Below, in pieces: positions 1 through 64,000 of a stretch of 64,000 nucleotides of DNA. The translations under genes and the position numbers were made by a program. How positions within the stretch are numbered: the first letter of the stretch is position 1; every line of letters starts with the position of its first letter. The notes below the pieces were generated by a model. It made no database searches. It was not told the origin of the DNA and saw only the letters and a list, made by a program, of their open reading frames with translations. This stretch comes from Flavobacteriales bacterium (GTDB lineage Bacteria; Bacteroidota; Bacteroidia; Palsa-965): the NCBI GenBank assembly GCA_040377305.1, contig JBEIPA010000003.1, forward strand, positions 188,978-252,977, written 5' to 3'.

Positions 1-559
1 CGAAAGGAGCGTTCGAAGCATACAACGCAAGAATTTCTTCTTTCGAGTAAGTTGCTTCCATCCGCGTTGCCATGGTTACTTCGATCAACTTCTGCCAAAC
101 TGTTCGCGGTGGATTTTTTCGCGACATACGAATTACCTGCATCGTGATGGTACTTCCACCGGAAACTACTTCTCCACTGGAAATGTTCTGCTTCAATGCA
201 CGAAACATGGAAACCGGATTCACTCCCGGGTGATTGTAGAAATGTTTGTCCTCAAACTGAACCAAACATTGCGCAAACTTGTATGGAACTGTTGCGCGTT
301 CAGGAAACCTCCATTGCCCGTCGGTTGCAATTTTAGCGCCGAGTAATTTTCCGTCGCGACTGAGAATAACCGTGCTGGTTGGATCGGAAAACAACTGCGA
401 CGGAATCGAAAACCACCACACGATCAGGAAAACAAAAAACGCAGTTGCGAACTTTCCCTTCTTCGTTTTGAAAAAGCGTTTGTACCACTCCCAGAATTTG
501 CTGAGAATGGTTTTCGCGTGTTGTGCGAAAGAGTATAGAAAAGTGCGAAGCTTTTTCAC
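1..559 (-). CDS. pbpC: Penicillin-binding protein 1C, N-terminal part (runs off the window edge)
   Basis: Not in the ORF track; translated by hand from GTG at 559: TM segment, then LLGAKIATDGQWRFP...QFEDKHFYNHPGVNP...SGGSTITMQVIRM...KLIE...YSKEEILALYASNAPF. These are transglycosylase motifs with the PBP1C-typical DGQWRF. Confidence 0.9.
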   Translation of the reverse strand, partial: MKKLRTFLYSFAQHAKTILSKFWEWYKRFFKTKKGKFATAFFVFLIVWWFSIPSQLFSDPTSTVILSRDGKLLGAKIATDGQWRFPERATVPYKFAQCLVQFEDKHFYNHPGVNPVSMFRALKQNISSGEVVSGGSTITMQVIRMSRKNPPRTVWQKLIEVTMATRMEATYSKEEILALYASNAPF

Positions 560-571
560 GGCAATCTAAAA

Positions 572-1363
572 TTACCAATCTAAAAGCTCAGTCGACCAAC
601 AATCGGCACTCTGGCGAAACATTCTTTCACGCCACATGAGTTCACCGGACTGATGAATCATCCAAGGTTGATGCCCTTCTTCATCACGATTGCCGGAGAC
701 TTCACCGAACATGGAATCATCGGATCGCGTGCCGTAGTGATAGGAAATCACCTTCGTTGTGTCGTTGTATCGGAATTCAAACAAATCCGGATAGCGACAA
801 TCAACGGAAGTTACCGTGGTAAAGATCTCTTCACCACCCAAAATGGAAATCATCATGGCCATTGCGGATACACAGGTATTGCATGTGGTTACCTGACCCA
901 TGGCGAGATAGTGTGTTGAATCCATTTGGTGGATTCCCGAGAAGTGGTAAGAAACATAAATTCCCGGCAGCAAACGTGCTCTGTAGATTGTTCGCGTGGT
1001 CAGAAATACGATCGTGATGTTGGAGCGAAATGATCCACCTGTTTTCTCGTCAATCGTGAAGGTGTGCGCACGACTATCGTCTGAAATCGTATGTGAAATT
1101 CCGGGTGTATTAATTTGTTTCGCCGGGTCGAGCTTCATGTACTGTGCATTGTTCAGCACTTCGAGAAGTATTGCGACAATCCGTTGTTGGTAGTCGTATA
1201 GCTTTTCAACGTGTTGCTGATTGTTTACGTAAGGATTCATGGTGTCGTAAACAGAAGCGTAGTACTGAAGACTATCGAGTCGGGCTTTTAATTCAACGTG
1301 TGGTTCGGAAGCGCGTAGTGAGAATGTCAGTAGAAGGCAAGAAGTAAAGAGCAGAGCTCTCAT
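572..1363 (-). CDS. Secreted hypothetical protein
   Basis: ORF with signal peptide from ATG 1363 (MRALLFTSCLLLTFSLRA); no family recognised. Confidence 0.7.
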   Translation of the reverse strand: MRALLFTSCLLLTFSLRASEPHVELKARLDSLQYYASVYDTMNPYVNNQQHVEKLYDYQQRIVAILLEVLNNAQYMKLDPAKQINTPGISHTISDDSRAHTFTIDEKTGGSFRSNITIVFLTTRTIYRARLLPGIYVSYHFSGIHQMDSTHYLAMGQVTTCNTCVSAMAMMISILGGEEIFTTVTSVDCRYPDLFEFRYNDTTKVISYHYGTRSDDSMFGEVSGNRDEEGHQPWMIHQSGELMWRERMFRQSADCWSTELLDW

Positions 1364-1476
1364 GATTGTAAGATTTGGACAGGTCAAATGTATTGTGGAT
1401 AAAACCCGAAAAATGAGACAACGGATAAGTGTGGCTTCTGTCTTTTCAGGTGTCGTGGTTATAGCGTAGTCGTGAT

Positions 1477-1559
1477 AGGGATTAGGGGATTAAGGGAATA
1501 AGGGATTTGGGTGATGGATGCTTTATTAATGCCTAAATCCCTTAATCCCCTAATTCCCC
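1477..1559. repeat. Octamer tandem tract (GATTAGGG-like) facing its reverse complement
   Basis: gattaggggattaagggaataagggattt ... aaatcccttaatcccctaattccc. Confidence 0.75.
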
Positions 1560-1616
1560 AACATATTTTTTGTGGAATTCCGAATAACCCTGCATCCTAT
1601 TTTCAAAACCACCATT

Positions 1617-2114
1617 ATGAAGCCCGTTGTTGCAATCAATACACCTTGTCCCGAGTCCTGGGAGAAAATGAATCCTGAAGAGCAAGGTCGTTTTTGCGAT
1701 CAGTGTTGCAAAGTAGTTGTCGACTTTACACAAATGTCGAACACGGCCATTGCATCATATCTACAGAAGCATGCTGAGCAGAAAACCTGTGGACGGTTCA
1801 ATGTAGAACAGGTTGCACAGTTGCCGGCGAAGAGAATCAGGTTTTCATTCAACATTCAGAAATTCGCAGCGGCAATCCTGTTGGCATTCGGCACATTTCT
1901 GTTTGCATCTTGCGGTAGCATCAAACCAAAGGATCATGAAGTGATGGGAGACGTTGCCTATATTCCCGATACAACGATCAGGAATCAAACGCAACAGGTC
2001 GATACTATCAGGCAACAGCACGTGATGGGAAAACCGCAACCTATTTGTGTGGTTCCGGAAGACACAAATATGATTCTTGGGGAGATTCAATATATCCCGC
2101 AAGACGAGAAATAG
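1617..2114 (+). CDS. Hypothetical membrane protein with Cys-rich N-terminal motif (PC-x-E-x-W...RFC-x2-C-x-K-x-V-x-DF...CGRF)
   Basis: This motif is common at the N-terminus of Bacteroidota TonB-C/carboxypeptidase-regulatory-domain proteins; it is followed by a hydrophobic segment ending FASC. Confidence 0.7.
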   Translation: MKPVVAINTPCPESWEKMNPEEQGRFCDQCCKVVVDFTQMSNTAIASYLQKHAEQKTCGRFNVEQVAQLPAKRIRFSFNIQKFAAAILLAFGTFLFASCGSIKPKDHEVMGDVAYIPDTTIRNQTQQVDTIRQQHVMGKPQPICVVPEDTNMILGEIQYIPQDEK

Positions 2115-2320
2115 GAACGCGGATTTTGATGTCCATTGTTTGCTAGCGGTTCACTCGGATCACTTTGGTAGACATCAACTTTTCACAACTGATCTTATGA
2201 GATACGGTTGAGCTTATCTCATAAAATCCATTATCCTGCCCGTGAAACATACCGTGCACATCCAAAAAATACGATAGCACGCCTTGTATATAAAAATCCG
2301 CGTTCCCAAATCCGCGTTCC
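2114..2320. repeat. MITE-like palindromic element, copy 1
   Basis: Ends GGAACGCGGATTTT ... AAAATCCGCGTTCC (right end duplicated); central palindrome GATCTTATGAGATA-N-TATCTCATAAAATC; second copy at 63188-63607. Confidence 0.75.
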
Positions 2321-2338
2321 AATTCGTATTTTCACAGC

Positions 2339-2926
2339 ATGAGATTCTTATTCGTCGTGATGTTGTCCATACTAGCTGTTTCCTGCCTTACCGAAGAGCA
2401 GCAACAGCAAGCCCTGATTGCAGATTCAATTGCTCTCGCAGAAACGAGCATTGACACTTTCATTGTTGCTAAAGGAGAGAGCATTCTTTCGAACGAGAAT
2501 GAAGAAGGCGACAGCTTACGTGCAGATAACGACACCGCGATTGAAAATATTCGCATTGCGATTAACGGTTCTAACACTCCCGAAGATGAAATGACGGGAG
2601 GTTCCACTACGATCGTGAAGAATCCGGATGTGGGTCCTTCCTTTCCAGGTGGGAGTACAGCGATGGATGCGCATATCCGGAAAAACCTCATTTATCCCGC
2701 AGTCGCTTTTCAGAACGATATCACAGGCACCGTAAATGTACGTTTCGTCGTAGAATCCGACGGACGTATCACCGGAATCGTTGCACAAAACACGCTTGGG
2801 TTTGGTTGCGATGAATCGGCAATTGACCTCATCAAAGGCATGCCAAAATGGTCGCCGGGGAAGAAGGGCGGAGTGGCAGTGCGATGTTCGGTTGTGCTAC
2901 CCATTACATTCTCTACACCAGAGTAA
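2339..2926 (+). CDS. Energy transducer TonB C-terminal domain protein
   Basis: PSFPGG...YPAVA...ITGTVNVRFVVESDG...MPKWSPGK...LPITF; lipoprotein-like signal (LAVSC). Confidence 0.88.
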   Translation: MRFLFVVMLSILAVSCLTEEQQQQALIADSIALAETSIDTFIVAKGESILSNENEEGDSLRADNDTAIENIRIAINGSNTPEDEMTGGSTTIVKNPDVGPSFPGGSTAMDAHIRKNLIYPAVAFQNDITGTVNVRFVVESDGRITGIVAQNTLGFGCDESAIDLIKGMPKWSPGKKGGVAVRCSVVLPITFSTPE

Positions 2927-2930
2927 AAAA

Positions 2931-3008
2931 GTCGCAGTAGCAGTGGCAGTTGCAGTCAGTTGGACGGTAACTGAATACTGACTGCGACTGCAACTGCCAC
3001 TGTGACTC
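2931..3008. repeat. Hexamer tandem tract (GCAGTN) facing its reverse complement
   Basis: gtcgcagtagcagtggcagttgcagtcagt ... actgactgcgactgcaactgccactgtgact. Confidence 0.8.
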
Positions 3009-3061
3009 GTGTATATCGTTAATTTTGGTTATTTCACCCTTGTCTACCCCCCGCAGAACCC

Positions 3062-3069
3062 TATATTTG
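3062..3069 (+). promoter_or_regulatory. Bacteroidota sigma-70 -7 box (TAnnTTTG)
   Basis: TATATTTG about 19 nt upstream of the ompH GTG start. Confidence 0.6.
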
Positions 3070-3087
3070 CCGGTAAATCTTCCAACT

Positions 3088-3729
3088 GTGAAAAGTGTAA
3101 ATTCAATTGTTACCATCATTCTGGGTATTGCGGTCGCGATACTGTTCTATCTCCACTTCAGTTCCCGTCAGGATATTGCTGATGTACAGGACAAACAGGA
3201 TTCAACCAGCAATCACGTAATCACCAGTCTGCCGAAAGATCTTCAAGGCGCGAAGGTGTTGTATGTGAACATCGATTCTATCAACAGCAACTATCACGCG
3301 TATACTGAACTCGCAACTGATGCGAATAACAACCTTCAGGGGCAAATGGCTGCTTACCAGCGTAAAGCTCAGTCTTTGCAGGATCGTTATGCGAAGCTTC
3401 AGGAGCAAGTGAATATGGGAACGATTTCTCCTGATGTTGCAGCAGCAGAAGAAACGGCAATCAACGCAGGATTGGAAGAACTGAAGCGTATGGAAGCGAA
3501 TCTTGCATACCTCGAGAGTGCAGCGATGCAGAAGAACGATGAAATTTCTGCCCAGATTGCCATGTATTTCGAGGTTTACGCACAAGCGAAAGGAATCGAT
3601 TACATCATGATGTACGGAACCGGAATGCCGATTATCTACGCAAACGATAGTCTCGACGTAACTTACGATGTGGTGAAAGCCCTAAACGAAGAATACGACG
3701 CTGCAAAAGCGGTAGCTCCGAAGAAATAG
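3088..3729 (+). CDS. ompH: OmpH/Skp family outer-membrane chaperone
   Basis: N-terminal TM, KVLYVNIDSI, coiled coil, GIDYIM...IIYANDSLDVTYDVVKALN. GTG start inferred. Confidence 0.85.
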   Translation: MKSVNSIVTIILGIAVAILFYLHFSSRQDIADVQDKQDSTSNHVITSLPKDLQGAKVLYVNIDSINSNYHAYTELATDANNNLQGQMAAYQRKAQSLQDRYAKLQEQVNMGTISPDVAAAEETAINAGLEELKRMEANLAYLESAAMQKNDEISAQIAMYFEVYAQAKGIDYIMMYGTGMPIIYANDSLDVTYDVVKALNEEYDAAKAVAPKK

Positions 3730-3746
3730 TTTTGAAAAGTTATGTG

Positions 3747-3793
3747 ATCCGGCTCCGAAGACCTTGTGTCATTGGAGCCGGATTTGTTTTTTT
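3747..3793 (+). terminator. Intrinsic terminator
   Basis: ATCCGGCTCC-N-GGAGCCGGAT followed by a T tract, downstream of ompH. Confidence 0.7.
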
Positions 3794-3873
3794 ACATGCG
3801 GTAGTCCGCCTTCTCCCGATGGCTATCGGGATAGGCTCAGTCTGACAACCTTTCCAAACTAAAGAAGAGAAAA

Positions 3874-6028
<2,155 letters not shown>

Positions 6029-6087
6029 GGATGCTCACCTAGCGATATGTACCTGTATTTGACTGCCAACTGCCCAACTGCCTACGG

Positions 6088-6726
6088 TCACCTCGCCCAC
6101 GGCCCTTCCACAAACACCCGCACAATCAAAACCAATCCCGAAATCATCATAATGATTCCTGCGATTTGGTTGACGCGGTGAATCCACACATCGTTGAGGT
6201 AGCCTTTGATTTTTCCTGCAGCGAGTGATTTGCCGATGTCAGTCGCGAGAATTGTGACAAGTGTTGTAGTGAAGAATGCGAGAATGAGACCGAAGTCGTT
6301 GTTGAATTTTGTGGTGGAGAGGGAGATTGCGCCAATCCACAGGAAGATTACGAACGGATTGAAAAGATTCATCAGAAATCCCTTCAAGGCCATTGCGCCG
6401 TAGGAATTTTTCTGCTCAGGCATTTCACCATCTACGTTCTGCACTTTGGTTTTCTTTACGTACTGATAAATGCCGTAGCCGATGAGAAGCACACCGCCTG
6501 TAACTCCAACCGGAATTGCATACGCTTCGTCCATGAGCCATGCCGACAACCCGAACCAGGCAAGAAGAAGGTACATGAAATCGCTCAGGAAAATTCCCAG
6601 TGCCATAGCAATGCCCGATTTGTAACCGCGCTTAAGACTGGTTTGTATCAATCCGAAGAAGGATGGCCCCAGAGAGAAAGCCAACGCAATTCCGAATACA
6701 AATCCTTGTCCTATTGCTGTGAACAT
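6088..6726 (-). CDS. LysE family translocator
   Basis: LGPSFF...GYKSGIAMALGIFLSD...GFLMNLFNP; about 6 TM segments. Confidence 0.88.
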   Translation of the reverse strand: MFTAIGQGFVFGIALAFSLGPSFFGLIQTSLKRGYKSGIAMALGIFLSDFMYLLLAWFGLSAWLMDEAYAIPVGVTGGVLLIGYGIYQYVKKTKVQNVDGEMPEQKNSYGAMALKGFLMNLFNPFVIFLWIGAISLSTTKFNNDFGLILAFFTTTLVTILATDIGKSLAAGKIKGYLNDVWIHRVNQIAGIIMMISGLVLIVRVFVEGPWAR

Positions 6727-6727
6727 G

Positions 6728-8266
6728 CTATGCGTTTACTTTTTCGTATTCCGTAATGTGTTGTTTCCAGTCTTCGAGACGATCGTTCTTCATTACGCGT
6801 GGAAACTTATGCTGTCCGCCGAATTTTCCATGCTTCTTCATCCAGTTCATGAATGCTTCGCTTGGCAAAACGGTGATCATTATTTCTTTCAATGCGGCAA
6901 TGCGTTCAACGCGATAATCGTCGTTCAATTCGCACAGTTGCGCATCAATCATCTGACGAAGTTGTTCCGGGTCAACAGCGTCATCGGTTCCAACGTACCA
7001 GTGATGCGCAAACAAATTCTCGTAATTAATTCCTGCCACTGTGTATTCCGGAATGCTGATGTTGAGCTGTTCCGATATGAGATCAATGGCGCGGTTCATA
7101 TTGTCCTGCGATAAGTGTTCTCCGCAGAGACTGAGGAATTGTTTGGTACGACCGGTGATAATAATTTCTGCATGGTCTACATCCGTAAAACGAATGGTAT
7201 CGCCTATGAGATAGCGCCACGCTCCGGAGCACGTTGAAATAAGCAGAGCATATTCCGTCTGATCATCTACTTCAGAAATGTTGAGGGTATGCGGATTTCC
7301 TTTTACCGCTCCGTCTCCATCGAAGTTCTCTTCATTGAAGGGAATGAACTCATAAAAAATTCCGTTGTCGATGAGCAGTTTCTGTCCTTCTTTATCCGGA
7401 TGATCCTGATACGCGATGAATCCTTCGGACGCAAGATATGTTTCGAGATAAGCAATCTTTTTTCCGGTCAACGCTTCGAAACCTTTCTTGTACGGACGGA
7501 ATGAAACACCGCCCCATACATACACCGCCAGGTTTGGCCAGATGTCATGAATGGTTTTTACGTTGTAATGTGCAATGATGCGCTCAAATAAAATCTGAAT
7601 CCACGCAGGAACTCCGGCAACAATTCCAATGTCCCACTGCGATGCGTTTTTCACGATTTCTTCCAGCTTCGTATTCCAGTCGCGCTCGCGGGCAATACGA
7701 TTTCCGGGTTTGTAGAAATGCTGAAACCAGAACGGAATATTTCCGGTAGTGATCCCACTCAAGTCGCCGGAGTAGTACGTTCCGTTGTAATTCAGGTGTG
7801 TACTGCCCCCGATCATGAGCATTCCTTTCGTAAAGAACGTTTCCGGAAGATCGAAGTAATGCAATGCCATCATCTGGCGAATACTTGCTTTACGGATGGC
7901 CCTCATCGTATCTCTCGTCACTGGGATGTGCTTCGAAGACGAATCGGATGTTCCCGAACTCAATGCAAAATATTTCACCCGCTCCGGCCATGTAACAAAT
8001 GCTTCTCCGTTCAGTGAACGATACCACCATTTGCGAAACATGGAGTTGTAGTCGTGATGATCAACAGTTGCCTGAAACTCTTTGATCGGATCGGGCTTCG
8101 TGAGCAGTTTCGTGAAGTTGTAGTGTTCGCCGAATGCAGTGAACTCTGCCTTCGCCAAAAGTTTGCGCAAAGTCTTGAGCTGAACTTTGTAATTATCTTT
8201 TCTGCGACGAGGTATGCGTCTGTTCAGCGCAATCGTTCGTTTCAGAATAGAACCAATGAGTGCCAT
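6728..8266 (-). CDS. GH3 auxin-responsive family acyl-adenylate-forming protein
   Basis: FALSSGTSD..SKHIPVT, ETYLASEGF, WRYLIGDTIRF, ITGRTK, GGQHKFPRV. Confidence 0.9.
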   Translation of the reverse strand: MALIGSILKRTIALNRRIPRRRKDNYKVQLKTLRKLLAKAEFTAFGEHYNFTKLLTKPDPIKEFQATVDHHDYNSMFRKWWYRSLNGEAFVTWPERVKYFALSSGTSDSSSKHIPVTRDTMRAIRKASIRQMMALHYFDLPETFFTKGMLMIGGSTHLNYNGTYYSGDLSGITTGNIPFWFQHFYKPGNRIARERDWNTKLEEIVKNASQWDIGIVAGVPAWIQILFERIIAHYNVKTIHDIWPNLAVYVWGGVSFRPYKKGFEALTGKKIAYLETYLASEGFIAYQDHPDKEGQKLLIDNGIFYEFIPFNEENFDGDGAVKGNPHTLNISEVDDQTEYALLISTCSGAWRYLIGDTIRFTDVDHAEIIITGRTKQFLSLCGEHLSQDNMNRAIDLISEQLNISIPEYTVAGINYENLFAHHWYVGTDDAVDPEQLRQMIDAQLCELNDDYRVERIAALKEIMITVLPSEAFMNWMKKHGKFGGQHKFPRVMKNDRLEDWKQHITEYEKVNA

Positions 8267-8286
8267 GGATGCCTCCGGGAGAAAAT

Positions 8287-9135
8287 TTATTCTATACTTA
8301 CCAGTTTCGCACGAATACCTGCAATATGTGCAGTTGCTGCAGCGAGTTCATCCGTCGTGTATTCTGCTGCCGGAGATGATAGCTTCTTGTATTCTGCAAT
8401 GTCGTTGTGCATCTCCATGAAGAGACTATCGTTCGGAAACATTGCCAACATAGAAATCACATCATCCGTATGCTTTTGTTGTTCCTCCAGCATATCAAAC
8501 AGCAACTTATTCGTTTCTGTTTTCGCTTCACCGTTGAGTTGTTGGGTTGTGAGATACAAACTTTCGACCCAACCGCCAGTTACCACAAGTGCAGCTAAAC
8601 CAAAACGTTCGTTGCTCTGAAGTGTACTATCGATTCGGGTGTACGAAGTGTGCATCATCTTCTGAACAGAATCCTGTTTGTCGGACTCCATCTGGTATTT
8701 ATTCATCGTTGCTTCGTTGAATACAGTTGGAATGACCACTGCATCAGCAAGCATACGCACAGATTTCAGATATGCACCCGATTCTCCGAGACGCTCGAAA
8801 GCAATCATGTACGCCATATCGGCACCGTACACACCAATGTTCACTGCCTGACCTTCTGCAGTATTGTACTTCGAAACATTCCCATCCGGATTGAGCATTT
8901 CCTTTTTGTAAGGAAGACCCGAGCCGGCGACTTTATTCATGATCTCGAAAGGAATCGGAATACTCGCTATGATTTTGCGAAGCTCCTCCTGTTCCTTCTC
9001 AGAAAGATTCTGCATCAGGGGAATTTCCTTGATTGAATCATTCTTGATCGGATCAGTTGGTTTACTACCGCATCCCCCGAGCGATAATAAAGCTGCAACA
9101 ATGCTTCCGGCGAATATCTTGTTGGTTAGCGTCAT
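8287..9135 (-). CDS. Conserved hypothetical lipoprotein
   Basis: Lipobox LGGC; helical body with IPIPFE, NIGVYGADMAY, GGWVESLY. Confidence 0.75.
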   Translation of the reverse strand: MTLTNKIFAGSIVAALLSLGGCGSKPTDPIKNDSIKEIPLMQNLSEKEQEELRKIIASIPIPFEIMNKVAGSGLPYKKEMLNPDGNVSKYNTAEGQAVNIGVYGADMAYMIAFERLGESGAYLKSVRMLADAVVIPTVFNEATMNKYQMESDKQDSVQKMMHTSYTRIDSTLQSNERFGLAALVVTGGWVESLYLTTQQLNGEAKTETNKLLFDMLEEQQKHTDDVISMLAMFPNDSLFMEMHNDIAEYKKLSSPAAEYTTDELAAATAHIAGIRAKLVSIE

Positions 9136-10272
9136 CTATTTGATATAACGGAAATCGTGATTGACTTTGATGTTCTTTAGTGAAGCAATGATCAATCTGA
9201 TCACGCTATCCACATCATCCTTATGCACGCTTTCTACTGTGGTATGCATGTAACGTAATGGCAATGAAATCAACGCTGAAGGAACACCTCCAATGGAATA
9301 AGCAAATGCATCGGTATCGGTTCCGGTTGAACGGGAAGCTGCTTCACGCTGAAAAGGAATTTTTGCCTTCTCTGCAGAATCGATTATAAGATCGAGCAAT
9401 TTGTTGTGAACTGCAGGACCGTATGTCAACGAAGGACCTTTTCCGCAAGCAATATCTCCCTGCGCAACTTTGTTCATCATTGGTGTTTGTGTGTCGTGTG
9501 TTACGTCGGTAATGATTGCTACGTCGGGACGAATTGTTTCAGTGATCATTTCTGCACCACGTAAACCAACTTCTTCCTGAACAGAATTCACGATGTAAAG
9601 TGCAAAAGGCAACTTCACTTTATCCTTCTTCAGTAAACGCGCAACCTGTGCAATCATGAATCCGCCCACACGGTTGTCGAGTGCACGACCCATGTAGTAA
9701 CGGTTGTTGAGTACCATGAATTCGTCTTCGTACGTTACAACGCAGCCAACGTGTATGCCGAGATCAGCAACTTCTTTATCGCTGTTGCATCCGCAATCCA
9801 GGAAAATATTCCGGAGTGTAGGCGTTTCTTCTTTGCCTGCCTCGCGAACGTGAATTGCCGGCCATCCGAAAACAGCTTTTACAATTCCTTTTTTCGTGTG
9901 AATGTTCACGCGCTTCGATGGAGCAATCTGATGATCTGAGCCGCCGTTACGACGTAAGTAGATGAAACCGTCTTTCGTGATATAATGCACAAACCATGAA
10001 ATCTCATCGGCGTGGGCTTCAATCACCACTTTATATTTTGCAGTGGGATTGATTACACCGACCGCAGTTCCATACGTGTCGACAAAATGATGGTCGACAT
10101 GCGGACGAATATAATCAAGCCAAATTTGTTGACCCGGCGATTCGAATCCAGTTGGTGAAGGGTTATTGAGATAGCGTTCAAGGAATCCGATTTCCTCTGA
10201 ACCAAGTAATCCAGCTTTGCTTTTGCTCTTAGAAGCAGCTTTTGCAGGCTGTTTGCGTACGCGTTTTGCCAT
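9136..10272 (-). CDS. M42 family metallopeptidase
   Basis: SPTGFE, EAHADEI, ALDNRVG, VQEEVGLRGA, GTDTDA, RYMHT. Confidence 0.93.
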   Translation of the reverse strand: MAKRVRKQPAKAASKSKSKAGLLGSEEIGFLERYLNNPSPTGFESPGQQIWLDYIRPHVDHHFVDTYGTAVGVINPTAKYKVVIEAHADEISWFVHYITKDGFIYLRRNGGSDHQIAPSKRVNIHTKKGIVKAVFGWPAIHVREAGKEETPTLRNIFLDCGCNSDKEVADLGIHVGCVVTYEDEFMVLNNRYYMGRALDNRVGGFMIAQVARLLKKDKVKLPFALYIVNSVQEEVGLRGAEMITETIRPDVAIITDVTHDTQTPMMNKVAQGDIACGKGPSLTYGPAVHNKLLDLIIDSAEKAKIPFQREAASRSTGTDTDAFAYSIGGVPSALISLPLRYMHTTVESVHKDDVDSVIRLIIASLKNIKVNHDFRYIK

Positions 10273-10329
10273 AAATACAGATTGGGAGATAAAGTTACGG
10301 TAAGATAGCGGTTTTTCGAAGAAATCGAC

Positions 10330-10509
10330 CCTGTTTCCGGTTCCCAGTTCTCCGTTCCCCGTTCCCGGTTTGAGTGGTGCAGATTAGGTAATTCGTTGCA
10401 GTGATGGAGGATAGGGATTTGATAAGGTATAACAGTGCGAGATGGTCATTATTTCTGAAATAATTAGGACTAGCTGAAACTGGAAACAGGCAACCACAAA
10501 CAGGGAACT
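10330..10509. repeat. Heptamer tandem tract (GTTCCCN-like) with reverse-complement partner
   Basis: cctgtttccggttcccagttctccgttccccgttcccggttt ... gaaactggaaacaggcaaccacaaacagggaac; same family as 44453-44587. Confidence 0.65.
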
Positions 10510-10551
10510 TTTGCACAAAAACCCTATTTTTAGGATTCAAACACCTTAACA

Positions 10552-11604
10552 ATGACTTACCGTTTACTACTCCCTACGTTGCTTCTGGCGGCTGGACTGA
10601 ACACTGCTTCTGCTCAGGATACGATAAAAGCAACAACGCTCCCTCCGGCACAGGAAGCCGAAATTTCGTACAACAACGGAACGACCAAGTTCAACAATAA
10701 GCAGTATGCGGATGCAATTGCCGATTTCAACAAAGCGATTGAGCTCAAGCCTGACTTTGAGAAAGCGTATTACAACCGCGGACTTACGCGTATGGAGCTT
10801 TTTCAGAATAAAGCAGCGATCGAAGATTTTTCGAAATCGATTGAACTGAACGCCGGTGCTGACTATGCCTATTTATCGCGCGGACAAGCGAAGGAAGCAG
10901 AAGGAAATAAAGACGGTGCGGCGGGAGATTACGCGCAGGCAACTGTTTTGAATCCGCGAAACGATAAAGCATTTTACTACAATGGTGTTCTCAAGTTTGA
11001 AAGAATGGATTACACCGGAGCGATTGCAGATTTTGATAAAGCAATTCAGGTGAATGCCACCGACGCGTATTACTGGAACGATCGCGGAAGTGCCAAACGT
11101 ATGAAACAGGATTACGTTGGTGCAATTTCCGATTACAACATGGCGATCAAGTTGAATCCAGGACTTTCGTTTGTTTACAACAACAAAGGAAGTGCGCAGA
11201 AAGCAAATGGGGATCTGAAAGGTGCAATTGAATCGTACACCACCGCGGTGAACATGAAAACTGATTATTATGTTGCTTACAACAATCGAGGTACAGCGAA
11301 AATGGAGAACGGAGATCTTGTTGGTGCCATGTCAGATTTCAATCGCGCGATTCAACTCAAATCGGATTATGCATTTGCTTATGTAAATCGAGCTGCAGTT
11401 CGTTACAAACAACGCGACTACAAAGGAGCAGTGGAGGATTGCGACAAAGCAATTGCCATCAATTCTAATTATGCAGAAGCGTACCTCAACCGTGGAATTG
11501 CAAAAGAAATGTTGCGCGACAATTCAGCGTGCAGCGATTTCAAAAAAGCTTCTGAGCTTGGCTTGAAGCAGGCAGATCAGTATATCGGTGACTGCAACGA
11601 TTAA
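10552..11604 (+). CDS. Secreted tetratricopeptide repeat protein
   Basis: Signal peptide followed by about 9 repeats of AY-x-NRG...AI-x-DF-x-KAI. Confidence 0.92.
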   Translation: MTYRLLLPTLLLAAGLNTASAQDTIKATTLPPAQEAEISYNNGTTKFNNKQYADAIADFNKAIELKPDFEKAYYNRGLTRMELFQNKAAIEDFSKSIELNAGADYAYLSRGQAKEAEGNKDGAAGDYAQATVLNPRNDKAFYYNGVLKFERMDYTGAIADFDKAIQVNATDAYYWNDRGSAKRMKQDYVGAISDYNMAIKLNPGLSFVYNNKGSAQKANGDLKGAIESYTTAVNMKTDYYVAYNNRGTAKMENGDLVGAMSDFNRAIQLKSDYAFAYVNRAAVRYKQRDYKGAVEDCDKAIAINSNYAEAYLNRGIAKEMLRDNSACSDFKKASELGLKQADQYIGDCND

Positions 11605-11659
11605 ACTTACGACTACGCCCGATAATAATTCAATCGAAGTATTCAAGATGACCCATCAT

Positions 11660-13807
11660 ATGAAGAAGCTACTAACACTCGCACTTGTTCTTTCCGGATT
11701 TACGTTTCAGTCGTTCGCACAGAACGTGGAATGGGAAGAGAAGAATTTTCCTGATAAAAAAGCTTTCAAGGAAGCGAAACGTCATTACGAAGACGGCAAC
11801 GATCATTATAATGAAGCGCGCGGAATTGAACTTGAATTGCTTGATGGTTTCATCAAGGAAAACGGGTACCTGCCGAATGGAAGTAATGAACTTCAGGGCG
11901 GGCAAGGCAGTATATATAAAATGGCATTGGACGAATTTCTCATTGCTAATCAGTTCAACCCGAATAGTGCGAGTTTGAATTTTAAAATCGCTGTGTGTTA
12001 TTATAATTTGCCGAGTCAGAAACTGATGGGCACCAGCTATCTCGAGAAGGCGCAGAAACTCAATCCTTCCGTGGACCCGATGTTGAATTATTATCTGGGG
12101 CGATTGTTTCACCTCTCCAGTCGTTGGGACGATGCAATTGCTGCTTACCGCAATTACCAAACTACGTTGTCTGCTGATCCAACAAAGAACAGAGACAAAA
12201 TCGCAGATATGAACCGAAAAATCGGTGAGTGTATTAACGGAAAGGAATATGTTAAGAATCCGCAACGGGTGTTCATTGACAATCTTGGTAAAACGGTGAA
12301 CTCTCCGGATCCGGAGTACACACCACTGATTACTGCTGATGAATCGGAAATGCTTTTCTGTTCCCGTCGCGCAAATACAACTGGTGGAACTAAAGATGAT
12401 GGTGGTCAGTTCTATGAGGATTTGTACATCACGCAACATATTAATGGCACATGGACAGCACCGATAAATTTAGGAAAGCCTGTAAACACGGAAGACCACG
12501 ATGCTCCGGCAGGTTTGTCACCAGATGGACAGATCTTATATACGTACCGGCATTCGGGTAACGGAGATATTTTTGAGAGTGATCTGAAGGGCACCGTGTG
12601 GTCAGAACCGGAACGTTTGAACAAGAATATCAATACGGATGCACACGAATCTTCAGTGTCGGTTTCCGGCGATGGAAAAAAACTGTACTTCGTCAGTGAC
12701 AAAAAAGTGGAAGGTTCTATTGGCAACCGCGATATCTGGTATTCAACGAAGGATGAAAAAGGTAAGTGGGGCAAGTCTGTAAACCTTGGGCCCGGTGTAA
12801 ACACGATGTACGGTGAAGAAGGTGTATTCGTGCATCCTGATGGAAAAACGATTTATTTCAGCTCGCAAGGACACAAAACAATGGGAGGATATGATGTATT
12901 CAAAATTGTATTTGAGAACGGAGCTTGGTCACAACCGATCAACCTCGGTTATCCGATCAACGGTCCTGATGATGATGTGTTCTTCGTAATCTCTGCGAGT
13001 GGTAAGCACGGTTATTTCGCTTCGAACAAAGCAGACGGACAAGGTGAGAAAGATATTTACAAGATCACTTTCCTTGGTCCGGAAAAACCACTTGCGATCA
13101 GTAATGAAGACAACCTTCTTGCAGGAAGAACGGCTCCGGTAAAACAAGTTCAAGCGCAACAAACCGTTCCTGTAACAACCGCTAATGTTACTCTTTTGAA
13201 AGGAGTAATCACCGACATCAACACGAAGAAGCCGCTTGCTGCGACAATAGAAATCGTCGACAACTCACGTAATGAAGTTGTAGCCACCTTTACGGCGAAC
13301 ACGGCATCAGGAAAGTATCTCGCGGTTCTTCCGTCAGGGAAAAACTATGGTATTGCCGTGAAGATGGACGGTTACCTTTTCCATTCCGAAAACTTCGATA
13401 TTCCGCTCGCTGCGAATTACCAGGAAGTGGTGAAGGACGTAGAGATGAAACCAATTGTTGTCGGAAGTACGATCGTTTTGAAAAACGTGTTCTTCGATTA
13501 CAACAAAGCAACGTTGAAGTCAGAATCATACATCGAGCTTGATCGTGTTGTGAAGCTGCTTAACGATAATCCTTCTATGCGGATTGAACTTTCCGGTCAC
13601 ACCGATAATCGCGGTACGGAAGAATACAATCAAAAGCTTTCAGAAGATCGTGCGAAATCGTGTGTTGAATATCTGACCAGCAAAGGAATTGCACCGAGCC
13701 GTTTGGAGTTCAAAGGTTACGGAGAATCGAAGCCAATCAATCCGAACAATACGGAAGAAGGTTGGGCGGAGAACAGACGGACGGAGTTTAAGATTATTGG
13801 GAAATAA
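11660..13807 (+). CDS. OmpA-family peptidoglycan-binding protein with TPR, PD40 and carboxypeptidase-regulatory domains (PorE-like architecture)
   Basis: Signal peptide MKKLLTLAL; PD40 repeats (NLGK-x-VNS, DG-x2-LYF-x-S); C-terminal FFDYNKA...GHTDNRG...NQKLSEDRA...NRRTEF. Confidence 0.9.
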   Translation: MKKLLTLALVLSGFTFQSFAQNVEWEEKNFPDKKAFKEAKRHYEDGNDHYNEARGIELELLDGFIKENGYLPNGSNELQGGQGSIYKMALDEFLIANQFNPNSASLNFKIAVCYYNLPSQKLMGTSYLEKAQKLNPSVDPMLNYYLGRLFHLSSRWDDAIAAYRNYQTTLSADPTKNRDKIADMNRKIGECINGKEYVKNPQRVFIDNLGKTVNSPDPEYTPLITADESEMLFCSRRANTTGGTKDDGGQFYEDLYITQHINGTWTAPINLGKPVNTEDHDAPAGLSPDGQILYTYRHSGNGDIFESDLKGTVWSEPERLNKNINTDAHESSVSVSGDGKKLYFVSDKKVEGSIGNRDIWYSTKDEKGKWGKSVNLGPGVNTMYGEEGVFVHPDGKTIYFSSQGHKTMGGYDVFKIVFENGAWSQPINLGYPINGPDDDVFFVISASGKHGYFASNKADGQGEKDIYKITFLGPEKPLAISNEDNLLAGRTAPVKQVQAQQTVPVTTANVTLLKGVITDINTKKPLAATIEIVDNSRNEVVATFTANTASGKYLAVLPSGKNYGIAVKMDGYLFHSENFDIPLAANYQEVVKDVEMKPIVVGSTIVLKNVFFDYNKATLKSESYIELDRVVKLLNDNPSMRIELSGHTDNRGTEEYNQKLSEDRAKSCVEYLTSKGIAPSRLEFKGYGESKPINPNNTEEGWAENRRTEFKIIGK

Positions 13808-13888
13808 TTCCGCATTTCGAATTCTGGATTCCGAGATTTCGCACAAAGAATCTTTGAGTCCGGAATTGCGGAATCACAGAATCGCGGA

Positions 13889-14602
13889 ATGATGAGCGAC
13901 GAAAGGTTTTACGAGCGCGAACTGGTTACTACCGAAGACGGTTCCACTTCCATATTTCTTCCTCAGCTAAACGAACACTACCATTCCCATCACGGCGCGG
14001 TGCAGGAATCGCAATACGTGTTTATGAAAATGGGGTGGGAGGAACTACGCTGGAAGAATCGCGTTGATGTTCTTGAAATTGGTTTCGGTACTGGGTTGAA
14101 TGCATGGCTGGTTTTGAATGAAATGCTTGGTGATCCTGCGGCGCCAAGGGTGCATTATACCAGTTTGGAGCTTTATCCTGTTGAACTGAATCTCCTGGCA
14201 CAAGTGGGCTATTGGAATTTGGTCGCGAATGGAAGTGGTCACGATCACAAGCAGTTATTTCTAAATATGCATGTTGCATCGTGGGATTCGGAAGCGGAAA
14301 TTTATCCGGGCTTTGTGCTGGAGAAATTGAAACAAAGCGTGCAGGATTTTCAACCACGAATTTTATACGATTTGATTTTCTTCGATGCATTCTCTCCCAA
14401 TGTGCAGCCTGAATTGTGGACGAAAGAAATTTTCGAAAAGATGTTTGCAGCAATGAATCCCGGTGGAATTCTGGTTACTTATTGTGCAAAAGGGGATGTA
14501 AGACGAAACATGATCGCTGCTGGATTTGAAGTGGAGAGAGTTGCTGGTCCACCGGGAAAGAGGGAGATGTTACGCGCCCGGGTAGTGGGTTCTAAGTTCT
14601 AG
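13889..14602 (+). CDS. mnmD: tRNA mnm5s2U methyltransferase (stand-alone MnmC methyltransferase domain)
   Basis: TEDGSTS...EHYHSHHGAVQES, LEIGFGTGLN, FFDAFSP, PELW, TYCAKG, GPPGKREML. Confidence 0.9.
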   Translation: MMSDERFYERELVTTEDGSTSIFLPQLNEHYHSHHGAVQESQYVFMKMGWEELRWKNRVDVLEIGFGTGLNAWLVLNEMLGDPAAPRVHYTSLELYPVELNLLAQVGYWNLVANGSGHDHKQLFLNMHVASWDSEAEIYPGFVLEKLKQSVQDFQPRILYDLIFFDAFSPNVQPELWTKEIFEKMFAAMNPGGILVTYCAKGDVRRNMIAAGFEVERVAGPPGKREMLRARVVGSKF

Positions 14603-14668
14603 GTTTAAAGAATTCGAACAAAGAATACTGAACAAAGAGAATCGAACCAATAACCAATAACCAGGAAC

Positions 14669-15127
14669 CTAGAACCTGGAACCTTTTCGCGACTCAATTT
14701 CGAGATCAACTTCTTTCAGCCATTTAATTCCTTCGCTGAAGTCCCAAACAACTTTGTAAGGTCGTACAGGCTTGTTGAATTTGTAGTAGAACTCTGCAAT
14801 GATCTTGTGAGCAAGTGTATTTACGAAAACAACTGACGCAAGAAGGGGCGACTGTTTTTCCAGCTGGGAAGCATTTTCCCGTGCCTCTCTGCTAATTGTA
14901 CAGTATTCTCCTGCCTCAAAGATGAAAGGCATTTGCTTTCCGCCGGTAATTTCGTTGTAGACCACCAGAAGAATTTCCTGGACAGTTACAGTGATTTCAG
15001 TGTGTGGTTTGAAATAAACGTGGATGATTCCGTCGTCGCGCAGACCGACTAGTGCAAAGTCATTTTCAATTTTAGAAGCAATTCTTTCCTGATCCTTCAT
15101 CATGGGGGTCCATCGAAGGTAAGTCAT
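14669..15127 (-). CDS. STAS/SEC14-like small cytoplasmic protein, paralog 1
   Basis: GLRDDGIIH...ISREARE...LAHKIIAEFYYKFNKP..PYKV...GIKWL; similar to the adjacent ORF. Confidence 0.7.
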   Translation of the reverse strand: MTYLRWTPMMKDQERIASKIENDFALVGLRDDGIIHVYFKPHTEITVTVQEILLVVYNEITGGKQMPFIFEAGEYCTISREARENASQLEKQSPLLASVVFVNTLAHKIIAEFYYKFNKPVRPYKVVWDFSEGIKWLKEVDLEIESRKGSRF

Positions 15128-15197
15128 ATAAGGATTCGTGAGCCGAATTTCCCTTGATGAAGACTAGCTCCGAACAGTCGAAGAGTGCAGTATTCAC

Positions 15198-15617
15198 TTA
15201 TGGCTTAGATTCAAGCTCTGCGCGCGTTTTCGTCAGCCATTCAATTCCTTCTTCAAAATCTGAGAATACTTTATACGGCTGTTGAGGCTTATTGAATTTA
15301 TAATAGAACTCTGCTATGATTTTATGCGCGAGCGTTTTCACGAGAACAACTTTACAAAGTGTTGGTGTTTTAGGCTCAAGCAGGATAGCATGTTCACGTG
15401 CTTCGCTGGTAACGGTCGAATATTCTCCTGCTTCGTACATAGCTGCGTGTGGTTTGCCTCCAGTGATCTGCATCATCACTTCAAGTTGACGCAATTGATA
15501 TTCTGATGTTATTTCCGCGTGAGGCTTGTAATATAAATGCAGGATGCCGTCCTTCCTTAAACCAATGATTGATTCAGGAAGCTCAATTTTCTGTATGAGC
15601 TGATCGGATTGCGTCAT
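15198..15617 (-). CDS. STAS/SEC14-like small cytoplasmic protein, paralog 2
   Basis: GLRKDGILH...VTSEARE...LAHKIIAEFYYKFNKP..PYKVF...GIEWL. Confidence 0.72.
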   Translation of the reverse strand: MTQSDQLIQKIELPESIIGLRKDGILHLYYKPHAEITSEYQLRQLEVMMQITGGKPHAAMYEAGEYSTVTSEAREHAILLEPKTPTLCKVVLVKTLAHKIIAEFYYKFNKPQQPYKVFSDFEEGIEWLTKTRAELESKP

Positions 15618-15704
15618 TCGGTTTGTAGACGCATCGAAGGTAGAAAAAAGGATTGGTCGATTAAGAACGCCGAAGTGAGAACACTGCGATAGATGTTGAT
15701 GTAT

Positions 15705-16127
15705 TTAAAACTTCATTGCGAAATGATGTGCGGTAATATCAAATCCATAACGCAGATAGAAGCGATGCGCTGCAAATCGTTGTACGCCTGAGTCGAGGTG
15801 AATGCACTCGCATTTTTCATTTTTGCAATAGTCGATGATGAAGTCCAGCACTTTAGCACCATATCCTTTGCTGCGATGTGCTTCCAGTGTGCTCAGATCA
15901 TCAACGTAAACGCCTTTGCCGCGATGAAACATTTCGTCTATACGGAATCCACCAACGCAAGGAACAGTTCCGTCTTCGAGCTCCAGCATTGCGAGGTGAT
16001 ATCCACCGGCAATCATACGCTTGACCATGGTCATGTAATCAGCTTCTTCGAGAAAGGGACGCAGTTCTTTTACTGCAGGAAATGCGCGGCGAAAATCTTC
16101 ACCGGTGCGGGCTATCTTGATGTTCAT
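15705..16127 (-). CDS. GNAT family N-acetyltransferase
   Basis: YVDDLSTLEAHRSKGYG...HLDSGVQRFAAHRFY. Confidence 0.9.
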   Translation of the reverse strand: MNIKIARTGEDFRRAFPAVKELRPFLEEADYMTMVKRMIAGGYHLAMLELEDGTVPCVGGFRIDEMFHRGKGVYVDDLSTLEAHRSKGYGAKVLDFIIDYCKNEKCECIHLDSGVQRFAAHRFYLRYGFDITAHHFAMKF

Positions 16128-16218
16128 ACCTAAAGATACTCAAGCTTTTTTACCACACTTCGACAAGCTTAGTGCAGGCTCCGGATCATAGCCGGTAGTT
16201 TTCTTGTCGGGTGAAAGA

Positions 16219-16273
16219 ACCACATAGTTCACAAGAGGATACCGCTTTAAGCGATATCCCTGTTCTATGCGGT
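16219..16273. repeat. ACCACATAG...CTATG(C/T)GGT palindromic element, short copy
   Basis: Shares ACCACATAG and CATAGTTCACAAGAG with the long copy at 48907-49154. Confidence 0.6.
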
Positions 16274-16277
16274 AAAA

Positions 16278-16448
16278 TCAAAGTTGTGCAGTGGTATCAG
16301 GAAGTATTGTTGTAGTGTCTCTATCCTGGTGCGGACAATCGCGAACCGGACGTATTTCTGTTCGTTCACACGAATACAACATGCAACAGGTGACAAACAT
16401 TGCCGTAAGCCAGAAGGCGAGAATGAGGAGGGGTGATTGCGCGTTCAT
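16278..16448 (-). CDS. Small putative lipoprotein or membrane peptide
   Basis: 56-aa ORF with a hydrophobic stretch ending LYSC; co-oriented with its neighbours. Confidence 0.4.
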   Translation of the reverse strand: MNAQSPLLILAFWLTAMFVTCCMLYSCERTEIRPVRDCPHQDRDTTTILPDTTAQL

Positions 16449-16564
16449 AAGAGTAGGTTTTGTACTTATGACGTTGAAGAACAAGTGATGTCAGCTACAA
16501 TGTTGTAATTGTAAAGATTGATTCGGTAAGTGGAAAGAATTTTGCGGAAAGTGGTAAAGAAAAG

Positions 16565-17011
16565 TTATCCCTTCCACTCGTGCTGACAGTTGGAGCAGAA
16601 ATATGATTTGTTGGAGTGGTTGACTAGTGTTTCCACAATGGCAAGTGTCCCTGTCATTTTCGGAAGATCGGGACGCTTGAGATAAACAGCAGCTTTTTCG
16701 CAGCTCGGACAAATGCTTCTTACGAGATCATATGTCTGTCCATCTACATCCAGGGAATCATGAAGTTCCACGGATGGTTCAACCTGTGCATCAAGCATTG
16801 CAACAATTGCCCTGGCATCGGCTTCCTGAGAACGGTTCACTTTCACCTCAACATTTCCATCGGTAATAGATGAAAACAAACGAGGAGACAAATTGTTCTT
16901 ATTGTGAATTAGGACTGCAATTCCTTCGGACTCTAATCGAAGAGCAAGGAACTGAGCCTGAAATGCAAACTGAAAACTGGCAACTGTTACTAAGTGATCA
17001 AGTGCACTCAT
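16565..17011 (-). CDS. DUF2007-like domain protein with C-terminal zinc ribbon
   Basis: LVTVASF...A...RLESEGI...VEVKV; CPSC ... CSNCQHEW. Confidence 0.78.
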   Translation of the reverse strand: MSALDHLVTVASFQFAFQAQFLALRLESEGIAVLIHNKNNLSPRLFSSITDGNVEVKVNRSQEADARAIVAMLDAQVEPSVELHDSLDVDGQTYDLVRSICPSCEKAAVYLKRPDLPKMTGTLAIVETLVNHSNKSYFCSNCQHEWKG

Positions 17012-17023
17012 GCTCTAAATTAC

Positions 17024-17056
17024 AAAATCCCGCTCGTAAAGACGAACGGGATTTTT
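17024..17056 (-). terminator. Intrinsic terminator after dnaN
   Basis: AAAATCCCG-N-CGGGATTTT hairpin. Confidence 0.7.
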
Positions 17057-17085
17057 ATTAGTTGATGTGCGAATTAGTTGATTAG

Positions 17086-18228
17086 TTAGTTATTGAGCAT
17101 CACTGGCATAACCAACATCAATGTATCTTCTGTAGCGCCGTTGTTGTTGTTTGGTAACAGAATGCCTGCACGGTTTGGAGCCGACATCTCAATTGTAGCT
17201 TCATTGCTGTCGATGTTCGTGAGCATTTCGACAAGGAAGCGGGAGTTGAAACCAATTTCCATATCGTCGCCAGCGTAAGAGCAAGTGAGACGCTCTGCAG
17301 CTTCGTTCGAGAAGTCAAGATCTTCTGCAGAAATATTCAGTTCGCTTCCGGTAATTTTCAACCGTACCTGGTGTGTGGTTTTGTTTGCGAAGATGGAAAC
17401 GCGACGGATAGAACCCAGAAGCGCAGTTGTATCGATTGTAAGTTTATTCGGATTGTTCTTCGGAATAACTGCATCGTAGTTCGGATATTTTCCGTCGATG
17501 AGGCGGCAGATCAAAGTCGAACCAACTGATCCGTCAGGAGCAATTCCCCAGCTAAAGCGAGCGTTAGTTGCATTGTATTCTACGCGAACGAGACCTTCAC
17601 CTGTACCAAGAATATTCTTGAGAAGGTTCAATGGCTTGCGCGGAAGAATGAAAGAAGCGTTTCCGGTAGCTTTCACATCACCGCGACGGTAGCGAACGAG
17701 TTTGTGTGCATCTGTTGCAACGAACGTGGTTCCATCGGTAGCAAATTGTACGAACACGCCCGACATTACCGGACGAAGCTCATCGTTTCCTGCTGCGAAC
17801 AATGTTTTTCCGATTGCGCGGGAAAGAATTGTTCCGTCCATTTCGATAGACGACCCATTGTCCACCGAAGGAGCTTTCGGGAATTCATCTCCATTCTGTC
17901 CGGTGATTTTGTATTTACCGTAGTCAGAAGAAATCTCGATAGCGAGACGCTTCTTGTCGATTGTAAACGTGAGTGGCTGCTCAGGAAAAGTTTTCAGTGT
18001 ATCGATGAGCAGTCGCGCCGGAACAGCAACGTTTCCTGTGTCTTTCGATTCAACCGTAAGATGTGTTGTAATCGTTGTTTCAAGATCAGACGCAGCAATA
18101 GTGAGCGTGCCTTTGTCGACCTCGAACAGGAAATTGTCCAGAATTGGGAGCGTGTTGCTGCTGTTCAGAACACCGTTCAACATCTGGATTTGCTTCAATA
18201 AGGTTGAGCTGGATACAATGAATTTCAT
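17086..18228 (-). CDS. dnaN: DNA polymerase III beta sliding clamp
   Basis: MKFIVSS...LPILDNFLF...VATDAHKL...RLIDGKYPNY...IGFNSRFL...LVMPVM. Confidence 0.97.
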   Translation of the reverse strand: MKFIVSSSTLLKQIQMLNGVLNSSNTLPILDNFLFEVDKGTLTIAASDLETTITTHLTVESKDTGNVAVPARLLIDTLKTFPEQPLTFTIDKKRLAIEISSDYGKYKITGQNGDEFPKAPSVDNGSSIEMDGTILSRAIGKTLFAAGNDELRPVMSGVFVQFATDGTTFVATDAHKLVRYRRGDVKATGNASFILPRKPLNLLKNILGTGEGLVRVEYNATNARFSWGIAPDGSVGSTLICRLIDGKYPNYDAVIPKNNPNKLTIDTTALLGSIRRVSIFANKTTHQVRLKITGSELNISAEDLDFSNEAAERLTCSYAGDDMEIGFNSRFLVEMLTNIDSNEATIEMSAPNRAGILLPNNNNGATEDTLMLVMPVMLNN

Positions 18229-18420
18229 AAGTCGTAGTGATTAATCTTGACTTACAAAAATACCCGTTTTGAGAGGGGAGACCGGTGGGAAAAATCGGAG
18301 TTATTAACGGCTTTTGAACAAGAATTTGACGCTAATTAATCGGAGAAACGACGTGCCAAATTGAGCTAATGAAGTGATTATCATCAGCTAGCAGCCAATT
18401 GGCTTCGAATCTTCAAATCT

Positions 18421-19452
18421 TCAGATTTTCGAAGTAGTCGCACGGGCGAAATAAGCCGGCGTTTGAAGCAGTTTTCCGAAGACGTAATACTGGACCATCA
18501 CGAAATCCTTCCCGTCGTTCACCGTCGCCCACATATTGTCGACATCGTACTTCGGAGCATTCGGCAATGTGTCGGTTCCAAGCACACCCGTTCCTGTTTT
18601 GTGATAGAACTTCACCACGTTCTTTTTGCCGGCCGCATCCTGAACTGTAATAATGTGAGCAGGCGGACTGGTCATCACAGAATCTTTCTTCGAATAATCG
18701 TTGTGAAATTCAGTGAAGCCCAGTCGGATGAAATACGAAATGAACTGACGTACTTGCACCGTGTCGAATGGCAAAGGTTTTCCATCAATCGATTGCAAAC
18801 CATATTGCATGTTCGGCGATTGCATTACAATGAAAGATGCTTCCGGCATACCGGCATGCTCCACTTTTACTGAACGGATATCCGGTACGAAATACTGGAA
18901 CGCCGCTTTGTCGCGCCATTCGCGCTCGTCTGGAGAATAACGTGTGGTGAGATAACCATTGAATCCCTTGATCTCCATGATGAAAGGTTCCGAAGAATTC
19001 TCTCCCGTCTTTGCGTCGGCAAGCAACATGTAGGTGCCAAGCATATCAGGTGTTTCTCCACCTACATAGTACAAACGTTGCAGTTCTCCGTCTGCATAAA
19101 TTTCGCACTTCACAGAGCCGGTAATTAGACTCTTCACAATGTTCTCACGCGCTTTCGCGCCAACAGGCTCGCGCACACTGACTCTATAAATAGTTGCCAG
19201 TAACGTGTTAATTGCATCCTGACGGGCAATGAATTTCTCATTTACTGTCCACGTTCCATTCGTATTCCGAACAAGTGTGACTTGCTTACCGGTTTTATCG
19301 GCAAGGAAAATTTTATCTACACCAGCCGTGTCTGCGTAAGCAAAATCCCGGAGTTCTTGCGCAACTGAACCCGGACCTGAATTCATTACCAGATAAACGG
19401 TGCCTGCACCAAGAATGAGAACGGCCAGGAGGATAATCGTATTACGGTTCAT
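18421..19452 (-). CDS. DUF4340 domain protein (Gld ABC-associated)
   Basis: N-terminal TM, DKIFLADK...WTVN...GYLTTRY...WRD; sits between gldG and dnaN as in other Bacteroidota. Confidence 0.75.
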   Translation of the reverse strand: MNRNTIILLAVLILGAGTVYLVMNSGPGSVAQELRDFAYADTAGVDKIFLADKTGKQVTLVRNTNGTWTVNEKFIARQDAINTLLATIYRVSVREPVGAKARENIVKSLITGSVKCEIYADGELQRLYYVGGETPDMLGTYMLLADAKTGENSSEPFIMEIKGFNGYLTTRYSPDEREWRDKAAFQYFVPDIRSVKVEHAGMPEASFIVMQSPNMQYGLQSIDGKPLPFDTVQVRQFISYFIRLGFTEFHNDYSKKDSVMTSPPAHIITVQDAAGKKNVVKFYHKTGTGVLGTDTLPNAPKYDVDNMWATVNDGKDFVMVQYYVFGKLLQTPAYFARATTSKI

Positions 19453-19578
19453 ATAATTGAAATGTCGTTACTGGGGAGTTGAACGTTTGCCCGGAAATTC
19501 ACAATTGACGGACGATACAAAGATGGGTATTCAATCGTAATTGCAGCAGCAATTCTCATTGGTGGCACAATTTGGCTT

Positions 19579-21690
19579 CTAATTGGTCTGATTGCGGCGA
19601 CTTAAGTACATCGCACGAATGAAGAACACCATGCTTAATATACCGCCGATGAGAACGATGAATAGAATTCCACCCCGTGTAGGTTCATTAATCGGAATTA
19701 CACCTTTCGCCCACCACCACACGGCAAGGTTTGCAACGGCACTGGCAAGGAGACTCCACATCAGTTTCGTAGTTCTACGTTTAGTCCACAAAATGGCAGT
19801 GAGTACGACGATGAATGAAAGACCGCAAGCGATAAAACTTTGTGTGATCATGTACACCGCAATTGCAGCGAATAACGGCAGCACATAATCCATGATATTT
19901 ACCGTAGATGCATCGTGTTGTGAACCGTACATTCTCTTTCTCGACCACATGCGGAAGAATCCGAAAAGAAGAATGCTGAAAATTGGCGCACCTACGTTTA
20001 CCGCCTGCCACCACGCACGTTGTTCACGCGCTTTCGTGCGATCAAGCATGCGAAGCGTAACCTCACGGGAGCGAACTGAAATCAATCCCTGATCATCGAG
20101 CAAATAGTTCATGCAATTCAGAAGGAATGTTTTGTTGGCATAGAACGCTGGATTTAACCGGTTGAAACGATCGATTCCTAACGGACCAGCTTGTCCCTGA
20201 CGAATTGGATTCGATGCAACATCGCCATCAGAAATCACAATGATCTTCGTAGGCTTCCCGGTTTTGATGTAACCGATTTCTTTCGAATTCACAATTTCGT
20301 CCGCAAGAATTTTCTGTTTGAAGTACGAGTTAAACGGACCTTCGAGCAAAACAGCCACAGGCATTCCCGGGCGATTGAATTCGTCAGGTTGACGATCATA
20401 CATCGACATCATCAGCAACAACTCCGAAGGTGCGCGGAAAATGTTCGACTCATTGGAAGACTTCAACAGAATTTCTTTCTTAATCGGAGCAGAGGTCGTG
20501 ATGGTGTCAATGGAACCAACAAAATCGAACTTGATCAGATCAAGATTAAGTACGATCGGATGTTTTTCTGCAGGAAGAATGGTTGGTGAATAGTACCAAT
20601 CCCGTTCTACAAACTGCATTTGCTGACCTTGTCCGACCGGAATCTGAACTTTGGAGCACTTCAGATCTTCAATTAATTCTGTCTTCAAACCTGCTCCGTA
20701 ACTGTAAAGTACTTCTTCCAATCCGGGATCAGTCTCCGTAATTCCGTAGTGGCGACGAAGAACCATGGACGATCCTTGCATCTGAATGCTGTCCATTTTC
20801 GCAGTGGTTGCATCCACCAGGAACATTGCTTTTCCGCCATAGATGATGAACTGATCGAGAATAAAAAGTTCTTGTGTGGTGAATGCCGAATCAGGTCCGA
20901 CCATCACCAGGGCGTCGTATTTATTTCTGATCTGTGTGGCGTTCTGTAAAGTATCACGGAATGTATTCAGCAAAGGACCGAAAGGAACGAATTCAACATC
21001 GTAATACTCGCTGAGTCCTTTCACGAAATCTGCAATCTCCAACGAATCGGCTTCACCGTGTCCTTGTGTAACTGCAACTTTCGGTTTGATATTCATGCGC
21101 ACTTTACGGATACCATTCGAGAGTTCATATTCCAAACCTTCGATCGCATTGTTTACGGCTTCTTCACTCGGACGGGAAGATGATCCCATCAACGGAATGA
21201 TGATTTCACGCGTCGTGCCGTGACGGACGATTGCCCAGGGAAACAACAACTGATTTACCTGATTGCCGTTTTCGTCAATGTTGCTTTCCGCATGGGGATA
21301 CATTCCCTTTTCCGCCAATTGACGTTGGAAAGCTTTGCGCGCATTCTCGTCATCCTGTTCGCCCGGATCAACAAAGTTGTATTGAATGTTGTCGGGATTG
21401 TACGCACGAAACTCCTCGAGCATGATCTGCGTTTCATCGCGCAGACGTTTGTACTCACTCGCACCCTGCGGAAAATCACCTTCGAGATATACTTCGAAAT
21501 AAATGCCGTCGTCGAGTGAATCCAGCATTTCTATAGTGCTCTCTGCAAGTGTGTAACGACCTTCACTCGTAAGGTCGAAACGATGGAAAACGTACTGCGA
21601 GGCAATATTCAACAGTATGATCGCCACAATGCCCAATCCGAGCAAAGTGATGTCCTGTTGTTTATTGTTCGTTTTCTTTTCCATTACCAT
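19579..21690 (-). CDS. gldG: Gliding motility ABC transporter auxiliary component GldG, with C-terminal membrane extension
   Basis: RFDLTSEGRYTL, VYLEGDFP, LEYELSNGI, LDQFIIYGGK, IIVISDGD, NYLLDDQGLISVRSRE. Confidence 0.92.
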   Translation of the reverse strand: MVMEKKTNNKQQDITLLGLGIVAIILLNIASQYVFHRFDLTSEGRYTLAESTIEMLDSLDDGIYFEVYLEGDFPQGASEYKRLRDETQIMLEEFRAYNPDNIQYNFVDPGEQDDENARKAFQRQLAEKGMYPHAESNIDENGNQVNQLLFPWAIVRHGTTREIIIPLMGSSSRPSEEAVNNAIEGLEYELSNGIRKVRMNIKPKVAVTQGHGEADSLEIADFVKGLSEYYDVEFVPFGPLLNTFRDTLQNATQIRNKYDALVMVGPDSAFTTQELFILDQFIIYGGKAMFLVDATTAKMDSIQMQGSSMVLRRHYGITETDPGLEEVLYSYGAGLKTELIEDLKCSKVQIPVGQGQQMQFVERDWYYSPTILPAEKHPIVLNLDLIKFDFVGSIDTITTSAPIKKEILLKSSNESNIFRAPSELLLMMSMYDRQPDEFNRPGMPVAVLLEGPFNSYFKQKILADEIVNSKEIGYIKTGKPTKIIVISDGDVASNPIRQGQAGPLGIDRFNRLNPAFYANKTFLLNCMNYLLDDQGLISVRSREVTLRMLDRTKAREQRAWWQAVNVGAPIFSILLFGFFRMWSRKRMYGSQHDASTVNIMDYVLPLFAAIAVYMITQSFIACGLSFIVVLTAILWTKRRTTKLMWSLLASAVANLAVWWWAKGVIPINEPTRGGILFIVLIGGILSMVFFIRAMYLSRRNQTN

Positions 21691-22415
21691 CTGCGGCTTG
21701 CGAGAACCGTTTTAGTGAGCAGGACGAAAAATGCGTTGAAGGTGACGAAGTAGATGATGTCTCTCGTGTCAACCACACCGCGACTGATCGATTCGTAATG
21801 TTGTGCAATACCGATTGACTGAATTGTGCTTTCTACATCCGAGAACATGGAAAGCGTACTCAGGTAGTGGAAGCCGTTATAGCTCAGGAAACACAACATG
21901 AGCGACAACAGGAACGACAGTATCTGACTGTCTGTTACTGACGAAGCGAAGATTCCGATGGACACGAATGATGCGCCGAGCAATAACATGCCGATGTAAG
22001 ATCCCCAGGTTCCGCCGGTGTCGATATTTCCCATTGGAGCTCCGAGGCGCCAAACGGTGTAGTAATAGATAAGAGTAGGTAGAATTGAAATTGCAACGAG
22101 AATAATTCCCGCGAAATATTTTGCAAGGATGATCTGAAGATCGGTGAGCGGTCTCGTAAGAAGCAGCTCAATTGTTCCGAGACGTTTTTCCTCAGCGAAT
22201 GATCGCATGGTAATGGCCGGAATCAACAACAAGAATACAAGTGGCCCGAGAATGAAAAGCGTGTCGATACTGGAATAGCCGAGTGTGAGTACGTTGAATC
22301 CGAGATCGAACACCCACATCGCCAATCCGGTTGCGGCAAGGAATACCACGATCACGACATAGCCGATTACGGAGCTGAGAAACGAACGTATTTCCTTGAC
22401 AAAAAGTGAGTACAT
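21684..22415 (-). CDS. gldF: Gliding motility ABC transporter permease GldF
   Basis: KEIRSFLSS..GY, IPAITMRSFAEEKRLGTIELLLTRP, HYESISRGVVDTRDIIYF. Confidence 0.95.
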   Translation of the reverse strand: MYSLFVKEIRSFLSSVIGYVVIVVFLAATGLAMWVFDLGFNVLTLGYSSIDTLFILGPLVFLLLIPAITMRSFAEEKRLGTIELLLTRPLTDLQIILAKYFAGIILVAISILPTLIYYYTVWRLGAPMGNIDTGGTWGSYIGMLLLGASFVSIGIFASSVTDSQILSFLLSLMLCFLSYNGFHYLSTLSMFSDVESTIQSIGIAQHYESISRGVVDTRDIIYFVTFNAFFVLLTKTVLASRRW

Positions 22416-22559
22416 AAAGCAGTTAAGGTCTGGGCGACCATCCAAACAGAGGGCATCTCGACTGGACGGCGTAAAAATAACGATTCAAGCGTCGTTTTAT
22501 GCGAAAATCGACTCAACCTTTTAACAACGTTTTACACGTCTAGCGCGGAAGGCGCAGAT

Positions 22560-22691
22560 CGGAGTTGGGAGATGGGAGACTGGAGTGGGTGCTGTTCCTC
22601 CAGCAAGTCCATTAGACAGCCCCTGTGTTTTCTCTGAAAACTTTGTAAAAGTTTCCTCCTCTACACTCCCGTCTCCCATCTCCCGACTCCC
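22560..22691. repeat. Heptamer (GGGAGAN) inverted tandem element, copy 1
   Basis: ggagttgggagatgggagactggagtg ... ctacactcccgtctcccatctcccgactccc; inverted copy at 52409-52493. Confidence 0.8.
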
Positions 22692-22726
22692 ATCTATTTC
22701 TATATTCGCGATTCAAATTCAAGAAA

Positions 22727-24046
22727 ATGCTCGTCCTCAAATTCGGTGGTACATCAGTAGGCTCTGCAGAACGCATCAAGCAGCTTGTACCGCTCATCGG
22801 TGATCAGCGTCCGAAAATTGTTGTGCTCTCGGCAATGTCGGGAACAACCAATGCGCTGGTAGAGATTGGCGCCGCACTATATGCGCGAGATCTCGATAAG
22901 GCTAGAAACCTGATTGACGCACTTGAGAAAAAGTATCACGCCGTAGTGGCGGAACTTTACTCAGGCGAAACCGGTAAGCGAAAGGGAACAGAACTCGTTA
23001 ACGAACATTTTGAATACCTGCGTTCATTCACCATCGACATGTTTACGGCGAATGAAGAGAAAGCTATTCTGGCTCAGGGCGAATTGCTCAGCACCGCACT
23101 CGTACATTATTACATGGAAGAGTACGGATTCAAATGTGCTTTGCTGTCTGCATTGAACTTCATGCGTATCGATGCGAACGAAGAGCCGGACAATAATTAC
23201 ATCGAGCATCATCTCAAGAACGAAATTGCACGTTTCCCCGGAAATGATGTGTACATCACACAAGGTTATATCTGTCGCAATTCGTTTGGAGAAATCGACA
23301 ACCTCAAACGGGGTGGAAGCGATTATACCGCGACGTTGATTGGTGCAGCATTGCGTTCGGAAGAAATTCAGATTTGGACAGACATCGACGGGATGCACAA
23401 TAACGACCCGCGTATCGTAGATAAAACATTTCCGATCAGCGAGCTTTCGTTTGATGAAGCCGCTGAGCTTGCTTATTTCGGTGCGAAGATTCTTCACCCA
23501 ACTTGTGTTCTTCCTGCACAGCGAAGAAATGTTCCGGTTCGATTGCTGAACACCATGCAACCCGAAGCAAAGGGAACCGTTATTGGTTCGAATGCATCGG
23601 TTGATCGTATTACAGCAGTTGCTGCGAAAGACGGAATTGCTGCAATCAAAATTCGTTCTGCGCGAATGTTGCTCGCGTACGGTTTCCTCCGTTCAGTTTT
23701 CGAAGTGTTCGAGCGTTACCGCACACCGATTGATATGATCACGACTTCAGAAGTCGCGGTTTCATTAACAGTCGACAACACTTCTCACCTCGATGAAATT
23801 GTTGCTGAACTTCAGGAATACGGACAAGTTGAGGTCGATAAAGACCAAACCATTGTTTGTATTGTCGGAACATTCGGCAAAGACAAACAAGGTTATGCTT
23901 CGCGTGTTTTCGATTCGCTGAAGGAAATTCCGATCCGTATGATTTCTTACGGGGGAAGTGAGAACAACATTTCAATTCTCGTCGACGGGAAAATGAAGAA
24001 GCAGGCATTGCAGGCACTGAACAACGGATTGTTTAACCTCAACTAA
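22727..24046 (+). CDS. lysC: Aspartate kinase
   Basis: VLKFGGTSVG, LSAMSGTT, RGGSDYTA, IWTDIDG, ELAYFGAKILHP; ACT domains. Confidence 0.95.
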   Translation: MLVLKFGGTSVGSAERIKQLVPLIGDQRPKIVVLSAMSGTTNALVEIGAALYARDLDKARNLIDALEKKYHAVVAELYSGETGKRKGTELVNEHFEYLRSFTIDMFTANEEKAILAQGELLSTALVHYYMEEYGFKCALLSALNFMRIDANEEPDNNYIEHHLKNEIARFPGNDVYITQGYICRNSFGEIDNLKRGGSDYTATLIGAALRSEEIQIWTDIDGMHNNDPRIVDKTFPISELSFDEAAELAYFGAKILHPTCVLPAQRRNVPVRLLNTMQPEAKGTVIGSNASVDRITAVAAKDGIAAIKIRSARMLLAYGFLRSVFEVFERYRTPIDMITTSEVAVSLTVDNTSHLDEIVAELQEYGQVEVDKDQTIVCIVGTFGKDKQGYASRVFDSLKEIPIRMISYGGSENNISILVDGKMKKQALQALNNGLFNLN

Positions 24047-24052
24047 GCGACG

Positions 24053-25204
24053 ATGTTGACACAATCCCAAATTACTGGTCTGCAGCAGCATCCGAGTCCG
24101 TATTATGCATACGACCTCGAACATCTTCGCAAAACGTTGGAAGCCGCGAAGAGTGCATCGTCTCCTTATAAGTATCACGTTCACTATGCATTCAAAGCGA
24201 ATGTAGATCTGAAAGTTCTTGCTGCCATTCGTGAATACGGATTCGGAGCAGATTGCGTGAGCGGGAACGAAGTAAAACGTGCAGTGGAAACCGGATTCAA
24301 ATCAAACCACATTGTTTTCGCCGGAGTCGGGAAGAATGATGATGAAATCCGTTACGCGCTCAATCAGGATATTTTCTGTTTCAACTGTGAGTCGCTGCCG
24401 GAAATGGAAGTGATTAATCAGATTGCATCAGAGCGTGCGAAAAAAGCGAGAGTTGCCTTGCGCATCAATCCAAATGTGCATGCGAATACGCATCATTACA
24501 TTACAACCGGACTCGAAGAAAATAAATTCGGAATCAGCATTCATGAATTGCCGGAAGTTCTCGAAGCGATGAAGGAACTCACGAATCTCGAGCTGATTGG
24601 AATTCACTTTCACATTGGTTCGCAGATTACAGATCTTGGTGTGTTTCGTCAGCTCTGTACACGCGTGAATGAAATTCAGGAATGGTTTGCGTCACGCAGA
24701 GTCAATCTGAAAGTCATCAACGTTGGTGGTGGTCTCGGTGTGAACTACCATGATCCGGAAGCAAATTTGATTCCCGATTTCAAAAGCTACTTCGATATTT
24801 TCCCGAAGTTCCTGCAGGTTCGGCCGGGACAGCAAGTGCATTTTGAATTAGGACGTGCGCTCGTTGCTCAATCCGGTTATCTCATTTCGCGGGTGTTGTA
24901 CGTGAAGAAAGGAGTTCAAACCAACTTCGCAATTCTCGATGCTGGAATGACGGAACTAATTCGTCCGGCATTGTATCAGGCCTATCACAAGATTGAAAAT
25001 CTCACGCCTTCTCCTGGTGCAACGATGGCGCGTTACGATGTCGTTGGTCCGGTGTGTGAATCATCCGATTGTTTCGGCAAAGCGATGGATCTACCCGAGA
25101 TCAAGCGCGGCGATTTGATTGCGATTCGTACAGCGGGCGCTTATGGAGAGGTGATGGCGAGTCATTATAATCTGCGCAAGCTCGAAGCGACGGTGTATCT
25201 CTAG
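24053..25204 (+). CDS. lysA: Diaminopimelate decarboxylase
   Basis: YAFKAN, DCVSGNE, HFHIGSQI, NVGGGLG, ELGR, GPVCESSD, GAYG. Confidence 0.95.
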   Translation: MLTQSQITGLQQHPSPYYAYDLEHLRKTLEAAKSASSPYKYHVHYAFKANVDLKVLAAIREYGFGADCVSGNEVKRAVETGFKSNHIVFAGVGKNDDEIRYALNQDIFCFNCESLPEMEVINQIASERAKKARVALRINPNVHANTHHYITTGLEENKFGISIHELPEVLEAMKELTNLELIGIHFHIGSQITDLGVFRQLCTRVNEIQEWFASRRVNLKVINVGGGLGVNYHDPEANLIPDFKSYFDIFPKFLQVRPGQQVHFELGRALVAQSGYLISRVLYVKKGVQTNFAILDAGMTELIRPALYQAYHKIENLTPSPGATMARYDVVGPVCESSDCFGKAMDLPEIKRGDLIAIRTAGAYGEVMASHYNLRKLEATVYL

Positions 25205-25209
25205 CCATT

Positions 25210-25354
25210 CAACCCCGACGGGGTTGTTTACCGTGGGTACTTTTTTCTTTACCGTAATTGAAGTCTTTCAGACTTCCGTGCATCAAGTAACTCCGGAGGA
25301 GTTCAATTACGGTAAAGAAAAAATCGTGAGTGACGCACAACCCCGACGGGGTTG
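25210..25354. repeat. REP/REPIN-like composite palindrome between convergent genes
   Basis: CAACCCCGACGGGGTTG at 25210 and 25338, enclosing TTACCGTAATTGAA...TTCAATTACGGTAA. Confidence 0.8.
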
Positions 25355-25356
25355 AA

Positions 25357-26142
25357 TTAATACCTACCTGTCGTCGTCCTTACATAGGAGAGCGTACACC
25401 CTTTCACATGATAAATATCCGTTGCGGTTGGATACGGAAGTTCCGGCGGCATTCCCGGACCGAATGGATATTGCAACAGCACGTATGTTGAATCGTTGTT
25501 CGTGACTTCGCGCACGTTTTTGTAATCGAGCATTCCGATATAATGCAATGGACTCAGGTACCGTTGAACGCGCACGGTGATTTTCGGTTGAGCTAAAAAT
25601 CTTCTTTGCAGAGCTACTTTGTTGATTGGGCGTTTGGTGATGTAATCTGCGTAGAGGTAATCGCCCTGCTTTTTGACTTCGCCCACCGGAATCATTCCGA
25701 CTTCAACGAAAATGTTGTCGAAATTTTTGTAGCCGCATCGTCCGTTGCGTGTGCGCCATTTCTTTTTGCTCGCACCGGTAATCTGCAATGTAACTTTGTA
25801 GAATTCAGAAGTGTCCATGGCTTCCGGTGGATGATATGTTCTTAAACCAAACAGCAGAGAATCTTCGAGATTGTTGTACAGAAGCGCGAGGCATTTCTCG
25901 TAAGTTGCAATTCTTGATTCCTGGATGAGAATAGTTTGATAATACGGTGATGCGGTGTCCTGTGCTTCACGATAGGCGAGTGCAAGAGCGTCTGCTCGAT
26001 AAAGTCCTGCGATAGAATCGCACACCGTGCAGGAACCAATTTGCGGTGCGCACTTATCGGTCGAATTTTCGGTCGATGGAGTCCACGCAACACAAATTGC
26101 GAATGCGATAAAACAAATAAAACTAAAAGCGTAGTTTCTCAT
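25357..26142 (-). CDS. Secreted hypothetical protein
   Basis: Signal peptide, 261-aa ORF. Confidence 0.7.
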   Translation of the reverse strand: MRNYAFSFICFIAFAICVAWTPSTENSTDKCAPQIGSCTVCDSIAGLYRADALALAYREAQDTASPYYQTILIQESRIATYEKCLALLYNNLEDSLLFGLRTYHPPEAMDTSEFYKVTLQITGASKKKWRTRNGRCGYKNFDNIFVEVGMIPVGEVKKQGDYLYADYITKRPINKVALQRRFLAQPKITVRVQRYLSPLHYIGMLDYKNVREVTNNDSTYVLLQYPFGPGMPPELPYPTATDIYHVKGCTLSYVRTTTGRY

Positions 26143-26246
26143 GTGGGTTTATCACGGACACTACTCGTGTTTGCAAAAGAAAAGATACGGCTATTGAATT
26201 CCGGATGCAAACCGAAAGTTCAAGTTTGTTAACGAAGAAATGTTAA

Positions 26247-28274
26247 CTAGCGCTGATTTTCGTAAACACCTGTGCGCTCACCACGGTATTGTAGCAAAAT
26301 GGTGTCTTTGTACGTGGTTCGGGCAAATTCCACCTCACCGTCGCCATAAACGTAGAACACGTAGAAGGGACGAGCATCCCACTGAATGGTTTTCGCCCCG
26401 ACTTTCAACTCACGCGTGGAACCTTCGTTGGCAACTGCAACAACTGTTACAGGGGAATTTCCTGTCGGAGTTTTTTCCCCTTGAGGAATATAAATTACTT
26501 CGGGAGCTAGCTTGGAGCTTGGTTGAGCGTAGATGCTGATTGACGAACCTGGAGCCAATTGTTCCAATCGGCGATTGATGTAAAATAAATTCAGGTAAGC
26601 ACGAACATCCGTTGTGGTCACACTAAAGTCAGAAACGGATTTACCCTTTTTCTTTGAATAATGTCCGAGTGGAGCAACTCCAAGTCCGAGCAGGTGCAGT
26701 GAATCCAGAAATTGATTGAGTGCGATATTCTTGGTTACAATTTTTCCGCTGCTGTCGAGTTTTACTGATTCTTGTTGTGCGAGGGTGATGTTGTATTTGA
26801 CTTCGGGGGAATAACGAACGCCTGTCTCATACACATTATTCACGTTTTGAAAGCAGGTGGCTGCCTCCGGTTTAGATTGCGTCGCGTGTGCCCAGGCGTG
26901 AAAGAAAACAACAGAGATAGAATCCAATAGATCGTCCTGAATCGTTGCACTAGTGTCCCATTTCGCATTTGCAGTTTTACTTGATACCGCGATGTGATAA
27001 GCTGCACCAACAGATGCATTCAGATAATGTTCTTGATATCGATTCTCTGTGCTGCTAATGAACTTACCATGGTCATAATATCTTTCTTTTCGCAACTCGC
27101 CGTTTTCCGACCATTCACGATAAACAGAATCGCGCAACGTTACACCTGTAATACCACTTGGTACACCATAACGTTCGCTACTGGGACCTCCTTTCGAATT
27201 CCAGGTTTTCGTCTGTAATTTGCCATGCAGATTTCGGGTCATCAACCATAGTGTTCCGGTAGATTCGTAGGTGGTCGAAATTGTGTCGTTTGGGCCGGGA
27301 TTGTAATTGATGTAGTTCAAAAGATTTCCATTCGCATACCAACTTTTCGAATAATGAACGTAATCATTCACACCCGGAGTCTTCGAGGAACGCCAATAGT
27401 TGTAACTCACTTGTTGCAAATTTCCTTTCTGATCCCACGCTTTCATAGAATCCGGATTTCCGGTTGCGCTAATCCAATGAATTGCTGCAAGAGAACTATC
27501 AGCGCGTTTTGAAATCCATTGTCCGGTTTCAACTCCGCGGGCGGTGTAATGACCAACGGTTACAATATCCGTTACCGTATCGTATTCGTAGTACGTGCCA
27601 TACAAACCAGTCATTCCATTCACGTAATATCGCTGAAGAACAGTTTTGTTTTCATCGTAGTGAACAACTTCTCCCGCAATTTGTCCGTCGAGGAATGTTT
27701 CGAGGTAAACTAGATTTCCGTTGTGGTAGTTGCTCTGAGTTCCGTCTTTGAGTGGCTCATCGTATTCAATTTCATCCCCATATTTTGCTCCGATGCGATA
27801 CGAGCTTTCCAAAACAGTATTGTCGTATTGATATAGACGATCAATCATCATCACGTTCCCTTCGGCGTTCTGGTAATACATTCCGGAAGTGAAAAGCTGA
27901 TTATCGTAGAAAACAGAATCAGTTGCGTACCAAACATACATTCCGTTTGTACTTACGTGAAACGATTGTCTTCGTGTTGCTTCAGAATCCCAGCTGTGGA
28001 AATCGACAATGGAACCATCGTTCACCGTAGCTTCGATCTTCAACGAACCTTTCTCATCAATGATTTTACCGGTGTACAATGATTTTCCTTGATAGATTTT
28101 CACGGGAATTAAATCGGGATATGCATCCGGTTCGTTGCGCAGAACTGTTGCAGGATACTTCTTTTTGGAATCGTATCGCTTGAGTAAAAGCTCGTCGAGC
28201 GAGAATCCGACATTCGTTTGTGCGAACATGGAAAGTGAATTCGCCAATAGAAAAAGTACAACCAGGCAGCGCAT
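26247..28274 (-). CDS. Secreted protein with MORN-variant/YwqK-like beta-hairpin repeats
   Basis: Signal peptide; repeated G-x-W/Y-x2-Y-x2-NG-x-L motifs (KSWYANGNL, REWSENGEL). Confidence 0.72.
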   Translation of the reverse strand: MRCLVVLFLLANSLSMFAQTNVGFSLDELLLKRYDSKKKYPATVLRNEPDAYPDLIPVKIYQGKSLYTGKIIDEKGSLKIEATVNDGSIVDFHSWDSEATRRQSFHVSTNGMYVWYATDSVFYDNQLFTSGMYYQNAEGNVMMIDRLYQYDNTVLESSYRIGAKYGDEIEYDEPLKDGTQSNYHNGNLVYLETFLDGQIAGEVVHYDENKTVLQRYYVNGMTGLYGTYYEYDTVTDIVTVGHYTARGVETGQWISKRADSSLAAIHWISATGNPDSMKAWDQKGNLQQVSYNYWRSSKTPGVNDYVHYSKSWYANGNLLNYINYNPGPNDTISTTYESTGTLWLMTRNLHGKLQTKTWNSKGGPSSERYGVPSGITGVTLRDSVYREWSENGELRKERYYDHGKFISSTENRYQEHYLNASVGAAYHIAVSSKTANAKWDTSATIQDDLLDSISVVFFHAWAHATQSKPEAATCFQNVNNVYETGVRYSPEVKYNITLAQQESVKLDSSGKIVTKNIALNQFLDSLHLLGLGVAPLGHYSKKKGKSVSDFSVTTTDVRAYLNLFYINRRLEQLAPGSSISIYAQPSSKLAPEVIYIPQGEKTPTGNSPVTVVAVANEGSTRELKVGAKTIQWDARPFYVFYVYGDGEVEFARTTYKDTILLQYRGERTGVYENQR

Positions 28275-28330
28275 GTTCTGTTTTCGGATAGGTCACAGAA
28301 AGATACAAAGTTCATTGATCTGAGATGATT

Positions 28331-28681
28331 TCAGAACCGGTAAATCGTAATTTCCGAACAGATTTCCCTGAGTTTGCCTTCGATCAGCACAATATCGAAA
28401 GCGGACGGAGACTCATAAGTAATGTGTACTGCGAGAGATGCAAGCGCATCTTGCCGCACATACACGAATCCGTTCTGTGCCATGAGCGAATCAACTTTTT
28501 CCCGACGGAGGAGAGGTTCATTACCGCAGGAATCTGAGCGATCCATAGGCAGATAAACCTGAACTTTTGTAAGATTATCTGACGAGGTAACAGAAACATT
28601 TTCCTGTGAAGTGCTGTCTGCGGATTGAGCACTCAGAAAAAACGGAAGGGTGAGCAGTAATGTGGTCAGAAAGTATCTCAT
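28331..28681 (-). CDS. Small secreted hypothetical protein
   Basis: Signal peptide MRYFLTTLLLTLPFFLSAQ. Confidence 0.6.
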   Translation of the reverse strand: MRYFLTTLLLTLPFFLSAQSADSTSQENVSVTSSDNLTKVQVYLPMDRSDSCGNEPLLRREKVDSLMAQNGFVYVRQDALASLAVHITYESPSAFDIVLIEGKLREICSEITIYRF

Positions 28682-28890
28682 CGATTGAGTGATGCACCCG
28701 TTCCTCCGATTCCACATTTCAGAGGCGAATCACACCGCAAATGTGGGGTTTTGCCTGACAAGAGTCAAATCGTGTCACCCGTTCACCTTGTGTATAAAGC
28801 CATTCATCCCGTATATGCCTCGTTTGGGCAAAAATGCCCATTCTCAGAGGGAAAAATGCGTAAAATTGCCACCGCTTAACCAGCAATGAC

Positions 28891-31335
28891 ATGAGAAGAT
28901 TACTGACTGTAGCTGCACTGTTTTTAACAGTGGCATCGTTCGCACAATTTGTGGGAAATGGATCGTTCGACGGCAAACGCCGCACTTATCTTGATGATGG
29001 TGCATGGGCTCCGCGCGAACACAATGTGGATTTCAAACACATGCGTCTCGAACTTTCGTTTGAGACTTCGCAAGGACTTGTGAAAGGTAAAGTGACGCAC
29101 ACTTTTTCTCCGCTTCGCAATACGGTTGATTCAATCTGGCTGGATGGAATTGACATGCGCATTCTGGATGCAACGGTGAATGGAAAAGCAGCAAAGACCC
29201 GCGTTGAGAAAAACGGACTGTGGATTTTTACCGGACGTTCACTTCCGTACGGCGAGAAAGACAGCATGTCGATTGTGTACGAATGCAATCCGCGTCGTGG
29301 TTTGTATTTCATCGGATGGAATGATCCTACAGGAATTTGCCGCAAACAAATCTGGAGTCAGGGGCAAGGTATTGACAACCGCAACTGGATTCCGTGCTAC
29401 GATGAGATGAACGACAAGATCACAACAGAAATGATTGTGACTTTCGCTTCGGAATACAAAGTCCTTTCAAACGGATTGAAGGTAAAGGAGAAAGACAACA
29501 AGAACGGAACCAGGACGTGGCATTACAAAATGTCTCATCCCTACGCTGCATATCTCGTGATGCTGGGCGTTGGCAAATACGATATTGAACAACGTAAATC
29601 GAAGTCAGGTGTTCCGGTGAATTTGTATTACTATCCGGAATGGAAAGATCGTGTTGCACCTACTTACCAGTACAGTGAAGACATGATTGATTTCTTTGAA
29701 ACGGAAATCGGTGTGAAATATCCTTGGGAGTCTTACTCGCAAATTCCGGTTCAGGATTTCATGTACGGAGCTATGGAGAACACAACTGCTACTGTGTTTG
29801 GAGATTTCCTCATGGTCGATGAGCGTTCGAATTATGATCGCGCTTACGTGGGTGTAAATGCGCACGAGTTGGCTCACCAATGGTTTGGAGATTATATCAC
29901 CGCACGTAGTGATGCACACCACTGGTTGCAGGAAAGTTTTGCAACGTATTACAACCAGATGTACGAGCGCAAAGTTTATGGCATGGATTATTTCGATCAG
30001 CAACGCCGCGATGCACAGAATGGTTCACTGAACGAAACAAAAAAGAATTTGCTTCCGGTTGCGCACAGCCAGTCGGGAAGTGTACGTCACTATCCAAAAG
30101 GTGCATTCGTGCTTAACATGCTGAAGTATGTTGTAGGCGGACGTGATGCTTACAACCGTGCGGTGAAATTGTATCTCGAACAGAATCCGTATTCGAATGT
30201 TGATTCCGATGATCTCTTGTACGCATTCCATGAGTCGACCGGAATGGAACTCAACTGGTTCTGGGACCAGTGGATTTACAAGGGCGGTGAACCTTCTTAC
30301 AACGTTTCTGCGAATGATATTACGGAGAACGGAAAGCGTTCAACACGTTTCTATGTTGAGCAGGTTCACGAGATGAACGATGTTGTAGGTTTGTTTAAGA
30401 TGCCGATTTGGTTCGAAGTTCATTACACGGATGGAACATCAGCACGTCAGATGCAGTGGATTGAAGAGAAATCTTCATTCGTAACTATTCCGAACGCAGG
30501 AAACAAAACAGTATCGTATGTTCTGTTTGATCCGAACAATGAAATTCTGAAGTCTGTACAATTCACAAAGCCGAACGATTGGCTTAAGAATCAGGCTTTG
30601 AATGCTCAGTACATGCTGGATCGTTATGATGCGATTGTTGCCATGCGTGATTGGTCGGTTGATCAGAAACGTGAGACATTAATCAAAGCGTACAACGACA
30701 CAAAGAATACCTGGCACACATTGAAAGGTGAAATTGCAAACCAGCTTTTCAATGATTCCGACGCAGGTTCAAAAGCAGTTGTTGCGAATGCACTTGGTGG
30801 AGAACCGTGGTTGCAGCGCGACGTGTTGAATGCACAGAATACCATTCCTGCAGACAAACTTCCGTTGTTCGAGGCGCTTCTCACATCGAAGTCGTATGAC
30901 AACGTAATGAACGCACTTGATAAATTGTGCACGCAGTATCCGCAGAACACGCAGAAGTATCTTGATGCAACGAAAGGCGTTATCGGAACCAGCGGACGCA
31001 ACGTAGAAATCAAACGTCTCGAAATCATGGGCCGTGCGAATAACGATCAGGCTTCGAAAGATCAACTTGTGAGTTACACCAGTATGTCTTACGAATTCCG
31101 GACACGTGTGAATGCTGCACAGTCGGTAAAGCGCCTGAATTATTTCGCAGTACCGTTGCTCGACAATCTCACACAAGCGATGACCACTTCCAATTCACGC
31201 CTTGCTTATCCAAGCGGTGAGGTTCTGGATTTCTTCTATTCTCAAGCTCAGTTCCGCAGCCAGATTGCGACGTTTGTGCAGAATAAGACGTGGAAAGAGT
31301 GGGAGCGGGAGCAGGTGGGGAAGATGTTGCATTAG
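28891..31335 (+). CDS. M1 family aminopeptidase (secreted)
   Basis: GAMEN, HELAHQWFG-x-WLQESFATY, YPKGA; C-terminal helical repeats. Confidence 0.95.
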   Translation: MRRLLTVAALFLTVASFAQFVGNGSFDGKRRTYLDDGAWAPREHNVDFKHMRLELSFETSQGLVKGKVTHTFSPLRNTVDSIWLDGIDMRILDATVNGKAAKTRVEKNGLWIFTGRSLPYGEKDSMSIVYECNPRRGLYFIGWNDPTGICRKQIWSQGQGIDNRNWIPCYDEMNDKITTEMIVTFASEYKVLSNGLKVKEKDNKNGTRTWHYKMSHPYAAYLVMLGVGKYDIEQRKSKSGVPVNLYYYPEWKDRVAPTYQYSEDMIDFFETEIGVKYPWESYSQIPVQDFMYGAMENTTATVFGDFLMVDERSNYDRAYVGVNAHELAHQWFGDYITARSDAHHWLQESFATYYNQMYERKVYGMDYFDQQRRDAQNGSLNETKKNLLPVAHSQSGSVRHYPKGAFVLNMLKYVVGGRDAYNRAVKLYLEQNPYSNVDSDDLLYAFHESTGMELNWFWDQWIYKGGEPSYNVSANDITENGKRSTRFYVEQVHEMNDVVGLFKMPIWFEVHYTDGTSARQMQWIEEKSSFVTIPNAGNKTVSYVLFDPNNEILKSVQFTKPNDWLKNQALNAQYMLDRYDAIVAMRDWSVDQKRETLIKAYNDTKNTWHTLKGEIANQLFNDSDAGSKAVVANALGGEPWLQRDVLNAQNTIPADKLPLFEALLTSKSYDNVMNALDKLCTQYPQNTQKYLDATKGVIGTSGRNVEIKRLEIMGRANNDQASKDQLVSYTSMSYEFRTRVNAAQSVKRLNYFAVPLLDNLTQAMTTSNSRLAYPSGEVLDFFYSQAQFRSQIATFVQNKTWKEWEREQVGKMLH

Positions 31336-31374
31336 ATTCGATGATTTGAAAATTCGAAGATTCGATATAAAGTC

Positions 31375-31404
31375 AAGAGCCTGCTTTAAACAGCAGGCTT
31401 TTTT
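31375..31404 (+). terminator. Intrinsic terminator
   Basis: AGCCTGCT-N-AGCAGGCT followed by a T tract. Confidence 0.75.
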
Positions 31405-31458
31405 GATCAGTGATTCAGCATTCCATGCGTTATGAAAAAAGCGTTGTAATTTGCCGAA

Positions 31459-31746
31459 GTGAGAACTCAAACTGTCTTAATCATTGTTGCGACTGGTATT
31501 CTTTTAGGACTAACCGGCTTCTGGTTGTTGATGAGAAGCATAAATCAGGATATCATCGAAGCGTCTCAGCTGATCGACAGTATGCAGATTGAATCGGACA
31601 GGGAGTGGAAGAAGATTCGGGAGTCGACTCCGAAGTTTGACTCAACGGGCTTTATTTTTATTACTGATACGCCTGATGCGAGGTCTTACATTCTGAAGGG
31701 AGATTCAACTTCACCGAATATATTTCTGAACAGCGACGGGAAGTAA
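31459..31746 (+). CDS. Small single-TM hypothetical protein
   Basis: N-terminal TM; TAATTTGC box just upstream of the GTG. Confidence 0.55.
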   Translation: MRTQTVLIIVATGILLGLTGFWLLMRSINQDIIEASQLIDSMQIESDREWKKIRESTPKFDSTGFIFITDTPDARSYILKGDSTSPNIFLNSDGK

Positions 31747-31787
31747 TATTCTGGGTTTGACAATTGACCAAGGACGTCACTGATTTA

Positions 31788-32420
31788 TTACTTCTTCACG
31801 ATGAAAACCAAATGAGATTCCATCGCGCCCGAATTATTTTTCCACGTGATGTCTTCTACCTGTACAATATTCAGATCGCACTTGTTGAGCATGCTCATGA
31901 TCTTGACTGAATTGTAGTAATACACGTATGAACGATCGACCTGGTTGCTTGCGTATTGGTAACCTGACTCTTCGTATTTGTCATCGATGAGGCTGAAGTA
32001 GAAAACGCCTTCGGGAGTCAGCATTGCAGCGCAATCGGAAATCAGTTTGGAAGTTTCTTCTTTGTCGAGATATGGAATGGTGAATCCGGAAATGATTGCG
32101 TCGAACTTGCGATCGAGATTGCTAACAAGACGGCAGTCCATGACTTCGAATTTTGCACGTGGGTTGTTCTGACGGGCAAGTTCAATCATGTTTGGTGCAA
32201 GATCAATACCTGTAATATTCAGTTCAGGTCGCTTTTTCAGCAAGTACTGCGTGATATTTCCGGGACCGCAACCAATGTCGAGTACGTGACTGTGCCGGTC
32301 ATGAATGAGCGTTGAAAAAAGTTCGTACGTGTCGTTGTAGAGTTCGATGTTGCCAAAGCGTTCGTGATAGGCAACAGCGTGCTTGTTGAAGGTGTTGACA
32401 GCTTCTGTATTGCGATCCAT
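31788..32420 (-). CDS. Class I SAM-dependent methyltransferase
   Basis: VLDIGCGPG, GIDLAPNMI, FDAII. Confidence 0.9.
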   Translation of the reverse strand: MDRNTEAVNTFNKHAVAYHERFGNIELYNDTYELFSTLIHDRHSHVLDIGCGPGNITQYLLKKRPELNITGIDLAPNMIELARQNNPRAKFEVMDCRLVSNLDRKFDAIISGFTIPYLDKEETSKLISDCAAMLTPEGVFYFSLIDDKYEESGYQYASNQVDRSYVYYYNSVKIMSMLNKCDLNIVQVEDITWKNNSGAMESHLVFIVKK

Positions 32421-32432
32421 GAGCGTTGGATT

Positions 32433-33169
32433 TCAAAATCGATTGAGTGGAGAAGGGGACATCCTGCGGCTTGTGAATTCTGCGGATGAATTGTTGGATG
32501 CAGTTCTGAAGGACAAGCCAAGTTTGAACATGATCATTCCAGCTGGCGCATTCTGCATGGTGTAGGAGATTCCGTCACCTGCATAACTTACGGTTTTGGT
32601 GTTCACATACATTCCACCAGCTACAGATTGTTGCCACTGCAGTGCGGCATCGAGCCACAAATTTTTACGGAGTTTAGTCATCATTCCCAATCCGAAACCT
32701 CCGCTTAAACCCGTAAAGCTGCTAAGTGTTATGCCGGATGTATCGCTATACTGAACGGTGTTCTGCTTCGCATACAAGGAACGAATTCCGCCAAACAGAT
32801 CGAAATAGGGAATGACGCGACTCTGTTCATTCCGGAACGAGAATCGTGCATCACCATAAAATCCGAGATGCACATTATTGAATACAGTTTGTGCCCATAC
32901 ATTTTGAGGCGCGCCGGTTCCAACTCTTGTGAGTTCGTAATGCCCGGCTCCGGATGCATAACCGGTAATTCCCAGCTGGAATTTAACGGGTAATGCCTGA
33001 AAAACGGAGACTGACCTAATGGACGGAAGAAGACATTTACTCCGCCGCCCCATCCGCTGGCAAATGAAGTGTAAGGCGAGGAAGCGTGCATGCCAAAAAC
33101 GCCAATGTCCATCTGGGCGAAAACAGTTGTACTCGTTGCAAGTGCGAGAATAATCAGAAGCTTTCTCAT
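32433..33169 (-). pseudogene. Outer-membrane beta-barrel protein split by a -1 frameshift
   Basis: Signal peptide and first strands are in ORF 32729-33169; the rest is in ORF 32433-33053. The joined product aligns with paralog 33309-34040 (GWG.G...PVK.Q.G...PY...). Confidence 0.75.
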
Positions 33170-33308
33170 AGCAGTAATTTTAACCGCACCAATTACCGAC
33201 TGGGTGCAGTACTAAAGTTACGAATACCTGAGATGAAATGCACGAAAAAAACGAAGGAATCCTTGATGGAGAGACTCTCTTCGTATAGACCCAATGTTGT
33301 ATGATGAA

Positions 33309-34040
33309 TTATTGGTGCGGCAGTTCAGTGTGTCCGCAGTTCGTGTGGTGACGCTTCACTGTGCAACCCTCATACGAACAGCAGTCCGTGTTGTTCAGGT
33401 AGAAACGAATTCCTATACGAAAGCATACAACTGAAGTTGGTGCAGCTTTCATTCCGTAAGAAAGTCCATCGCTGACATTTACCGTATTCATCATGATCGT
33501 GCTTCCGCGATTGAAGTTGTTATCCCATGTCAATCCTGCATCAACCGCAGCAAAATCATTCAGCTTAATGAGCAAACCAGCAGTTGTGCCGAGATTGAAT
33601 CCGACTTTATTATTCGGGGAAGTCATGCTACACTCTTCGTCTTCGTTGTGAATGTCCACCGTGGAGCGATTGAATCCGATTCCAGGGGAAAATTCCGCGT
33701 AAGGAACAAACCTGGCATCCGGAGAAGGAGCACTTACGCGAAGGATTCCGTGTATGCTGAACATCGTGTTGATGAGTGAAATATCTGATGGTGCCTGCCC
33801 ATCTTCAAGTATAATACCCTCAAAATTTTTCTGTCCTGCATAGAGCACGTTATAGCCAAGTCCAGCCTGAACTTTTACCGGAAATTCTTTCGTTAACGAA
33901 GATGAAATTCCGTCCATGCCGAATCCCCAGCCGTGACGCAGGTCGTTTTTCATGTTATGAAGGCCGTAGTAGCCGTAAGAAAATTGGGCAGAAGCGCCGA
34001 GTGTAATCAGTAGGGCAGAAGCGAGTAGGAACTTTTTCAT
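33309..34040 (-). CDS. Outer-membrane beta-barrel protein with Cys/His-rich tail
   Basis: Signal peptide, alternating beta strands (FVPYAEFSPGIG, FRIGIRFYL), tail CCSYEGCTVKRHHTNCGH. Confidence 0.75.
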   Translation of the reverse strand: MKKFLLASALLITLGASAQFSYGYYGLHNMKNDLRHGWGFGMDGISSSLTKEFPVKVQAGLGYNVLYAGQKNFEGIILEDGQAPSDISLINTMFSIHGILRVSAPSPDARFVPYAEFSPGIGFNRSTVDIHNEDEECSMTSPNNKVGFNLGTTAGLLIKLNDFAAVDAGLTWDNNFNRGSTIMMNTVNVSDGLSYGMKAAPTSVVCFRIGIRFYLNNTDCCSYEGCTVKRHHTNCGHTELPHQ

Positions 34041-34176
34041 GGCATATAGGTTTGTATTACTAATACTCAAATACTGTACTAAAGTTCCGTTTTTAACAAC
34101 TCGTTTTCGCAGTTGGATGGAAAATACGACGAAGTACGTAGGGACGCGGAATGAGGGAGGAGGGGATGAGGGAGAA

Positions 34177-34794
34177 TTATTTCATTTCCATTCCCGCGTA
34201 CAGGTTGTCGTTGTTCACGTAATAAACTTGTACATGTTCGCCCGGATCATTTTTCTTGACCAGTTCAATCAATCGTTTGCTTTGCCGACCCATCCAACGG
34301 TTCCAGAAAACAATGACGGTTCCACCAACATAAGGCGCGAGTAAGGTCCATGAAGAATCGACATCCGTCATATATGTGAACATTTTATCCAATCGAAGAA
34401 ACGTGTCGAGCGGAGCTTGTTGTGACGGAGGATAACTGTTAAAGGCTGTGTCGATGCGATCCCATTTGAGATTCGGAAATCCTCCGGCGTAACAGTTCAC
34501 ATACCAGCAAATCAACTTCCCTTCTGTATTGAAGTACAAAGCCTGCAAAGGTTGCGCGTGATTTTTTTGCGCGAGAGCAAACTGATTTGTGTCGATGGTG
34601 CGAAGAAATGCAAAATACTTCGCTGTGTCCAACACGTACGAAGCGTTTACATCAACTCCAAAGTCGGATTGACATTCCCGAATTTCAGCATTGCTCAAAG
34701 GACGGAACTTTTTCATCCCGTACATTTTCAGGAAGAGGCCACCGCAATTCATCACGAAGATTGAAAGTGAAATGAAAAGAACTCCTTGTTTCAT
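34177..34794 (-). CDS. Hypothetical exported protein or lipoprotein
   Basis: Hydrophobic N-terminus with MNC; QPLQALYF...NCYAGGFPNLKW. Confidence 0.7.
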   Translation of the reverse strand: MKQGVLFISLSIFVMNCGGLFLKMYGMKKFRPLSNAEIRECQSDFGVDVNASYVLDTAKYFAFLRTIDTNQFALAQKNHAQPLQALYFNTEGKLICWYVNCYAGGFPNLKWDRIDTAFNSYPPSQQAPLDTFLRLDKMFTYMTDVDSSWTLLAPYVGGTVIVFWNRWMGRQSKRLIELVKKNDPGEHVQVYYVNNDNLYAGMEMK

Positions 34795-34814
34795 TACGGT
34801 TGCGTGTTTAATGT

Positions 34815-35513
34815 CTATCGCTGCATCTCAAACACTTTCTTCACATTGAGCGTGTCCATGGGGAACTCCAACCACTTTCGTGTTGGTGAATAGTTCACAA
34901 TGATGGGATAATTTTGAGTCCGGTGATCGCGGACCATGAGCTCGAAGCGTGATCTCCCGCCTTCTGAACGATATTCAAACAGTGCGAGTCCTGCGGCCCA
35001 ATTGATATTATGAATACGCACCGTATCCGGAGCTTGTGGACCAGCAAGTGTTAAATCCAAAGTCTTCGGAGTGTTACTGCCCCAACAACTGGTAATCAAA
35101 CTCGCGTAAGGTCCATCCATACTGTATTGAATAAATGTGGAATCGTTTATACTTACCCTTCCGAGATTGCCCCAGTCGGAAGGCGCATACAGATAGTACG
35201 AACCTTTATATTCATACAATTGAGACCACTCACCGCTAACGATCACGTTAACGTGATGTGACATTTTCAAGGACTTATCCTTGAATACCCACTTAAGCGA
35301 CTCCTGATAGCCAAGTGAATCGTTCGCGTCCCATGAAAAGTCGACAATGCGTTTGTAGAACGTAGAACTTGTGTCTATTTTCTGAATGAAGACTGCGTGA
35401 TAGTCACCGCGATCGAATTCTCGGACAATGAAATTGGTGTCAGCTTGCTTTTTCTGTGCCGAAGTGGAAAGTGAAATCAAAAGCGAGAGGAGAAATGCAG
35501 AGCTGTTTTTCAC
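34815..35513 (-). CDS. Secreted hypothetical protein
   Basis: Signal peptide (STSAQ); 4-bp overlap with the upstream GNAT gene. Confidence 0.7.
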   Translation of the reverse strand: MKNSSAFLLSLLISLSTSAQKKQADTNFIVREFDRGDYHAVFIQKIDTSSTFYKRIVDFSWDANDSLGYQESLKWVFKDKSLKMSHHVNVIVSGEWSQLYEYKGSYYLYAPSDWGNLGRVSINDSTFIQYSMDGPYASLITSCWGSNTPKTLDLTLAGPQAPDTVRIHNINWAAGLALFEYRSEGGRSRFELMVRDHRTQNYPIIVNYSPTRKWLEFPMDTLNVKKVFEMQR

Positions 35514-35947
35514 GAATTCAATTTACGCCATTCTTCTCGTATGAGCTCAAATTTTAACTCTTTCCCATGCATCCCATTCTCCCTCCACCCACTCGCCCGA
35601 TAAAACTTCTCCGCTCTCGTTCCCGGTTCCGTTCCCAGCCACACTTTGTCCTTCTGTGTGAAATACCAGTCGAGCATTTCTGTTTGCAAAGCACGAGCGG
35701 CCCCTCTACGTTCAAAGTCAGGATGCACGAATAGCGCCCAGATATTTTCTTCCCTCAAATCACAAATGGCAAATCCAACAATGGTGTTGTCGATTTCTGC
35801 AAACCAACCTTTTCCGCGGGTGAAGAGAAATTCTTCGTAGTCGGCGGGAGTGATGAGGGCGGGGTTGGAGAGCGTGTTTTCGCGAACAGCAATTCTGATT
35901 TCATGCAGTCTGGGAATGTCGACGAGTGCTGCAACGCGAAGTTTCAT
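35510..35947 (-). CDS. GNAT family N-acetyltransferase
   Basis: IRIAVRENTLS...IWALFVHPDFERRG...WLGTEPGTRAEKFY. Confidence 0.9.
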   Translation of the reverse strand: MKLRVAALVDIPRLHEIRIAVRENTLSNPALITPADYEEFLFTRGKGWFAEIDNTIVGFAICDLREENIWALFVHPDFERRGAARALQTEMLDWYFTQKDKVWLGTEPGTRAEKFYRASGWRENGMHGKELKFELIREEWRKLNS

Positions 35948-35957
35948 ACCACGTGCT

Positions 35958-37199
35958 TTAGTTTGCGATCAGAATCTTGCTGACTTTGCTTTCCTGTTCG
36001 TTTTCAACACGGACGAAGTAAGTTCCAGAGGCAAAATTATTCACGGGCACCACGAGTGAATTGAATCCGTTGCCCGCGTAAACAACACGTCCCTGCACAT
36101 CGATGAGCTGAATCGTGAATTTGCCTTCCTGTGATACGTTCAGCGTTCCGTTGATGACCGGATTCGGGAATAGCACAAGTTCAGATGCAGACGAAGCATC
36201 GTGCAATCCTTTTGGTTCTTCGCAGGAAAGATAAAAACTGCACGACTCACGCGGAGCTGCAAAACAAAACACAGGCAATGGTGAACCGAATACAAACGGC
36301 ATGTTGAAAACTGGTCCACTGACATACATATCGGGCATGAGGTAAGAGGGACTTGACGTCTTCACATAAAATTGTCCATCTGCCATACGCGTGTGTGTCC
36401 CTGCTACGAAGAAACCACTGCCTACAGCGGTGCGACCTGTGTGAATTACAGTTCCGCTCGCTGCATGTGCTTTGAAAAGTTCTGAACCTTGAACGCTATC
36501 CATGTGTGCGATGAATCCGTAGATCGTGTCATTGGTACAGTCGTATGAAAGTGCGTCGTAGTAATAACTATTGTAAACTGTGTCCTCGAATGTAACCACT
36601 CCACTGGTCGGATTAAGACTGAGTAAAACAGTGCCACCGATGAGTTGGTTATCCATTCCCATCCAGATGATGTCGTTACGGGTGATTGCAGCATCGGAAC
36701 TATTGAAACCATAATTCGCAAGCGTTGGCAATGGAAGAATTGTGCGTGTTCCGGTTATCGCGTTGATTGTTTCAATCACCCACTGGCTGCTGAGAATATC
36801 GTTTCGCAGCGCATAGTACGTAGACGTTCCTGCAGACGGCCAACACATTTTGTACCATGTTCCGGTTGCCGTATCCATTGGTAAAGTGCGAATCAGATTA
36901 CCAAGCGTGTCAAGTTCATAGAGTTTGTTAATGTAGTTTCCGTTGGATGTGACCGTATCAATTCCCTGGAACACGTAGTGTCCGAAGCAATTGAAGAATG
37001 CATAGCCGGAAAAGAATCCATCAACAGGCAACTGAGAGAGTCGTGTAGATACTCCGGACTGCGGATCTATTTTATCGAAGTAATAACGATATCCGTTCTG
37101 CGGTGTGTATTCTGTTTCGATGTGATAGACAGAAGTGGTTTGTGCAGAAGCGAAAATAGTGGTGGCGCAAAGGAGGCTGAGGAGTAGAAGTTTTTTCAT
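35958..37199 (-). CDS. T9SS type A sorting domain-containing protein (propeller-like body)
   Basis: Signal peptide; C-terminal LFPNPV...LIDVQGRVV...SGTYFVRV...SKILI. Confidence 0.88.
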   Translation of the reverse strand: MKKLLLLSLLCATTIFASAQTTSVYHIETEYTPQNGYRYYFDKIDPQSGVSTRLSQLPVDGFFSGYAFFNCFGHYVFQGIDTVTSNGNYINKLYELDTLGNLIRTLPMDTATGTWYKMCWPSAGTSTYYALRNDILSSQWVIETINAITGTRTILPLPTLANYGFNSSDAAITRNDIIWMGMDNQLIGGTVLLSLNPTSGVVTFEDTVYNSYYYDALSYDCTNDTIYGFIAHMDSVQGSELFKAHAASGTVIHTGRTAVGSGFFVAGTHTRMADGQFYVKTSSPSYLMPDMYVSGPVFNMPFVFGSPLPVFCFAAPRESCSFYLSCEEPKGLHDASSASELVLFPNPVINGTLNVSQEGKFTIQLIDVQGRVVYAGNGFNSLVVPVNNFASGTYFVRVENEQESKVSKILIAN

Positions 37200-37276
37200 T
37201 GAATCAGAAGTGCGTGAAGGGATTGTGTTTGTTGAGATAAATATAGGGGAATGTGAGTGGACTACGAATTTAAAAG

Positions 37277-37379
37277 AGTCATCGTGAGTGAATGAGGGCG
37301 AGATTGGAGGGGTTGTTTTCGCGAACAGCGAGAAGGATATCGCTGCAATATCAGATGAGCGTCAGTAGCGTATAATTAT
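37277..37379 (-). pseudogene. Degenerate remnant of the 5' part of the GNAT gene at 35510-35947
   Basis: atgagggcgagattggaggggttgttttcgcgaacagc here versus atgagggcggggttggagagcgtgttttcgcgaacagc at 35853-35890. Confidence 0.55.
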
Positions 37380-37383
37380 TTCG

Positions 37384-38253
37384 TTACGTGTTCTGGATCA
37401 GATAGCATGTCGTTTTCGAATCGGGTTCGAAGAACACATAGAGTATTCCATCTCCCCAAAAGTTCAGCTTTTCAAAATACGGACTGAATTCTTTGTGATT
37501 CGGAATAACGTTTGTTCGAACCGCTGATACACCACCTGTTAACTGACACACGAATTTCATTCGCTTATTAGAACGAGGGCAGTGAGGAATTTCGGGATAT
37601 TGGACCCACTCCGGAATTCCAGCGTGACCATCATTCGTAAAGTAGTCTGCCTCTATGAACTCAAAAGATGCTTTCTCGTATACAATTTCGGTTTGCTGAT
37701 TCAGCTCATCGAATGAAGAATCACATTGCTCAAGTTCTGCGGTATTGATAACAATTGGTTTATTAGGATCCGCATAATCGATAAAACACTTGCTGAAGTT
37801 CAGAAAAATTGGGCAGACCAAGTGAAGATCCGACGGGATCCATTTGAAAGCAGGGTCGATATTTCGAATACAACCAAGATATTGAAACGGTACAGGTGCA
37901 TTTGATACCGGAAGTACGAAATTCGGAGGAACTTCACCACCAAGCGAATGCACTCCTTCATCAGTGAATTCAAGGACACGAATATGATTGGGTGGGCATT
38001 CAAAATAAGTGAAGTTCATGAAGCGTGAAACATCAGCGCTATCTAATGCTTCACCTTCTTCAAACCGAACGGTTTTAACGAGTTTGTCGTTTTCAAAGAT
38101 CAGTTCTATTGCGGAAAAGAGATTCATTGCCACCTCTTTCGTACAAATCTGAGTGGAGACGACATCGTGAAATTCAGACTCGCTACTAACGTCGAGGGTG
38201 AAACCGTTGATGAATAGAGATTTGCTCTTTGATCCGAATATTGAATTCAGCAT
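37384..38253 (-). CDS. Hypothetical protein, YwqG/DUF1963-like
   Basis: SLGG...FQYLGCI...GIPEWVQYPEIPHCP...MKFVCQL...FWGDGILYVF. Confidence 0.6.
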   Translation of the reverse strand: MLNSIFGSKSKSLFINGFTLDVSSESEFHDVVSTQICTKEVAMNLFSAIELIFENDKLVKTVRFEEGEALDSADVSRFMNFTYFECPPNHIRVLEFTDEGVHSLGGEVPPNFVLPVSNAPVPFQYLGCIRNIDPAFKWIPSDLHLVCPIFLNFSKCFIDYADPNKPIVINTAELEQCDSSFDELNQQTEIVYEKASFEFIEADYFTNDGHAGIPEWVQYPEIPHCPRSNKRMKFVCQLTGGVSAVRTNVIPNHKEFSPYFEKLNFWGDGILYVFFEPDSKTTCYLIQNT

Positions 38254-38359
38254 AGTGCAAATGTAAAGATTGTGCACGCGTTACGGAAATTTGCACCTGT
38301 TAACAATTCAGCACTGAACCTAATTCCCTTTCACGTGTATCCAGTAAAAAGCTACACAC

Positions 38360-39187
38360 ATGAGAAAACTCTCTACCCTTTTCGTCTTCCTCGCGGGACT
38401 GGTAATCGGCCACGCGCAAACGCAGTCGAACTACTATTACAATCGCGACATTCTGAATCCGCCGGCAGATCAGGCATGGCCTAGCGGACAAAAGCAGTTT
38501 ACTTCTGTGTCTGATGTAATGATCTACGTGCCACCGGATGCGTGGATACTGGAATTACACGGAACGGAAGAAGCCGGGTCACTGGAAACTGCACGCACCC
38601 GATTGCAGACACGCATTACGGCATTTCAGAAAAAACTGAATGCGATGGGAATCCCGAACGAGGATATTACCATCACGACATTTTCTCAGGAGAAAAATTC
38701 GGGATGGAAGTTCACGCCCGAACAAGGAAGTGTGTACGGCGTTGTCGGATATACGTTGACCAAAAGTATTCTCATCCGGTATACCGACTCGAAACAGTAC
38801 AGTCAGATCATTACTGCGGCTGGAGATCAGAGTCTCGACAATGTGCAGCAACATTATTGTACGGTGTCAGACGAACAGGCTGTGTATGCAGAGTTGTACC
38901 GTCAGGCGATGGATGTTTGCATGCAGAAACGTGCAGAGACTGCGGAGCACCAACGTGCAATTATTTCTCCAACATGGAATGTGTCGAGTGAGTACTACGA
39001 TGTGCAAACTCCAACTCCGGGTGCGTATGTTCCACCAGGATCTGCACCTGTTCCGCAAAATTCCGGTTTCGATCGCGTGCTGAGTTCTGAATATGGAACT
39101 GCGGCAGTTCGTTACACCATTCATCTCGAAATTACATACACACTCAATAAACCACAACCTACGAATTCACCAGTCAAAACGAAATAG
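38360..39187 (+). CDS. SIMPL (DUF541) domain protein
   Basis: Signal peptide; DVMIYVPPD...LNAMGIPNEDI...YTLTKSILIRY. Confidence 0.72.
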   Translation: MRKLSTLFVFLAGLVIGHAQTQSNYYYNRDILNPPADQAWPSGQKQFTSVSDVMIYVPPDAWILELHGTEEAGSLETARTRLQTRITAFQKKLNAMGIPNEDITITTFSQEKNSGWKFTPEQGSVYGVVGYTLTKSILIRYTDSKQYSQIITAAGDQSLDNVQQHYCTVSDEQAVYAELYRQAMDVCMQKRAETAEHQRAIISPTWNVSSEYYDVQTPTPGAYVPPGSAPVPQNSGFDRVLSSEYGTAAVRYTIHLEITYTLNKPQPTNSPVKTK

Positions 39188-39189
39188 CC

Positions 39190-40410
39190 ATGAAGAATAT
39201 TTTACTAATTACAGCAAGTTGTTTCATCGCGTCGCACGTATTTGCACAAGCGAGCGGGAATGCAGTCAATGCCACCAACAATCAAACGACGAACGGAACA
39301 GCTGAAGTATTCATCAGCGGAGTCGGCAATATGCAGGCTGTTAATTTCTGTTCCGGCAATGCTACGACTGTTACCGCAGCAGGAGGCACAACGGCCAATT
39401 GGAGCGCGAACAGCAATATCAACGGCATCAACTTCGCCGGACAAACGAAGCAGTATTATAATCCGTACACCGGTAAATACGAAGACACGCCGAATAATGG
39501 TGGTGGAACGCAGGCGCAAGCCGCTTTGCCTTACGACAACTCTGTGATTTTCGATGCGGATGTGATGATTAATATCGAAGCATCGAGTTACACCGCAATT
39601 TTCAGTGTCACAGATTTCGGCAAAACCGTTATTCAGGCTGACTCTGCAATGAGTTCACGTTTGAAGATCTTCACGGCTGCGATGGTGAAGGATTCTATTC
39701 TTGCAGGGAATATTCACGTCGATTTTATTTCAATGCTTCCGGTTTACGAAGTGGAGGCGCAGAATAAAGTGTTCTCCAATATCGCAACGGAAGTTCCTGC
39801 GGGATTCAAGATCAAGAAAAATGTACATGTGATGTTTTTCGATCACACGAAACTTGATCAGATTATCACGCACGCTGCGAAAGCATCCATTTACGATCTC
39901 GTGAAAGTAGATTACAACGTAAATGATATACAGGCGGCTTATGATACACTTCGCAAGATTGCAGTGGAAGTAATCGACATGAAGCGCAACACGTATTCGA
40001 TGATGGGATTTGAAACGACCATCATGGCTATGGCGGAAGGTTACGACAGCAAGTATCCGGAAGAGCGATATGAGTCGTATACGGCGTACCTGCAAGGCAA
40101 TTCATACAATCAGGCGCAGAACCCGAACCAAACATTGCAAACAGCGGAGAAGGAGCAAACTGTTTTCTACAACAAAGTTCCGTACAAACAATTTGATCGC
40201 GTGCTGAATGCTGATTTGGCGGAGCCTGGTGTGCAGTTTTATTACAAACTGCGTGTGAAGTGTAAGATGGAGCATATTGATGAGAAGAAAGAAACGAAGC
40301 CGGGAGTTGCTGCTACGAAACCGGGAACTGCTCAGCCTGCGCGTACGAATACTGGTGGAAATGTGCCTGCTCCTGTGGGGACTTACAAGCCGGTACAAAC
40401 GATTAAATAG
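39190..40410 (+). CDS. SIMPL (DUF541) domain protein
   Basis: QASGN...DVMINIEASSYTAIFSV...VDFISMLPVYE...EVPAGFKIKKNVHV...IYDLVKVDY. Confidence 0.8.
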   Translation: MKNILLITASCFIASHVFAQASGNAVNATNNQTTNGTAEVFISGVGNMQAVNFCSGNATTVTAAGGTTANWSANSNINGINFAGQTKQYYNPYTGKYEDTPNNGGGTQAQAALPYDNSVIFDADVMINIEASSYTAIFSVTDFGKTVIQADSAMSSRLKIFTAAMVKDSILAGNIHVDFISMLPVYEVEAQNKVFSNIATEVPAGFKIKKNVHVMFFDHTKLDQIITHAAKASIYDLVKVDYNVNDIQAAYDTLRKIAVEVIDMKRNTYSMMGFETTIMAMAEGYDSKYPEERYESYTAYLQGNSYNQAQNPNQTLQTAEKEQTVFYNKVPYKQFDRVLNADLAEPGVQFYYKLRVKCKMEHIDEKKETKPGVAATKPGTAQPARTNTGGNVPAPVGTYKPVQTIK

Positions 40411-40426
40411 ATAAGCGATTTGGGCT

Positions 40427-40569
40427 CCACGGGCTGAAGCCCGCGGTTATCATCTAGCGTATCAAACAAGTGGGACCAAGAAAAAAGGAATGGCTTTGCC
40501 ATTCCTTTTTTCTTGCACATAATATAATAAATGAGCGATGATGATAACCGCGCGGCTTCAGCCCGCGGT
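40427..40569. repeat. REP-like inverted pair enclosing a bidirectional terminator
   Basis: GGGCTGAAGCCCGCGGTTATCATC ... GATGATAACCGCGCGGCTTCAGCCC. Confidence 0.75.
40477..40515. terminator. Bidirectional intrinsic terminator
   Basis: CAAGAAAAAAGGAATGGC-TTT-GCCATTCCTTTTTTCTTG between convergent genes. Confidence 0.85.
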
Positions 40570-40582
40570 GCAGCAATATCTA

Positions 40583-40972
40583 CTAATCTTCCTCCCGGAA
40601 AGGAACAAAGCGAAAAGGATGCTCTAAAATCAACGACATCTCTTCTCCTTTATCAACCATATCCTCATCATCCATATCGTGATGCCAGTTGATCATTACG
40701 TTAACCTGCTGTTCGCGAAGTCGGATAACTTTTGCGAGAACAGAAAGCAACGAACGAACAGAACCGGTGTTGAGGTGATCGAGTTTTATGTCGATTGTAA
40801 TGTTTTCTGATTTCTGAATCGGGATGTAACGTTCAACCCAACGCTCGAGTGGAGAATAGAAATCGCTTGCATCAGCAGGAATGGATCTTCCGGTAATAGT
40901 AAACGCTTCAGACTTTGGATTAAAGCTGATTTCGGGAGTTGCTTTGGTAGCAGGAATTAAAAGTGGATCCAT
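40583..40972 (-). CDS. siaC: SiaC family (DUF1987) regulatory phosphoprotein
   Basis: TKATPEISF...ITGRSIP...FYSP...LNTGS...INWH...DEDM...GEE. Confidence 0.88.
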   Translation of the reverse strand: MDPLLIPATKATPEISFNPKSEAFTITGRSIPADASDFYSPLERWVERYIPIQKSENITIDIKLDHLNTGSVRSLLSVLAKVIRLREQQVNVMINWHHDMDDEDMVDKGEEMSLILEHPFRFVPFREED

Positions 40973-40975
40973 TTA

Positions 40976-41515
40976 TTAGTTCAAAGCAATTACGAGTTCG
41001 AGACAGAAGAAGGTGTAACTATTTTCAAGTGGAAGGAAACGATAAGTAATCGGTCCGTTCACTGCACGTGCAATTTCCATAAGGCCAAGTCCTGCGTTCG
41101 TGCGTGAACCATTCTGAAGCGAACGCTCCATTTGATCCACGTACATTGTTTTCAATGTGTCAGGATCGGCCGAATTAATTTTTTCCAGTTTGCCTTTGAG
41201 CACATCCACATCTTTTGAGAACATAACGTTGCCACAACGCAAACCGTAATCGTTTGTGCCCACACGACGCATGTACACGATTGAACCCGGGGCCGGAGTA
41301 GAAAGTGGAGGAGTGTTGTTGCGGATATTCTGCAAACACTCAACAACTGCACTCAGCAAACGCCGACGACTAGGTCGGGACAAATCGCGGAAGTCGGAAC
41401 GTGTTTCAACCATTGCAACAAAGGAACTGATGAGATCTTCACTTACATCGCCTAGATAAAACCAGTCGTTACCAGTTTCAGTGAGCAATTGTTTAATCTC
41501 TGCATCCGTTAGCAT
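40976..41515 (-). CDS. siaB: SiaB family (DUF6272) protein kinase
   Basis: VVECLQNI...CGN...LEKINS...LK..Y...AGLGLMEIAR...ITYRF. Confidence 0.82.
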   Translation of the reverse strand: MLTDAEIKQLLTETGNDWFYLGDVSEDLISSFVAMVETRSDFRDLSRPSRRRLLSAVVECLQNIRNNTPPLSTPAPGSIVYMRRVGTNDYGLRCGNVMFSKDVDVLKGKLEKINSADPDTLKTMYVDQMERSLQNGSRTNAGLGLMEIARAVNGPITYRFLPLENSYTFFCLELVIALN

Positions 41516-41683
41516 AAACAGTGGGGTTTAGTCAAAAATACTCAATTCATACGAATAAGCGGGTTCGCGGGTTCTCGAGGCAACATGGACAATACCACGA
41601 CAATGTCGATATTTAGGCAGAATTCGTTGTTTTGTACTAGAATCAGTAGTGTTACATTTGTCGGCATTCAATAAAAAAATATC

Positions 41684-42439
41684 ATGGAAGGTCACGTTAA
41701 TACAGCAATTGCGAACGGAATAGCACGCGTTACATTTTTTCACCCGCAAAGCAATTCAATGCCTGGACATTTGTTGCGCAAGCTTGCTGAAGAAATTACT
41801 TCTGCCGGAAAGAATGACGATGTAAAAGTTATTGTGATGCAAAGTGAAGGAGAGAAATCGTTCTGCGCAGGAGCTTCTTTTGATGAATTGATTTCCATCA
41901 AGGATTTAGAAACCGGAAAAACTTTCTTCTCTGGTTTTGCTGCGGTGATTAATGCAATTCGAACTGCACCAAAGTTTGTGATTGCACGCGTGCAAGGAAA
42001 AGCAGTTGGAGGTGGAGTAGGACTCGCGTCGGCAGCAGATTATACGATGGCGACTGATACAGCATCAGTGAAACTTTCAGAGCTCGCCGTTGGAATTGGT
42101 CCGTTCGTTGTTGGTCCTGCAGTAGAACGTAAGATCGGAACTTCTGCTTTCACGAATCTCGCCATCAATGCAACGGAATGGCGCGACGCGAAGTGGGCAC
42201 ACCAGAACGGATTGTACACGGATATTTATTCTACGATTGCTGAACTCGATACTGCCGTTGATGCACTCGCAGGACGATTGGCTTCAAGCAATCCGGAAGC
42301 GATGATGATGCTGAAGAAAATTTTCTGGCAGGGAACGGAGAACTGGGATACGCTTTTGGCGGAAAGAGCTGGAATGAGTGGGAAGCTTGTACTCTCCGAA
42401 TTTACGGTCAATGCAATCAACAAATTCAAGGCTAAATGA
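41684..42439 (+). CDS. Enoyl-CoA hydratase/isomerase (methylglutaconyl-CoA hydratase-like)
   Basis: FCAGASFDEL, VQGKAVGGGVGLASAAD, LSELAVGIGP. Confidence 0.92.
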   Translation: MEGHVNTAIANGIARVTFFHPQSNSMPGHLLRKLAEEITSAGKNDDVKVIVMQSEGEKSFCAGASFDELISIKDLETGKTFFSGFAAVINAIRTAPKFVIARVQGKAVGGGVGLASAADYTMATDTASVKLSELAVGIGPFVVGPAVERKIGTSAFTNLAINATEWRDAKWAHQNGLYTDIYSTIAELDTAVDALAGRLASSNPEAMMMLKKIFWQGTENWDTLLAERAGMSGKLVLSEFTVNAINKFKAK

Positions 42440-42537
42440 TTCGACAATTCGAAGATTTGAAAATTCGAATATTCAGTTAGTATTAGCAGCGCGTAAATAA
42501 CACATTTTCGAATCTTCGAATTTTCAAATCTTCAAAT
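42438..42537. repeat. Octamer tandem tract (ATTCGAAG/ATTTGAAA) with reverse-complement partner
   Basis: gattcgacaattcgaagatttgaaaattcgaata ... ttttcgaatcttcgaattttcaaatcttcaaat; half copy at 31335-31365. Confidence 0.7.
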
Positions 42538-42538
42538 G

Positions 42539-43843
42539 TTAGAGGGTCTTGAGCAACTCCGTTGCTGCTGCCGCGTGTTTGCCTTTCTTCGTCTCAATCG
42601 CTTTCAACAAAACCTTTGCTTCGTCTTTGCGATTTGCTTTGATCAACGCTTTCGCCTTCTGGAATTCTGCATCTTCAAAGCGGACATGATTTTTATTCGT
42701 CAACACTTTGTCGAACATCACAATTGCGTTTGATGTTTGTCCTGCATTGAGAAGATTCACACCATTCTGGTAAGAAAGCTCGAGTTGATCTATAGCGACA
42801 ATACTATCCTGGGATGCAATCGTCGTAGTTTCTGATAGCAATACTGCATTCGAATCAGCAGGCGCAACGTCAGTTGGTATATCAAAAACACCACCCGATG
42901 CTCCTGCTGCTTGTGGTGCCTGTGGTTGCGTATTCGTGTTTCCAACGACAACCGGGTTATTTACCGCAGGTGCATTTTGATTAACATCATCGCGGTTGTT
43001 ATCCACGTAACCGTCCTGCTTGGTTCGCGTACTTGTCTCCGCACGTTTTGTTCCGCCCGCTACTCCTGCACCGAAGTCGAACAGTTTATTTTTCTTTTCA
43101 GCTTTTTGTTCTTCTTTCGAGTCGTCAGCTACTTCGGTCTTATCTTTCAGTGTAATTGCTTCCGGTTTGGTCTGAACAACCACGCGACCATCATTATCGC
43201 CTTCCTGCATTTCATCTGCAACTACGCGTTCTTGCTGCAGGAAAATATCTTCTTCTGCTTCGGCTGGTACCGGAGGAGCCAGTGCTTCTTCTGTCGGACC
43301 TGCATTGTTCGCATCAGTAACCGTGACTTTGTAAGATTCTTTTGGTGCATTCAGACTCTTTTTGTCTTGCGCATCAGCAACGGTGTTATCCGGAATTTCT
43401 TCATTCGCTAATGATTTATCAGCGTCTCTATATCCTTCACCCGGTGCAGCCGAAAGTGAATCCATTTGTACTTCTGAATTATATGCCACGTCCTTTGACT
43501 CTGCTTCATCCGAAGAAATAATCTTCAGCATAAAAGTGGAGCCAAGAATAATCACAAGCACTGCAGCAACTGCGTACCAGACTTTCCGATTTGGGTGATG
43601 CAAGGGAACTACTTTTCCTTCCGCAGGAGCAGTATCCGTTTTCAAGGGAGTGGCAAGCATTGAACGATCTTTCACCAATGCTAAACCTTCCACTGCATCT
43701 TCACACATTGCACAATCGGCCATGTGAGTTTCACACGCATGCTGTTCCGCGGCAGAAAGATTTCCGTCTATATAAGCCAGAATCTTTTCCTCGCTTAAGC
43801 AAGGATCAGATGGGAGCTTTCTATATGTGTGCAGATCAGCCAT
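42539..43843 (-). CDS. Zinc-finger (ZAS) anti-sigma factor with TM, acidic linker and C-terminal TPR
   Basis: ETHMADCAMCEDAVEG (HxxxCxxC), one TM; overlaps the sigma factor stop. Confidence 0.85.
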   Translation of the reverse strand: MADLHTYRKLPSDPCLSEEKILAYIDGNLSAAEQHACETHMADCAMCEDAVEGLALVKDRSMLATPLKTDTAPAEGKVVPLHHPNRKVWYAVAAVLVIILGSTFMLKIISSDEAESKDVAYNSEVQMDSLSAAPGEGYRDADKSLANEEIPDNTVADAQDKKSLNAPKESYKVTVTDANNAGPTEEALAPPVPAEAEEDIFLQQERVVADEMQEGDNDGRVVVQTKPEAITLKDKTEVADDSKEEQKAEKKNKLFDFGAGVAGGTKRAETSTRTKQDGYVDNNRDDVNQNAPAVNNPVVVGNTNTQPQAPQAAGASGGVFDIPTDVAPADSNAVLLSETTTIASQDSIVAIDQLELSYQNGVNLLNAGQTSNAIVMFDKVLTNKNHVRFEDAEFQKAKALIKANRKDEAKVLLKAIETKKGKHAAAATELLKTL

Positions 43844-44453
43844 GTTGTTTCTTCGTCATTAGAATTTTCAGATTTCTCTTTCCATTCTGTATGTAACTCT
43901 TCACTTCATTCAATGTGTACCCGGTGAGTGATGTAATTTCCTGGTAACACTTCTTTTCCAGATAGAACAATTCCAGGCAGCGTCGCTGACTTTCGTTCAG
44001 CTCCTGCAGACTTGATTCCATCGTTTGTAGTTGTCGTTCGGTTTCGGTTACACCATCAGGATGCACGACATGGTCTGTTTCCATAACACCCTGAGAATCT
44101 TTTTTCAGCTCCAGATCGCGTGCACGCTGGCTTTTCTGAGAACGGAGATACATGAGGCACTCATTCTTCGCTACGGTGTATAACCAACCCTTAAATTGCT
44201 CGATTTCGTGTCTTCCCAGGTCTTTGAGCAGTTTCTCGAAAACCTTCATCTGTACATCCTGGCTTTCGTCCTGATCTTTCAGGTACTTCATGCACACACC
44301 ATAAACAAGGTGACGATAGCGCGCAAATAGCTCCCCGATACAGAGATTATTCCCTGAATCCCGAAAAAGCTGAACCAGCTCTTCGTCGGTTTTTGACCGG
44401 AGATTTGAGTTGAGTTGTACCACGAACGACGTTAACAAAGATAGACCGTTCAC
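43836..44453 (-). CDS. ECF RNA polymerase sigma factor
   Basis: TDEELV...LFARYRHLVYGVCMKYL...FKGWLY...QRRCLELFY...VKSYIQNGKRNL; start codon uncertain. Confidence 0.93.
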   Translation of the reverse strand: MNGLSLLTSFVVQLNSNLRSKTDEELVQLFRDSGNNLCIGELFARYRHLVYGVCMKYLKDQDESQDVQMKVFEKLLKDLGRHEIEQFKGWLYTVAKNECLMYLRSQKSQRARDLELKKDSQGVMETDHVVHPDGVTETERQLQTMESSLQELNESQRRCLELFYLEKKCYQEITSLTGYTLNEVKSYIQNGKRNLKILMTKKQHG

Positions 44454-44587
44454 AGTTCCCTGTTCCCTGTTCCCGGATTCCAGTTATACAATGTTGTACG
44501 TGAATTGTTCAATTCAACACAATTTCTATTGCGCTGACACGGGCTTAAATCCAATACCGGAAACAGGGAACCGGAAACAGGGAACAA
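44453..44587. repeat. Heptamer (GTTCCCT) inverted tandem element in a divergent promoter region
   Basis: cagttccctgttccctgttcccgg ... ccggaaacagggaaccggaaacagggaac. Confidence 0.75.
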
Positions 44588-44721
44588 TTAGTACTTTTAC
44601 CAGTTATAAAGCCTTGCCATCTGTATCTTGCTGAAGATCAGGAGCCTTAAATTGTTAAACCGACCGTATCCGATTAGCGGCATAATTCGTGCGAATGCAT
44701 GAATGTCCAATACTTATACCT

Positions 44722-47688
44722 ATGAAACGAATACTTACTCTCCTCCTCATCCTCTCTTCGTTTTCGACATTATTCGCACAAAGAGATCTCACAGAACATC
44801 GTCCGGTTTGGTTCGGTGTAAACATGGGTGCAACCTGGCAAACCAGCGATATGAAACCTGTAGGTGGCCTTGGCTGGGGCTTTACAGTTGCACGTTATTC
44901 CCGCATTTCAAATCCATCTCCATTGTATTGGGGATGGCGTTTCCGTTTTCTGGATGGACGCAACTTCGGTTATAACTATCACGCGCTACAAGGGGTGAAC
45001 AATAACCCGGTGTTGTCGCCTTACTCTTCTGGTACTGATCCCGACACAGGATTTGTATACAGCAATTACAAGATGCGTCTCGATGAATTCTCTGGTGAGA
45101 TTATCATCGGTAGTAACACATTACGTAAGCACGGTGTACTTCTATACGGTTGGGGTGGAGTAGGAATGACTTACTGGAAAACCAGCACTGACCTTTATGA
45201 TGTGAGTGGTAATCTGTATGACTACAGCACAATTACCGACAACGGAAATCAAAGTGCAATCGAAACTCAGCTCGATGCCATGTGGGACAATGCTGATTAT
45301 GAAACAGACGCAAACGGAAGTTCAATTGGACAGTGGGGCTTTATGCCATCTGCCGGAATTGGTTTCGGTTACCAGTGGAGCAACTTCTCCATTACGATGG
45401 AACACAAAACCACTTGGGCTCTGAATGATTTAATCGACGGTACAAATCACAACAGTGCCGGTGCTGCAACTGAGCATCTGAATGATATCTATCACTACGA
45501 TGGTTTGTCGTTCAAGTGGAATTTCCACAAGCCTCGTGAGACTACCTATACAAATGATCCTTTGCCTGCGATGCCTGACCAGACACAGTACAATCAGCCA
45601 ACGCAACCGAATACACAACCAATTCCTGTTGATCCAACTCCGCAGCCTGGTTCAACTCCGAACATCCCGGGATTGCAGCCGCCTACAGTAACATTTACTA
45701 CTCCGTCTACTGATCCGTATACAGCGAATACACCGAATCAGAATCTAGTTGTACGTGTAACAAACGTTGCGCAGTCGAGCCAGATTTCATTGCAGATCAA
45801 CAACCAGGTGAGCACAAACTTCAGCTTCAATCCTGTAAATTCTACAATGACTTTCAGTCACACGCTAAACGCAGGAACGAACACATACCGTGTTGTTGCA
45901 ACAAACAGTGTGGGTTCTGCACAAGATGTTCAAACGATCATCTTCAAGCAGGGTGATAATACACCAACCGGAAATCCTCCGACTGTTGTAATCACAACGC
46001 CTTCGTTGAATCCATATTCATCAACTACGCCTACGTACACAATCAATGCTGACGTAACGAACGTTGACAACTCATCACAGATTACCGTGAAACAGGGTAG
46101 CAACTCGATTACCAACTTCACTTACAATACACGTACGAAAGTGGTAACGTTCGCTGCTACATTGGCTAGCGGTAACAATAGTTTCACCATCACTGCAACA
46201 AATCAGTACGGTAATGCATCTGATGCTGTTGTGATCACTTACGGAAACACAAACACGCCTCCGGTGAATCCGCCGCCAGTTGTGTCAATTACAAATCCGA
46301 GCGATTGTCCTTACCAGACAAAAGTGCAGAACCACACCTTGACTGCGAGCATTCAGAATGTAACACAGAAGAGTCAGGTTGCAGTTGTATTCAACGGACA
46401 AACGATTTCGAACTTCACGTTCACTGCACATGGAATGAACGCATCTATTTCGTTCCCGGTTGTGTTGAACTCAGGAGTGAACAACTTCACCGTAACTGGT
46501 ACAAACAGTGTTGGATCGGATGCGAAGTCTTGCGCGATTACGTACAAGCCTTCCAATGCTCCACAGCCACCTGATGTTGAAATCACAACGCCATCGGCAA
46601 CTCCATTCAATGCTTCGGTTCCTGCATTTACACTGAAAGCAACTGTATTGAATGTTGCAAGTTCTGCAGAGATTACAATGACAGGTAATAACGCGGTGAT
46701 CACTGGTTGGTCTTATGACTTGAACTCAAAAGTGTTGACGTACTCAACTACTTTGAATGCCGGAACTATCACGTATGTAATCACTGCTACAAACGCGAAT
46801 GGAACTGACAGCGATAATCAGGTTGTAATTTTCAAACCTTCTGCGCCGGTTGATCCAAATACTGAAGTACCGGTTGATCCAAATCAAGGTGGTGGCGTGT
46901 CACGTCCAGGTGAAACAACTGTAAGCCCTAACGGCAACGTGGGTGGTGGACAGCAAGGCGGTGGACAATCGCGTCCGGGAGAAACAACTGTAAGTCCTAA
47001 TGGAAACGTTGGTGGCGGTCAACAAGGCGGTGGACAATCGCGCCCAGGAGAAACAACTGTAAGTCCTAACGGAAACGTTGGTGGCGGACAGCAAGGCGGA
47101 GGTGGAGACAGACCAAGCGGACCTGCTCCTACAATTGATTTGCACGTTCCTTCTGCGAGTCCGGTTTCTACTGGAACTACAACGTTCAATGTGATCATGA
47201 TTGTTAATGGCGTTAATTCTGCGAGTGATATTACAGTGAAGCTTAACTCCGTTGTTCAGACTTCAGGTATCAGTTACAATGCGTCATCGAAACAACTTGC
47301 ATTCACTGTTACGTTGATCAATGGACAGAACACCATTTCTGTTCGTGCAACCAACGCCAATGGCAATGCAACAAAAAGTTTGATTGTAAACTGTAACGCA
47401 GCGAACAACCGTCAGCAACAATCGAACGATCCTGAACCAGCTCCTGCTCCGAAGAAAGACGAGCCGAAGAAGGATGAGCCGAAGAAAGTCGAGCCGAAAC
47501 CAGCAAAGGCAGAGCCAAAGAAAGACGAGCCTAAGCAGGATCCGAAACCTGCTCCTGCTCCGAAGGATAATCCGAAGCCTGAACCGAAAAAGGAGGAACC
47601 TAAACCTGCACCATCAGGTGGCGGACGTCCTGCTCAACCGGCACCAGCTCCGGCGCCACAACCGGCTCCTGCTCCGAAACCAAGATAG
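44722..47688 (+). CDS. Large envelope protein: N-terminal beta-barrel-like domain, five Ig-like repeats, Gly-rich repeats and a Pro/Lys/Glu tail
   Basis: Signal peptide; PP-x-V-x-IT-x-P...L-x2-G-x-N-x-F-x-I-x-ATN repeats; PKKDEPK tail. Confidence 0.8.
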   Translation: MKRILTLLLILSSFSTLFAQRDLTEHRPVWFGVNMGATWQTSDMKPVGGLGWGFTVARYSRISNPSPLYWGWRFRFLDGRNFGYNYHALQGVNNNPVLSPYSSGTDPDTGFVYSNYKMRLDEFSGEIIIGSNTLRKHGVLLYGWGGVGMTYWKTSTDLYDVSGNLYDYSTITDNGNQSAIETQLDAMWDNADYETDANGSSIGQWGFMPSAGIGFGYQWSNFSITMEHKTTWALNDLIDGTNHNSAGAATEHLNDIYHYDGLSFKWNFHKPRETTYTNDPLPAMPDQTQYNQPTQPNTQPIPVDPTPQPGSTPNIPGLQPPTVTFTTPSTDPYTANTPNQNLVVRVTNVAQSSQISLQINNQVSTNFSFNPVNSTMTFSHTLNAGTNTYRVVATNSVGSAQDVQTIIFKQGDNTPTGNPPTVVITTPSLNPYSSTTPTYTINADVTNVDNSSQITVKQGSNSITNFTYNTRTKVVTFAATLASGNNSFTITATNQYGNASDAVVITYGNTNTPPVNPPPVVSITNPSDCPYQTKVQNHTLTASIQNVTQKSQVAVVFNGQTISNFTFTAHGMNASISFPVVLNSGVNNFTVTGTNSVGSDAKSCAITYKPSNAPQPPDVEITTPSATPFNASVPAFTLKATVLNVASSAEITMTGNNAVITGWSYDLNSKVLTYSTTLNAGTITYVITATNANGTDSDNQVVIFKPSAPVDPNTEVPVDPNQGGGVSRPGETTVSPNGNVGGGQQGGGQSRPGETTVSPNGNVGGGQQGGGQSRPGETTVSPNGNVGGGQQGGGGDRPSGPAPTIDLHVPSASPVSTGTTTFNVIMIVNGVNSASDITVKLNSVVQTSGISYNASSKQLAFTVTLINGQNTISVRATNANGNATKSLIVNCNAANNRQQQSNDPEPAPAPKKDEPKKDEPKKVEPKPAKAEPKKDEPKQDPKPAPAPKDNPKPEPKKEEPKPAPSGGGRPAQPAPAPAPQPAPAPKPR
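46900..47106 (+). repeat. Three in-frame 69-nt coding repeats
   Basis: Units start at 46900, 46969 and 47038 and encode SRPGETTVSPNGNVGGGQQGGG(Q/G). Confidence 0.9.
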
Positions 47689-47792
47689 TCAGCCCTCGGT
47701 ACGACGAGATTAAGGACAAGCAGCTCCGCCGATAGTGTAGTCTACTCGGTCTGACAATACAAGAGGTCGACAACCGTGACTAAATAAAAATG

Positions 47793-47828
47793 AAAGAGGT
47801 GCTTCCCCGAAAGGAGAGCACCTCTTTT
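47793..47828 (+). terminator. Intrinsic terminator
   Basis: AAAGAGGTGCT-N-AGCACCTCTTTT. Confidence 0.8.
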
Positions 47829-48154
47829 GCGTTTCGTCCGCTGCTTTCTATTTCACGATCATGACGAAACACCCGTCCAAGCCTTCAGAACTTTTTAACC
47901 AGAAGAGTTCGTAACATCAATGTGATGCAATGATAGTTGCCGGGAATATCGTAAGTGGTGCAAATTGAATAAGTGTTGGGCTTTACGTTTCCATAGATCC
48001 TTTCTACCAAAAACTCGCGAGGAGAATTGAAACTACAAAGGCGCTAAGCCGCAAAGGCACGCAAAGGGCAACGTTTGTTCGAAATGAGACCACACTTATA
48101 CACACTAACATTTTTAAACACGCAGTATTCGATCTACTGTTCTAAATTAGCAGT

Positions 48155-48907
48155 ATGATTAAAGCTGTAATAGTTGACGATTCTCCGGAAGCACGCGAAA
48201 GCCTGCAAGCAGATATCACGCGTTGGGTTCCGGATGTGCATATTATTGCCACTGCAGGAAGCATGAAAGAAGGTTTAGCAAAACTGAAAGAACTGCAGCC
48301 TGATGTTGTGTTTCTCGATATTCAACTCGGCGACGGCGACGGTTTTTCATTGCTCGAACAACTCGGCACAACTGAAACTCATGTGATCTTCACAACGGGA
48401 TTAGACAGTGAAGGAATTCGTGCGATCAAATTCAGTGCGCTTGATTATCTACTTAAACCAGTTGATCCGGATGAACTGGTTGCAGCAGTTGAAAAACTGA
48501 AAGAAGCGCAGAAGAATCATTCGATCGGCGAGAACATTAAATTACTTGCTGAACATCTGAATGGACATTCTGCAAAGCCTGGAATGCGTCGATTAGCATT
48601 GAACAGCGCCGACAAAGTTCAGGTTGTTCGTGTCGATGAAATTATTCGCTGCGAGTCGGAACGCAACTACACTACATTTTTTCTGAAAGACGGAAAACAA
48701 ATTGTGGTGACACGCACACTGAAAGAATACGAAGAGCTTCTCGAGCCACTCGGATTTGTACGTGTGCATCATTCTCACCTCATTAATCTCGAATTCCTGA
48801 AAGAGTTCATCAAGTCAGACGGAGGTTATGCGCTCATGACCGACAAAGCACAAGTTCCTGTGAGCGTGCGTAAGCGTGATGATTTGATGAAAGCGCTGGG
48901 AATGTAA
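48155..48907 (+). CDS. LytTR family response regulator
   Basis: IVDDS, PDVVFLDIQL, DYLLKP, FVRVHHSHLIN, VPVSVRK. Confidence 0.95.
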   Translation: MIKAVIVDDSPEARESLQADITRWVPDVHIIATAGSMKEGLAKLKELQPDVVFLDIQLGDGDGFSLLEQLGTTETHVIFTTGLDSEGIRAIKFSALDYLLKPVDPDELVAAVEKLKEAQKNHSIGENIKLLAEHLNGHSAKPGMRRLALNSADKVQVVRVDEIIRCESERNYTTFFLKDGKQIVVTRTLKEYEELLEPLGFVRVHHSHLINLEFLKEFIKSDGGYALMTDKAQVPVSVRKRDDLMKALGM

Positions 48908-49154
48908 CCACATAGAATCATAGGAAAGTGCTAAACTTGAAGTGATTCGCTGGCGCGAATCGTACATAGTTCACAAGAGAGTATCGCTTACAGCAATATT
49001 ACTTCACGTGATGTCTGAAATTATTCCCCGCAAACTGAAGATTCATTGGAGCTATTGAACACACGAGAATTGCTCTGCAATTCTCGTTCTCCTGTGAACT
49101 ATGTACGCGCTTTGCGCGCCTTTTTAACACGGACGGGCTATGTTACTATGTGGT
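48907..49154. repeat. ACCACATAG...CTATGTGGT nested palindromic element, long copy
   Basis: Terminal ACCACATAG/CTATGTGGT and inner GTACATAGTTCACA/TGTGAACTATGTAC; fills the gap between convergent stops. Confidence 0.7.
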
Positions 49155-49158
49155 AAAT

Positions 49159-50199
49159 CTACCGAACTGTGATTCTAGCAGCGTTACGTTTTACCAGCGA
49201 GCCGAACGACTGCAGATTCAAGCCTAACTTACTCGCGCGCAGCACAAACTCCGCACTATACTTGCGTTCAACCGCAACTAACAATCCGCCACTCGTCTGC
49301 GGATCGGCAAGAATCGCTTTGCGGTGATCATCTACACCCACAATTCCATCTCCGTAGCTATCCCAATTGCGATTCGTTCCACCCGGAATGCATTTCTGTG
49401 CGATGTATTCATCGAGTCCATCCATCACCGGCACTTTCGCGAATTCAATTTCCGCACTGAGATTACTTCCGTCGACCATTTCGCCGAGATGTCCGAGCAA
49501 TCCAAATCCGGTTACATCGGTCATCGCTTTCACGTAATCAAGCGAGCCGAAAATTTCTCCAGCCTTGTTCAATGCAAGCATGTTGTCAACCGCACGTTGC
49601 AGATCTTCCGGCTTCACGAGCTTTTTCTTTTTCGCCGTGGTGAGAATTCCCACACCAATCGGTTTCGTCAAAAACAATTCGCACCCTTCTGTCGCCGTAG
49701 AATTCTGTTTCAGATTCGTGATCATGACCTCACCAGTCACAGCTAAACCAAAAAGCGGTTCCGGATTATCAATGCTGTGGCCGCCCGCAAGAACAATTCC
49801 TGCTTCTTTGCAAACAGCACGCGCACCTTCAAGAACTCTTCCTGCGAGTTCAATCGGAACTTTGTTGATCGGCCAACCAAGAATCGCAATCGCCAGCAAA
49901 GGTTTTCCACCCATTGCATACACATCACTGATTGCATTCACAGAAGCAATTCTTCCGAAGTCGTATGCATCATCCACAATGGGCATGAAAAAATCCGTTG
50001 TGCTGATGATGGCTTTTCCATTTCCGATATCATACACCGCTGCATCATCTTTCTTGTCGTTACCAACCAAAAGATTCGGTGATGAAACCGGAGCAACGTT
50101 CGATTTGAGAATGGTATCTAAAACAGCCGGAGCAATTTTACATCCGCAGCCAGCGCCGTGGGAGAATTCAGTGAGTAAAATTTCATTCAACTCTTTCAT
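49159..50199 (-). CDS. selD: Selenide, water dikinase (Cys form)
   Basis: [64 protein letters not shown]. Confidence 0.96.
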
Positions 50200-50201
50200 A
50201 A

Positions 50202-51221
50202 TTACTTCGCTGTATTTAATATGTTCATCGCATTCGCAACAGGATCCCCATCCGCACATTTACACATTACCACATTCGCAAATTTCCTCTGCTCAAGTGG
50301 CCAGTTATACGCTTTATCATAATACCGCAACGCAATTGCCGTAGCCGTCGCAAGATCGCCATTCTCAAATGCTTCTACTGCATTTTTGTAATCGAGTCCG
50401 CCCAAACGTTTTTTGATGCGTTCTGTAGCGGCGAGTAAAAGTTCTTTCGGTGCGCTTGCGTAATCTGTGATCAATCGTTGTACGCGAATATCAAACGGAA
50501 TTTCTACGCGATACACCGGAGCTTCGGTCATCTGCAACCACAATCCTTCCGGAATAAAAACACGACCGATGTGCCGCGATTCATCTTCGAGCCAAATTCT
50601 TTTCGTAAGGTCAAGTGTTTGCATTTCGTCGAACAAAATATTTTCGAACTGCTCAACGGTTGGCTGTTGCTCCATTCCAATTGCGCCAAAAGATGACCCG
50701 CGGTGATTCGCCAATCCTTCCAGGTCGATCACTTGTTCGCCTAATTTTTTCAGTTCGGCGATTATTTCCGTTTTGCCCGAACCGGTTTCTCCACCCACGA
50801 TTTTCAGATCGAGTTTCCTGGAAAACGATTCGCGAACATATTGCCGGTACGCTTTATATCCGCCCCGAAGCAGCCTCGTTTTTATTCCTGCCGTTTCGAA
50901 AAGCTCGGCCATGGAAGAAGAACGGAGTCCACCGCGCCAACAATGGACCAGTAATTCGCCATTTTTGGCTGATTTTAGCGCATTTTCGGCCATTTTCAGC
51001 AAATTCGGCTCAACAAGTTCCAACCCGCGATTCATGGCTGTTTCCGGTCCTTTTTGCTTGTAAAGCGTCCCGATTTCTGCCCGCTCTTCATTGGAAAAAA
51101 CAGGAATGTTCTCCGCATCCGGAATACGGCCATATTCGAACTCCGCCGGAGAACGTACATCCACTATTGGAATCGTTTTCCGGAGGTGCAGGAACTCTTG
51201 GATATCAATTATTTCGGGCAA
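50202..51221 (-). CDS. selU: tRNA 2-selenouridine synthase
   Basis: Rhodanese DVRSPAEF...CWRGGLRS, P-loop [30 protein letters not shown]. Confidence 0.95.
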
Positions 51222-51259
51222 AATGCAGGAAGGTTAGTTGGTGCAAACCGAATAAATTA

Positions 51260-51267
51260 TATATTTG
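51260..51267 (+). promoter_or_regulatory. Bacteroidota -7 promoter box of rpsT
   Basis: TATATTTG about 20 nt upstream of the ATG. Confidence 0.7.
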
Positions 51268-51286
51268 CACCCTCAAATTTAAAGAA

Positions 51287-51541
51287 ATGGCTAATCATAA
51301 ATCATCTGTTAAGCGTATCCGTTCAAACGACGCGAAGAAGCTGACGAACCGCTATCAGGCGAAATCTACGCGTACTGCGCTTAAATCAATTCGTGCTGAG
51401 AAGGACAAAACGAAAGCAACAGCAGCGCTTCCAAAAGTAACTGCAATGCTTGACAAACTCGCGAAGAAAAGCGTGATCCACAAGAACAAAGCAGCAAACC
51501 TGAAACGCAAACTGTCTAAGGCAGTAGCGAAACTGGCGTAA
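51287..51541 (+). CDS. rpsT: 30S ribosomal protein S20
   Basis: MANHKSSVKRIRSN...LDKLAKKSVIHKNKAANLK, which is the C-terminal part of track ORF 50615-51541. Confidence 0.97.
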   Translation: MANHKSSVKRIRSNDAKKLTNRYQAKSTRTALKSIRAEKDKTKATAALPKVTAMLDKLAKKSVIHKNKAANLKRKLSKAVAKLA

Positions 51542-51580
51542 AAATTATACTTATCCGTTTACAAACGGCTAGGAAGAATG

Positions 51581-51611
51581 AAAGGACTACTTTGGTAGTC
51601 CTTTTTCTTTT
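51581..51611 (+). terminator. Intrinsic terminator after rpsT
   Basis: AAAGGACTAC-TTTG-GTAGTCCTTT followed by a T tract. Confidence 0.82.
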
Positions 51612-51710
51612 GTCGCCCTCGGTACGGCTTAAATTGTTGCGGTAAACGTTATATAGAGGCCTACTCGGTCTGACAAAAGAAAAATATATGAAAGCTAAAT
51701 ACGAATCAAT

Positions 51711-52406
51711 ATGTACGCAGAACAACGACTATCTATCAAGGAGTGGGCGGAAGACGATCGCCCGCGCGAAAAATTAATGCTCAAAGGGCGACACACGCTC
51801 TCGGATGCTGAGCTGCTTGCCATTCTCATTGGAACCGGAACACGAAATGAATCGGCTGTAGATCTCTGCAAACGGATTCTCTCCGATTACAATTACAGTC
51901 TCGATGAACTTGCCCGATGTTCGGTGAGCGAGCTGCAGAAATACAATGGAATAGGAGAGGCGAAAGCAATAACTATTGTTGCTGCAATGGAACTCGGGCG
52001 ACGACGCGCGACCGCTCCTGCTGTGGAATTTCCAATGATGCGCGCAAGTAGTGATGCTTATCGCGCGATCTCATCGACGCTGAGCGATTTGCAGCACGAA
52101 GAGTTCTGGGTGCTGCTTGTAAATCGTGCGAATCAGATTGTGAAGAAGTGCTTCATCAGCAAAGGCGGCATGAATTCGACGACGGTTGATCCGAAAATGA
52201 TTTTCAAAGCGGCTCTGGATCACGGAATGGGCGGACTCGTGCTGTGTCATAATCACCCTTCCGGTACAGTGAAAGCCAGTCAGCAGGACATTGCTTTGAC
52301 GCGTAGACTCGCTGACGGAGCACGGATTCTTGACATTTCTTTGCTCGATCATATTATCGTAGGAGCGAAAACATACTTTAGCTTTGCAGACGACGGGCTT
52401 TTGTAG
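51711..52406 (+). CDS. radC: RadC (JAB domain) family protein
   Basis: DRPREKL...LSDAELLAIL...GIGEAKA...HNHPSG...S..D...LLDHIIV. Confidence 0.95.
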   Translation: MYAEQRLSIKEWAEDDRPREKLMLKGRHTLSDAELLAILIGTGTRNESAVDLCKRILSDYNYSLDELARCSVSELQKYNGIGEAKAITIVAAMELGRRRATAPAVEFPMMRASSDAYRAISSTLSDLQHEEFWVLLVNRANQIVKKCFISKGGMNSTTVDPKMIFKAALDHGMGGLVLCHNHPSGTVKASQQDIALTRRLADGARILDISLLDHIIVGAKTYFSFADDGLL

Positions 52407-52408
52407 TT

Positions 52409-52493
52409 CGGAGTTGGGAGATGGGAGACGGGAGTGTAGAGCATTCTTACACTACGGATTTCACTCCAGTCTCCAATCTCCGATCTCCCAACT
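52409..52493. repeat. Heptamer (GGGAGAN) inverted tandem element, copy 2
   Basis: GGGAGATGGGAGACGGGAGTGTAGA (52416-52440) is the exact reverse complement of 22660-22684. Confidence 0.8.
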
Positions 52494-52498
52494 AACCT

Positions 52499-53641
52499 AT
52501 GATGAAGATTGTAACCGTAATTGGAGCCCGACCACAGATAATAAAAGCTGCTGCGTTAAGTCGTGCGATAAAGAATCATTTCGCGGATAAGATCGAGGAG
52601 AAGATCGTTCATACCGGTCAGCACTACGATGAAAATATGTCGCAGGTGTTCTTCAACGAAATGGGAATTCCTGCTCCGCATTACAATCTGAATGTAGGAT
52701 CGGGTAGTCATGGTGCGCAAACGGCGGCAATGATTACAGGCATCGAGAAAATTCTGCTGGAAGAAAAACCAAATGCACTCGTGTTGTTTGGTGATACGAA
52801 TTCAACACTCGCCGGAGCTGTTGCCGCATCGAAGATTCATGTTCCTATAGTGCATATTGAAGCAGGATTACGTTCCTTCAATAAAAGCATGCCGGAAGAG
52901 GTGAACCGCATACTATGCGACCACGTTTCCACGTTGTTGTTTTCGCCCACCAAAGCCGGATTCGATCATCTCGTGAAAGAAGGAATTGCCAAGGAAAAAA
53001 ATCCTGCGAAAGCCAGTGCCGATCATCCTGCAGTTTTCCATTGCGGCGATATCATGTACGACAACAGTTTATACTTCGCGTCGATAGCGGAAGATAAAAC
53101 CGATATCATGAAACGTGAAAAGCTGGAGAATGGAAATTTCTTCCTGGCAACAGTTCACCGCGATAATAATACCGATGAGCCTTCACGACTGCACGCTATC
53201 TTCAAGGCATTCGATACACTTACGAAGAATACCAATCAGGCGTTGATTTTGCCTTTGCATCCGCGCACGAAGAAAAATATTGCATCGCACCAGGAAGTGC
53301 AGCAACTTATTGACAGAAATCCATTGATTCGCATTATTCCTCCTGCATCTTTCTTTGAGATGGTAATGCTGGAGAAAAATTCACGCATGGTGATCACCGA
53401 TTCGGGTGGTGTACAGAAAGAAGCGTTTTTCTTCAACAAGCCCTGTGTTATTCTTCGTCCGGAAACAGAATGGGTTGAACTCGTTCAGTGCGGTTCTGCG
53501 ATTCTTGCTGATGCCGATGAAAAGCGAATCACAAATGCTGCCGGGAATCTGCTCACGGCGAACCTGAAGTTTCCTTCTCTGTTCGGCGATGGTCATGCAG
53601 CTGAATTTATGTGCAACAAAATGCTCGAACATCTTTCCTGA
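52499..53641 (+). CDS. wecB: UDP-N-acetylglucosamine 2-epimerase (non-hydrolysing)
   Basis: GARPQIIK, HTGQHYD, GDTNST, HIEAGLRS, MPEEVNR, TDSGGVQKEA. Confidence 0.95.
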   Translation: MMKIVTVIGARPQIIKAAALSRAIKNHFADKIEEKIVHTGQHYDENMSQVFFNEMGIPAPHYNLNVGSGSHGAQTAAMITGIEKILLEEKPNALVLFGDTNSTLAGAVAASKIHVPIVHIEAGLRSFNKSMPEEVNRILCDHVSTLLFSPTKAGFDHLVKEGIAKEKNPAKASADHPAVFHCGDIMYDNSLYFASIAEDKTDIMKREKLENGNFFLATVHRDNNTDEPSRLHAIFKAFDTLTKNTNQALILPLHPRTKKNIASHQEVQQLIDRNPLIRIIPPASFFEMVMLEKNSRMVITDSGGVQKEAFFFNKPCVILRPETEWVELVQCGSAILADADEKRITNAAGNLLTANLKFPSLFGDGHAAEFMCNKMLEHLS

Positions 53642-54981
53642 TGCAGAGGCTTTTAGTCTACACGCATAAAATCACCAACCGCAACCGGTACATTTTCCGT
53701 TTGTTCCTGAAAGAGCATCTCGGACTGGATTTCGATCTCACCGATAACGTAGAAAAATTCAAGGCGCACATCGGACCGAAAATTTCTTACGCACAAGCAC
53801 CAATTGCCGACGAGTTATTTTTCTTTAACCGCAATCTGCTTTTCGAAACAGGAATTAAGGAACAGAACATTTCCGTTTTCAATTGGGAACATCACAAAGT
53901 ATTCTTTGCAACCGGAAAATCTTCTGCATTGCCTTTTGATCCGTTTGCGTGTGCATTTTACCTCGTGAGCCGCTACGAAGAATATCTTCCGCACATCCGC
54001 GATCGACTGGATCGTTTTGATGCGCACAGCAGTCTTGCGTGGGAACATGGATTTCTCGAAGTTCCCGTTGTGAATCATTGGATTCTGCTCGTCGGAAATT
54101 CATTGCAGAATAAATATCCGGAGTTAAAGATTAAATCGCGCAAGTATACGTTCACGCCAACCATCGACATTGATAATGCTTATGCATATCGCCTGAAAGG
54201 AATGATGCGTTCGATTGGTGGTTACGCACGCGCATTGCTGAATCTCGATTTTGCAGATTTCAATCGTCGCACACGCGTATTACTGAAATGGGAGAAAGAT
54301 CCCTATGATACTTACGCATATCAGCTCGAAGTGCAGAAGAAATACGATTGCAAACCAATCTATTTTTTCCTGCTCGGCGATTACGGTGTGAATGACAAGA
54401 ACATTTCTCCGCAGAACAGAAAGTTTCAGGAGCTCATTCGTTCACTGGCGGATTATTCTCACGTTGGTATTCATCCTTCTTTCGGGTCCAATACCGACAA
54501 CACGAAATTGCCGTTAGAAATTTCACGATTGAAAAATATCATTCACGGCGATATCACAAAAAGCCGACAGCATTTTCTCATGATGAAATTTCCGGAAACG
54601 TACCGCAATCTTGCCGAGCGCGATATCACCGACGATTACTCCATGGGATTTGCCAATGAAATCGGGTTCCGTGCCAGCATTTGTACGCCATTCAATTTTT
54701 ACGATCTCGATAACGAGTCAGAATCCAATCTGAAGATTCATCCGTTTGCTGTAATGGATGCAACGTTGAATCTTTATATGAAACTCAATCCGGAAGACGC
54801 GATCGCACGCACGAAGAAAATTACGGATACGGTTCGCGAAGTCAACGGCGACATGATGATTCTCTGGCACAACGAAACGTTGAGTGAAGACAAGCAGTGG
54901 CAGGGGTGGAGAAAAGTGTACGAATCAATCGTTGCCGACGCCCGTGCGGATGATGCGTCAGATCGGAGGATGAACGCATGA
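53641..54981 (+). CDS. Polysaccharide deacetylase-like protein
   Basis: FYLVSRYEEY, PTIDID, VGIHPS, SRQHFL, GFRASICTPF, MDATL, LWHN. Confidence 0.8.
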   Translation: MQRLLVYTHKITNRNRYIFRLFLKEHLGLDFDLTDNVEKFKAHIGPKISYAQAPIADELFFFNRNLLFETGIKEQNISVFNWEHHKVFFATGKSSALPFDPFACAFYLVSRYEEYLPHIRDRLDRFDAHSSLAWEHGFLEVPVVNHWILLVGNSLQNKYPELKIKSRKYTFTPTIDIDNAYAYRLKGMMRSIGGYARALLNLDFADFNRRTRVLLKWEKDPYDTYAYQLEVQKKYDCKPIYFFLLGDYGVNDKNISPQNRKFQELIRSLADYSHVGIHPSFGSNTDNTKLPLEISRLKNIIHGDITKSRQHFLMMKFPETYRNLAERDITDDYSMGFANEIGFRASICTPFNFYDLDNESESNLKIHPFAVMDATLNLYMKLNPEDAIARTKKITDTVREVNGDMMILWHNETLSEDKQWQGWRKVYESIVADARADDASDRRMNA

Positions 54982-55892
54982 TCAAGCACGTCCGTCATCA
55001 TGAAATTGATAAAGAACGCTGGGATGAATCCATCCGTAAATCGTTCAACGGAATTCTGTACGCCTATTCCTGGTACCTCGACATTGTAAATCCGGGCTGG
55101 GAAGCGTTGATGACGGAGGATTACAAAACCGTAATGCCATTGACAGGCGGGAAGAAGATGGGATTCAAATATCTTTTCACGCCATTCTTCGTGCAACAGC
55201 TTGGCGTGTTTTCTTCATCGAAACTCACCGCAGACGAAGTGTTGAAATTCCTGAATGCTGTTCCGAAAGAATATCAATACCGCGAGATCAATCTCAACAC
55301 ATTCAATAATGTTGCCGGCGGAGATTATACATTCAAATCAAATCTCACGCACGAACTCGATCTGATTCTCGATCTGGATTCCATTCGAAGGAACTACGCC
55401 GACAATACCAAGCGCAATGTGAAGAAAGCGCAACTTCAGGAACTGAGTGTAGTGGTGACACCGAAGCGTGAAGAAATCATTGCGTTGTTTCGTGAAAATC
55501 GCGGAAAGGATATTGAAGTCTTGCAGGAACAGCATTACGACATATTACGTCGGTTGTTGCAGGCGCTCGATGCGCGTGGTCGTTTGCATACACGCGGTGT
55601 GGTGAATGAAAACAACGAACTCGTGGCGGGAGCATTTTTCTGCGATTCCAACGGGAAAGTGATCTTCCTTTTCTCCGGGAATTCGCCCGAAGGCAAAGAG
55701 AAAGGCGCCATGTTCATGCTCATCGACAATTTCATTTCGGAGAATACCCAGAAGAATTTAGTCCTTGATTTCGAGGGCAGTAATGATCCGCAACTGGCCC
55801 GATTTTACAGAGGATTCGGCGCTAAAGAATGCGTATATTTGCAGGCCAGAATGAACAACCTTCCGTGGTATATCCGCTGGTACAAAGGTTGA
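54978..55892 (+). CDS. GNAT/FemAB-like acyltransferase
   Basis: YAYSWYLD, PFFVQQLG, LDFEGS...ARFYRGFGA. Confidence 0.8.
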   Translation: MIKHVRHHEIDKERWDESIRKSFNGILYAYSWYLDIVNPGWEALMTEDYKTVMPLTGGKKMGFKYLFTPFFVQQLGVFSSSKLTADEVLKFLNAVPKEYQYREINLNTFNNVAGGDYTFKSNLTHELDLILDLDSIRRNYADNTKRNVKKAQLQELSVVVTPKREEIIALFRENRGKDIEVLQEQHYDILRRLLQALDARGRLHTRGVVNENNELVAGAFFCDSNGKVIFLFSGNSPEGKEKGAMFMLIDNFISENTQKNLVLDFEGSNDPQLARFYRGFGAKECVYLQARMNNLPWYIRWYKG

Positions 55893-55910
55893 TTACAACA
55901 AAACAGTTTT

Positions 55911-56558
55911 ATGGTTATTGATCTCAGTAAAGACAATTCTGTATTAAGTCAGTACATGGCTGACATGCGGAATGTAGATGTACAAACAGACAGCCTTCGT
56001 TTCCGCGCTAATCTAGAACGCGTAGGGAAGATCATTGGCTATGAGATCAGTAAAAAGCTGGAGTATAGAACCAGTGAAGTAACTACTCCGCTTGGTACTT
56101 CCCCTGCGCAAACAATTGCATCTCAACCCGTGGTGGCTACGATTCTGCGCGCCGGACTTCCATTGCACAATGGAATTCTGGAGATGCTTGATAAATCGGA
56201 GAATGCGTTTATTTCAGCGTATCGTCAGCATCACAAAGACGGAACATTCGAAGTACACGTCGATTACCTGGCATCGCCGAGCATAGAAGGAAAAGATTTG
56301 ATTCTCTGCGATCCGATGCTTGCAACCGGAACTTCAATGGTTCTCGCATACAAGGCTATGCTTCTGAAAGGGAAGCCACGCCATGTTCACATCGTAGCTG
56401 TTATCGCAAGTACATTGGGTGTAGAATACGTACGTAAAAACATGCCCGATAATACAACTATCTGGTGTTGCGGAATTGACGAAGAGTTGACTGCACAGTC
56501 GTACATCGTACCCGGATTGGGTGATGCAGGAGATCTTGCATTCGGAGAAAAACTTTAA
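55911..56558 (+). CDS. upp: Uracil phosphoribosyltransferase
   Basis: ILRAGL, DPMLATG, YIVPGLGDAGDLAFG. Confidence 0.96.
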   Translation: MVIDLSKDNSVLSQYMADMRNVDVQTDSLRFRANLERVGKIIGYEISKKLEYRTSEVTTPLGTSPAQTIASQPVVATILRAGLPLHNGILEMLDKSENAFISAYRQHHKDGTFEVHVDYLASPSIEGKDLILCDPMLATGTSMVLAYKAMLLKGKPRHVHIVAVIASTLGVEYVRKNMPDNTTIWCCGIDEELTAQSYIVPGLGDAGDLAFGEKL

Positions 56559-56564
56559 ATCATA

Positions 56565-57098
56565 ATGGAGCCGCCTGTTGAAGAAATTACGCATTGGCTT
56601 AAGATTTTAGAGGTGACTCTGATCGCCAGCGTGAAATTTCTTTTAGCACCTTTCGAAGCAGAACGATATAACATGTCGTACTGGCAATCTTTTATGTACA
56701 CGACTGGTGGAGGAACACTCGGCATTTTTGTTTTTTACTATGCCGGACATTTTATCTCGCAGTGGTGGATCAAGAACGTTGCGAAGATTAAATCCTTCCT
56801 GACACGTCGTCCGATCACAGATTTCACCGGCGAGAATAAAAGAGTGATGACGCGCAAGAATAAACTCATTGTGCGTGTGAAGAATAAATTCGGGCTGGCA
56901 GGAATCGCGTTTGTAACTCCGTGTTTGATTTCCATTCCGATTGGAACACTGGTAGCTGTTGCCATTTACCGCAAGCGCAAACCTGTAATTCTGTACCTGA
57001 TGATTTCACTGGTGTTGTGGTCGTTCTTTCTGAACTGGCTCGCTCAATATCTCGCACTGTCGAAACGTTTATTGGAGGTTATCGAATCCAATGGCTAA
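56565..57098 (+). CDS. Hypothetical membrane protein
   Basis: About 4 TM segments; KFGLAGIAFVTPCLISIPIG. Confidence 0.75.
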   Translation: MEPPVEEITHWLKILEVTLIASVKFLLAPFEAERYNMSYWQSFMYTTGGGTLGIFVFYYAGHFISQWWIKNVAKIKSFLTRRPITDFTGENKRVMTRKNKLIVRVKNKFGLAGIAFVTPCLISIPIGTLVAVAIYRKRKPVILYLMISLVLWSFFLNWLAQYLALSKRLLEVIESNG

Positions 57099-57786
57099 GT
57101 ACAAGCATATTTTTTTCGATCTCGATCGAACACTGTGGGATCTTGATCGCAATGCAACAGAAGCGTTAGCCGACATTTATGTGAAGTACGATCTGCAAGG
57201 CCGCGGAATTCCGGATGTCAACGGATTTGTTCAGCATTACAACCAGTACAATGAATTGCTGTGGGATCGTTATCGTCGCAGGCTCATCGATAAAGCCACA
57301 CTTCGTGCATTGCGTTTCAAACAAGTGTTGGCGCATTACGGAGTGAAGGATCAAAAGTTATCCGACAACGTTGAGCAGGATTTCATTCACGAAGCACCAC
57401 GTCGCAAACATTTAGTTCCCGGTGCAATGGAGTTGCTTGATCTCATCAAACACGATTACAAGCTGCACATCATCACCAACGGTTTCCCCGAAACACAAGC
57501 TTACAAAATGGAGCACAGCGGACTCACTCCGTACTTTGATGTCATTGTGACTTCAGAAGGTAGTGGTCACGCAAAACCAGATCGTCAGATTTTTGAGCAC
57601 GCACTCAAACTCGCGAAAGCAACCAAGCAAGAATCAATCATGGTTGGCGATGATCTGGCTGTAGATATTGTTGGTGCGAGAGAAGTTGGTATGGCGCAGA
57701 TATTTTATAATCCGGTAGGAGGAGCGCATAACGAGAAAGTGCAACACGAGGTTAAGCACCTTGGTGAGATCCCGGTGTTGCTTTAG
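57091..57786 (+). CDS. yjjG: YjjG-family HAD pyrimidine nucleotidase
   Basis: FFDLDRTLWD, IITNGF, KPD..IF, MVGDDL..DI.GA. Confidence 0.9.
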   Translation: MAKYKHIFFDLDRTLWDLDRNATEALADIYVKYDLQGRGIPDVNGFVQHYNQYNELLWDRYRRRLIDKATLRALRFKQVLAHYGVKDQKLSDNVEQDFIHEAPRRKHLVPGAMELLDLIKHDYKLHIITNGFPETQAYKMEHSGLTPYFDVIVTSEGSGHAKPDRQIFEHALKLAKATKQESIMVGDDLAVDIVGAREVGMAQIFYNPVGGAHNEKVQHEVKHLGEIPVLL

Positions 57787-57871
57787 CCTTTAGTGATCAA
57801 AGCAATTCCTTGGTAATATTGCCACTGTAGGTGTATACGGATTGGAGATCGCGCCGATTTGAAACCTCACT

Positions 57872-57915
57872 CTAATCCAATCATTTCATCATCTGATCAT
57901 CCTATCATCACTTCA
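57872..57915 (-). repeat. Degenerate GATGATNN octamer tract on the minus strand
   Basis: Reverse complement reads gatgatag gatgatca gatgatga aatgattg. Confidence 0.65.
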
Positions 57916-57935
57916 CCCAGATTCTATCGGGTACG

Positions 57936-58220
57936 TTAAAACATCACATCCTTATACTCTTCCGGTGTCTTCTCCATTGCTCGCTTCGCATACGTACACA
58001 ACGGAAGTATTTTCAGATTATTCGTGCGTGCGAACTCAACGGTAGCTGTCAATAGCTTTTTGCCGATTCCTTTTCCTTCGTGTGAGGAATGCACTTCGGT
58101 ATGATCAATTATGATTTTGCCGGGCCCGGCATGTACATACGTCATTTCTCCGATGCGCAATCCATTGTCAACTATGAAAAATGATCCTTTGGTTTCAGAC
58201 CCTGTGTTTTGTATCAGCAT
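57936..58220 (-). CDS. YjdJ-like small GNAT acetyltransferase
   Basis: GEMTY...IIIDHTEV...GKGIGKKL...KILPLCTYA. Confidence 0.9.
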   Translation of the reverse strand: MLIQNTGSETKGSFFIVDNGLRIGEMTYVHAGPGKIIIDHTEVHSSHEGKGIGKKLLTATVEFARTNNLKILPLCTYAKRAMEKTPEEYKDVMF

Positions 58221-58238
58221 ATAGAGACAAGATACACC

Positions 58239-58622
58239 TTAAACGATTGCCGTAGCGCGTACTTTCTGTAAACGTGTGTACATCACATAAGAAGTTGCCA
58301 CGATGAGTAATTGCACGATAGGCGTAATTACAGCGCTTGCAGGATCGCCGGAAGATGCATGAGCAATGGACGCCGAAAGAAACGTAATTCCGATTCCGGC
58401 ATAGGTCCATTCCTTGACATTTCGTGGAATCATGGGCAGAATGAGGGTGAATGCCCCTATGATTTTAAAGATTCCGAGCTCCTTGCGGAAGTAGTCGGGA
58501 AACCCGAGATGGGCAAATCCTGCAGCTATTTCGGGATTCGTGAAATACATGATGCCGGCCATTGCCAGGGAAAGTGTGATCAGAGAAGTAGTGATCCAAT
58601 ACGTGATTTTTGTCGCTTTCAT
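58239..58622 (-). CDS. DoxX-like family membrane protein
   Basis: KITYWITT...HLGFPDYFR..LG..K..G...KEWTYAG. Confidence 0.9.
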   Translation of the reverse strand: MKATKITYWITTSLITLSLAMAGIMYFTNPEIAAGFAHLGFPDYFRKELGIFKIIGAFTLILPMIPRNVKEWTYAGIGITFLSASIAHASSGDPASAVITPIVQLLIVATSYVMYTRLQKVRATAIV

Positions 58623-58661
58623 TTTCGTTTTTGTTTTGAGACCACAAACGTAGAGCGATTA

Positions 58662-58744
58662 ACTTTCCAGAAGTTAGTACTATACTCACGGATAGGACTA
58701 TACTCCGGGATAGTACTTTCCTTGGGGATAGTGCATTACCTTTG
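58662..58744. promoter_or_regulatory. Four abutting palindromic operator boxes plus a -7 promoter box
   Basis: ACTTTCCAGAAGTTAGT, ACTATACTCACGGATAGG, ACTATACTCCGGGATAGT, ACTTTCCTTGGGGATAGT, then TACCTTTG at 58737-58744. Confidence 0.7.
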
Positions 58745-58748
58745 TTTC

Positions 58749-59108
58749 ATGGTAAAAACGAAGGAAGGTCTCACAAAATCGGAATGCAAGAAGGCAATGC
58801 TCCCTGTTCGCGACGTGCTGGAGTTGCTCAGCGGCAAATGGAAACTGCCGATTATCATCTCACTCATGGAAGGCAACAAGCGTTTCAGCGAGATGGCACG
58901 CGAAATTGAAGGCATCACCGATAAAATGCTATCGAAAGAATTACGTGATCTCGAAGCCAACGAACTCGTGAAGCGAACAGTGTACGACGATGTTCCCGTT
59001 GTGGTCGAGTATTCCATCACCGTCTACGGAATGTCGCTGAAGAGCGTGATCTCCGAAATGTGGAGATGGGGGAGTCAGCATAGGAAGAGAATTACGGGAA
59101 GGAATTGA
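58749..59108 (+). CDS. HxlR family winged-helix transcriptional regulator
   Basis: C-x6-RDVLELLSGKWKLPII...RFSE...ITDKMLSKELRDLE...VEYSIT; start set to ATG 58749. Confidence 0.93.
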   Translation: MVKTKEGLTKSECKKAMLPVRDVLELLSGKWKLPIIISLMEGNKRFSEMAREIEGITDKMLSKELRDLEANELVKRTVYDDVPVVVEYSITVYGMSLKSVISEMWRWGSQHRKRITGRN

Positions 59109-59109
59109 T

Positions 59110-59249
59110 GATGATGGGATGATTGGATGAATGGATGAGGGGATGATAGGATGATAGGATGATAGGATGATGAGATGATGAGATGATGTGATGATGTGAT
59201 GATGTGATGATGTGATGATGTGATGATGTGATGATGTGATGATGTGATG
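59110..59249 (+). repeat. Octamer microsatellite, 17 units
   Basis: Nine variant GATGANNN units followed by eight perfect GATGATGT units. Confidence 0.95.
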
Positions 59250-59454
59250 GGAGCAGGGAAAGATATGTGTTTTCTTTGGTCTCATGGGTTTGATATTTTA
59301 GGTTTTACATAGGCAGCAGTGTTAATAGGTCGTGTTCGATTTCTTATTGAAAAGTTACGGCGGTTTTTCTTTTCAGAAGTCATACCCTTCGAATATTCGA
59401 AGTTTAACTTTCAGAAAAACCGGAGATTTTGCGATACCTTAGCAATATGGGATG

Positions 59455-59517
59455 CACGAGAGACTTAAAATCCTTTGGCGGTAACGCTGTACGGGTTCAA
59501 GTCCCGTCCCGGGTACA
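59455..59517 (+). pseudogene. tRNA-Leu(TAA) 3' portion / pseudo-tRNA
   Basis: Anticodon loop CTTAAAA, variable arm GGCG-GTAA-CGCT, T arm ACGGG-TTCAAGT-CCCGT, acceptor 3' strand CCCGGGT-A-CA. No matching 5' acceptor strand upstream, and one mismatch in the anticodon stem. Confidence 0.8.
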
Positions 59518-59536
59518 ATGGCAAACTTTAATCCGA

Positions 59537-59935
59537 ATGGTTTTGGTTATATTACTAGGATCATGTACTCCTCCTTTTGTTTCTGAGAATAAGGATTGCG
59601 ATAGTTCAGCATACACTTTTTCACATCGAGAAGTCAGAGACGATAGTACGCTTCGTGACTCTGTCTTTTATTGTAGTAATAATTTGGCGTGGAAGAAAAT
59701 TGTAAGTTACTATTCGAATGGCGCGAGAAGTGTTGAAGCATATTTTTTTATGACAAAAAAGGCTGGCACATGGACTACATTTCAGAAGAACGGGTTGAAA
59801 ATGAGTACATGTAATTATTGCGACGATCACTTATGTGGAGAATCACTTTATTATAGTCCAGATGATGAATCCAAGGTTATTAGACGAGAGGTCTATGGTA
59901 ATGAAGGGGATTTAGTCAGTTCCCAGGAATACTGA
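59537..59935 (+). CDS. MORN-variant/YwqK-like lipoprotein (candidate immunity protein), possibly 5'-truncated
   Basis: Lipobox LGSC; SYYSNG...GTWTTFQKNG...GESLYY repeats. Confidence 0.65.
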   Translation: MVLVILLGSCTPPFVSENKDCDSSAYTFSHREVRDDSTLRDSVFYCSNNLAWKKIVSYYSNGARSVEAYFFMTKKAGTWTTFQKNGLKMSTCNYCDDHLCGESLYYSPDDESKVIRREVYGNEGDLVSSQEY

Positions 59936-59958
59936 AAAAAGCGTGTGAGGTACAGCGT

Positions 59959-60005
59959 AAGCGCGAGAGGAACAACGCAACGTGTTGGTGAGAAGGCAAA
60001 GGTTG
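59959..60005 (+). repeat. 47-bp direct repeat, copy 1
   Basis: AAGCGCGAGAGGAACAACGCAACGTGTTGGTGAGAAGGCAAAGGTTG; 42/47 identical to 61512-61558. Confidence 0.85.
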
Positions 60006-60710
60006 CTATTGTTTGCAGCGAGGAACGGCGGGAAGGTAACAGTAGCAACTACCATGGTTGCAAGTCAGGATGCTCCGGCGGGATTTGTTTTTAATGATGC
60101 CCAAAGTGGATTTAAATCTCAATTGTATCGAAGAGAACAAGCAGATGGAACTTTTGAATATTGTTATGCGTTTGCGGGAACAGAAGGGTTTGACGCAGAT
60201 GCTGGAGCAGATGTAAAGCAAACGGCAGGTATGTCCGATCAATATGATTTGGCGATAAAGAATGCAGGCAAGTTGAGTGCTTATTTAGGAAATCAAGTAT
60301 TAACCTTCACTGGGCACTCTTTAGGCGGAGGTTTAGCTACAGCTGCTGCGTTGGCGACACATAAATCAGCAGTAACCTTTAATCCAGCCTGGCTTTCACA
60401 AGCAACTATACTTAAATACAATTTAAATCCGGGGAATGATGGTTTTAGAGTTAATAATTACATTGTTGCTGGAGAAATCTTGAATAGTTCACAAACAATG
60501 CTTGGACCTCCAATGTGTTCTCACGTGGGCAAAGATCACTTTATGCTCGATCCGGAAATTTTTATGACAGGTAATATTGTTATTGGCGCAGGAGTGGGAC
60601 ACACAATGACTTCAGTGTTTAGGGCGCTTAATATGAATCCTCCGGTCAGCAATGTTTCTGGTTCTCTTAAACAACGAGCTCCGGCAGGGGCGTTAAGCAA
60701 GAAACCATGA
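59982..60710 (+). CDS. Lipase (alpha/beta hydrolase) toxin-like C-terminal domain lacking a delivery domain
   Basis: YAFAGTE, FTGHSLGGGLA (GxSxG), AVTFNPA, VAGEIL, GH near the end; first ATG at 60054; no signal peptide. Confidence 0.78.
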   Translation: MLVRRQRLLLFAARNGGKVTVATTMVASQDAPAGFVFNDAQSGFKSQLYRREQADGTFEYCYAFAGTEGFDADAGADVKQTAGMSDQYDLAIKNAGKLSAYLGNQVLTFTGHSLGGGLATAAALATHKSAVTFNPAWLSQATILKYNLNPGNDGFRVNNYIVAGEILNSSQTMLGPPMCSHVGKDHFMLDPEIFMTGNIVIGAGVGHTMTSVFRALNMNPPVSNVSGSLKQRAPAGALSKKP

Positions 60711-61495
60711 AAAATACAGTTCTAAAAATTCTAGTAATATGCGGATTGATGCAAATTTTATCTTGCAGTGAGGGATACTTGCCTGGATTTGATTTTAATT
60801 CCTTTGAAGCAACCCCAGTTGAGGAACTTGCAGATGCAGTTGAAGCTGACGATCCTGATGCAATCGCGGAGTTTTTGTTGCAAAACAAAAAATTGATAGA
60901 CTATCAGGAACAAGAGTTTGGCCACAGTGTACTTTTTTTAGCTGTAGTTAATCATAAATACAATGCTGTAAAATCCTTGTTGGGTCATGGAGCAAGTATT
61001 TCTTTGAAAGATTACTCTGATAGTTCAGACGTTCTAATGACACTGTGTAAAGGGTACGGAGACAATGAATGCGACACAACAATGCTTGGAATATTGCTAC
61101 AGGATAATCCGGATTTGCGAACGTTTTGTTACGACTCTCAGGGAAATAGGATAACGTTGCTATGTAAAGCATCGGACTCCATGTTTGGGTGCATGTCATT
61201 TATTCAGATGCTTGTATCTGCAGGAGCTGATGTTAATTATAATCCCGAGAACAAACCGGATTGCAGTCCAGTATGTGCAGCATTATTGGTAGATCGATTA
61301 GATTTAGCACGTTATTATCTGATTGACTGTAAAGCCGAAGTCGCTGAGTATCTATTTTTACGTCCGCAAGGAGATGCAAGAGTTCCGGTTACAATTACTC
61401 AGTTCTTGAATGAGCAAAGCTATGCGAGCGACCCAAAACAGCAGCAGCTCAAGGAAGAAATACTTGCGTACTTAAAATCAATTGGTAAAGAATGA
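60707..61495 (+). CDS. Ankyrin-repeat lipoprotein, putative cognate immunity protein
   Basis: Lipobox ILSC; FGHSVLFLAV...VKSLLGHGA, MLVSAGADVN; ATGA overlap with the lipase stop. Confidence 0.82.
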   Translation: MKNTVLKILVICGLMQILSCSEGYLPGFDFNSFEATPVEELADAVEADDPDAIAEFLLQNKKLIDYQEQEFGHSVLFLAVVNHKYNAVKSLLGHGASISLKDYSDSSDVLMTLCKGYGDNECDTTMLGILLQDNPDLRTFCYDSQGNRITLLCKASDSMFGCMSFIQMLVSAGADVNYNPENKPDCSPVCAALLVDRLDLARYYLIDCKAEVAEYLFLRPQGDARVPVTITQFLNEQSYASDPKQQQLKEEILAYLKSIGKE

Positions 61496-61511
61496 TCCGC
61501 TTCGTGCTAAA

Positions 61512-61558
61512 AAGCGCGTGAGGAGCAACGCAACGTGTTGGTGAGGGAGCAAAGGTTG
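61512..61558 (+). repeat. 47-bp direct repeat, copy 2
   Basis: AAGCGCGTGAGGAGCAACGCAACGTGTTGGTGAGGGAGCAAAGGTTG, starting 17 nt after the ankyrin gene stop. Confidence 0.85.
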
Positions 61559-61759
61559 TAAGGTCTCCGTGGGAATGTGCGGCTGTGTCCTTACAACACC
61601 ATACAAAAGGTATGACCATTACAACTGGTAAGCAACGAGTGATTGCATTCGACAGAAGAGGGATTCTGATTTTAATGGTTGCGGCTTCAAAGGGAAGTGA
61701 AGGCTGCGAGTCAAACTCATCGATGGTGAAACAAACGTAGGATTCAGTTGAAACAATTC

Positions 61760-61799
61760 AATCCGCTCCAAAAGCAAAAATCCGCTTTTGGAGCGGATT
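61760..61799. terminator. Strong hairpin downstream of the minus-strand tRNA-like end
   Basis: AATCCGCTCCAAAAGC-N8-GCTTTTGGAGCGGATT. Confidence 0.65.
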
Positions 61800-61830
61800 A
61801 AAGCCATTTGAAACTGACTGAAAGTGATTT

Positions 61831-61857
61831 TGTGCACCCGTAGAGAATCGAACCTCC
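61831..61857 (-). pseudogene. tRNA-like 3' end (T-loop plus acceptor strand, Arg-like)
   Basis: Minus strand GGAGG-TTCGATT-CTCTA-CGGGTGC-A-CA; T stem imperfect, upstream part not tRNA-like. Confidence 0.45.
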
Positions 61858-61947
61858 GTCCGCAGTAATCTAATTATAGCGATTCACTTCAAGCGAATTA
61901 CAACTCTCCGGTTTTTCTGAAAGCAAACCTTCGAATATTCGAAGGCT

Positions 61948-62580
61948 TCACTTTTCTACTACAACCTCTGCCGCGCCTTTCGGTCTCACCACTTTCGGTT
62001 TATACACTTTCCGCTTCACACCAATCACTTTCTGTATCGCCGGCTTGTAATTCTTCGCGGTATCATCCGGAATTTTTCCGGAGAGGTAAGCTGCAATTTT
62101 CGGGCTTGCAGTAATGATTGCGTAACCGAGCAGAACCATTGTACACGTCCAGATGAGTTCAGGAATTGTGCCGGGACGCGGTTCCATATCGGATGAGATT
62201 ATCTGCCACAACCATAGAAGTTGTGAACCTACTTCGGAGATGTTGGAGAGCAAAAACATTCCACCCAGAACAATCATCGCCATTTGCAAAACAGTTCGCT
62301 TGCTTACTTGCCATGTGAGTTCAACATCCGGATCTTTTCTGAACACGCGCGCGATAAGTGTGCGTGAACGGAACACCAGAAAATATCCGAAGAAAGAATA
62401 CACTGCGAACCCAATCAAAGACGGAAAAAGCAAAGCCAATATGCTTATTCTTCCATTGCTGATTCGTTCGTACTCGGGTAGGAAGGTGAGTAGTGCAATG
62501 ATCACCTGACTGAGTGCGTTGAGCAGCATGTACACTCCATAAAACTTGAGTATGATTTCGAATAAATCGTTCCGTCTCAT
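61948..62580 (-). CDS. Hypothetical membrane protein (4 TM)
   Basis: Four hydrophobic segments and a basic tail; 4-bp overlap with the upstream gene. Confidence 0.75.
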   Translation of the reverse strand: MRRNDLFEIILKFYGVYMLLNALSQVIIALLTFLPEYERISNGRISILALLFPSLIGFAVYSFFGYFLVFRSRTLIARVFRKDPDVELTWQVSKRTVLQMAMIVLGGMFLLSNISEVGSQLLWLWQIISSDMEPRPGTIPELIWTCTMVLLGYAIITASPKIAAYLSGKIPDDTAKNYKPAIQKVIGVKRKVYKPKVVRPKGAAEVVVEK

Positions 62581-63155
62581 TTCTCGTTCTTTTCAGTTAC
62601 ACAATACACTCCCGATTCTTCCACCGGATATTTTTTATCGAGATCAACATTATTAAAACTCTCTGCATTTCCCCATCCAAAGAATTTCTGAAAGAATGGG
62701 AGAAGCTTATTCGTTTTGATCTGCTCCAGAAAGTAGACTTCATGTTCCTTTTCTTTGATGCCCATGTCGTACAGCATCTGGTCGTGCTCAGTAATGCCGA
62801 GTGAGTTGAACATTTGTTTCATCCGGAAATATTCACAAACGTTTCCGCTTTCTAATCGTCCTGCAAAGTAAAAAGGCATGAACCATCCGATCACGTAACA
62901 GCTCGCTGAAATTATTTTTCCGATAACGTGCATCTTGAACTCGTACCACTTCGAAACCGGCACGTCGTATTTTTTCATCAACGCCAGCACTTCTTCGCGA
63001 TGAAACCACTCGTCGTCTTCAATTTCTTTGATACGACGTTTTTCTTCTTTGCTCTTCACTGCGCCACCATGACCGACGTAAGCAAATGCAGCAGCTTTCT
63101 CACCGGAGTAGGCTTGTTGCATGAGTTTGCAGAGGGCAGGGTGGTTCAGCTTCAC
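62577..63155 (-). CDS. Ferritin-like di-iron protein (COQ7/demethoxyubiquinone hydroxylase-like)
   Basis: AYSGEKAA...EDDEWFHR...RLESGN...EKEHE (E/ExxH twice); start reset to GTG 63155 because the track's longer N-terminus is translated repeat DNA. Confidence 0.8.
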   Translation of the reverse strand: MKLNHPALCKLMQQAYSGEKAAAFAYVGHGGAVKSKEEKRRIKEIEDDEWFHREEVLALMKKYDVPVSKWYEFKMHVIGKIISASCYVIGWFMPFYFAGRLESGNVCEYFRMKQMFNSLGITEHDQMLYDMGIKEKEHEVYFLEQIKTNKLLPFFQKFFGWGNAESFNNVDLDKKYPVEESGVYCVTEKNEK

Positions 63156-63187
63156 GAAGGCAAGATAAGAAGTTGAGGTGGGAAAAT

Positions 63188-63607
63188 GGAACGCGGATTT
63201 TGATGCCCGAGGCCTGTTAGCGTCTTGATGGATGATCGCGGTGAATAGAAGGGTAGGATTTTGGATTTTATGAGATAGGCTTGCGATGAGTTGTGGTAAA
63301 GTGAACGCGGATTTTGTTGCCCGAGGTGTGTTACTTCCTTGAGGTGTGTGTGTGGTAAATTGAATGGTAGGGTTTCGGATTTTATGAGATAGGCTTGAGA
63401 TGAGTTGTGGTAAAGTAAACGCGGATTTTGATGCCCGAAGCCTGTTAGCGTCTTTATGCATGATCGCGGTGAATAGAAGGGCAGGATTCTGGATCTTATG
63501 AGATACGTTTGAGTTTATCTCATAAAATCGAATGATGATTGTTGAAGTTTAACAGAGGCATCCTTGCGAAGCGCCTGGAAAACAACGGACCTAAAAATCC
63601 GCGTTCC
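63188..63607. repeat. MITE-like palindromic element, copy 2, with left arm triplicated (114-nt period)
   Basis: AACGCGGATTTTG at 63190, 63304 and 63418; TTATGAGATA in each unit; right end AAAATCCGCGTTCC. Confidence 0.85.
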
Positions 63608-63610
63608 AAT

Positions 63611-63985
63611 CTACGATAGCTTGTAAAGCATAAACTGCGCTACTGACGCACCTCGTTGTTTCGCTTCATCCGCTTTGGGTCCTGCAAAAAGTTCGTCGAT
63701 GGTTAAAGTCCATAGTTCCACCCAGCGTTCGAAGTGCTGCGATTGCATGGGCTCGAGCTTATTCAGTTTCACGTGAACTTCCATCACATTGCCTTTGTAG
63801 TTGCCGATACCGAGTAATAGACCGGTCCAGAAATCTGCAATTTTCGGAATGTGTTTCTCAAAATCCAACTGCACAACTTTCGTGAAGAAATGTCCGATCA
63901 CTGTATCTGGAACTGCTTTTTCATAGAACGACGTCACTAGGTTCAGGACATCTTCCTTCGATTCTATATCGCGCTTTGTATACAC
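63611..63985 (-). CDS. Group III truncated hemoglobin
   Basis: DIES..DV..LV..FY...D..IGHFF...HIPKIADFW...Y.GN.M..H...HFERW..LW..TIDELF.G..A..AK. Confidence 0.9.
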   Translation of the reverse strand: MYTKRDIESKEDVLNLVTSFYEKAVPDTVIGHFFTKVVQLDFEKHIPKIADFWTGLLLGIGNYKGNVMEVHVKLNKLEPMQSQHFERWVELWTLTIDELFAGPKADEAKQRGASVAQFMLYKLS

Positions 63986-64000
63986 GGTTCAAATGTAAGA

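Follow-up and report, generated by a model that had tools for sequence, protein, structure and literature searches.

IS3 insertion sequences have TG...CA tips and make a target duplication of 3-4 bp, mobile insertion cassettes are non-autonomous and carry passengers, and integrons and CALINs are built on the IntI tyrosine recombinase with attI and attC sites, one attC per cassette. Inverted repeats are also common in phase variation of Bacteroidota. The available sections of PMC9333248 describe head-to-head IR-IR junctions and copy-out-paste-in transposition for IS3, IS30 and IS911, and add that IR-targeting by IS30 also excises any segment between IRL and IRR. MITEs, tIS and TMos are presented as non-autonomous IS derivatives with passengers in the accessible part of PMC9330008, which also mentions integron cassettes. 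Islands in tRNA and tmRNA genes, as identified by Islander, show 3' tDNA fragments that begin near the T-loop or further 5' (PMC4383910, excerpt), and the rAID arrays of Bacteroidales are, in the excerpted text of PMC12247911, defined by a tyrosine recombinase.

Here we describe a 2.6-kb stretch (59386..61945) of Flavobacteriales bacterium GCA_040377305.1, contig JBEIPA010000003.1, that is one copy of a small gene cassette family. It lies in the window, the whole stretch of 64,000 nucleotides that was analysed. The family, from little-studied Bacteroidota, is apparently undescribed, as an earlier sequence-only reading had supposed; a literature search found no description of such a tRNA-tipped end or cassette family. 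The window copy has the following features, each given with its basis.

59387..59402, plus strand: left palindromic core, family consensus CTWCG-N6-CGWAG (inverted repeat; covariation across 53 ends)
59409..59426, plus strand: left conserved arm, family consensus TTCAGAAAAASCGGA (repeat and family alignment)
59447..59517, plus strand: tRNA-Leu(TAA) 3' piece from D-arm to discriminator, T-loop 59496-59502 (identity to the genome's own gene)
59537..59935, plus strand: small lipoprotein of 132 aa, its start 20 nt beyond the tRNA piece (called immunity-like from its context only)
59959..60030, plus strand: Rhs-locus repeat, copy 1 (repeat comparison)
60063..60710, plus strand: headless lipase, a C-terminal toxin domain of Rhs proteins (protein comparison)
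60707..61495, plus strand: ankyrin lipoprotein (Pfam Ank_2 match)
61509..61600, plus strand: Rhs-locus repeat, copy 2 (repeat comparison)
61757..61802, minus strand: terminator-like hairpin immediately downstream of the right tRNA-like piece (sequence)
61831..61861, minus strand: T-arm and acceptor strand, tmRNA-like and probably a chimera joined at the T-loop (best match the genome's own tmRNA 3' end, 25/30)
61905..61922, minus strand: right conserved arm (inverted repeat and family alignment)
61929..61944, minus strand: right palindromic core (lies a few bp beyond the stop of an outer membrane-protein gene, 61948-62580, minus strand)

The symmetric ends that had been read from the sequence, an inverted repeat with inward-pointing tRNA-type remnants, are real. 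The repeat (59386-59429 and 61902-61945) is 44 nt long with 91% complementarity and is present in exactly two copies in the 5.18-Mb assembly, even when 11 mismatches are allowed. That both remnants derive from tRNA 3' ends proved right for the left one, which reaches back to the D-arm: 59447-59516 is identical at 65 of 70 positions to the 3' 70 nt of the tRNA-Leu(TAA) gene of the same genome (contig C32), and its T-loop lies 70 nt beyond the conserved arm. The right one is tmRNA-like, not a plain tRNA, and probably a chimera because just 3 of the 5 positions in its T-stem are paired. These inverted Leu and tmRNA-like pieces make a layout unlike the direct repeats of attL and attR, as was first noted. 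No intact tRNA was found in the window by ARAGORN, and the intact tRNA-Leu and tmRNA genes of the source genome are on other contigs than the cassette, as are its tyrosine and serine recombinases; the cassette itself contains no integrase gene. An exact promoter-like TAnnTTTG box is absent from both window ends. A GC profile, proposed earlier as a check, gave a modest dip only, 0.38-0.45 inside the cassette versus ~0.43-0.49 upstream.

The cargo was originally taken for toxin and immunity genes, which fits the window copy. The headless lipase was confirmed as a Rhs C-terminal domain (aligning at 51% over 214 aa with residues 1017-1223 of a Rhs protein of 1232 aa). The ankyrin lipoprotein, also recognized before, is likely its cognate immunity protein, and a homologue stands alone after a cmk-like gene in genome G015. 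For the 132-aa lipoprotein there was no Pfam or NCBIfam match; a weak paralogue is encoded on contig C60 of the source genome. The two 47-bp direct repeats, at 59959 and 61512, exist as reported and are part of a longer repeat found downstream of Rhs toxin-immunity pairs elsewhere in the source genome (contigs C1, C24 and C3). For the family as a whole the toxin/immunity label is too narrow: different loci carry different cargo, as expected of a variable cassette, including T9SS-sorted proteins, TIR proteins, STAND/KAP NTPases and recombinase fragments, with SUKH proteins at loci L048 and L204.

We collected 104 distinct ends from other Bacteroidota; scan matches that appeared due to chance, having neither core nor tRNA piece, were dropped (7/18 metagenome loci, 6/40 genome loci and the single viral match). 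An end consists of a 16-bp palindromic core, the conserved arm, a short linker and a tRNA or tmRNA 3' piece, the last being present in 77 of 103 scored ends, derived from about 14 tRNA types plus tmRNA and mostly chimeric at the T-loop. The linker measures ~23 to 109 nt and has no conserved tip; an exact TAnnTTTG box occurs in 24/103 linkers (2.3 expected). Pairs that face inward have 0.3-5 kb of unrelated cargo between them. Of the 70 ends for which 4 kb or more of inner sequence was available, 40 are matched by an inward partner at the threshold used, at 18 loci, and 30 are not. In the genus of the source genome, ends are carried by eight genomes.

Several other classes of repeat were considered and discarded. 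A high-copy REP or dispersed palindrome without tRNA link and with unchanged cargo does not match two copies here, at most 10 motif matches per genome across the family, tRNA pieces in most ends and varying cargo. A known RNA family was rejected, since an Rfam search over the cassette region gave nothing near gathering score. A dif/pdif module was rejected as well: the one site in the source genome (contig C21) that we take to be dif-like, by its XerC/XerD pattern, is unlike the core. Priming by mature tRNA with reverse transcription was set aside because the pieces mostly end like genes, with discriminator plus C and not CCA, and no RT gene was seen nearby.

Features that would fit a junction were seen at the core and at the T-loop. 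Halves of the core covary, with 35 double changes versus 16 after shuffling (53 ends), and outer genes are aimed at the core in 71/96 ends; the core resembles a terminator for the upstream gene, which could explain the covariation. In genome G010 three cassettes stand in tandem, neighbours having one core in common, and a further shared core occurs elsewhere in that genome. Loci L047 and L064 are homologous and have the core flank in common but differ in the type of arm joined to it. On the inner side, one end of G028 keeps its sequence as far as the T-loop and continues from there into six different 3' strands, and T-stems are fully paired in only 17/77 ends versus 48/51 real tRNAs. A gene, an end and a tRNA-Glu piece are common to G338 and G364, which diverge right after the piece. 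Beyond some six ends comes the C-terminal part of a large serine recombinase in converging orientation, as in the native tRNA-Met island on contig C47 of the source genome.

A comparison with relatives, suggested earlier as a way to find empty sites, yielded replaced content and no clean empty site. G338 and G364 have flanks 97-98% identical, with unrelated genes in the same gaps, and in G338 one end is bordered outside its core by ~26 bp of non-host DNA. No target duplication was found outside the cores in five pairs inspected by eye. We found no circle or inversion; contigs of one DNA sequencing run, possibly of the source sample, contain no joint at the cores, rare variants being dropped from contigs, and the sole joint listed fits another copy of the Rhs repeat.

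The sequence-only reading had pointed to a tyrosine integrase; the enzyme that is linked to the ends is instead a DDE transposase-like protein. In the search that started from the motif, an IS3-like DDE gene runs towards the core in 14/96 ends and terminates 5-66 bp outside it; nine of these ends were found without use of the protein. When the search started from the protein, a full end lay downstream in 8 of 12 close-clade loci, the other four showing a contig end inside the core, a bare core, an altered arm and a degenerate end, one each; downstream of distant homologues there was none in 18 loci. Ends are present in 6/6 close-clade genomes, 2/25 distant-clade genomes and 1/49 genomes without DDE match, counts that overstate the co-occurrence because related genomes are not independent, and three of the six close-clade genomes contributed ends to the search model. 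DNA upstream of the gene is not conserved among loci, and inverted repeats flanking it exceeded the shuffle maximum in none of 18 scored close-clade genes. Gene-less ends are closest to the DDE-adjacent (master) end of their own genome in 21/45 cases, with ~3 expected by chance, and not closest in 24/45.

The triad D236/D300/E339 and K346 are invariant in 87 DDE sequences. A structure predicted from these has an integrase-type fold (pLDDT 84.6); an earlier model from 7 sequences was unusable (pLDDT 50). The protein has domains rve/rve_3 and scores 91 bits against NF033516, below the NCBIfam cut-off of 160, and has no sequence match in PDB. The close clade was found in 12/401 genomes of a family-even class sample and in 0/401 of a phylum sample of mostly well-assembled genomes, a rarity that may be why it was missed so far. 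No relatives were confirmed in viral contigs or phages, and plasmids gave one distant match. Among the eight end-bearing genomes of the source genus only G007 has an intact close-clade gene; the array carrier G010 has only a distant copy with two stops. The source genome has no copy, which makes the window copy an orphan. It is non-autonomous, as had been supposed from its lack of a recombinase; with no DDE gene in the genome to serve it in trans, as the sequence-only reading had proposed, it is probably stranded and may be inert.

Our preferred explanation, in which our confidence falls just short of even, is a cassette with two inward-facing ends that would likely be moved by the IS3-like DDE protein at the cores and likely be loaded at the tRNA T-loop. 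It starts from the observed build of the cassette, its family, a DDE gene just outside one end at master loci, T-loop chimeras and core-sharing arrays, and infers from these the enzyme acting at each junction. The DDE protein would bind the arm and fuse two ends at the core; the resulting cassette circle would reinsert beside another core, much as IS30 and IS911 do by their IR-IR junctions, and the DDE gene would be left behind. Linker and T-loop would provide a tRNA-like landing site for recombining tRNA-targeting islands; DNA normally found behind a tRNA gene would land behind the promoter of the end and be trimmed later. More tentatively, the system may be a DDE-driven counterpart of the integron, with the gene plus one end as platform, where ends with promoter and T-loop sample DNA of nearly any tRNA-targeting island, or the DDE protein itself joins them to tRNA T-loops, and the enzyme then exports the captured genes as cassettes and stacks them via shared cores. 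We count against the preferred explanation that the DDE gene is rare in the genus, that there is no clean empty site, that TG...CA tips are lacking, that integrase genes lie outside four ends, that the core is terminator-like, and the exceptions among gene-less (24/45) and unpartnered (30/70) ends.

We consider it rather unlikely that the DDE protein works as a one-ended, tRNA-targeting element, linking the end by its inner side to T-loops in tRNA genes and att sites. Cargo would then be DNA that lay behind the attacked tRNA and was cut back by adjacent deletions, and the core mainly a terminator and secondary recombination hot spot. This would accommodate chimeras at the T-loop that involve many tRNA types within one genome, an intact tRNA gene just upstream of the DDE gene at two loci, the TTCG common to core half and T-loop, and genes truncated exactly at the tRNA piece: a STAND NTPase at L029 and, in G389 and G030, a DDE gene on the inner side of the end that runs into the piece or is cut short. 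The variable linker without conserved tip argues against it, split tRNA 5' halves were not noticed in non-systematic inspection, and the loss of everything outside the core in most ends is left unexplained, as are shared-core arrays. We think it unlikely that the ends represent att arms from ordinary islands whose tyrosine or serine integrases have a relaxed T-loop specificity, in which case the DDE gene would be a passenger or insert beside the core, and pairs would be relics shuffled by deletion and allelic exchange between conserved host genes. Crossover at the T-loop is a known subsite for tRNA islands (PMC4383910, excerpt), a tyrosine integrase or excisionase gene and not DDE lies just outside three ends and a serine recombinase outside one, recombinase fragments are common as cargo, most genomes of the source genus lack the DDE gene, and other accessory genes occupy the host gaps in close relatives. 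Yet the remnants are inverted and differ in identity with no cognate tRNA gene nearby, so that Islander filters would reject them, the distance from arm to T-loop is not fixed, and random decay would hardly yield 18 pair loci and a clean three-cassette array. Adjacency is also far tighter for DDE than for any integrase, with 15 versus 4 and 3 matches within 2.5 kb outside ends, some shared between neighbouring ends. A pair acting as invertible switch, turning linker promoters relative to cargo or flanking genes, we hold to be very improbable: the repeats are inverted and the flank shared by L047 and L064 would fit, but with both ends pointing inward and travelling with the cargo inversion would change little, no invertase gene is nearby, and the source-run contigs, from which rare variants are dropped, have no joint at the cores.

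Compared with described systems, the family combines likenesses with consistent differences. It resembles IS3, IS30 and IS911 in a protein that is IS3-like but scores below the NF033516 cut-off, in ends of ~40 bp and in head-to-head end junctions. It differs from IS3 in that the DDE gene has no flanking inverted repeats and stands outside the unit, the ends lack TG...CA tips or target duplication, and the full palindrome is kept in every end and a tRNA piece in most. With MITEs and mobile insertion cassettes it shares two inverted ends, passengers, the absence of an enzyme inside and an end-supplied promoter-like box, whereas no intact autonomous parent with a gene between ends and no target-site duplication was seen, cargo is joined at a tRNA T-loop, and cassettes form arrays. 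A 3' tDNA fragment followed by island-type DNA recalls tRNA islands, except that the two fragments stand in inverted orientation, are chimeric and do not match in identity; the opposite end holds no cognate gene, and no integrase is encoded within. Like integrons and CALINs, the family has an enzyme gene next to a promoter and a site of recombination, cassettes of one gene each in tandem (the co-oriented short-gene array of G010, absent from the window copy) and enzyme-less arrays; the linked enzyme is DDE (rve/rve_3) instead of a tyrosine recombinase, and each cassette has two inverted ends. As far as the excerpted text of PMC12247911 goes, rAID arrays are similar in host phylum, short co-oriented orphan immunity-type genes and conserved intergenic motifs, and are set apart, by description and not by motif sequence, by the DDE link, broader cargo and tRNA pieces in the motifs. 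No rAID-type tyrosine recombinase was found beside the window copy or the G010 array.

The architecture, which fails the tested defining features of each known family, is therefore probably new, with a chemistry probably borrowed from known enzymes. A DDE protein with a defined 40-bp site, or with a universal T-loop preference, would be a new kind of insertion tool. If true, the explanation would describe a gene-capture route linking IS-type DDE enzymes, tRNA attachment sites and cassette arrays, normally studied apart, and would give an origin that can be tested to the orphan immunity, defence and secreted-protein genes found between housekeeping genes of Bacteroidota.

The window copy of the cassette (59386-61945), cargo between two inward-facing ends, is real and belongs, as an orphan, to a cassette system that has apparently not been described before. 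The inverted repeat and the 47-bp direct repeat described by the sequence-only reading were both found, no recombinase gene lies between the two ends, as it had stated, and a copy-number check of the whole assembly returned the 44-mer twice only. It had also placed a tRNA 3' remnant behind each repeat copy. This stands on the left; on the right, the 30 nt behind the repeat best match a tmRNA 3' end (25/30), with a terminator-like hairpin next.

Window cassette in order, with further Rhs-locus repeat copies in the source genome
59386-59429: left inverted repeat copy (44 nt, 91%), with the 3' 70 nt of tRNA-Leu(TAA) behind it (65/70 identical to a source-genome gene on another contig)
small lipoprotein
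59959-60056: first Rhs-locus repeat
Rhs C-terminal lipase
ankyrin lipoprotein
61509-61600: second Rhs-locus repeat
61902-61945: right inverted repeat copy
Source-genome contigs C1:15404, C1:43380, C24:16986, C24:17084, C3:1098: Rhs-locus repeat

The Rhs-locus repeat, 50-110 bp, sits behind immunity genes at the Rhs loci of the source genome. In the window one copy lies on each side of the segment with the lipase tip and the ankyrin gene, and the lipase begins exactly where the first copy stops; the repeat may therefore be a module-swapping site in its own right. Outside the cassette, a GNAT-DoxX-hxlR block lies between a tandem tract of the 8-bp GATGATNN and a partial copy in inverted orientation (57875-57918, 59094-59269), a region evidently shuffled, since its genes stand in another order in genome G013. 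Three 114-bp units in tandem (63181-63511) share the reading frame of a COQ7-like ORF (62577-63461) and run into its 5' end; repeats related to them are plentiful in the source sequencing run. Elsewhere in the source genome, 15 tRNA genes of divergent sequence lie within about 8.5 kb (C7:88552-97060), probably a horizontally acquired tRNA array, and 21 nt of the tRNA-Leu(TAA) 3' end recur in direct orientation about 160 bp beyond the intact gene (C32:12994-13014), marking a tiny att-bounded islet.

A DNA search of 61 genomes found the same inward pair with other cargo in G015 and one more end in G007, a genome of the source genus. Of 18 metagenome loci from pattern scans, 7 were discarded as chance matches and 11 retained; 6 of 40 genome loci were also discarded, and the remaining genome records carry Bacteroidota MAG titles. 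A covariance model built on 53 ends recovered further ends in the family and class, and the total is 104 with duplicates removed. Ends consist of a palindromic core, CTWCG-N6-CGWAG, the arm TTCAGAAAAASCGGA and an AT-rich linker. The core halves covary (35 double changes vs 16 +/- 2.8), a figure inflated by kinship of the sequences. The box TAnnTTTG, the Bacteroidota -7 consensus, occurs in 24/103 linkers against 2.3 expected, and was absent from the linkers of both window ends. A tRNA or tmRNA piece, accepted when its alignment was better than the best of 60 shuffled controls, is present in 77 of the 103 ends with enough downstream DNA, in sense in 71 of the 77; about 14 amino-acid types plus tmRNA are represented, the labels being approximate best matches to a 77-gene library. 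For 40 of the 70 ends with 4 kb or more of inner sequence an inward partner was found (18 loci), and cargo varies everywhere: T9SS-sorted, SUKH and MORN proteins, TIR, NTPases of the STAND and KAP types, Rhs fragments and disrupted recombinase genes.

In four to five ends (L047, L053, L064, L013) a tRNA-Asp piece is reversed and broken at the T-loop, and at L013 it is fused to a forward T-loop. Toxin-antitoxin, Fic, mobile mystery protein and AAA-DUF4143 genes lie just outside many ends (e.g. L025, L028, L038, L054, L055, L081, L082, L117); they also occupy the same host gaps in relatives without ends.

The linked DDE enzyme is an IS3-like transposase-like protein of about 435 codons with rve and rve_3 domains, whose top family score, IS3, falls below cut-off. 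The D, D, E and next K are kept in 87/87 aligned sequences, and the modelled fold resembles TnsB, IstA and retroviral integrase cores. Its gene stops 5-66 bp outside the core, directed at it, in 14/96 ends, 9 of them found from the motif alone. A protein-first search matched 49 of 401 class genomes, 12 in the close clade. A full end lies downstream at 8 of these 12 loci, one of which was already part of the query alignment, and a cut, bare, altered or degenerate end at the other 4, against 0/18 at distant-homologue loci. Among 80 model-scored genomes, ends occur in 6/6 of the close clade, three of which had supplied ends to the model, 2/25 of the distant clade and 1/49 others. For 21 of 45 gene-less ends the best match (of 14) is their own genome's DDE-adjacent end, where about 3 are expected by chance. 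Inverted repeats around the gene were found in 0/18 cases, so it does not lie inside a normal IS. Among distant homologues, that at L100 has true inverted repeats on both sides, as in a normal IS, and those at L109 and L113 have a tRNA-Glu 3' piece upstream, directed away from the gene. In G258 a bare palindromic core with no arm, possibly an empty platform site, stands directly behind a close-clade gene (L124:9970-9990), with an Rhs-core gene next.

We tentatively favour, from sequence comparison, a mechanism at somewhat under even probability in which the DDE would act at cores, so that cassettes are excised, moved and stacked while its own gene stays behind, and tRNA-targeting island recombinases would insert cargo at the T-loop. 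For the core, G010, also of the source genus, holds three tandem cassettes between two host genes, each with a left-type and a right-type end; array neighbours have one palindrome in common, with an arm on either side, and a third shared core is on a separate contig. The same host gap holds a different cassette in G007. The shared cores match the head-to-head junctions of IS30, which targets its own ends (PMC9333248). For the T-loop, G028 has six ends that agree as far as that point, linker included, and then continue into six different 3' strands. The T-stem is fully paired in 17/77 ends vs 48/51 real tRNAs, pairing across the family being 95% beside the loop and declining outward to about 50%. 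At about six ends the DNA that follows encodes the C-terminus of a large serine recombinase in converging orientation, which is also the arrangement at the native tRNA-Met island of the source genome; in this tally some are query self-matches and two were called by eye or DNA likeness only. The cargo thus often resembles DNA after an island-occupied tRNA gene.

The same T-loop break would also follow if the DDE itself attacked T-loops, which we consider unlikely. Slightly less probable still is that the ends are relic att arms and the DDE a passenger. Against the DDE link, three ends have a tyrosine integrase or excisionase gene directly outside them and one further end has a serine recombinase there, and an intact close copy is missing in 7 of 8 end-bearing genomes of the source genus, G010 included (2 of the 7 being <90% complete). 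An inversion switch, for which the facing ends might speak, is very improbable; no joints at cores were found in contigs of the one sequencing run holding window DNA. The comparison with relatives, suggested earlier, yielded no clean empty site, the same gaps in the closely related G338 and G364 holding unrelated genes. The source genome, when searched, contained no copy of the DDE gene, and the window copy is probably inert.

The cassettes differ in tested defining features from IS3 elements, MITE/MIC elements, integrons and pdif modules, and from tRNA islands (PMC4383910) and rAID (PMC12247911). The IME review names no more than two IMEs driven by a DDE enzyme; both have the usual inverted repeats, duplicate their target and go into AT-rich sequence (PMC5704250). 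No description of the family was found in searches of an open-access literature library, and the system proposed from the sequence is apparently undescribed. It is apparently tied to a clade of IS3-like DDE enzymes in mostly uncultured Bacteroidota and, by analogy, would behave partly as an IS-derived passenger cassette and partly as an integron.
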